From positions 1 to 26,112 of IMG/VR virus record IMGVR_UViG_3300044504_000122: 26,112 nucleotides of DNA. The stretch is one strand, 5' to 3'. Position numbers and translations under genes: made by a program. This DNA is from a virus. Lineage: Duplodnaviria; Caudoviricetes. Shown here in pieces: positions 1-26,112 of the stretch. The notes below the pieces were generated by a model. The model had not been told where the DNA came from, made no database searches, and saw only the letters and a program-made list of their open reading frames with translations. The stretch's first letter is position 1. Every line of letters starts with the position of its first letter.

Positions 1-508
1 GAAACGTTACAGGAGTGCTAACAACTGGTACGGCTGCCGATAAATCTACAGCCGCATAACTAGCAGAAGCACCACCAGATAGCACTGAAAGCGCTGCATC
101 ATAAACATACTTGCGATGCTCACCGCTACCAAATTGATATATCAATAAGAAATGCGCACTACCATCAGTTACCGCATATCCAATCCGACGGCATATATCA
201 TAACCATTTGGATATATAGGGGTAGCAGATGTTGATAAAATTACAGCAGGAACACTAAAGCCAACTTGCTGCCAAATAGCAAACACGTTATAAACGGTAC
301 TATTAGCTAAAGCGCCAGTGTCAATACCATTGGCACCAACAACAGCAGCATTTAACGTTAACGCTGAAGCAATGCGAAGATCGTAAGCATTTGTGCTATT
401 CGAGCATTCACCTGCCGCAACAGTTAAGGTGGTGTTAGACGCCCAACTAATGCCTAAGCCTTTTGTGTAAGGGCGGTTTTCGCGAATAGATTGAGACATT
501 GTAGTCAT
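1..508 (-). CDS. Virion structural protein (head decoration/fibre-like), runs off the left edge
   Basis: Not in the ORF track. Hand translation from ATG 508 (AGGAGA RBS at 517-522) gives MTTMSQSIRENRPYTKGLGISWASNTTLTVAAGEC...GANGIDTGALANSTVYNVFAI...PNGYDICRRIG, with no stop before base 1. Lies directly downstream of the coat gene. Confidence 0.75.
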   Translation of the reverse strand, partial: MTTMSQSIRENRPYTKGLGISWASNTTLTVAAGECSNSTNAYDLRIASALTLNAAVVGANGIDTGALANSTVYNVFAIWQQVGFSVPAVILSTSATPIYPNGYDICRRIGYAVTDGSAHFLLIYQFGSGEHRKYVYDAALSVLSGGASASYAAVDLSAAVPVVSTPVTF

Positions 509-527
509 ATTATTTTTCTCCTAATTG

Positions 528-1871
528 TTAAAGTGGGAATAAAATGCGTTTTGCATATGAAGGAACTAATGTAGATGCCCAAATACAGTCATGAATAACA
601 CGCTGAAAGTTCTGACCTGGTATTGTTGCATACGCCAATCTCATTGCCACACCAGTTTCAGGATCGCTTTCGGAATGACTATCAAATGGACTTTGAGCAG
701 GCAATCTTGGCATAGCAATATACAATGCCTTGTTTGATACCAACAACCCGCATTTATGACTTTTCATAACTTGGATTTTCATGCCAGCAACAATCGGCAT
801 ATCACAATTGCGATTAGCTCCAGCAGCCCAACAAATTCCTTTTTGCTCGTCGTCACAAATAACGCTAACAGTAATAGCAGTACTAACCGACGCGGCATCA
901 CTCTTGAACCGCACTTGTACAGGTTGGCTAGTTGCTACTTTGCCGTTACGTGTCGTAAAGTGAGGCGTAACACCAGAAACAGCTACGAATGAACCTAAGT
1001 CACCAGATTTTATTGCATCTGCATCATCAGTAACAGTCGTTGTGCATACAATTTCTGTTACATTTTGTCCCGTAACATCATTAACGCTCACAACAGTTAA
1101 AACATTATTTGGCGCTACTGCATTGCCAATTGATCCAGCAAAATGAACAGGAAGGACGTTAGATTTATAATAATGAACCAACGGTGTACCAAAATCCCCA
1201 ATTGTCCAGGATTGCGCCGTCTCTTCGTTACGATGAGGAACAAATTGCGCCAAACCAGAACCAATTACCGCTGGTACCTCTACGTTTGGAAGATATACAT
1301 TAAATTCACCACCTGGATTACCAATTTCAACAAAATCTTCTATCATTTGCTGCAATTGTTGATAGGAATTAATAGCCGTCGCTCCGTCTCCAAAAAACAT
1401 ATATGGTCCGCTTTCAGTACGTAAAGCTCCACTTGGTATCCAACGGCGAGAGTCGGTCGGGTCAACAACCATAACAGGTACATGGCTGTTGGCATTTAAT
1501 GCTACATTAGATTCAACTTTAGCAGCTAATGCGATAGACGCCGATCTACCAATTTTATCCATATATCTATCTTTATCTAAATTAAAGATTTTTTCAGGAT
1601 TTGTTAACTCTATTGACACGTGAGCCGCTTGGTCAACAGTAAGAGGGTGTAATCTTTGAGTTATTGGTTGGTCTATCGCTAACAAACCATCGGCAGCCTC
1701 AAAACGGTAAGTTAATTCCATATTGATGGTTGAGCCTAAATTAAGAGCAATATCTTGGAAATTTTCGAATTGTGTATTTGCAGTGCTAACTATACAGTTA
1801 GCGTTTTGAAATACAGCCAATTCACAAGGTTGGTACGTTTGTACCGCCTGTAAATAGTTAACAGTAGTCAT
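528..1871 (-). CDS. Major capsid protein, P22 gp5-like
   Basis: About 447 aa, start taken as ATG 1871 (TGGAG RBS upstream). NLGSTINMELTYRF N-terminal motif and C-terminal DPETGVAMRL..HDCIWASTLVP resemble the P22 coat family. Follows the scaffold gene. Confidence 0.8.
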   Translation of the reverse strand: MTTVNYLQAVQTYQPCELAVFQNANCIVSTANTQFENFQDIALNLGSTINMELTYRFEAADGLLAIDQPITQRLHPLTVDQAAHVSIELTNPEKIFNLDKDRYMDKIGRSASIALAAKVESNVALNANSHVPVMVVDPTDSRRWIPSGALRTESGPYMFFGDGATAINSYQQLQQMIEDFVEIGNPGGEFNVYLPNVEVPAVIGSGLAQFVPHRNEETAQSWTIGDFGTPLVHYYKSNVLPVHFAGSIGNAVAPNNVLTVVSVNDVTGQNVTEIVCTTTVTDDADAIKSGDLGSFVAVSGVTPHFTTRNGKVATSQPVQVRFKSDAASVSTAITVSVICDDEQKGICWAAGANRNCDMPIVAGMKIQVMKSHKCGLLVSNKALYIAMPRLPAQSPFDSHSESDPETGVAMRLAYATIPGQNFQRVIHDCIWASTLVPSYAKRILFPL

Positions 1872-1925
1872 TTGTAACTCCAAATATAAATTAATTATTA
1901 GGAGATAATGGCTTTACTGTCAACG

Positions 1926-2675
1926 CTAACAACGGTATTGAGGAAGTCTGCGTAGAGCAGAAATTGTTGATCTGCCATTATCCAATGCTTGCTGAGATGG
2001 CTTTTCATGCTCTAAGGGAGGATTTGCGGTGGGCTGTGTTTTGGCAGCTTCATTCGCTTTAATCTGTGATGATATTCTATTTAAAACTTGCTGTGCTTTA
2101 GCAAAAGCATAGCGATTGCTAGGGTCTCTGGCAGTTTCATAAAGCGCGGCTGGTATCTTCTCTGGGTTTTTCCCCAACTCATAAATTATATCAGCAGCGT
2201 TTTCATAAGAATTAAATAAAACCGCTGTATTTGACGTTACAATATCCGCAAGATTATTTGTAACATCTTTATAATCCGCATAACGATCATAAGCCCCAGT
2301 TATTTTGCCGATAAGAGAATTAGTCGTCGCCATCACATTATTTTGAGCAACTAAGTGCTGAACAGCAGCACGTGTTCGATCAATATCTTGCTGGCTTAGA
2401 TCAACAGCGGGCGCCGCAGATTGCTGCTGAGCAAATTTCTGCTCGTACTCTGCCCTAGTTTTTTCTGTCGCTTCTCTTGCCGCTTTAGCCGCTATTCTAT
2501 TAACGGCTTCTCTATCATAAACCCCAAAATCTTTGCTCTTTTCTGCTTTACCTTCTACCCCTCTATCTACAACAGGAGCAGGTTGGGCTGAAACAGAATC
2601 TGTTTTTACTTCGCTACTGGTATCAACAGAAGAAGCATCGCCCCCGCTTGCTAAATTAGAATTTTCATCAGTCAT
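1926..2675 (-). CDS. Capsid scaffolding protein
   Basis: 249 aa, helical and low-complexity with an acidic N-terminus, YADYKDV..AADIIYELGKNPEK motif and basic C-terminal tip. Immediately upstream of the coat gene. Confidence 0.7.
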   Translation of the reverse strand: MTDENSNLASGGDASSVDTSSEVKTDSVSAQPAPVVDRGVEGKAEKSKDFGVYDREAVNRIAAKAAREATEKTRAEYEQKFAQQQSAAPAVDLSQQDIDRTRAAVQHLVAQNNVMATTNSLIGKITGAYDRYADYKDVTNNLADIVTSNTAVLFNSYENAADIIYELGKNPEKIPAALYETARDPSNRYAFAKAQQVLNRISSQIKANEAAKTQPTANPPLEHEKPSQQALDNGRSTISALRRLPQYRC

Positions 2676-2691
2676 AGAAAGCCATACCTTC

Positions 2692-2739
2692 GATTATTAA
2701 GCGCATCACCGTTAATTTGATTATTTGGCGCATCACCGT
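2692..2739. repeat. Direct repeat GATTATTnnGCGCATCACCGT x2 (27 bp period) in the scaffold 5' leader
   Basis: Copies at 2692-2712 and 2719-2739, 19 of 21 identical. Confidence 0.85.
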
Positions 2740-2784
2740 AGTAAATCACATCAATTATTTATATTGATGCAAATATTACTATAA

Positions 2785-2813
2785 AATATATATATGTTTT
2801 CTTTTTATGTCAA
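2785..2813 (-). promoter_or_regulatory. Sigma70-type promoter for the scaffold-coat operon
   Basis: Minus strand TTGACA (2813-2808), 17 bp spacer, TATATT (2790-2785). Confidence 0.6.
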
Positions 2814-2880
2814 CAAATATATAATAAAAAAGAAATTTTTACTTGCTCCACGTGAAACATTTACTACACAGGATAAAAAT

Positions 2881-5076
2881 ATGACAGAAATAGCGCAAAA
2901 ATATCAAGATGAACTAGAACGGATAAAAAAAAATATAGAAAATTCATATAACTGGTTTAAAGAGAATTATAAAAATTTTAATAGGACGATGTCTTATCTT
3001 TTTAAAACACAATTAACAAAAGAATATAAAAAATTATTAACAGATTTAAATAAACCATCTTTAGAATTTAATGTCTTAGAGGCATTCATTTCTAAACTTT
3101 GTGGCGAATTTTCCGACCAAGAGCCTTCCCTGAAGGTTTCTAATGATTTTAATGCCCCTACAAATTCAAAAGTCATTAATGTGGTAGAAGGACATCTTCG
3201 CCACATACTAGACAACGCCAGAAAAGACAACACCTTATACAGAACATTTAGAAATACAACCGCAGGCGGCTTCTCTGTATTGAAAGTATGGACAGAGTAC
3301 GCCCACCCAATGAGCATGGACCAAGTAATAAAATTTGGGGAGGTATACTCGCCTACGCTAACTTTTTTCGACCCAAATGCCCGCCAGCCGCACAAAGGGG
3401 ACGGAAACTTTTGCGGGGAAATATTCCCAGTCACAGAGGACGACTTTGAGCGTGAATATCCCGATATTGATATAAAGAAAATAGGAAGGTCCGCATATCT
3501 AGGAGATTTTAAGTGGGGATATTTAAATAATAGCAACAAAAAAATTATATTAAAATGCCACTATTACGAAAAAAAGAAAAAAAGAATAAGAATTGTGCAA
3601 TTGGTAAAAAGCCGATTCGGCGAAGGCATAGTTATACCAATGGATCAATACAAAGAACTTAGCGAAAACTGGGATAACTTAGGATTTCCTGAACCACTGC
3701 CAGCAATACTTGGCAAACCACGATGGACGGATATCGAAACAATAGTCAGATATACCATTATCGAAACTCAAATATTAAAACGCGAGGAAACCGACTATAC
3801 GATATTTCCACTAATTTTTGCCGATGGGAACTCTGAAATTATACAAGATGACGATAATACAATACATCAACTAACGCGCTCCTATATTAAAAACGCAAAA
3901 GGCATGCAGGATTTAATGAATTTTGCAGGCAATACGATGGGGCAAGAATTATCAAATATAATACAACACCAATTTACTATAGCCGAAGAAGCTTTACCCA
4001 AACAAACTAAATACAAAGAAGCTTATCAAGACACACAACATGCCGATCTATTGGTATACCGAGCTTATAGCGACAAAGAAATAACAAAACCCCTACCACC
4101 GCCTACCGTTGTCCAACGCCAAGCTATCCCTCCTCAGATCAGCGAAACATTTATTAACGCCCCGCAAACTGTACAAGTTTCACTCGGGGCTTATGATGCC
4201 TCTATAGTCAACACGCAAAATCCTATCCTTAGCGGGAAAGCCATTGTACAAGGAAACAAGGCTGCAAATGCCGCCTCTAAACCTTATCTTGTAAATATTA
4301 TCTGCTCACTTAATCGCGTGCTAGAATGCTGCCTGTCGTTAATTCCAAAATACTATATTACTCCACGAACAATACCCGTTATTGATGCAGACGGCAAAAG
4401 AAGCGCACAGCTAATCAATGTGCAAGGTAACCCGCAAAGCATCAACATGCAGTACGATGATAATGTATTGCAAGTGTCGGTTGAGGCGGGACCGTCTTTC
4501 GCGATCCAACAGGATGAAGCTTTAATGCAAGTCATGTCATTAGCAAACTCGATGCCTGGGTTCGCAGATTTCATCCAAAAGAAAGGGTTAAAATATATTA
4601 TCGACTGCTTGCATATCAAAGGCATTGATCAATTAAAAGAACTCGTTACCGTCTACCAATCTGAAATGGAACAACAGCAAAAACAAATGATGCAAATGCA
4701 GCAGCAATCCGTTATGAATAACCCAGCAATGCAAAAATTGCAGTTAGAAAAAGAGAAAATTGCATCACATGAAAGAGTGGAAGACGCCTACACCCAATTG
4801 GAAACCGCAAAAGTGGCAGTAAGCCAACAAAAAATGGAAAACGAAAAGCTGAAAACTATGGCAGATATAAGCAATGCCAACGTAGAAGCCCAAATTAAAA
4901 TAGATTCCCACCAAACAGAAAAGGCACGCATAGCAGCGGATATGGCTATAAATGCGTCAAAAGAATTACACGCCCAAAATATATCAACCCATAAAATAGG
5001 TCATGAAATAACAAAAACTATCCTAGACCACCACCACAAACAACAACAATTAAATAAAGAGGAAACCACTGAATGA
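2881..5076 (+). CDS. Portal protein, P22 gp1-like
   Basis: About 731 aa from ATG 2881 (AGGA upstream). KPSLEFNVLEAFISKLCGE, FFDPNA..DG.FC, LSGKAI and VSVEAGPSF motifs, plus a long Q-rich coiled-coil C-terminus like the P22 portal barrel. Adjacent to TerL. Confidence 0.85.
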   Translation: MTEIAQKYQDELERIKKNIENSYNWFKENYKNFNRTMSYLFKTQLTKEYKKLLTDLNKPSLEFNVLEAFISKLCGEFSDQEPSLKVSNDFNAPTNSKVINVVEGHLRHILDNARKDNTLYRTFRNTTAGGFSVLKVWTEYAHPMSMDQVIKFGEVYSPTLTFFDPNARQPHKGDGNFCGEIFPVTEDDFEREYPDIDIKKIGRSAYLGDFKWGYLNNSNKKIILKCHYYEKKKKRIRIVQLVKSRFGEGIVIPMDQYKELSENWDNLGFPEPLPAILGKPRWTDIETIVRYTIIETQILKREETDYTIFPLIFADGNSEIIQDDDNTIHQLTRSYIKNAKGMQDLMNFAGNTMGQELSNIIQHQFTIAEEALPKQTKYKEAYQDTQHADLLVYRAYSDKEITKPLPPPTVVQRQAIPPQISETFINAPQTVQVSLGAYDASIVNTQNPILSGKAIVQGNKAANAASKPYLVNIICSLNRVLECCLSLIPKYYITPRTIPVIDADGKRSAQLINVQGNPQSINMQYDDNVLQVSVEAGPSFAIQQDEALMQVMSLANSMPGFADFIQKKGLKYIIDCLHIKGIDQLKELVTVYQSEMEQQQKQMMQMQQQSVMNNPAMQKLQLEKEKIASHERVEDAYTQLETAKVAVSQQKMENEKLKTMADISNANVEAQIKIDSHQTEKARIAADMAINASKELHAQNISTHKIGHEITKTILDHHHKQQQLNKEETTE

Positions 5077-5372
5077 AAACGCTTGTATCTATGAAATGCG
5101 CTATCTGCAACGGAAATAAAATAGTCAGGAAATCAGGCGGGCTACGCGTAACTTGCGATGCTTGCGACGGGAAAGGAAAGCAAACCGCCGCCATAGCTAA
5201 AGATGAAACGGCAGACGGCACAATTTGCGAATGCCCGCACTGCTTAGGATCGGGGAAAATTTGGAATAGCGAAGAAATAAAAAAAGCACTAGAACCACCA
5301 GTTGAACCACCAACTATTACTCCTATTACTCCATTAACCAAAAAAAAACGCGGGAGACCTAAAAGAAAATGA
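5073..5372 (+). CDS. DnaJ-type zinc-finger protein with C-terminal AT-hook-like motif
   Basis: Three CxxCxGxG/K repeats (CAICNGNK, CDACDGKG, CPHCLGSG); ends KKKRGRPKRK; ATGA overlap with the portal stop. Confidence 0.7.
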   Translation: MKTLVSMKCAICNGNKIVRKSGGLRVTCDACDGKGKQTAAIAKDETADGTICECPHCLGSGKIWNSEEIKKALEPPVEPPTITPITPLTKKKRGRPKRK

Positions 5373-5578
5373 AAACAACAGCTAAACTAACGGGCAAATT
5401 TATCAAGCCAAAACATAAATCATATGAAAAAAAAGAACTAAAAAAAGGCATAAAGGTTGAGCGCGAACACTCGCCTACCAAAAAAATACAAGAAAATATA
5501 TCTAAAAACCACTTAGACGAAGACAAAAACTATTACAAAAAGCTTGCCAAAATGGAACGCAAACATAAGCGAAAATGA
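5369..5578 (+). CDS. Small basic phage protein, DUF5661-like
   Basis: ELKKGIKVEREH...NHLDEDKNYYKKL matches my recollection of the DUF5661 pattern; ATGA-coupled on both sides. Confidence 0.65.
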   Translation: MKTTAKLTGKFIKPKHKSYEKKELKKGIKVEREHSPTKKIQENISKNHLDEDKNYYKKLAKMERKHKRK

Positions 5579-7131
5579 CCAATGACCTACCAGATAAACT
5601 GCTTGACCTAAAAGCGGAGCTACTATCCTCTCTACTACGCTTTACGCAATTTTTTTATGAAGTGATCCATAAGCGAGAATTTATTGTTGACTTGCCGAAC
5701 GGCAGAGAAAGCCCGCAAATCACACTCTGCCGCTATTTCACAAAAGCTTTTAACTTGGAATTATCTAACCTCTTAATAAATATAGAACCAGGAAGCGGGA
5801 AATCGGAAATATGCAAGTTTTTTATCGCGTTTGCAATGGCGCGTTATCCAGATAGCCAGTTTATTTATACCTCATTTAGCCACGAACTCGCAGCTAAACA
5901 CACGTACGGCATTAAAGAAATTATGAGCCACCCAATGTACCGCCAATTGTTCGGCGTGCGAGTACGACAAGATAGCTCCGCAAAAGATAATTTCCTTACA
6001 GAAGCAGGCGGTCGCGTATATGCAGCAGGAGCTACGGGGACAGTGACAGGATTTAACGCTGGACTGCCAATCAAAGATAGATTTAGCGGCGCACTAATTA
6101 TGGACGATATGCACAACCCTAACGAAGTATACAGCGAAACAATGCGAAATAGCGTTAAAGAAAACTACCTAAATACTCTATCTACTAGAAAACGTAGCCC
6201 AGTTGTACCAAGTGTCTTTATTGGTCAACGCTTGCACCAAGACGACTTACCCGCTAACTTAATAAAAAATTTTGACGGGCAAACTTGGGAAACCGTAATA
6301 CTCCCATCACTAGATGAAAACTCCAACGTCCTTTGCCCTCGCGTTAGACCAATAGAGACATTAATAAAGCTTAGGAAATACCAACCTTACGTCTTTGCCG
6401 CTCAGTGCCAGCAGGATCCAATACCAGCGGGCGGCGGAATATTTAAAGAAGGGGATTTTATAACATTAGATGACGAACCAAATATATTCGCTACCTTCCT
6501 AACTGTCGATACAGCCGAAACTGCTAACACGCTAAACGACCCATCCGTATTTAGCTTCTGGGGTGCTTATAAAGTTAAACAGGTCGGCGTTGAAACTAAC
6601 TTACTCGCCCTGCACTGGCTAGACTGTAGAGAAATATGGGTGGAACCAAGAGACTTAGAAAGTGAACTACTGGACTTCTACTCAAACTGCTTGCGCCATA
6701 AAATCCCGCCGATTGAGATCTGCATAGAAAAAAAAAGTACTGGCGTTACGCTATCTAGCACACTAAGCCAAGTGCAAGGCTTGAAAATAACCAATGTAGA
6801 ACGCACTAAAGCAAGTGGAAATAAAGCCACCCGCTACATAGAGACACAAAAATATGCAGCAATGCACTTGATAACCCTCCCAGCCAATGCGGCCCACACT
6901 CAAATGTGCATAAAACACATGTCACAGTTAACGGACAACATGACACACAAGCATGATGATATAGCTGACACTTACTACGACGCAGTAAAAATTGCATTAA
7001 TTGACAGATCCCTGATTGGATTAAAGCACCAGCTAACAGAAACGGCAGAAGAAGCAGAAACGGCGGATGCACTGACTGCTACTTTTCAAAAAATACAATC
7101 CGCATTTAAATATGGGTCGATCTACCATTAA
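5575..7131 (+). CDS. terL: Terminase large subunit
   Basis: Walker A IEPGSGKS, Walker B LIMDD, GQRLHQDDL, QCQQDP, nuclease motifs LTVDTA and HDDIADT. Confidence 0.95.
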   Translation: MTNDLPDKLLDLKAELLSSLLRFTQFFYEVIHKREFIVDLPNGRESPQITLCRYFTKAFNLELSNLLINIEPGSGKSEICKFFIAFAMARYPDSQFIYTSFSHELAAKHTYGIKEIMSHPMYRQLFGVRVRQDSSAKDNFLTEAGGRVYAAGATGTVTGFNAGLPIKDRFSGALIMDDMHNPNEVYSETMRNSVKENYLNTLSTRKRSPVVPSVFIGQRLHQDDLPANLIKNFDGQTWETVILPSLDENSNVLCPRVRPIETLIKLRKYQPYVFAAQCQQDPIPAGGGIFKEGDFITLDDEPNIFATFLTVDTAETANTLNDPSVFSFWGAYKVKQVGVETNLLALHWLDCREIWVEPRDLESELLDFYSNCLRHKIPPIEICIEKKSTGVTLSSTLSQVQGLKITNVERTKASGNKATRYIETQKYAAMHLITLPANAAHTQMCIKHMSQLTDNMTHKHDDIADTYYDAVKIALIDRSLIGLKHQLTETAEEAETADALTATFQKIQSAFKYGSIYH

Positions 7132-7151
7132 CTCTCCCTCTCGCCTTTCCA

Positions 7152-7583
7152 CTAAAAATCGCGCTCCTTCTCTTTTATTTTTTTTAGCAGTGTCTGCGCG
7201 TCTTCCAGTTCCGCCGCCACATTGACATTTAGCGATTGAGCTGGCGCATGGTGACCTTGCATCCTGTTGGCTTCGTTGATAGCAGCAATAACAACACTTG
7301 GTGCAGCTCCCTGGAGGTTGCCGCGATTGATTATAGTCGCGAGCGTCTCGATCTTGTCAGCATACGCGAGTTCTGTTTTTTTACCAGCCTGCTTAATCAG
7401 TTTAGTGATGCGCCCACACAGATAATCTTGCACTAGTGCGTTATGTAAAATTTGCGATGATGCGCTGTCGATATTTTTCCCGGAGTACCCGGCAGCAAGC
7501 GCAGCCGCTCGCTTATCCCTACTCACGAGATACGACTCGCAAAAAGCAAGCTGTCGAGTCGTGAGCTTTTTAGCAACCCTCAC
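7152..7583 (-). CDS. terS: Terminase small subunit
   Basis: KLTTRQLAFCESYL..AAALAAGYS..ASSQILHNALVQDYL is the typical TerS HTH N-terminus. GTG 7583 was chosen as start (purine-rich upstream); the exact start is uncertain. Confidence 0.8.
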   Translation of the reverse strand: MRVAKKLTTRQLAFCESYLVSRDKRAAALAAGYSGKNIDSASSQILHNALVQDYLCGRITKLIKQAGKKTELAYADKIETLATIINRGNLQGAAPSVVIAAINEANRMQGHHAPAQSLNVNVAAELEDAQTLLKKIKEKERDF

Positions 7584-7690
7584 TCCTCCGCCCCTATCGC
7601 GTCTACCAAGTGTTTTGTAAATTCCCGATCTGGTTTTTCTGTACATACATCTATGTATATACAAAGTTAGCGACCATGTCAATGGGTATG

Positions 7691-7749
7691 GTTATACATT
7701 ATATATATGTATAGTTAGTTAGTTATACATTATATATATATATATGTAT
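7691..7749. repeat. Duplicated GTTATACAT(TA)nTGTAT palindromic AT repeats
   Basis: Copies at 7691-7712 and 7722-7749 differ only in (TA)n length. Confidence 0.75.
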
Positions 7750-7758
7750 TACTTAGTA

Positions 7759-7935
7759 TTACTTACGCATTTTGCGGAGTGTCTTAGCTAGTCGCGCTCT
7801 GCGTCCCAGCTTACCACCGGCCCCTGCCGCTCTATCTAGAGTAGCGGCAGGGATTTTCTCACCTTTTTTTATGCCTAAGCTTTTGCGTAGTGAGCCCTTT
7901 TTTTTGATCGCACTAGCTATCCAAGTTTTAGACAT
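7759..7935 (-). CDS. Small, highly basic conserved phage protein
   Basis: MSKTWIASAIKKKGSLRKSLGIKKGEKIP...GKLGRRARLAKTLRKM; GAGGGG RBS upstream of ATG 7935. The pattern is familiar from podophage head modules; function unknown. Confidence 0.75.
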   Translation of the reverse strand: MSKTWIASAIKKKGSLRKSLGIKKGEKIPAATLDRAAGAGGKLGRRARLAKTLRKMRK

Positions 7936-7949
7936 ATTACCCCTCACTT

Positions 7950-8442
7950 GTAGTAATTTTTACTTTATTTGTTATCACATGATAATAGCAGCCTTTACCA
8001 GCAGCGCACCACAGCATCTTTATGCGTCACCCCATGCCACTTAGGCGTATGACCCGCTTGATGCACTGCTGGGCTTATAGCTAGCTTATAGCTTATATAC
8101 TTACAGCATCGTGCCATAGTAGCAAAATTTGCATTGTTTTACAAGTACTTTTGCATTTACTTTCAATAATGGTAGTAAATTTTACTATGTATAGATGGTG
8201 GTAGCTGTTATTGATATAGTTCCGTGCTGTAAAATTTGCATTGGATAGTAGTAAAATTTGCATCGCCCTTATTTATACTCCTTATAAGATCATCCTCCTA
8301 CCAAAAAAAGCTCCTTACCGGGTATTAGCACGCTCTACCCTCCTGGTCAGACCCAGCATCCAACTTAAAAAATATTACCTAGATTTAGTAGTAAAATTAG
8401 CTATATTTAGTAGAAAAAAAAGATAGTAGTAAAATTTACTAC
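7950..8442. repeat. Dispersed repeats with core (TA)GTAGTAAAATTT(GCAT/ACTA), about 7 copies
   Basis: Copies start near 7950, 8117, 8172, 8229, 8246, 8386 and 8424; two are palindromic (8173-8187, 8426-8442). Confidence 0.8.
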
Positions 8443-8634
8443 AATTGAGTGGTATTTTTGCAGGGACGAAAAAAATACACACTTCAGCTCTTCCGTTTGT
8501 GAAACTAACTTTGTTTCTTGCTTTTTTATTTGCTTTTTTCTCCCGCTCGCAAATTGATACGGGTATTGTGCTGTCGCTTATTTGAGATGTGCTTGCTGAT
8601 GTTTGGTGTCTTAAAAAAGCATGAATAAGAATTT

Positions 8635-8663
8635 AGTTTATCACATTTTTCACCGAAAGTCAA
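8635..8663 (-). promoter_or_regulatory. Leftward sigma70-type promoter with extended -10
   Basis: Minus strand TTGACT, 17 bp spacer, TGnTAAACT; (AATGAAAATA)x3 at 8671-8700 lies in the UP-element position. Confidence 0.5.
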
Positions 8664-8832
8664 TAGCGAAAATGAAAATAAATGAAAATAAATGAAAATA
8701 ATTAGTACTCAAGGGAAAGTTAAGGAAAAGTTAAGAGAAGGAGTGTCCGCTGTTTCTATCCTTTTTCGAGGAAAGCACGTATTGATTTACGACAGTTCGA
8801 AACGGCGGCAATTCCAGTACTATTATATAACA

Positions 8833-8902
8833 TAAAATAAATAAATAAATAAATAAATAAATAAAATAAATGTTGACAAGTGCCACGCCTACAGTATATA
8901 CT
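8833..8902 (+). promoter_or_regulatory. Strong rightward early promoter with (AAAT)n UP tract
   Basis: TTGACA 8873-8878, 18 bp spacer, TATACT 8897-8902; (AAAT)n at about 8833-8871. Shares TTGACAAG..CAGTATA with the promoter at 16308. Confidence 0.7.
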
Positions 8903-8927
8903 ATTGTTATATTAATAATAACAAAAC

Positions 8928-8978
8928 GCAGAGCGGTTAAAAAACATCGTAAAACAAAGCACATTTTAACCGCTCTGC
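8928..8978. other. Perfect 15 bp inverted repeat in the early leader
   Basis: GCAGAGCGGTTAAAA (8928-8942) and TTTTAACCGCTCTGC (8964-8978) with a 21 nt loop. Confidence 0.85.
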
Positions 8979-9028
8979 AAATAAAATAAAATAAAATTAT
9001 TATTAACTAAAAATTGGAGATTAAAAAA

Positions 9029-9199
9029 ATGAATACAGAAATGTACAGAAAGCAAAGCGGCTGTTTATTTAAATTTTCTGAAAAGCATCGTGCATACGTG
9101 CAAGTGTATCGCAACGATCGCATAAGAACATTAGCCGGATTAATCGCAGAATATGAAGCAGAGTATGAAGACGAGTATGAAGAAGAATATGAGGACTAG
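9029..9199 (+). CDS. Small early protein with acidic tail, copy A
   Basis: ATG follows the conserved leader; near-identical paralogue at 9753; tail EYEAEYEDEYEEEYED. Confidence 0.8.
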   Translation: MNTEMYRKQSGCLFKFSEKHRAYVQVYRNDRIRTLAGLIAEYEAEYEDEYEEEYED

Positions 9200-9262
9200 C
9201 AAGGCAACAATATTTACTGCCGCAAAGGCAGCTTATTACAAACTAAAATTGGAGACAGAAAA

Positions 9263-9718
9263 ATGAACTCTTACACAACTGAAGAAGAAAATATAATCAA
9301 AAAAGCGACTGAAATTCTAAAAAGCAAATTTTCACGCGTTGGCGCAACAATAGAAGGCACAACATTTTGCAAAGATTATTTAATCTTAAAATTATCTGAT
9401 AGCGACGTGGAAAACTTCCATTGCCTTTTTCTTGACACCTCGCACCGCGTTATTTCTTTTGAAAAACTTTCTAGCGGCACAATTAATAGAGCAACAGTTT
9501 ATCCGCGCGAAATTTTAAAAAGAGCTTTTAAAAATAACGCCTCCGCCATTATCTTAGCGCACAATCACATGTCAAGCCCAATCAAAGCTAGCGATGACGA
9601 CATCAAATTAACCAAACTTTTAGTTGAAAATTTTAAGATTTTTGATGTTAAAATTCTGGATCATATTATAGTAGGCGAAGGGGACGCAATGAGCTTTGTC
9701 GACAGCGGGCTATTATAA
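9263..9718 (+). CDS. radC: RadC-like JAB domain protein
   Basis: ENFHCLFLD, GTINRATVYPREI, IILAHNHxS..SDDD..LT, LDHIIVG. Confidence 0.92.
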   Translation: MNSYTTEEENIIKKATEILKSKFSRVGATIEGTTFCKDYLILKLSDSDVENFHCLFLDTSHRVISFEKLSSGTINRATVYPREILKRAFKNNASAIILAHNHMSSPIKASDDDIKLTKLLVENFKIFDVKILDHIIVGEGDAMSFVDSGLL

Positions 9719-9752
9719 TTAATAAACTAACAAAAAATTGGAGACTAAAAAA

Positions 9753-9935
9753 ATGAATACAGAAATAGAAATGTACAGAAGGCAAAACGGCTGTTTATTT
9801 AAATTTTCCGAAGCGCATCGCGCTTACGTGCAAGTGTATCGCAACGATCGCATAAGAACATTAGCCGGATTAATCGCAGCGTATGAACGCGAAGAATGCG
9901 AAGAAAATGAGGAAAACGAGGAATATGAGGACTAG
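9753..9935 (+). CDS. Small early protein with acidic tail, copy B
   Basis: Paralogue of 9029-9199 within a roughly 230 bp direct duplication. Confidence 0.8.
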   Translation: MNTEIEMYRRQNGCLFKFSEAHRAYVQVYRNDRIRTLAGLIAAYEREECEENEENEEYED

Positions 9936-10047
9936 CAAAGCAACAATATTTACTGCCGCAAAGGCAGTTTAGAGATTGATTATATCGTATTTTGTTTTTA
10001 CTGCCGCGCAGGCAGCTTATTACAAACTAAAAATTGGAGATTAAAAA

Positions 10048-10275
10048 ATGAAACGCGTATCAGACTATTCAGAAATAAAACAATCCGAGGCTATCAAAAA
10101 CGCGGGTGCTTTTTTTGCGTTTGGAGACAAACAATTTAACGAGCGAAAAAAACCAAATGTAAAATATTGCTCGATTGTAGCTGGGTTGATATGTCCGCAA
10201 GAAACCGCGCAGCAGTTAATAAAAGATCTGCGCGACGTCAAAAAAGCGGCGATTGCTAAAAAAAAATCAACTTAA
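10048..10275 (+). CDS. Hypothetical early protein (GAFFAF motif)
   Basis: Conserved leader upstream; GAFFAFGDKQFNE..AGLICP. Confidence 0.7.
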   Translation: MKRVSDYSEIKQSEAIKNAGAFFAFGDKQFNERKKPNVKYCSIVAGLICPQETAQQLIKDLRDVKKAAIAKKKST

Positions 10276-10303
10276 TTTTAAACAAAAATTGGAGATTAAA
10301 AAA

Positions 10304-10630
10304 ATGAATACACCACTTGAAAAATTCTACGATCATTTTTCTTTTGAGAGAAAATTTACGAAAAACTATGCGCCGACCATTGCGCGCACGGAAACTGTAT
10401 TACGGCTTGGCATGTTAAATTCAAACTTTACAACAGCGGAACAAATGGTTGGCGATTTTAAGACGTACGGATCAGAAATATTGGAAAACAAAAATAATAC
10501 AACCAAACTATTTGAAGAATTTGTCCAAAATAATTCAGATGTTTACCAAAAATTTGCCCTATTTGCTGTTGAAAAGTATTGTAAAAAAATTGCTAAAAAA
10601 TTTATTAAACAATCAAAGGCTAAAAAATGA
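10304..10630 (+). CDS. Hypothetical early protein
   Basis: Start reassigned to ATG 10304 after the conserved leader. Confidence 0.7.
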   Translation: MNTPLEKFYDHFSFERKFTKNYAPTIARTETVLRLGMLNSNFTTAEQMVGDFKTYGSEILENKNNTTKLFEEFVQNNSDVYQKFALFAVEKYCKKIAKKFIKQSKAKK

Positions 10631-10914
10631 AAACCGAAAAATATTACGTTTATTATGTTTTATTCAATAAACACCGTATAGACCAATTCAAGTGGTTAAA
10701 AGATGCAAATAATGACATCGCTGAATTTGATACCAAAGAGGCGGCGTGGGATGCGGTAAAAAAAAGTAATATAACTGATGAGGCTTCATTTGTCACGACT
10801 ACAAAAGAAGATATTATTTTGCTAATGGGCGAGTTGCAAAAGGAACTTTCATTAATACATAAATTTTTGAAGCAAGAAGTAAGTTTCAGTAAGGATTGGA
10901 GATTAAAAAAATGA
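10627..10914 (+). CDS. Hypothetical early protein
   Basis: ATGA-coupled at both ends. Confidence 0.65.
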   Translation: MKTEKYYVYYVLFNKHRIDQFKWLKDANNDIAEFDTKEAAWDAVKKSNITDEASFVTTTKEDIILLMGELQKELSLIHKFLKQEVSFSKDWRLKK

Positions 10915-11216
10915 ACAATCAAGTTAATAATTTTGTGACTTTAGGACTTACTTTTTTAAGCAAAAGAGATTATATCGACGCATTAAAATATTTTAATGCC
11001 GCACTAGAGATTGAACCAAGTAAATATGAAGAAATATGGTGTTACAAAGGTTGCGCACTTGCAGAATTAAATAGCAATGATGAAGCGCTAAACTGTTTTA
11101 ATAAAGCATTACAAATTAAGCCTAATTCTATTGAAGCCACATATTTTAAAGATAAAATATTGAAAAAAATATATAGGGCTTCACAGCATACAGGGCTTAT
11201 TATTCGAGGAGATTAA
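10911..11216 (+). CDS. Small TPR-repeat protein
   Basis: Two TPR units: LGLTF..RDYIDALKYFNAALEIEP and WCYKGCAL..DEALNCFNKALQIKP; conserved leader upstream. Confidence 0.85.
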   Translation: MNNQVNNFVTLGLTFLSKRDYIDALKYFNAALEIEPSKYEEIWCYKGCALAELNSNDEALNCFNKALQIKPNSIEATYFKDKILKKIYRASQHTGLIIRGD

Positions 11217-11219
11217 AAA

Positions 11220-11558
11220 ATGACAGATGATAAACAGACAATTACAGATTTAGCCGAGTGTATGGCTAAATTATCCGAGGCGTCTAACGCAAAAGCTACA
11301 GAAGTATTGCAAGCTGCAATTATTTTTTTGAATGAAGCAATCAATAATTACAAAAAAATCAAAAGTGAACAAATATATAATCTTTTCAACAGCTATGGAA
11401 GATTTATTGACGATTTGGAAGGAAGGAACCTTTGCGGCGCAGAGGATTTACACTCGTACAATTGTTTTTTAAACGATTTAACAGCAACGGGGTTGGACAC
11501 AGACGAAGCAAAAGAACTGATAAGAAAATTGCTCATCAACTCAAAATACTATTCTTAA
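11220..11558 (+). CDS. Hypothetical early protein
   Basis: GAGGAGATTAAAAAATG leader variant. Confidence 0.7.
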   Translation: MTDDKQTITDLAECMAKLSEASNAKATEVLQAAIIFLNEAINNYKKIKSEQIYNLFNSYGRFIDDLEGRNLCGAEDLHSYNCFLNDLTATGLDTDEAKELIRKLLINSKYYS

Positions 11559-11588
11559 AATACTATTCTTAAATTGGAGACTAAAAAA

Positions 11589-11999
11589 ATGAATACACAA
11601 ACACGGCTAACTAATGATTTTGTTTTATCTAACTTTGCAGCTCTTGAAAAAGCGCTAGAAGAAGGTCGCCGCCTTGCTCTTTGTGATACTGCGTGCGCAG
11701 CAGATTTAGAACAAGCAGATTTTGAAGTAGAAAGAAAAATGCACGAAAAAGAAATGCTTAAGCAAGAAAAAGAAGACGAATTATCTCTAAAAAAAGAAAT
11801 GATAAAAACATATACTGTAACTTTTTCGCACGACGATTTTATCGCAGACAACAAAACAGAGAGAAGTTTTACGCATAAAATAAATGTGAAAGGAGATAGA
11901 ACATTGTCAATAGCTGATTTAAAAAGAGCTGTAGAGCAAGACAGTTTTTTGAAAGATAAAAATTTTGAAGATATACGATATTACGCGAGCGAAGTTTAG
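11589..11999 (+). CDS. Hypothetical early protein (coiled-coil middle)
   Basis: Start reassigned to ATG 11589 after the conserved leader. Confidence 0.7.
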   Translation: MNTQTRLTNDFVLSNFAALEKALEEGRRLALCDTACAADLEQADFEVERKMHEKEMLKQEKEDELSLKKEMIKTYTVTFSHDDFIADNKTERSFTHKINVKGDRTLSIADLKRAVEQDSFLKDKNFEDIRYYASEV

Positions 12000-12085
12000 A
12001 AATTATTAGAAATTAATTATTTATATTTTTGCATTCCCTGCTGCACAAGCAGCTTATTTACAAACTAAAAATTGGAGATTAAAAA

Positions 12086-12394
12086 ATGAATACATACAAC
12101 TTTACGCGACACCCCAGCGCCTCCGCAATTTCTGGGAAAAAACCAAACGGCAATTGGGCAGTAAAATGTAGGCTGACTGATTTAAACAAATACATACTTT
12201 TCGTCTACGGACACACTTACGCCGCGCGCACATGCGCGGAAATAAAAAAATTAGGCTGCGACTGGATAACTATATTTTTTGGAAGTAAAAAATCTGCGGC
12301 TTTAGCTGCTGCGAACATCCAAAAGTGCTGCGGGTACTATCGCGGCAAGTTGAAGAAGGATGTTGATATTTTTGGCGTTGTTAAAATAATTTAA
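12086..12394 (+). CDS. Hypothetical basic early protein
   Basis: Conserved leader and boxB-like hairpin upstream. Confidence 0.7.
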   Translation: MNTYNFTRHPSASAISGKKPNGNWAVKCRLTDLNKYILFVYGHTYAARTCAEIKKLGCDWITIFFGSKKSAALAAANIQKCCGYYRGKLKKDVDIFGVVKII

Positions 12395-12444
12395 ATTAAA
12401 AATTTAAACTAAAAATTTAAACTAAAAATTGGAGACCAAAAAAA

Positions 12445-12987
12445 ATGAATAGATTGATTGATATTGAATTTTTGAAAGACCGCGAGGCTTGCATCAATGG
12501 CATCAAATATTTTGAGGGAGAAATAAAAGAGCCAATCGCGGCGCGGGAGCTTATAAACAGGCTGCTTGCAGCTGATGATGTTGGAAAAATAAAATGGGTA
12601 AATTGGCTGTTGTGCAATCTTTTTCCGCGCGACCAAGCAATTGCTTATGCGGTTTTTGCGGCAGAGCAAGTATTATCGATTTTCGAAGCAAAATATCCAG
12701 CTGACAAACGCCCTCGAGAAGCTATTGAAGCCGCTAAACAAGTGCTGATTGAAGACAATGAAGGGAATAGGGCGAAGGCGAGGGCGGCGGCTGATAAGGC
12801 TTATGTGACTTATTCGGCGACTTACGCGGCTAGTGCGGCGGCTTATGCGTCTGATGTGGCTCATGCGTCTGCTGCGGCTTATTCGGCGGTGGCTTATGCG
12901 GCTGCGGCGGCTTATACGGCTGGAGGTAAAGAAATGTTGTTGAAAATAATTAGCTATGGAATTGGATTATTGGGGGTTAAAAAATGA
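12445..12987 (+). CDS. Imm5-like domain protein with Ala/Tyr-rich repeat, paralogue 1
   Basis: AVFAAEQVLSIFEAKYPADKRPREAIEAA resembles the Imm5-like (putative immunity) domain; three more paralogues at 20253-22080. Confidence 0.8.
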   Translation: MNRLIDIEFLKDREACINGIKYFEGEIKEPIAARELINRLLAADDVGKIKWVNWLLCNLFPRDQAIAYAVFAAEQVLSIFEAKYPADKRPREAIEAAKQVLIEDNEGNRAKARAAADKAYVTYSATYAASAAAYASDVAHASAAAYSAVAYAAAAAYTAGGKEMLLKIISYGIGLLGVKK

Positions 12988-13082
12988 AACTACACACAGT
13001 ATTATTACTATTATTACAATCTTTTTTAATCAGTAGTTTGCTTTTTATTTTTGCATTATCCGTGTTTTGCATTTTAACATAA
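12984..13082 (+). CDS. 32 aa hydrophobic peptide
   Basis: MKLHTVLLLLLQSFLISSLLFIFALSVFCILT; ATGA overlap with the upstream stop and GGGGG RBS; below the ORF-track cutoff. Confidence 0.55.
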   Translation: MKLHTVLLLLLQSFLISSLLFIFALSVFCILT

Positions 13083-13086
13083 AAAA

Positions 13087-13124
13087 ATAGCCGCTAGGGA
13101 AATTGAATAAAACCTAGCGGCTAT
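13087..13124. terminator. 12 bp hairpin, copy 1; U-tract on the minus strand
   Basis: ATAGCCGCTAGG/CCTAGCGGCTAT preceded by an A-run. Confidence 0.7.
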
Positions 13125-13182
13125 CTAAACCTGACAATGTATAAGTTAGTGCGCAAGAATTTAAAAAATTGGAGACTAAAAA

Positions 13183-13305
13183 ATGAATAGTATAGATAAG
13201 CTGATTAAGCGGATAGAGATATACGAAGCAATATTTAAAATTCTTATTTTTATTGTCTGCGCTGTAACAGTTGCCGCAGTCTGTTTTTTAGCTTTTTTTA
13301 CATAA
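13183..13305 (+). CDS. 40 aa single-TM peptide
   Basis: MNSIDKLIKRIEIYEAIFKILIFIVCAVTVAAVCFLAFFT after the conserved leader. Confidence 0.65.
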   Translation: MNSIDKLIKRIEIYEAIFKILIFIVCAVTVAAVCFLAFFT

Positions 13306-13308
13306 AAA

Positions 13309-13347
13309 ATAGCCGCTAGGGAAAATTGAATAAAACCTAGCGGCTAT
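13309..13347. terminator. 12 bp hairpin, copy 2
   Basis: Same stem as 13087-13124; loop one A longer. Confidence 0.7.
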
Positions 13348-13376
13348 CTAAAACTAACTAAGAGAGAAACATTATT

Positions 13377-13700
13377 ATGAATATAATTAACGTTTATAAG
13401 TATAGCACGATAAAATTACTACCGCACCCGCTATCGTACGACAAATTGTCGTCATGCGCGCATAGGCTAACTCCAGCCGAGTACGTGACTGGGACGTATC
13501 CGACGCTTGAACAAGCACATGCTTCACTTACTCATGTTTTAAAAAAAGGATGGAAAGACTGGCTAACGTCTAGAGTGGTCGACAGCAAAAATTTTATCAA
13601 TTACGACGACATTGTTGGGGTAGGCTACATCGACGATACAGATACCTACCGCCAGTTTTATTTAATTACATGTATCGTGGTTGAGAAGATATGCCGCTAA
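13377..13700 (+). CDS. Hypothetical protein
   Basis: 107 aa ORF with a purine-rich upstream region, in operon orientation. Confidence 0.6.
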   Translation: MNIINVYKYSTIKLLPHPLSYDKLSSCAHRLTPAEYVTGTYPTLEQAHASLTHVLKKGWKDWLTSRVVDSKNFINYDDIVGVGYIDDTDTYRQFYLITCIVVEKICR

Positions 13701-13733
13701 AAAAATAATTAAAGATTAAGAGAGGAAAAAATC

Positions 13734-14009
13734 ATGAACATACTAGATTTGCTGCAAACTTACAAAGAACACCGCAGGCATTACATAGCTCTCAAGCGCT
13801 TAGTGGACGCTGAAGTTAAAGAAGAGCTGGAAAATAGCGATAAAGAAGGAACAGAGCTTGCTTTGGCTTTAGAGAATACCTACCATTTGAGCGACTTGCG
13901 CAAAGAAATTCATGAGTTATATCGCAAAGTGAGGATTAATAGACGTCTAAACTTTCCCGAAGCAGGATATAATCATTACAGCATTTGGTACGATCACGAG
14001 GTGGAATAA
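13734..14009 (+). CDS. Hypothetical protein
   Basis: GAGG RBS; 91 aa. Confidence 0.7.
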   Translation: MNILDLLQTYKEHRRHYIALKRLVDAEVKEELENSDKEGTELALALENTYHLSDLRKEIHELYRKVRINRRLNFPEAGYNHYSIWYDHEVE

Positions 14010-14146
14010 TGAGTGCAGCATCACACATGATATTATCTAGTTTATTATGCTTTACATTAGCGTTTATAATATCTTCACAATACCTTTTTTCTTGCGTGAT
14101 TGGGCTGCTGATAGTCGCATTATTTAAACTTCATGAAAATTTATGA
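14009..14146 (+). CDS. 45 aa hydrophobic peptide
   Basis: MSAASHMILSSLLCFTLAFIISSQYLFSCVIGLLIVALFKLHENL; TAATG overlap and GAGGTG RBS; ends 3 nt before the convergent primase stop. Confidence 0.55.
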   Translation: MSAASHMILSSLLCFTLAFIISSQYLFSCVIGLLIVALFKLHENL

Positions 14147-14149
14147 GCT

Positions 14150-15985
14150 TTAACTTTGCGCGATAATAAATTTATCCAATTCTTCATCGTCCAAGTCTTT
14201 TCCGCCTACATACAGCGTTTGCTCGCTTGCGTAATTGTCCCTAAAGCACCCGCTTGCCTTGTTAAACCACAGCTTAGTCCTTGTCTCCGTCCCATCATTG
14301 CGCTGCTTGTTGCAAATAAGAAGCGCATCTTCTTTTTGGGATATTTCGGAGGGTGTTGGCATTCCTGCTTCCTCTAATATTCGCATTTCCTCTTCTTTAT
14401 CTTTAGAGCGAAACAGCACAAAAGAATTGTCAGCAACGTTTGTAATTTCACTTGCTCCTTTCACGTCCAATTTGTTTGGGATAATCTTCTCGTTCAAAGG
14501 CTTGCGAGGATGTACGATTAAATGAATGTGGCAGTTAAATTTATTTTTGAAAGCTCCCAAAAGTTGGATTAATTTTGCTTGCGCTGAATAGTCTTCAGAG
14601 CCAACGTCAAGCTTCATTAAACTGTCGATTACAAAATGCGAAACAAAAAATCTTTTACGCGCATATTCAAAAACGTTTAGCAATCTGTGTATGTCTACCA
14701 TATCCACCAGCTCAAATATCCATAATTTTTCAGCAAAAAAATCATTGAAGACGCGCTTAATATGATCATCACAGGGCAGCGTTTTAAGCGTGGCTTGCCG
14801 TACTAGCCGCGTTAACAGCCTGTGCGGTTTAATTTCTAAGCTTGCGATACATATTTTTACATCTTGAGCAATTAGATGCAAACAAACTTGACCGATCAAC
14901 TGGCTTTTACCGTGTCCATTTATCCCTGACCAGATTGTAAGCTCGTCGTCTCTCAACGCAACTTTGCCAGCTAGGCTGGGGAACGGTAGTGCCAATCCGT
15001 CAAGCCCAGCTTCAACATTTTTCATGTGCGCGATAGTAGCGTCGATAAATTCTTTAGCTAAGCGCAGCTCTTTCGGCTTAAAATATCCGCTATTAAAATA
15101 ACAGTCCGCTATTTCTTCCCTAGATATATTTTTTTGCAAACATTCGTTTGCGTCCTTTTCTGGAAGCGTAACAATTCTGCACCTGTGCGCGCCAAGCCTT
15201 TCTACAACCTCTTTTATCGCCGCTTTACCCGCATCATCGTTGTCGTAGACGATAAAAATTTCGTCGTAGGCGGCAAGGTTGTCGTATTCGTACTCAATCC
15301 ACTTCGTGCCAGCCGCGCCAGTTGGAATTGATACCGCATTGTAACCATATGCCGCTAATGATAAAGCATCAATTTCACCTTCGCAAATAGAAATAGACCT
15401 AGACAATTTATTTATTGCTTGCCATCCAAATAAAATCGGCTTGCAATCTTTTGTGGAGTAAAATTGTTTGCGCCCGTTTTGACGAGCAATTTTAAGCCCT
15501 TTATCGTAGACAACTTCGCCACCCATGCTATAATAGGGGAAAATTATAATATCGGTTTTAGCAACAACTTTATATTTTTTGATAATTTCAAGCGGGATTT
15601 TTCTACCTATCAAATAATTTTCAGCTTCGCTATTGAGCGAATAACTGCTTAAATTAGGCTTTTTAAATATTTTACGCTCCGAGCTAACTGCGAATTTATT
15701 TTCCTCAATTCCTAAAAATTTTTGCGCAAATAAACACGCCTCTGTTAACCCAATCTTTTTGGTTACTTGAATTAAACCTATTAAGTCACCCTTCTCACCA
15801 GTCGCAAAGTCGTGCCATTGCCCCGCTTTCTCGCCTGAAATAGATACGTTAAGACTTTTCCCCACTTCGTCTTCCGCCGACCCCGCTACATATTCGTCGC
15901 CCCGCATTGTTCCGCTCGGGAGCAGCTGTTCGCACAGTTCTTTTGCTCGTTTTGCGAGATGTTGAGCCAGCTCTGTCGCTCGCAT
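14150..15985 (-). CDS. Primase-helicase, T7 gp4/Twinkle-like (TOPRIM + SF4)
   Basis: ICEGEIDALS and YDNDDAG (TOPRIM), KDANE, Walker A GINGHGKS, VIDSL, IVHPRK, KGASEI, KQR; GGAGG RBS. Confidence 0.93.
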   Translation of the reverse strand: MRATELAQHLAKRAKELCEQLLPSGTMRGDEYVAGSAEDEVGKSLNVSISGEKAGQWHDFATGEKGDLIGLIQVTKKIGLTEACLFAQKFLGIEENKFAVSSERKIFKKPNLSSYSLNSEAENYLIGRKIPLEIIKKYKVVAKTDIIIFPYYSMGGEVVYDKGLKIARQNGRKQFYSTKDCKPILFGWQAINKLSRSISICEGEIDALSLAAYGYNAVSIPTGAAGTKWIEYEYDNLAAYDEIFIVYDNDDAGKAAIKEVVERLGAHRCRIVTLPEKDANECLQKNISREEIADCYFNSGYFKPKELRLAKEFIDATIAHMKNVEAGLDGLALPFPSLAGKVALRDDELTIWSGINGHGKSQLIGQVCLHLIAQDVKICIASLEIKPHRLLTRLVRQATLKTLPCDDHIKRVFNDFFAEKLWIFELVDMVDIHRLLNVFEYARKRFFVSHFVIDSLMKLDVGSEDYSAQAKLIQLLGAFKNKFNCHIHLIVHPRKPLNEKIIPNKLDVKGASEITNVADNSFVLFRSKDKEEEMRILEEAGMPTPSEISQKEDALLICNKQRNDGTETRTKLWFNKASGCFRDNYASEQTLYVGGKDLDDEELDKFIIAQS

Positions 15986-16232
15986 CGGTTTTTTCCTCCA
16001 AATTTATACATATGTAATCGTCAAGTATTTGTTCGACAGTAAATTCATTCGATAATTTATGCCTGCGGATAAGATTTAATATTTTAATTAAAGTTTTTCC
16101 TGTCGGTAAATATCTTAAATTTTGTAAAAACATAAAGTGATGAGGGTGGCAGCCTATTTCGCTCGCCATTCCTACGATTGATAACCCCAGTTTGTTCTTA
16201 ATTTTTTTTATCGTTGATATTTTATTTAACAT
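15849..16232 (-). CDS. Cro/XRE-like HTH protein
   Basis: IKKIKNKLGLSIVGMASEIGC...P is an XRE HTH pattern; AAGGTG RBS before ATG 16232. The 3' end overlaps the primase gene by 137 nt. Confidence 0.6.
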   Translation of the reverse strand: MLNKISTIKKIKNKLGLSIVGMASEIGCHPHHFMFLQNLRYLPTGKTLIKILNLIRRHKLSNEFTVEQILDDYICINLEEKTDASDRAGSTSRKTSKRTVRTAAPERNNAGRRICSGVGGRRSGEKS

Positions 16233-16247
16233 TTTTTCACCTTTTTG

Positions 16248-16336
16248 TTGCAATATTATTTATATTATACTATACTGCGAACGATTGCAATATTAATCAT
16301 AATAATATTGACAAGCGATGTTGCGGTCAGTATACT
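16248..16336. promoter_or_regulatory. Divergent promoter region with repeated TTGCAATATTA boxes
   Basis: Rightward TTGACA (16308-13), 17 bp, TATACT (16331-36). Leftward TTGCAA (16290-85), 17 bp, TAATAT. Boxes at 16248 and 16285, with an inverted variant at 16303. Confidence 0.75.
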
Positions 16337-16365
16337 TGCTTAGGTAAGTGAAGTAAAGAAAGAGC

Positions 16366-16444
16366 GTGCCGTGCTGTCCTTTAATTTGTTAATTGTTGGT
16401 TGGAAAATAACAGCGATTATAACACATCTCAAGCAGCGCGGCAC
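16366..16444 (+). ncRNA. Long structured hairpin in the promoter-proximal leader
   Basis: GTGCCGTGCTG/CAGCGCGGCAC (11 bp, one G-U); inner AATTGTTG/CAGCGATT (two G-U); loop GTTGGAAAATAA. The G-U pairs favour the + strand. Confidence 0.6.
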
Positions 16445-16461
16445 AATCTTTAACTTTTTCT

Positions 16462-16530
16462 GGGGCATTAACTCAATAAGTAGAGAGGCTTTAATAAGCT
16501 GAATTGAAGGTTCAAATCCTTCATGCCCCG
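16462..16530 (+). tRNA. Degenerate tRNA-like element, no assignable anticodon
   Basis: Perfect acceptor stem GGGGCAT/ATGCCCC, T-arm GAAGG-TTCAAAT-CCTTC, D stem CTC/GAG. The anticodon arm is 3-4 nt short, the D-loop lacks GG, and the 3' end is GCCT rather than NCCA. Confidence 0.75.
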
Positions 16531-16535
16531 CCTAC

Positions 16536-16609
16536 TGTGCTCCACCGATGAGGTGCGGTTTCCAATAATCCGCGCATTCTTTCTAAAGAACTCATCCAAG
16601 TGGAGCACA
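16536..16609 (+). ncRNA. Three-way-junction structured RNA
   Basis: TGTGCTCCAC/GTGGAGCACA (10 bp), GATGAG/CTCATC (6 bp), GTGCGG/CCGCGC with loop TTTCCAATAAT, and TTCTT/AAGAA. Confidence 0.65.
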
Positions 16610-16633
16610 CGTTTTATCTATAAGAGGAAAATT

Positions 16634-17074
16634 ATGAAAACAAAATTTGAAGCATTCGTCGAAGAGATATTGTGCCACGACTATTCCCCAGAAGGGATTG
16701 ATGAGTGGGGCGACTTAAACGAAGAACATCAGGAAGAAATAAAAATCGAAGTCATAGATGACGATGTTGAATACAAAAGCTGGGAAGAATATTTTTTTGA
16801 CTGCAACGAAAGATTGGACCTGTTAAAAGGAATTAGCCGCTCACATATAAACGGGCTACTTGACGCGAAAAATAAAAACAAATTTGAAAAGAAATATGCA
16901 AATAATGCGAAAGAGCTTTGCAGCAAAGTAAAAAAAGAATTTTGTGAAATCCTTGACGATTATTGCAAATGGCGGGTCGATGAAATAATAGCTAATTACA
17001 CTTTCCCGACAGAAAGAGAATTATATTTTTCAGACAATGAAACCGAATTACTAGAAGAAATGCGAGGTGATTAA
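16634..17074 (+). CDS. Acidic hypothetical protein
   Basis: Start reassigned to ATG 16634 (GAGG RBS); D/E-dense N- and C-termini. Confidence 0.75.
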   Translation: MKTKFEAFVEEILCHDYSPEGIDEWGDLNEEHQEEIKIEVIDDDVEYKSWEEYFFDCNERLDLLKGISRSHINGLLDAKNKNKFEKKYANNAKELCSKVKKEFCEILDDYCKWRVDEIIANYTFPTERELYFSDNETELLEEMRGD

Positions 17075-17583
17075 TGGGTATCCCTGAACATCGTGTAAAT
17101 GCACTAACTTTTGCTACGCATGCGCCTGAGCTTTTAAAAGGAATGCAAGGAGCGCAGTTAGCACCTGAAAATTCTATGGAGTGTGGGGAAGAACGCGAAA
17201 AACAACCACAAATTATTATCAAAACCTCCTGCGAAACAATTACTAGTCAAAAATTAAATTTTGAACATGACATGTTGTTAATGACCGCGCGAGAGGCTGT
17301 AGCTGTATATGGAGAGTATTTGGGCGGGGGATTTCATGATATTATTATTCGGGATGATTTGTTACCAAGCCTCACAGCTAATCACTTGCAAGCCTTAGGG
17401 GGCAATAGCAACTTCCCTAAAATTAAAATTATAAATTCCAAAAACGATAAATATATTTTGGGGGCAGTATTTTTTTGGCAAGCCATTTCCCATTCTAATA
17501 ATAAACCACAATGGATGCGCAAGCTTTGGAAATGGCTTGTTAAAAAAATTACTAAATATCAAAACACACACGAGGAACAATAA
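17074..17583 (+). CDS. Hypothetical protein
   Basis: TAATG coupling and GAGGTG RBS. Confidence 0.7.
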   Translation: MGIPEHRVNALTFATHAPELLKGMQGAQLAPENSMECGEEREKQPQIIIKTSCETITSQKLNFEHDMLLMTAREAVAVYGEYLGGGFHDIIIRDDLLPSLTANHLQALGGNSNFPKIKIINSKNDKYILGAVFFWQAISHSNNKPQWMRKLWKWLVKKITKYQNTHEEQ

Positions 17584-17584
17584 A

Positions 17585-17992
17585 ATGTCACAAAATTTAC
17601 CATTACAACTTAGAGGCACATTGCATTCCGTCGAAGCATTGACTGTTAGCAAGAACGGTCTTAATATTAGAAGAATTCTGCTTAATGTTACTAAATTCGA
17701 TGCAAAGAAGCAGGAGGTTGATGAATTATTCCCGATAGCTTTTTTTGGGGATTTAGCTAAAAATTTCAATCAAAAAGTTGGCGACGAAATAACTGTCGAT
17801 ATAAAATTGTGCGCAAATGAAGGCGTATCTAACAACGGAAAACCGTTTCGCAATGTTTCAATAGCGGGCAAAAAGGTATCTATATCGCCTTATAGCAATC
17901 AGACCAAAGCGGGGGCAAGTTACCAACAGCAACAGCAACAGCAACAACAACAGCAGCAACCGCAAGACGACTACGATAGTATTCCATTCTAA
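17585..17992 (+). CDS. ssb: Single-stranded DNA-binding protein
   Basis: OB-fold-like N-terminus, polyQ linker, C-terminal DDYDSIPF; next to the Sak4-like gene; start ATG 17585. Confidence 0.8.
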   Translation: MSQNLPLQLRGTLHSVEALTVSKNGLNIRRILLNVTKFDAKKQEVDELFPIAFFGDLAKNFNQKVGDEITVDIKLCANEGVSNNGKPFRNVSIAGKKVSISPYSNQTKAGASYQQQQQQQQQQQQPQDDYDSIPF

Positions 17993-18017
17993 TATTCTAA
18001 TATTCGGAGAACTAAAA

Positions 18018-18947
18018 ATGTCACAAACAATTTTAATTTACGGCGAAAGCGGTGCTGGTAAAAGCACATCTATCCGCACTCTTAAGCATGAAGAAACCTT
18101 TGTTATAAATGTGCTGGGTAAACCGTTACCCTTCAAAGGTTGGAAAAACAAATACATCATTAAAGATAAGGAAAACAAAGGGAACATGATCGCAACAGAT
18201 AGAAGCCAAAACATAGTGAAAATATTGGCGGCAATCAGCAAAGACTTGCCATACATAAAAAATATTATTATTGATGACTTTCAATATGTAATGGCCAACG
18301 AATTTATGAGCAGGGCTTTAGAAAAAGGGTACGAGAAATTCAGCGAAATTGGGCAAAACGCATGGAATATCATCATGCAAGCATCTTCGTTGCGAGAAGA
18401 TATAAAAGTATTTTTTCTTTCTCATTCAGAAACCAATGAAACAACTGGTAAAACTAAAATTAAAACGATAGGAAGAATGCTCGACGAAAAAGTGTGCTTA
18501 GAGGGCATGTTCACAATTGTTTTGTTCGCAACAGTTGTTGACAATCGTTATTGCTTTTGCACTCAAAGCTGCAATAATATTGTCGCTAAAAGCCCACACG
18601 AAATGTTTGCCGATAAAATTATAGAAAATGATTTGAGTTATGTTGCGGCTAAAATTGATGAATATGAAAAAGAACAGGATATATCATATAGAAAAGAAGA
18701 GGATAACATAGCGACCATAAAGACAAGCGAACCAGCAGAACCAACAGACGAATATAAAACAAAAATGATTAATATGGTTGATAAGTGCGCAGATTTAGAA
18801 GCGTTGCGGATAATTTACAATAATTTGAAGGAGAATTTTGCCGCCACGAATTTTTTCAAGAATGAATTGGCTGGCTTATTTGTTAAAACAGGAAAACAAT
18901 TAAAAAAAGAAAAAGAAGAAGAATGTAATTTAGATATTCCACAATAA
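18018..18947 (+). CDS. Sak4-like (AAA_24) P-loop recombination ATPase
   Basis: ILIYGESGAGKSTS, IIIDDFQY, KTIGRMLDEK..EGMFTIVL, AKSP. Confidence 0.85.
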   Translation: MSQTILIYGESGAGKSTSIRTLKHEETFVINVLGKPLPFKGWKNKYIIKDKENKGNMIATDRSQNIVKILAAISKDLPYIKNIIIDDFQYVMANEFMSRALEKGYEKFSEIGQNAWNIIMQASSLREDIKVFFLSHSETNETTGKTKIKTIGRMLDEKVCLEGMFTIVLFATVVDNRYCFCTQSCNNIVAKSPHEMFADKIIENDLSYVAAKIDEYEKEQDISYRKEEDNIATIKTSEPAEPTDEYKTKMINMVDKCADLEALRIIYNNLKENFAATNFFKNELAGLFVKTGKQLKKEKEEECNLDIPQ

Positions 18948-18958
18948 CAGGGGGAGAA

Positions 18959-19624
18959 ATGAACAACAATTACGACGACAGCTTAAAAGCGGTTGAAAAA
19001 ATACACAAAGACATCCAAGCCGAATACATATCGTTTAATGTACTAACTGACGATGATTATGCGCGCAGTGCGGATTTTTTGAAACTTATAAAAAACAAAA
19101 TAAAGGCTATAGAAGACACCAGAAAAGGGTTAGTCAAACCTTTTAATGACGGGGTTAAAAAAATTAACACTCTTTTTAAAAAACCAATCGATGACATAAC
19201 AATAATCAAAACATCATTAGAAGAAAAAATGTTGCTTTATGCCAAAGATAAAGCAGCAAAAGAATTAGAGAAGCAAGAAAAATTAAGAAAAGAAGAAGCT
19301 GAAAAATTAAAAGCATTAGCAGAAAAAGAAAAAGAAATGGCTTCTTTATTTGGCGACAACAAACTTTACGCTGACGCTCAAATCAATCTTCAAAAAGCAT
19401 CTATTGCAGAAACAAAAGAAATAAAAATAGAAACTCGTGTGCGAGGTCAATGTAGCACCACATCTATTCGCAAGAAATGGGTTTATGAAGTTGTAGAAGC
19501 GAACAAAGTGCCTGCGGAATTTCTGTCCCCCGATGATATAAAAATAAAACGAGCTATCGATGCGGGCTTAAGAAATATTGATGGCATCAAAATTTACGAG
19601 AAAGAGATTTTAGTGTCCAGATAA
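18959..19624 (+). CDS. Coiled-coil phage protein of the recombination module
   Basis: Long K/E coiled coil; the C-terminal W.YEVV...VPAEFL...IK.AI..G...IDGIKIY is loosely Gp157-like. Confidence 0.7.
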   Translation: MNNNYDDSLKAVEKIHKDIQAEYISFNVLTDDDYARSADFLKLIKNKIKAIEDTRKGLVKPFNDGVKKINTLFKKPIDDITIIKTSLEEKMLLYAKDKAAKELEKQEKLRKEEAEKLKALAEKEKEMASLFGDNKLYADAQINLQKASIAETKEIKIETRVRGQCSTTSIRKKWVYEVVEANKVPAEFLSPDDIKIKRAIDAGLRNIDGIKIYEKEILVSR

Positions 19625-19658
19625 GAACATTAGTAAAACAATAAAAGAAAGGTTATTT

Positions 19659-19829
19659 ATGAAGATATCGCTTACATTTCCAACTATACTATTTTTAATA
19701 TTCATGACGTTAAAATTATGCGGAGCTATAACGTGGAGTTGGCTGTGGGTATTCAGCCCACTGTGGATAGCAATAGGGTTAGCAGTTATTTTCTTTTTAT
19801 TGTACATGTATTTTTATCATAAAGGGTAA
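19659..19829 (+). CDS. 56 aa two-TM phage membrane protein
   Basis: MKISLTFPTILFLIFMTLKLCGAITWSWLWVFSPLWIAIG...; the LKLxGxIxWSWxWVxSPLW motif is common in phages. Absent from the ORF track. Confidence 0.8.
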   Translation: MKISLTFPTILFLIFMTLKLCGAITWSWLWVFSPLWIAIGLAVIFFLLYMYFYHKG

Positions 19830-19831
19830 TC

Positions 19832-20242
19832 GTGAAACAAAAATCATTCAAAATACCAGAGACAGCTAAAGGGAAAGCAATAGGCGCGGAAATGTATCGC
19901 AGGCTTTTCTTAAGCGCAATAAAAGACTTAGGAATTGAAAAGCCACAAGAAGAATATCGCATATATATAAAAGGCAAGGAGAAGGGCGAACATCCCTCCA
20001 GAATTGATTTCGCATGGGAAGATATAAAGATGGCTGTTGAGATAGAGGGCGGAGTATGGAGCGGAGGCAGGCATGTAAGGGGAAAAGGCTACTTACACGA
20101 TATGCTTAAATACAATTGGCTGTCTCTCAATGGCTGGACGCTATTAAGATACACTTGGCAAACGATTAATTACAAAGAAATTGCAGAGTTTTATTTTATT
20201 TCAAAAAAAGTATTTAATAAACTAGACAAACTACACATTTAA
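19832..20242 (+). CDS. PD-(D/E)xK endonuclease, DUF559/Vsr-like
   Basis: EYR..RIDFAW..MAVEIEGGVW.GGRH.RG.GY..D..KYN....GW.LLR. Confidence 0.85.
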   Translation: MKQKSFKIPETAKGKAIGAEMYRRLFLSAIKDLGIEKPQEEYRIYIKGKEKGEHPSRIDFAWEDIKMAVEIEGGVWSGGRHVRGKGYLHDMLKYNWLSLNGWTLLRYTWQTINYKEIAEFYFISKKVFNKLDKLHI

Positions 20243-20252
20243 ATAAGATAAA

Positions 20253-20864
20253 ATGAACGTATTAGACACAATAATTGATTTACAGTTTTTGAAAGATAAA
20301 GACGCTTGCAAAGAGGGCATTGTATATTTTGAGAAAAACATCAAAGAGCCTATCGCGGCGCGGGAGTTGATAGAGAAGCTCCTTGCAACAAAGAAGCGGG
20401 AAAAAATGGAATGGGTGAGTTGGCTTCTTTGTCAATTATTTAATCTCCCACACTACATCCAGTACGCGGTTTTTGCTTCAGAGCAAGTACTACCAATTTT
20501 TGAAGCTAAATATCCATCCGACAAACGCCCGCGCGAAGCAATCGAAGCCGCTAAGAAAGTTGCGCTTAATGACACTGAGGAAAATAGAAAAATTGCGGCT
20601 AGAGCGGCTTATGTGGCTAATGAGGCGGCTAATGCGGCTAATGAGGCGGCTAATGCGGCTAATGCGGCGGCTTATGCGGCTAATGCGGCGGCTTATGCGG
20701 CTAATGCGGTGGCTTATGCGGCGGATTATGCGGCGGATTATGCGGCGGCTTATGTGGCTTATGCGGCTGAGGCGGCGGCTAATGCGGTGGCTTATACGGC
20801 TGGAGGCAAAGAAATGCTCCTAAAAATAATTAGCTTTGGAATTGGATTATTGGAGAATAAATAA
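20253..20864 (+). CDS. Imm5-like domain protein with Ala-rich repeat, paralogue 2
   Basis: Same architecture as paralogue 1, with GCGGCT(A/T/G)AT repeats. Confidence 0.85.
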   Translation: MNVLDTIIDLQFLKDKDACKEGIVYFEKNIKEPIAARELIEKLLATKKREKMEWVSWLLCQLFNLPHYIQYAVFASEQVLPIFEAKYPSDKRPREAIEAAKKVALNDTEENRKIAARAAYVANEAANAANEAANAANAAAYAANAAAYAANAVAYAADYAADYAAAYVAYAAEAAANAVAYTAGGKEMLLKIISFGIGLLENK

Positions 20865-21442
20865 TGGGCACATTAGACACAATGATTGATTTAGGGTTTT
20901 TGAAAGATAAAGATGCTTGCGAAAAGGGCATCGTATATTTCGAAACACAGATAGCAGAGCCAATCGCGGCGCGGGAGCTTATAAACAGGCTGCTTGCAGC
21001 TGATGATGTTGGAAAAATCTGGTGGGTGAATTGGCTTCTTTGTCGATTATTTACTCGCCCACAGTACATACAGTACGCGATATTCTCGGCTGAGCAAGTA
21101 TTATCGATTTTCGAAGCAAAATATCCAGCTGACAAACGCCCTCGAGAAGCTATTGAAGCCGCTAAACAAGTGCTGATTGAAGACAATGAAGGGAATAGGG
21201 CGAAGGCGAGGGCGGCGGCTGATGAGGCTTATGTGACTTATTCGGCGGCTAATGCGGCTAATACTGCGGCTAATGCGGCGGCTTATGCGGCTTATGCTGC
21301 TGGTAATTCGCTTCATTCGGCGGCTTATTTGGCGGTTAATGCGGCGGCTTATGCAGCTCATGCGACTTACGCGGCTGGAGGTAAAGAAATGCTACTAAAA
21401 ATAATTAGCTTTGGAATTGGATTATTGGAGAATAAAAGATGA
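20864..21442 (+). CDS. Imm5-like domain protein with Ala-rich repeat, paralogue 3
   Basis: TAATG-coupled; long segments identical to paralogue 1. Confidence 0.85.
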   Translation: MGTLDTMIDLGFLKDKDACEKGIVYFETQIAEPIAARELINRLLAADDVGKIWWVNWLLCRLFTRPQYIQYAIFSAEQVLSIFEAKYPADKRPREAIEAAKQVLIEDNEGNRAKARAAADEAYVTYSAANAANTAANAAAYAAYAAGNSLHSAAYLAVNAAAYAAHATYAAGGKEMLLKIISFGIGLLENKR

Positions 21443-22080
21443 GTAACTTAAACAAAATTATTAATATTGAATTTTTGAAAGACCGCGATGCTTGCAAAGA
21501 GGGCATAAAATATTTTGAGGAAGAAATAAAAGAGCCTATCACCGCGCGGGAGTTGATAGAGAAGCTCCTTGCAGCGGATGATGGCGGAAAAATCTGGTGG
21601 GCGAATTGGCTGCTAGTGCGCTTGTTCGGTCGCGAGCAGGCAATTGCGTATTCGGTTTTTGCTGCTGAGCAAGTTTTGCCAATTTTTGAGCAAGAATATC
21701 CGAATGACAAACGCCCGCGCAAAGCAATCGAGGCCGCTAAGCAAGTTGTGCTTAATGACACTGAGGAAAATAGAAAAATTGCGGTTAATGCGGCTAATGC
21801 GGCGGCTAATGCGACTAATGCGGCTAATGCGGCTAATGCGGCGGCTGATGCGGCGGCTTATGCGGTTTATGCGGCGGCTTATGCGGCGGCTAATGCGGCT
21901 AATGCGGCTTATGTGGCGGATTATGCGGCTTATGCGGTGGCTTATGCGGCTAATGCGGCTGATGCGGCTAATGCGGCTGGAGGCAAAGAAATGCTCCTAA
22001 AAATAATTAGCTTTGGAATTGGATTATTGGAGGTTTTAACTGCTTATGAAAATCCAACAAAATCAAAAGAAATCGGTTAA
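21439..22080 (+). CDS. Imm5-like domain protein with Ala-rich repeat, paralogue 4
   Basis: ATGA-coupled; the last about 15 codons run into the inserted element. Confidence 0.85.
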   Translation: MSNLNKIINIEFLKDRDACKEGIKYFEEEIKEPITARELIEKLLAADDGGKIWWANWLLVRLFGREQAIAYSVFAAEQVLPIFEQEYPNDKRPRKAIEAAKQVVLNDTEENRKIAVNAANAAANATNAANAANAAADAAAYAVYAAAYAAANAANAAYVADYAAYAVAYAANAADAANAAGGKEMLLKIISFGIGLLEVLTAYENPTKSKEIG

Positions 22081-22086
22081 AATCGC

Positions 22087-22115
22087 TTGCTTTTTAACCC
22101 AAAAAGTAGTATATT
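22087..22115 (+). promoter_or_regulatory. Promoter of the inserted element
   Basis: TTGCTT, 17 bp spacer, TATATT, directly after the AAATC repeats. Confidence 0.55.
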
Positions 22116-22128
22116 TAAGGAGTGAAAT

Positions 22129-22299
22129 ATGAAAGTCACAAAGGTAACGAAAGAGTATTTTCAGACAGAGGACGAGAAGGTTTATTTCTTCGAGCCTTTG
22201 GAAAAAGAAATATCCGTTGAGGATATGCAGAAGATTGTTGATGCAAACGAGAAATTAGTTAAGGAGTTGAAAGATGGAACAAATACCGTTTCCAGATAA
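22129..22299 (+). CDS. 56 aa hypothetical protein
   Basis: MKVTKVTKEYFQTEDEKVYFFEPLEKEISVEDMQKIVDANEKLVKELKDGTNTVSR; AAGGAG RBS; overlaps the methyltransferase start. Confidence 0.7.
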   Translation: MKVTKVTKEYFQTEDEKVYFFEPLEKEISVEDMQKIVDANEKLVKELKDGTNTVSR

Positions 22300-22816
22300 A
22301 AAATATCAAATAATTTATGCAGACCCGCCCTGGAGTTACAGAGATAAGGCTTTGGCTGGTAATCGTGGTGCGGGGTGTAAGTACCAAGTTCAAGAAAAAG
22401 ACTGGATAGATAACCTACCTGTTTCAGATATAGCAGATAAAGACTGCATTCTTTTCTTGTGGGTTACTATGCCTAAACTAAATGAGTGTTGGGAACTCAT
22501 AGAAAAATGGGGCTTTGAGTACAAAACAGTTGCTTTTACTTGGGTTAAAAGAAACAAAAAAAGCAATACATGGTTTTGGGGTATGGGTAGATGGACAAGA
22601 GTAAATGCAGAACTATGCTTGATTGCAACTAAAGGAAAGCCAAAAAGAATAAATGCTGGTGTTCATTCTGTAATCGACACTCCCATTGAAGGACACAGTA
22701 AAAAGCCAGACGAAGCAAAAAAAAGAATTATTGAGTTGGTTGGAGATTTACCAAAAATAGAACTTTTTGCCAGACAAAAGACGGACGGCTGGGATGTTTG
22801 GGGCAATGAAGTATGA
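22274..22816 (+). CDS. MT-A70 family N6-adenine methyltransferase
   Basis: IIYADPPW, LFLWVT, WGFEYKT..FTWVK, HSKKP, IELFAR, GWDVWGNE. Confidence 0.93.
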   Translation: MEQIPFPDKKYQIIYADPPWSYRDKALAGNRGAGCKYQVQEKDWIDNLPVSDIADKDCILFLWVTMPKLNECWELIEKWGFEYKTVAFTWVKRNKKSNTWFWGMGRWTRVNAELCLIATKGKPKRINAGVHSVIDTPIEGHSKKPDEAKKRIIELVGDLPKIELFARQKTDGWDVWGNEV

Positions 22817-23430
22817 AAATCTATAAAATCACAGAGGCAAGTGAGTATCTTGGGGTATCAATCAATACGCTCAAGACACTTGCTAACAACGGAAATGTAA
22901 AGTCTTTCAAGACTACTGGAGAGCATAGGCGTTTTCGTCAGGAAGATTTAGACGCTTATATGGGAGTCGAGAAAGAGAAACAAGAAAAGTTGACTGTGAT
23001 TTATGCCAGATGTTCAACAGCCAAACAGAAAGAAAACCTTGAGAGGCAAAAAGACAGGTTGAGAAAGTTTGCTGAAAACAAAGGTTACAAATTTATTCTG
23101 ATTGATGAAATAGCAAGTGGAATAAATGAGAAGCGGAAAGGATTACACAAACTAATCAAATTATGTTTTGAGGGCAAAGTTGAACGAATCCTGATTGAGT
23201 ATAAAGACAGGCTTGCCCGATTTGGTTACGAGTATCTGGATGCTATTTTTAAGAATTTGGAAATTACTGTTGAAGTCGTTGAGACGAAAGAAAAGAAATA
23301 TGAAGAAGAATTAGCAGAGGATATTATGAAAATTCTTACCTGTTATTCTGCTCGTTTTTATGGAAGAAGAGGCGGTAGAAAGAAGAAAAATAAGGCTGAA
23401 AATGAGCCTAACGAATCTAATGGAATTTAA
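22813..23430 (+). CDS. tnpA: IS607-family serine transposase (MerR-type HTH + resolvase domain)
   Basis: EASEYLGVSINTL..TTGEHRRF, IYARCS..QKENLERQ, DEIASG, DRLARFG, EELAEDIMKILTCYSARFYGRR. Confidence 0.93.
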   Translation: MKIYKITEASEYLGVSINTLKTLANNGNVKSFKTTGEHRRFRQEDLDAYMGVEKEKQEKLTVIYARCSTAKQKENLERQKDRLRKFAENKGYKFILIDEIASGINEKRKGLHKLIKLCFEGKVERILIEYKDRLARFGYEYLDAIFKNLEITVEVVETKEKKYEEELAEDIMKILTCYSARFYGRRGGRKKKNKAENEPNESNGI

Positions 23431-23469
23431 AAAGGATGCAGCGGAGATTAACAATGGCAAAACATGAAA

Positions 23470-23700
23470 TTATTTACCCTTTAGGATAATTTCTTTTAAA
23501 AGCGTTTTTATTTCTTTCAAATCTTCTTTGAGCGGAGTTATTACATCGTTTAATTTTTCATTCAAATCGTCTCGATAAACGCAGTTTTTCAATATCAAAT
23601 CTATGCCGTTTAATCTATTTCCAAACCATATACACAAGCTTGTTGCTATAACTATAATCGCAGCGCCTAATGCCTCAAAAACGTGGATAATGTCATTCAT
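23470..23700 (-). CDS. Small membrane-anchored coiled-coil protein (lysis-associated)
   Basis: N-terminal TM segment; ATGA overlap with the upstream gene (ATG 23700). Confidence 0.65.
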   Translation of the reverse strand: MNDIIHVFEALGAAIIVIATSLCIWFGNRLNGIDLILKNCVYRDDLNEKLNDVITPLKEDLKEIKTLLKEIILKGK

Positions 23701-24089
23701 ATTAACCTGCTTCCAAACCAAGATGATATTGTAAGTTCCATGAGAGATTTGATAGACGGGTCAATATTTAACTGCATCATTGTAGCCGTAAACATTAAAG
23801 CTATGGAAATAACCGTAAAAACTGGTCTTATACTCGCCCGCAAATCGCAAACCCAAGTGCTTAATTGTTGCCCAGCGATAACATCCTTGTTGTACTCTCT
23901 TATACACGCATCTACGAGCGACGAATAAGCTTTGATATAGTCAGGCAGCACCTCTGGTTTAGTTACTGCTAACGAGCTTATAGTAGCTTTAGGGCTATCA
24001 TCCTTTCCCTTTATAAATTTCTTTTTAATAAAATCAAAGGCAGGCGGGACGATTAACCCAAGCGCGCTTGTAATTATATCTAGAAACAT
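23697..24089 (-). CDS. Putative holin
   Basis: Hydrophobic segments, LRASIRPV and WFGSR motifs (3TM/GTA-holin-like); adjacent to the endolysin. Confidence 0.65.
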   Translation of the reverse strand: MFLDIITSALGLIVPPAFDFIKKKFIKGKDDSPKATISSLAVTKPEVLPDYIKAYSSLVDACIREYNKDVIAGQQLSTWVCDLRASIRPVFTVISIALMFTATMMQLNIDPSIKSLMELTISSWFGSRLI

Positions 24090-24098
24090 AATGCTCCC

Positions 24099-24623
24099 CT
24101 AGTCTTTTTCTAAATACACGTTTTCAAACAATCTATTCAGCCAGCCAGTGATGTACAGTTTTTTCCCTTTTGAATTGTAATAACCTGCCGCCAATCTCTC
24201 GATGACGATCAAAAAAATAGCGTTTTCGCCTTCGCTTTCAAAAGAATTTATTTCCGCTAAGCTTATCTTGCCTATCTTTCCATCTACAGCAACTAAATAA
24301 TCTAGGTTGTCCGCGCAAAAGGCTAAAAAATTAAATGCTTGTTGCAAGATTTTATTTGCCCTCAGTCCGCCAAGATTTACTGCTAAATCGAACGCTTGAT
24401 TAGCTATTTCTTGATTGACTATATCGCCATAATTATTTAGGCTCCAATAATTATCTTGATATATTTTCTTTGCGTCTGCCAAAGTTAGATTTTTTATATC
24501 TAAATCAGGATGGTATTTTTTAGCTATACCATATTTTGTCTCACCGCCTGAGTCGTTTGGATCGTTTGTATAACCTCCTTCATGGCGTAATACAATCTCA
24601 AACGCCTCATCAAAATTAGCCAT
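24099..24623 (-). CDS. Endolysin, glycoside hydrolase family 108
   Basis: HEGGYTNDPNDSGGETKYGI, FDLAVNLG, VDGKIG, GWLNR. Confidence 0.93.
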   Translation of the reverse strand: MANFDEAFEIVLRHEGGYTNDPNDSGGETKYGIAKKYHPDLDIKNLTLADAKKIYQDNYWSLNNYGDIVNQEIANQAFDLAVNLGGLRANKILQQAFNFLAFCADNLDYLVAVDGKIGKISLAEINSFESEGENAIFLIVIERLAAGYYNSKGKKLYITGWLNRLFENVYLEKD

Positions 24624-24627
24624 ATTT

Positions 24628-24792
24628 TTATCCCTCTAATTTAGTTTCATTTGATTTAGCTTGCTGAACTTGCTGAGCTTGCTGGTTTTGCAGCGCACGT
24701 TGTAACTCCATAAACATCATAACAGCAGGTTGTTGCGCTATATGATTTAATAATGCCATAAATAATTTTTCTGTTATAATATATTCTTTCAT
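24628..24792 (-). CDS. Small hypothetical protein
   Basis: Start reassigned to ATG 24792 (GAGG RBS). Confidence 0.6.
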   Translation of the reverse strand: MKEYIITEKLFMALLNHIAQQPAVMMFMELQRALQNQQAQQVQQAKSNETKLEG

Positions 24793-24814
24793 TACTGCCT
24801 CATAGTTGTGGTTT

Positions 24815-25345
24815 TTAAATAAAATTAATATCAATTAAATCAATTTCTTCATTTGTCGTGCATAAATTTATTTGCTCTTCTAACAATGCTTTCTGCAAAA
24901 TTTTAGCCTCTATAAAACTCTTCAAAACTTCCGCGTCTTGCTCATCATAAATGCCAACTTGAGCTAAAATATTAAACTGCGTCTGACTAGGATATTCGCG
25001 TTGAATAGCCGTAATGTAATTATACTCTAATTTTTTTAATGTTTTTAATTTATATTTTTCAATCGTAATTTCTGGCGGCTTGTCTCTTTGCTCTCGGTTT
25101 TTATATTCTGGTTGAGATGTAATCAATGTGACGGTTTCTTCATCCGATAATCCTGCAAAATCTAACTCTTGATATTCGCACTTCATTCTCGCTACGCATC
25201 GGTATATTTTTTCTTTCAAAACATCGTCGGGGTTTCCAAAAAGCCCACAATTACAAACATTGGCTATCCAATTAGCGATAGCCGTGTCATTTTCTAGATT
25301 GTGAAGTAGAGCATTTTTTTGCCACGTTTCTAATATTAGCGTCAT
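24815..25345 (-). CDS. Tail-fibre-associated (assembly chaperone-like) protein
   Basis: GAGGTG RBS; follows the fibre gene; the C-terminal INLCTTNEEIDLIDINF is typical of fibre chaperones. Confidence 0.55.
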   Translation of the reverse strand: MTLILETWQKNALLHNLENDTAIANWIANVCNCGLFGNPDDVLKEKIYRCVARMKCEYQELDFAGLSDEETVTLITSQPEYKNREQRDKPPEITIEKYKLKTLKKLEYNYITAIQREYPSQTQFNILAQVGIYDEQDAEVLKSFIEAKILQKALLEEQINLCTTNEEIDLIDINFI

Positions 25346-25374
25346 AGCACCCTCGAAAAAGTATTAAAAAAATA

Positions 25375-26112
25375 TCAATAAATTAAACCGCCGCAATACC
25401 ACGTCAAAGAACCCTCGGCACCCAACAAATCCACCACTTTAGTGCCGCCTAAAAGTGCGCGAACGTAAGCTGTATCACCAGCATCCATATCTGCAAGAAC
25501 AGTTCCATGCGCCGCGTAAGACGAGTCTGGATTAGTGTTCATTTGATATGAATTCTCAAATGAAAATCTGTATGATTTGTTAGAGGTGGTCAACAGCGTT
25601 AAATAATTTGTGTGACCTGCATCTAGACCGTCCACAGTATTGTTAAAACACAGTAGATATATACCTGTTACTGGCGCTGTAAAATAACCGTTAGCCGTAT
25701 TGAAATTGCTTCGGCGGTCAATACGCTCGGCATTGTAGGGTATAGTGTAATATGCTGCGCCCCCAATCACATTGCTAACCGTGCCGCTTCTGTACGCATT
25801 AAAATACGGCTGGTAAGGTTTTATATTAGAACCTCCCGTGTACCAAGTTTCTGCGTTTATAGTTCCGTCATTTAGCACAAAATTAGCCGATGCGGCAGGT
25901 CGGCTATACTTCCATTTGAGAGTTCCAGCGGATTTCAATTGAAAACCAACTTCTTCGCTAGCAGGCGCATCTAATGATATTAAATTATCAGCAAAAACAA
26001 GTGAAGTATCAATATACATATACGTATAAAAATACGCATCAGCAGCACCACCCATAAAACTGCCTCCCGCATAACCCCCAGCAACATTTATTTTCCATTG
26101 GAAATTACTGCC
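25375..26112 (-). CDS. Tail fibre/spike with C-terminal C1q-like domain, 5' end outside the window
   Basis: The frame stays open to base 26112; PYFNAY...FNTANGYFTAPVTGIYL...DMDAGDTAYV..WYCGGLI is the C1q signature. Confidence 0.8.
   Translation of the reverse strand, partial: GSNFQWKINVAGGYAGGSFMGGAADAYFYTYMYIDTSLVFADNLISLDAPASEEVGFQLKSAGTLKWKYSRPAASANFVLNDGTINAETWYTGGSNIKPYQPYFNAYRSGTVSNVIGGAAYYTIPYNAERIDRRSNFNTANGYFTAPVTGIYLLCFNNTVDGLDAGHTNYLTLLTTSNKSYRFSFENSYQMNTNPDSSYAAHGTVLADMDAGDTAYVRALLGGTKVVDLLGAEGSLTWYCGGLIY

Follow-up and report, generated by a model that had tools for sequence, protein, structure and literature searches.

A folded leader RNA in a partial tailed-phage genome with a loop complementary to ribosome sites and to an upstream hairpin: a possible C4/CI-like antisense RNA

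The stretch of DNA analysed here, called the window, is the entire virus record IMGVR_UViG_3300044504_000122 (26,112 nt), a partial tailed-phage genome. Pfam and PHROGs scans of 35 ORFs identified genes for a P22-like portal, terminase, endolysin, primase-helicase, and SSB-, Sak4- and exonuclease-like proteins, together with four Imm5-like Ala-rich paralogues, an MT-A70 methylase and an IS607-type recombinase; about 15 ORFs of this partial contig were without a family. The closest primase relatives (41–46%) include many Legionellales-type elements, which does not fix the host, and the runs containing phage DNA are soil, sediment and aquatic metagenomes. The methylase and the IS607-type serine recombinase lie at 22274–23430, with no TnpB gene detected after the recombinase; contig joints show that this block varies or is common to other elements. 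The Imm5-like paralogues (20253–22080) are mosaic across strains (contigs L001, L180–L185, L211, L213 and L242), with variable Ala-Ala-Tyr repeats and exchanged halves, and form a fast-changing array. Repeated and folded sequences occur elsewhere in the window: a 27-nt inverted repeat (89%; 7938–7964 and 8428–8454) brackets a non-coding stretch of 463 nt that separates the packaging from the early region, a 58-nt hairpin is duplicated at 13072–13129 and 13295–13352 on either side of a 40-codon ORF, and a 22-bp hairpin (91% complementary, 17469–17549) lies within the end of ORF 17074–17583.

Two strong promoter-like sites were found, one at 8873–8902 heading the early gene array and one at 16308–16336 heading the recombination operon. 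Transcription of the leader and of the recombination/paralogue operon behind it is predicted to start from the second. Both sites contain TTGACAAG and CAGTAT..ACT, and their sequences suggest that they may be under common control. Just upstream of the early promoter, 8742–8809 on the minus strand matches the Rfam family DUF3800-IX with 37.7 bits, against a gathering score of 36.8. Divergent from the second leader and overlapping the primase start is ORF 15849–16253 (minus strand), whose N-terminus looks by eye like a Cro-type helix-turn-helix; neither Pfam nor PHROGs gave a match to it. Three folded elements are predicted downstream of the second promoter, ahead of the first gene (ATG 16634); they are listed here with the promoter and their loops:

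16308–16336, plus strand: sigma-70-type promoter-like site, TTGACA-17-TATACT, a consensus match only (11/12)
16366–16444, plus strand: element A, a long hairpin with a central bubble (z −4.7) and an apical loop at 16399–16410
16399–16406, plus strand: GTTGGAAA in loop A, which pairs with the element B loop over 8 nt (7 Watson-Crick pairs, 1 terminal G-U)
16462–16530, plus strand: tRNA-shaped element, Rfam tRNA model 40.5 bits
16536–16609, plus strand: element B, a three-way junction of 74 nt with a 10-bp stalk and two hairpins (z −6.8)
16559–16569, plus strand: apical loop 1 of B in the predicted fold, UUUCCAAUAAU, 11 nt, the candidate seed
16581–16588, plus strand: loop 2 region of B, which can pair with CTTTGGAA just upstream of the paralogue site (7 Watson-Crick pairs, 1 G-U)

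The fold of B was matched in stability by none of 200 shuffles, and two G-U pairs in A favour the plus strand. Apart from the tRNA-shaped part, this three-element leader stands outside the Rfam families: A and B had no Rfam family, and searches of 16300–16700 with the C4, c4-a1b1 and isrK models returned none up to an E-value of 10. The middle element has an acceptor stem, a D arm and a T arm, with a 4-nt loop in the anticodon position instead of a 5-bp stem and 7-nt loop and with no encoded CCA. ARAGORN called no tRNA there, and relaxed ARAGORN settings were too noisy for use. The element is 73–76% like phage tRNA-Lys and tRNA-Asn genes and is predicted to be a processing signal. A 183-codon ORF (16523–17074) running across B was set aside; it is without a ribosome site, and the real start is likely 16634. 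ORFs 16634 and 17074 had no family above cut-off on this partial contig and are followed by the SSB-, Sak4- and exonuclease-like genes.

Such tRNA shapes are not confined to the window. Counting its own, RNAs with a shortened anticodon arm occur in three unrelated phage groups and have a D arm of the form CTCAA..GTAGAGAG in common:

16462–16530 of the window, plus strand: tRNA-shaped element
7142–7211 of L058: look-alike
6947–7016 of L061: look-alike
2486–2556 of L329, minus strand: look-alike

In L058 and L061 the look-alike, beside a second T-arm element, belongs to a folded non-coding region of 500 nt some 800 nt ahead of a Sak4 gene.

The original prediction concerned the stretch formed by loop 1 of B and three stem bases, and proposed that it is antisense to ribosome-binding sites shared by the paralogues and the early genes. 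Its complementarity claims held on inspection. TCCAATAATCC occupies 16561–16571, and its exact reverse complement GGATTATTGGA is present at 20844, 21419 and 22021, with 10 of 11 nt of the complement at the end of paralogue 1 (12964); TTTCCAAT pairs with ATTGGAGA by 7 Watson-Crick pairs and one G-U, and ten early genes are preceded by ATTGGAGA. The placement of the seed in an apical loop was borne out for the open loop 16559–16569, while the last two C residues of the 11-mer are stem-paired. The sites are:

4797–4809, plus strand: 13-nt perfect complement of B in the portal coding sequence, longer than the paralogue match and used as a chance comparator
9013–13175, plus strand: early array with ten ATTGGAGA leaders (9013, 9248, 9737, 10033, 10288, 10895, 11573, 12071, 12428, 13168), weak predicted targets
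12964–12973, plus strand: 10-nt match at the end of paralogue 1
20844–20856, plus strand: end of paralogue 2 and ribosome site of paralogue 3, predicted net energy −8.1 kcal/mol
21419–21431, plus strand: end of paralogue 3 and ribosome site of paralogue 4, best predicted site, net −9.0
22021–22031, plus strand: same 11-mer within paralogue 4, away from the next larger gene's start

Overlap with the ribosome site of the next gene, which had been claimed throughout, applies to paralogues 1, 2 and 3, where the following starts are ATG 12984 (a 32-codon ORF), 20864 and 21439, respectively. At paralogue 4 it fails: the site is intragenic and could be used only by a 28-codon ORF at 22046; the next larger gene (22129) starts 98 nt farther on and has an AAGGAG of its own. 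The entire 11-nt loop pairs with ATTATTGGAG(A/G), and the paralogue ends give 13–14 nt including G-U pairs. An upstream purine run matches another stretch of the loop 2 region than the one used in pairing with CTTTGGAA. The original prediction had missed one partner, loop A, about 160 nt upstream on the same transcript. The gene directly after B (ATG 16634) contains no partner site (5 pairs, −5.2, loop only). Two other ideas were tried and rejected. B is not an inverted copy of a paralogue end, as the pairing blocks (14, 8 and 6 nt) are broken by non-matching stretches, and TTGGAG is not the ordinary ribosome tag of related elements, where it is uncommon.

Sequences, complementarity and strain variation were observed directly, and folds and energies were computed. 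Predicted sites on the sense strand (265 in all) were ranked with our own approximation of IntaRNA, which considers contiguous helices only and includes opening costs. The four best are the paralogue ends (net −9.0, −8.1, −7.4 and −6.9), three of them at start regions, followed by the portal site (−6.4), two sites in coding sequence (−5.6, −5.5), then loop A (−5.4) and the early leaders (−5.2 to −3.5), which are interspersed with coding sites. An accessible loop seed over ribosome sites, as in anti-Shine-Dalgarno sRNAs, is predicted and is weak at the early leaders. Cofolding at full length gave no gain over the separate molecules.

How far these matches exceed chance depends on what is counted. 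The perfect 11-mer by itself is ordinary and not beyond chance, since shuffles of the 74-nt RNA gave one on the sense strands in 24% of 5000 cases, and a 13-mer in 1.7%. The 14 sites are not independent either: the four paralogues have one origin and the ten leaders one motif, so that a single UUGGA motif has been multiplied by duplication (ATTGGA occurs 23 times and TTGGAAA 11 times on the plus strand of the window). Centring the match on the loop and on start regions gives smaller values, P 0.003–0.007 for the best site and 0.007–0.015 for the early leaders. Over 45 start regions, two of them doubtful and left out of the later shuffle and real-loop tests, the loop's best duplex (−11.1) was reached by 0.5–0.7%, and the early-leader median (−8.1) by 0.7–1.5%, of 400 shuffled or genomic 11-mers; 13- and 15-nt versions gave 3% for the best site against genomic nulls. 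When the loop was shuffled 600 times, with accessibility taken into account, 1 shuffle reached the best start-region energy and 7 reached the number of start regions. This test let helices start two bases later, whereby the portal site was lost.

Real hairpin loops from the non-coding stretches of other loci, taken from 111 AT-rich loci out of 114, form a harsher null. Thirteen of 108 reached the best-site energy (2 of 60 low-GC loops) and one of 108 the early-leader median. Four control loops of the window gave P 0.10–0.90 in the start-region test. That the loop matches ribosome sites more often than shuffled loops do was therefore upheld, with P 0.002–0.015 against shuffles and overall odds of about 1 in 100 per loop, or about 1 in 10 per window, the latter an estimate from the nine comparable loops in the window. 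We regard this excess over chance as suggestive, not compelling.

The contact between loop B and loop A is a second coincidence of similar size (P 0.001–0.019), and for that reason we do not call all of the complementarity chance. Its duplex had P 0.004 against shuffled A and 0.001 against genomic 12-mers, and was reached by none of 108 real loops; when loop B was allowed any site in the 119-nt 5′ leader, P was 0.019 (genomic) and 9 of 108 real loops did as well.

A distinctly possible account, second in our ranking, is that the complementarity is fortuitous: B would be a real folded cis element of the leader, a processing or termination structure by a decayed tRNA slot, and its loop would mirror the word TTGGA, a run of Leu-Glu codons and this lineage's ribosome tag, multiplied by duplication. 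All of the matches have the UUGGA core in common, and the frequency of perfect 11-mers in shuffles, together with the 13-nt portal match, shows how such matches arise. In ten other loci, one of 83 loops matched the top leader word of its locus over 8 nt, and that loop was inside coding sequence. Against this account, it needs two separate coincidences, both centred on one large loop, with the ribosome tag at about 0.01 per loop and loop A at 0.001–0.08 depending on the null.

Coding constraint and strain variation bear on the same question. Near the C-terminus, 97 of 120 paralogue homologs carry an [IL][IL]x[YF]G anchor; xLL(E/K) or a like motif mostly comes next, and distant ones include GLLE itself. 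In the distant phages L186–L189, the next gene overlaps and takes the Leu-Glu codons TTGGAG as its ribosome site; a homolog of B was not detected at any of these loci. The paralogue site is thus protein-coded, a conserved xLL(E/K) codon run serving as a ribosome site as well. Among near-identical strains, the leader including B is the same in L001 and L182 save for one promoter-spacer base (L002, L091 and L179 are the L001 contig again), yet position 2 of the 11-mer differs in two of three tandem ends of L001 and in the one visible end of L182. Across ten strain contigs, the 11-mer is kept at 5 of 17 ends, the core ATTATTGGAG at 13, the loop 2 site at 5 and both sites at 3; eight of the ten do not reach the RNA, all are near-identical strains, and they may sample one population. 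The changes fall in the stem-invading part and would take the duplex from about −16 to about −10. Independent variation of loop and target, which the original prediction had named as evidence against itself, is therefore seen in part: the full 11-mer drifts while the RNA is fixed, as expected from chance complementarity, and the loop-facing core is kept. Retention of the core is no proof of pairing, because the codons and the ribosome site would keep it anyway.

The original prediction went further and held that one sRNA could explain the conservation of the early leaders. A trans-acting sRNA with an 8–10-nt seed would, on this account, shut off the whole early array and the paralogues and serve as a post-infection timer. 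None of the eight seed-facing bases of ATTGGAGA varies among the ten window leaders, 8 of 9 additional strain leaders agree with them, and the sequence is rare elsewhere (0 of 227, 4 of 224, 4 of 252 and 0 of 110 GGAG leaders). C and T predominate at the two positions after the seed, and either can pair with the loop-flanking GG; the other genes of B's operon carry other ribosome tags, and start regions make up 11 of the top 20 sites, a figure equalled by 8 of 600 shuffles. The predicted pairing argues the other way: at −3.5 to −5.2 kcal/mol net, with a G-U in the middle of GGAG, the early leaders are no better than same-seed sites inside coding sequences. So does the extent of conservation, since the A-run before the start and ATGAA, both outside the seed, are as invariant as the seed itself (column counts of n=11, including one non-leader row, 12919). 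We consider this account unlikely.

Leader conservation needs no sRNA, because recombination between repeated cassettes accounts for the shared sequence; the invariant block exceeds the seed, and strains swap genes at the leaders. L001 tracks the window as far as the 10288 leader, beyond which it has different genes until 11208. In two runs, contigs skip from 9684 to 10275 and from 10312 to 10906. The repeated early leaders are best explained as strong ribosome sites serving as gene-cassette exchange points. PeSL cassettes of T4-type phages are similar, with a repeated regulatory sequence between non-essential early genes and exchange of modules; the PeSL repeat (PMC2839356) is a promoter plus terminator, whereas here it is a ribosome-site leader, found four times after a CRISPR-repeat-like hairpin.

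Those hairpins lie between early genes and match the Rfam model CRISPR-DR4 with 20–30 bits, below its 35-bit cut-off:

9212–9239, plus strand: type I-F CRISPR-repeat-like hairpin
9948–9975, plus strand: type I-F CRISPR-repeat-like hairpin
9996–10023, plus strand: type I-F CRISPR-repeat-like hairpin
12033–12060, plus strand: type I-F CRISPR-repeat-like hairpin, with a compensatory pair

The 5-bp stem and 5-nt loop are intact. Three of the hairpins stand just before a ATTGGAGA leader, and the conserved bases upstream of three leaders run on from the hairpin. Two are 20 nt apart, like a mini-array, and nothing else in the window comes within 4 mismatches of the 20-nt spacer. By sequence the hairpins are candidates for RNA anti-CRISPRs (Racr, as described in PMC10651486) or for sites at which Cas6f would cut the early mRNA in two. 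The primase relative L264 has three such repeats at about 16850–16970 (minus strand) with spacers of 19 and 25 nt; two score 35.0 and 34.6 bits, and the second spacer has ATCGTAT in common with the window's spacer. Another relative, L096, has one repeat unit (2397–2424, minus strand). These hairpins may be a better lead than B in the window and deserve a follow-up of their own.

Control of shared early ribosome sites by a protein is known from T4 RegA and RegB. By that precedent, a translational repressor or nuclease could read UUGGA here, with loop A as operator or decoy and the B loop incidental. Loop A resembles the paralogue junction beyond the part that B can pair with (TTGGAAAATAA versus TTGGAGAATAA); no such family was found among the 35 ORFs by Pfam and PHROGs, on a partial contig with about 15 ORFs outside any family. 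We hold this to be very improbable.

Small RNAs such as NfeR1, AbcR and RsaE act through a single-stranded loop complementary to the ribosome sites of many mRNAs. B is predicted to resemble them in this respect; it differs in that its loop is not C-rich, it forms a G-U against the GGAG core, and its candidate targets are the phage's own genes. Its closest likeness is to phage antisense RNAs. C4 pairs by a loop over a ribosome site (excerpts of PMC5320573), and P4 CI has one upstream and one downstream partner (PMC4825925, in part). Like B, the C4 RNAs of P1 and P7 (RF01695; c4-a1b1, RF03163) are about 75 nt long and lie within a leader, with tRNA-type processing, which is predicted for B (PMC5320573 and PMC2864571, passages on C4). 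In both, a UU(U/G)CCAA-type seed faces UUGG(A/C)A in an upstream hairpin loop and at a downstream ribosome site; the Rfam consensus lines give a C4 seed UUgCcAA against UUUGGCAG, resembling that of B, a likeness noticed post hoc. P4 CI and Gifsy-1 IsrK/STnc1160 are likewise processed RNAs (as B would be) from an untranslated leader with sites upstream and downstream (PMC4825925, in part). An upstream complementary site on its own transcript, as in C4 and CI, is present for B as the 8 nt shared with loop A, at the level of complementarity.

The differences are as clear. B has two hairpins, not three, and carries its seed in an apical loop, not in a junction strand; RNA and target are separated by a tRNA mimic that is an element of its own; and the downstream partners are 4.3–4.9 kb away rather than at the next gene, a non-adjacency that also sets B apart from CI and IsrK. 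C4 and CI mature through RNase P into a stable RNA and control an antirepressor or kil/icd operon; no antirepressor family was detected on this partial contig. Covariance models of C4, c4-a1b1 and isrK gave no match to B (the absence of an isrK match being a further difference from IsrK), while a clear C4/c4-a1b1/isrK locus, L083 2845–3043 (plus strand), scored 59.8, 54.7 and 50.1 bits as a positive control. On model score, structure and the lack of an adjacent target, B is not a member of the C4 family.

Searches for relatives of B returned its own strains. Viral pattern scans for diverged homologs gave the near-identical L001 alone: it was the one locus of the first scan, and among the 14 of the second, L091 is L001, L083 is the unrelated true C4 with its match elsewhere in the RNA, and the rest are chance matches in coding sequence or repeats. 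GenBank phages contained nothing like B beyond the tRNA similarity. No relative of B was found in 80 Sak4, 80 viral and 80 genomic primase and 67 paralogue loci, save the strain contigs L002, L179 and L182, and sets of 5, 86 and 401 genomes held only short matches (21 in the 401, against 12 control matches). Three look-alikes were rejected: L031 lies inside coding sequence, the L187 hairpin is antisense within a helicase gene, and an L164 loop fitting the window leaders is the opposite strand of a ribosome-site-like word at that locus. In one RNA run, X12, whose library may contain DNA, contigs covered 15900–16294 and other genes and none covered 16295–17200; such contigs show presence only. 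Narrow-term searches of the openly licensed literature found no phage sRNA pairing with its own early ribosome sites and no phage tRNA mimic without an anticodon.

The probabilities that we attach to the four readings are judgements rather than computed values. The one that we put first, tentatively and at less than an even chance, is that B is a C4/CI-like antisense RNA acting on the paralogue junctions, on loop A or on both, and likely released beside an anticodon-less tRNA mimic. An upstream loop partner, a processed RNA of about 75 nt and a downstream ribosome-site partner together are the C4/CI layout. Transcription would begin at 16343, and host tRNA-processing nucleases would cut at the ends of the tRNA mimic, freeing B. 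Pairing would start in the loop, after which two stem bases would open to give 13–14 bp at the junctions. The best predicted partners of B are the paralogue-junction ribosome sites and the loop upstream on its own transcript; predicted pairing is good at no more than two or three genes and weak at the ten early leaders. The outcome would be that paralogues 3 and 4 are translated less, or that contact with loop A attenuates the operon. The bolder proposal, that B freed by host tRNA-processing enzymes silences all of the exchangeable early cassettes through their common tag, with loop A as a delaying decoy, is improbable in our judgement.

If the loop acts, B would be a phage antisense RNA new to the catalogues, matured with the help of a separate tRNA mimic. 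If the boldest reading is true, one RNA would switch all of the early cassettes, whichever genes are swapped in. And if the loop does not act, the locus would illustrate how duplicated ribosome tags and Leu-Glu codons can make one chance match look like fourteen.
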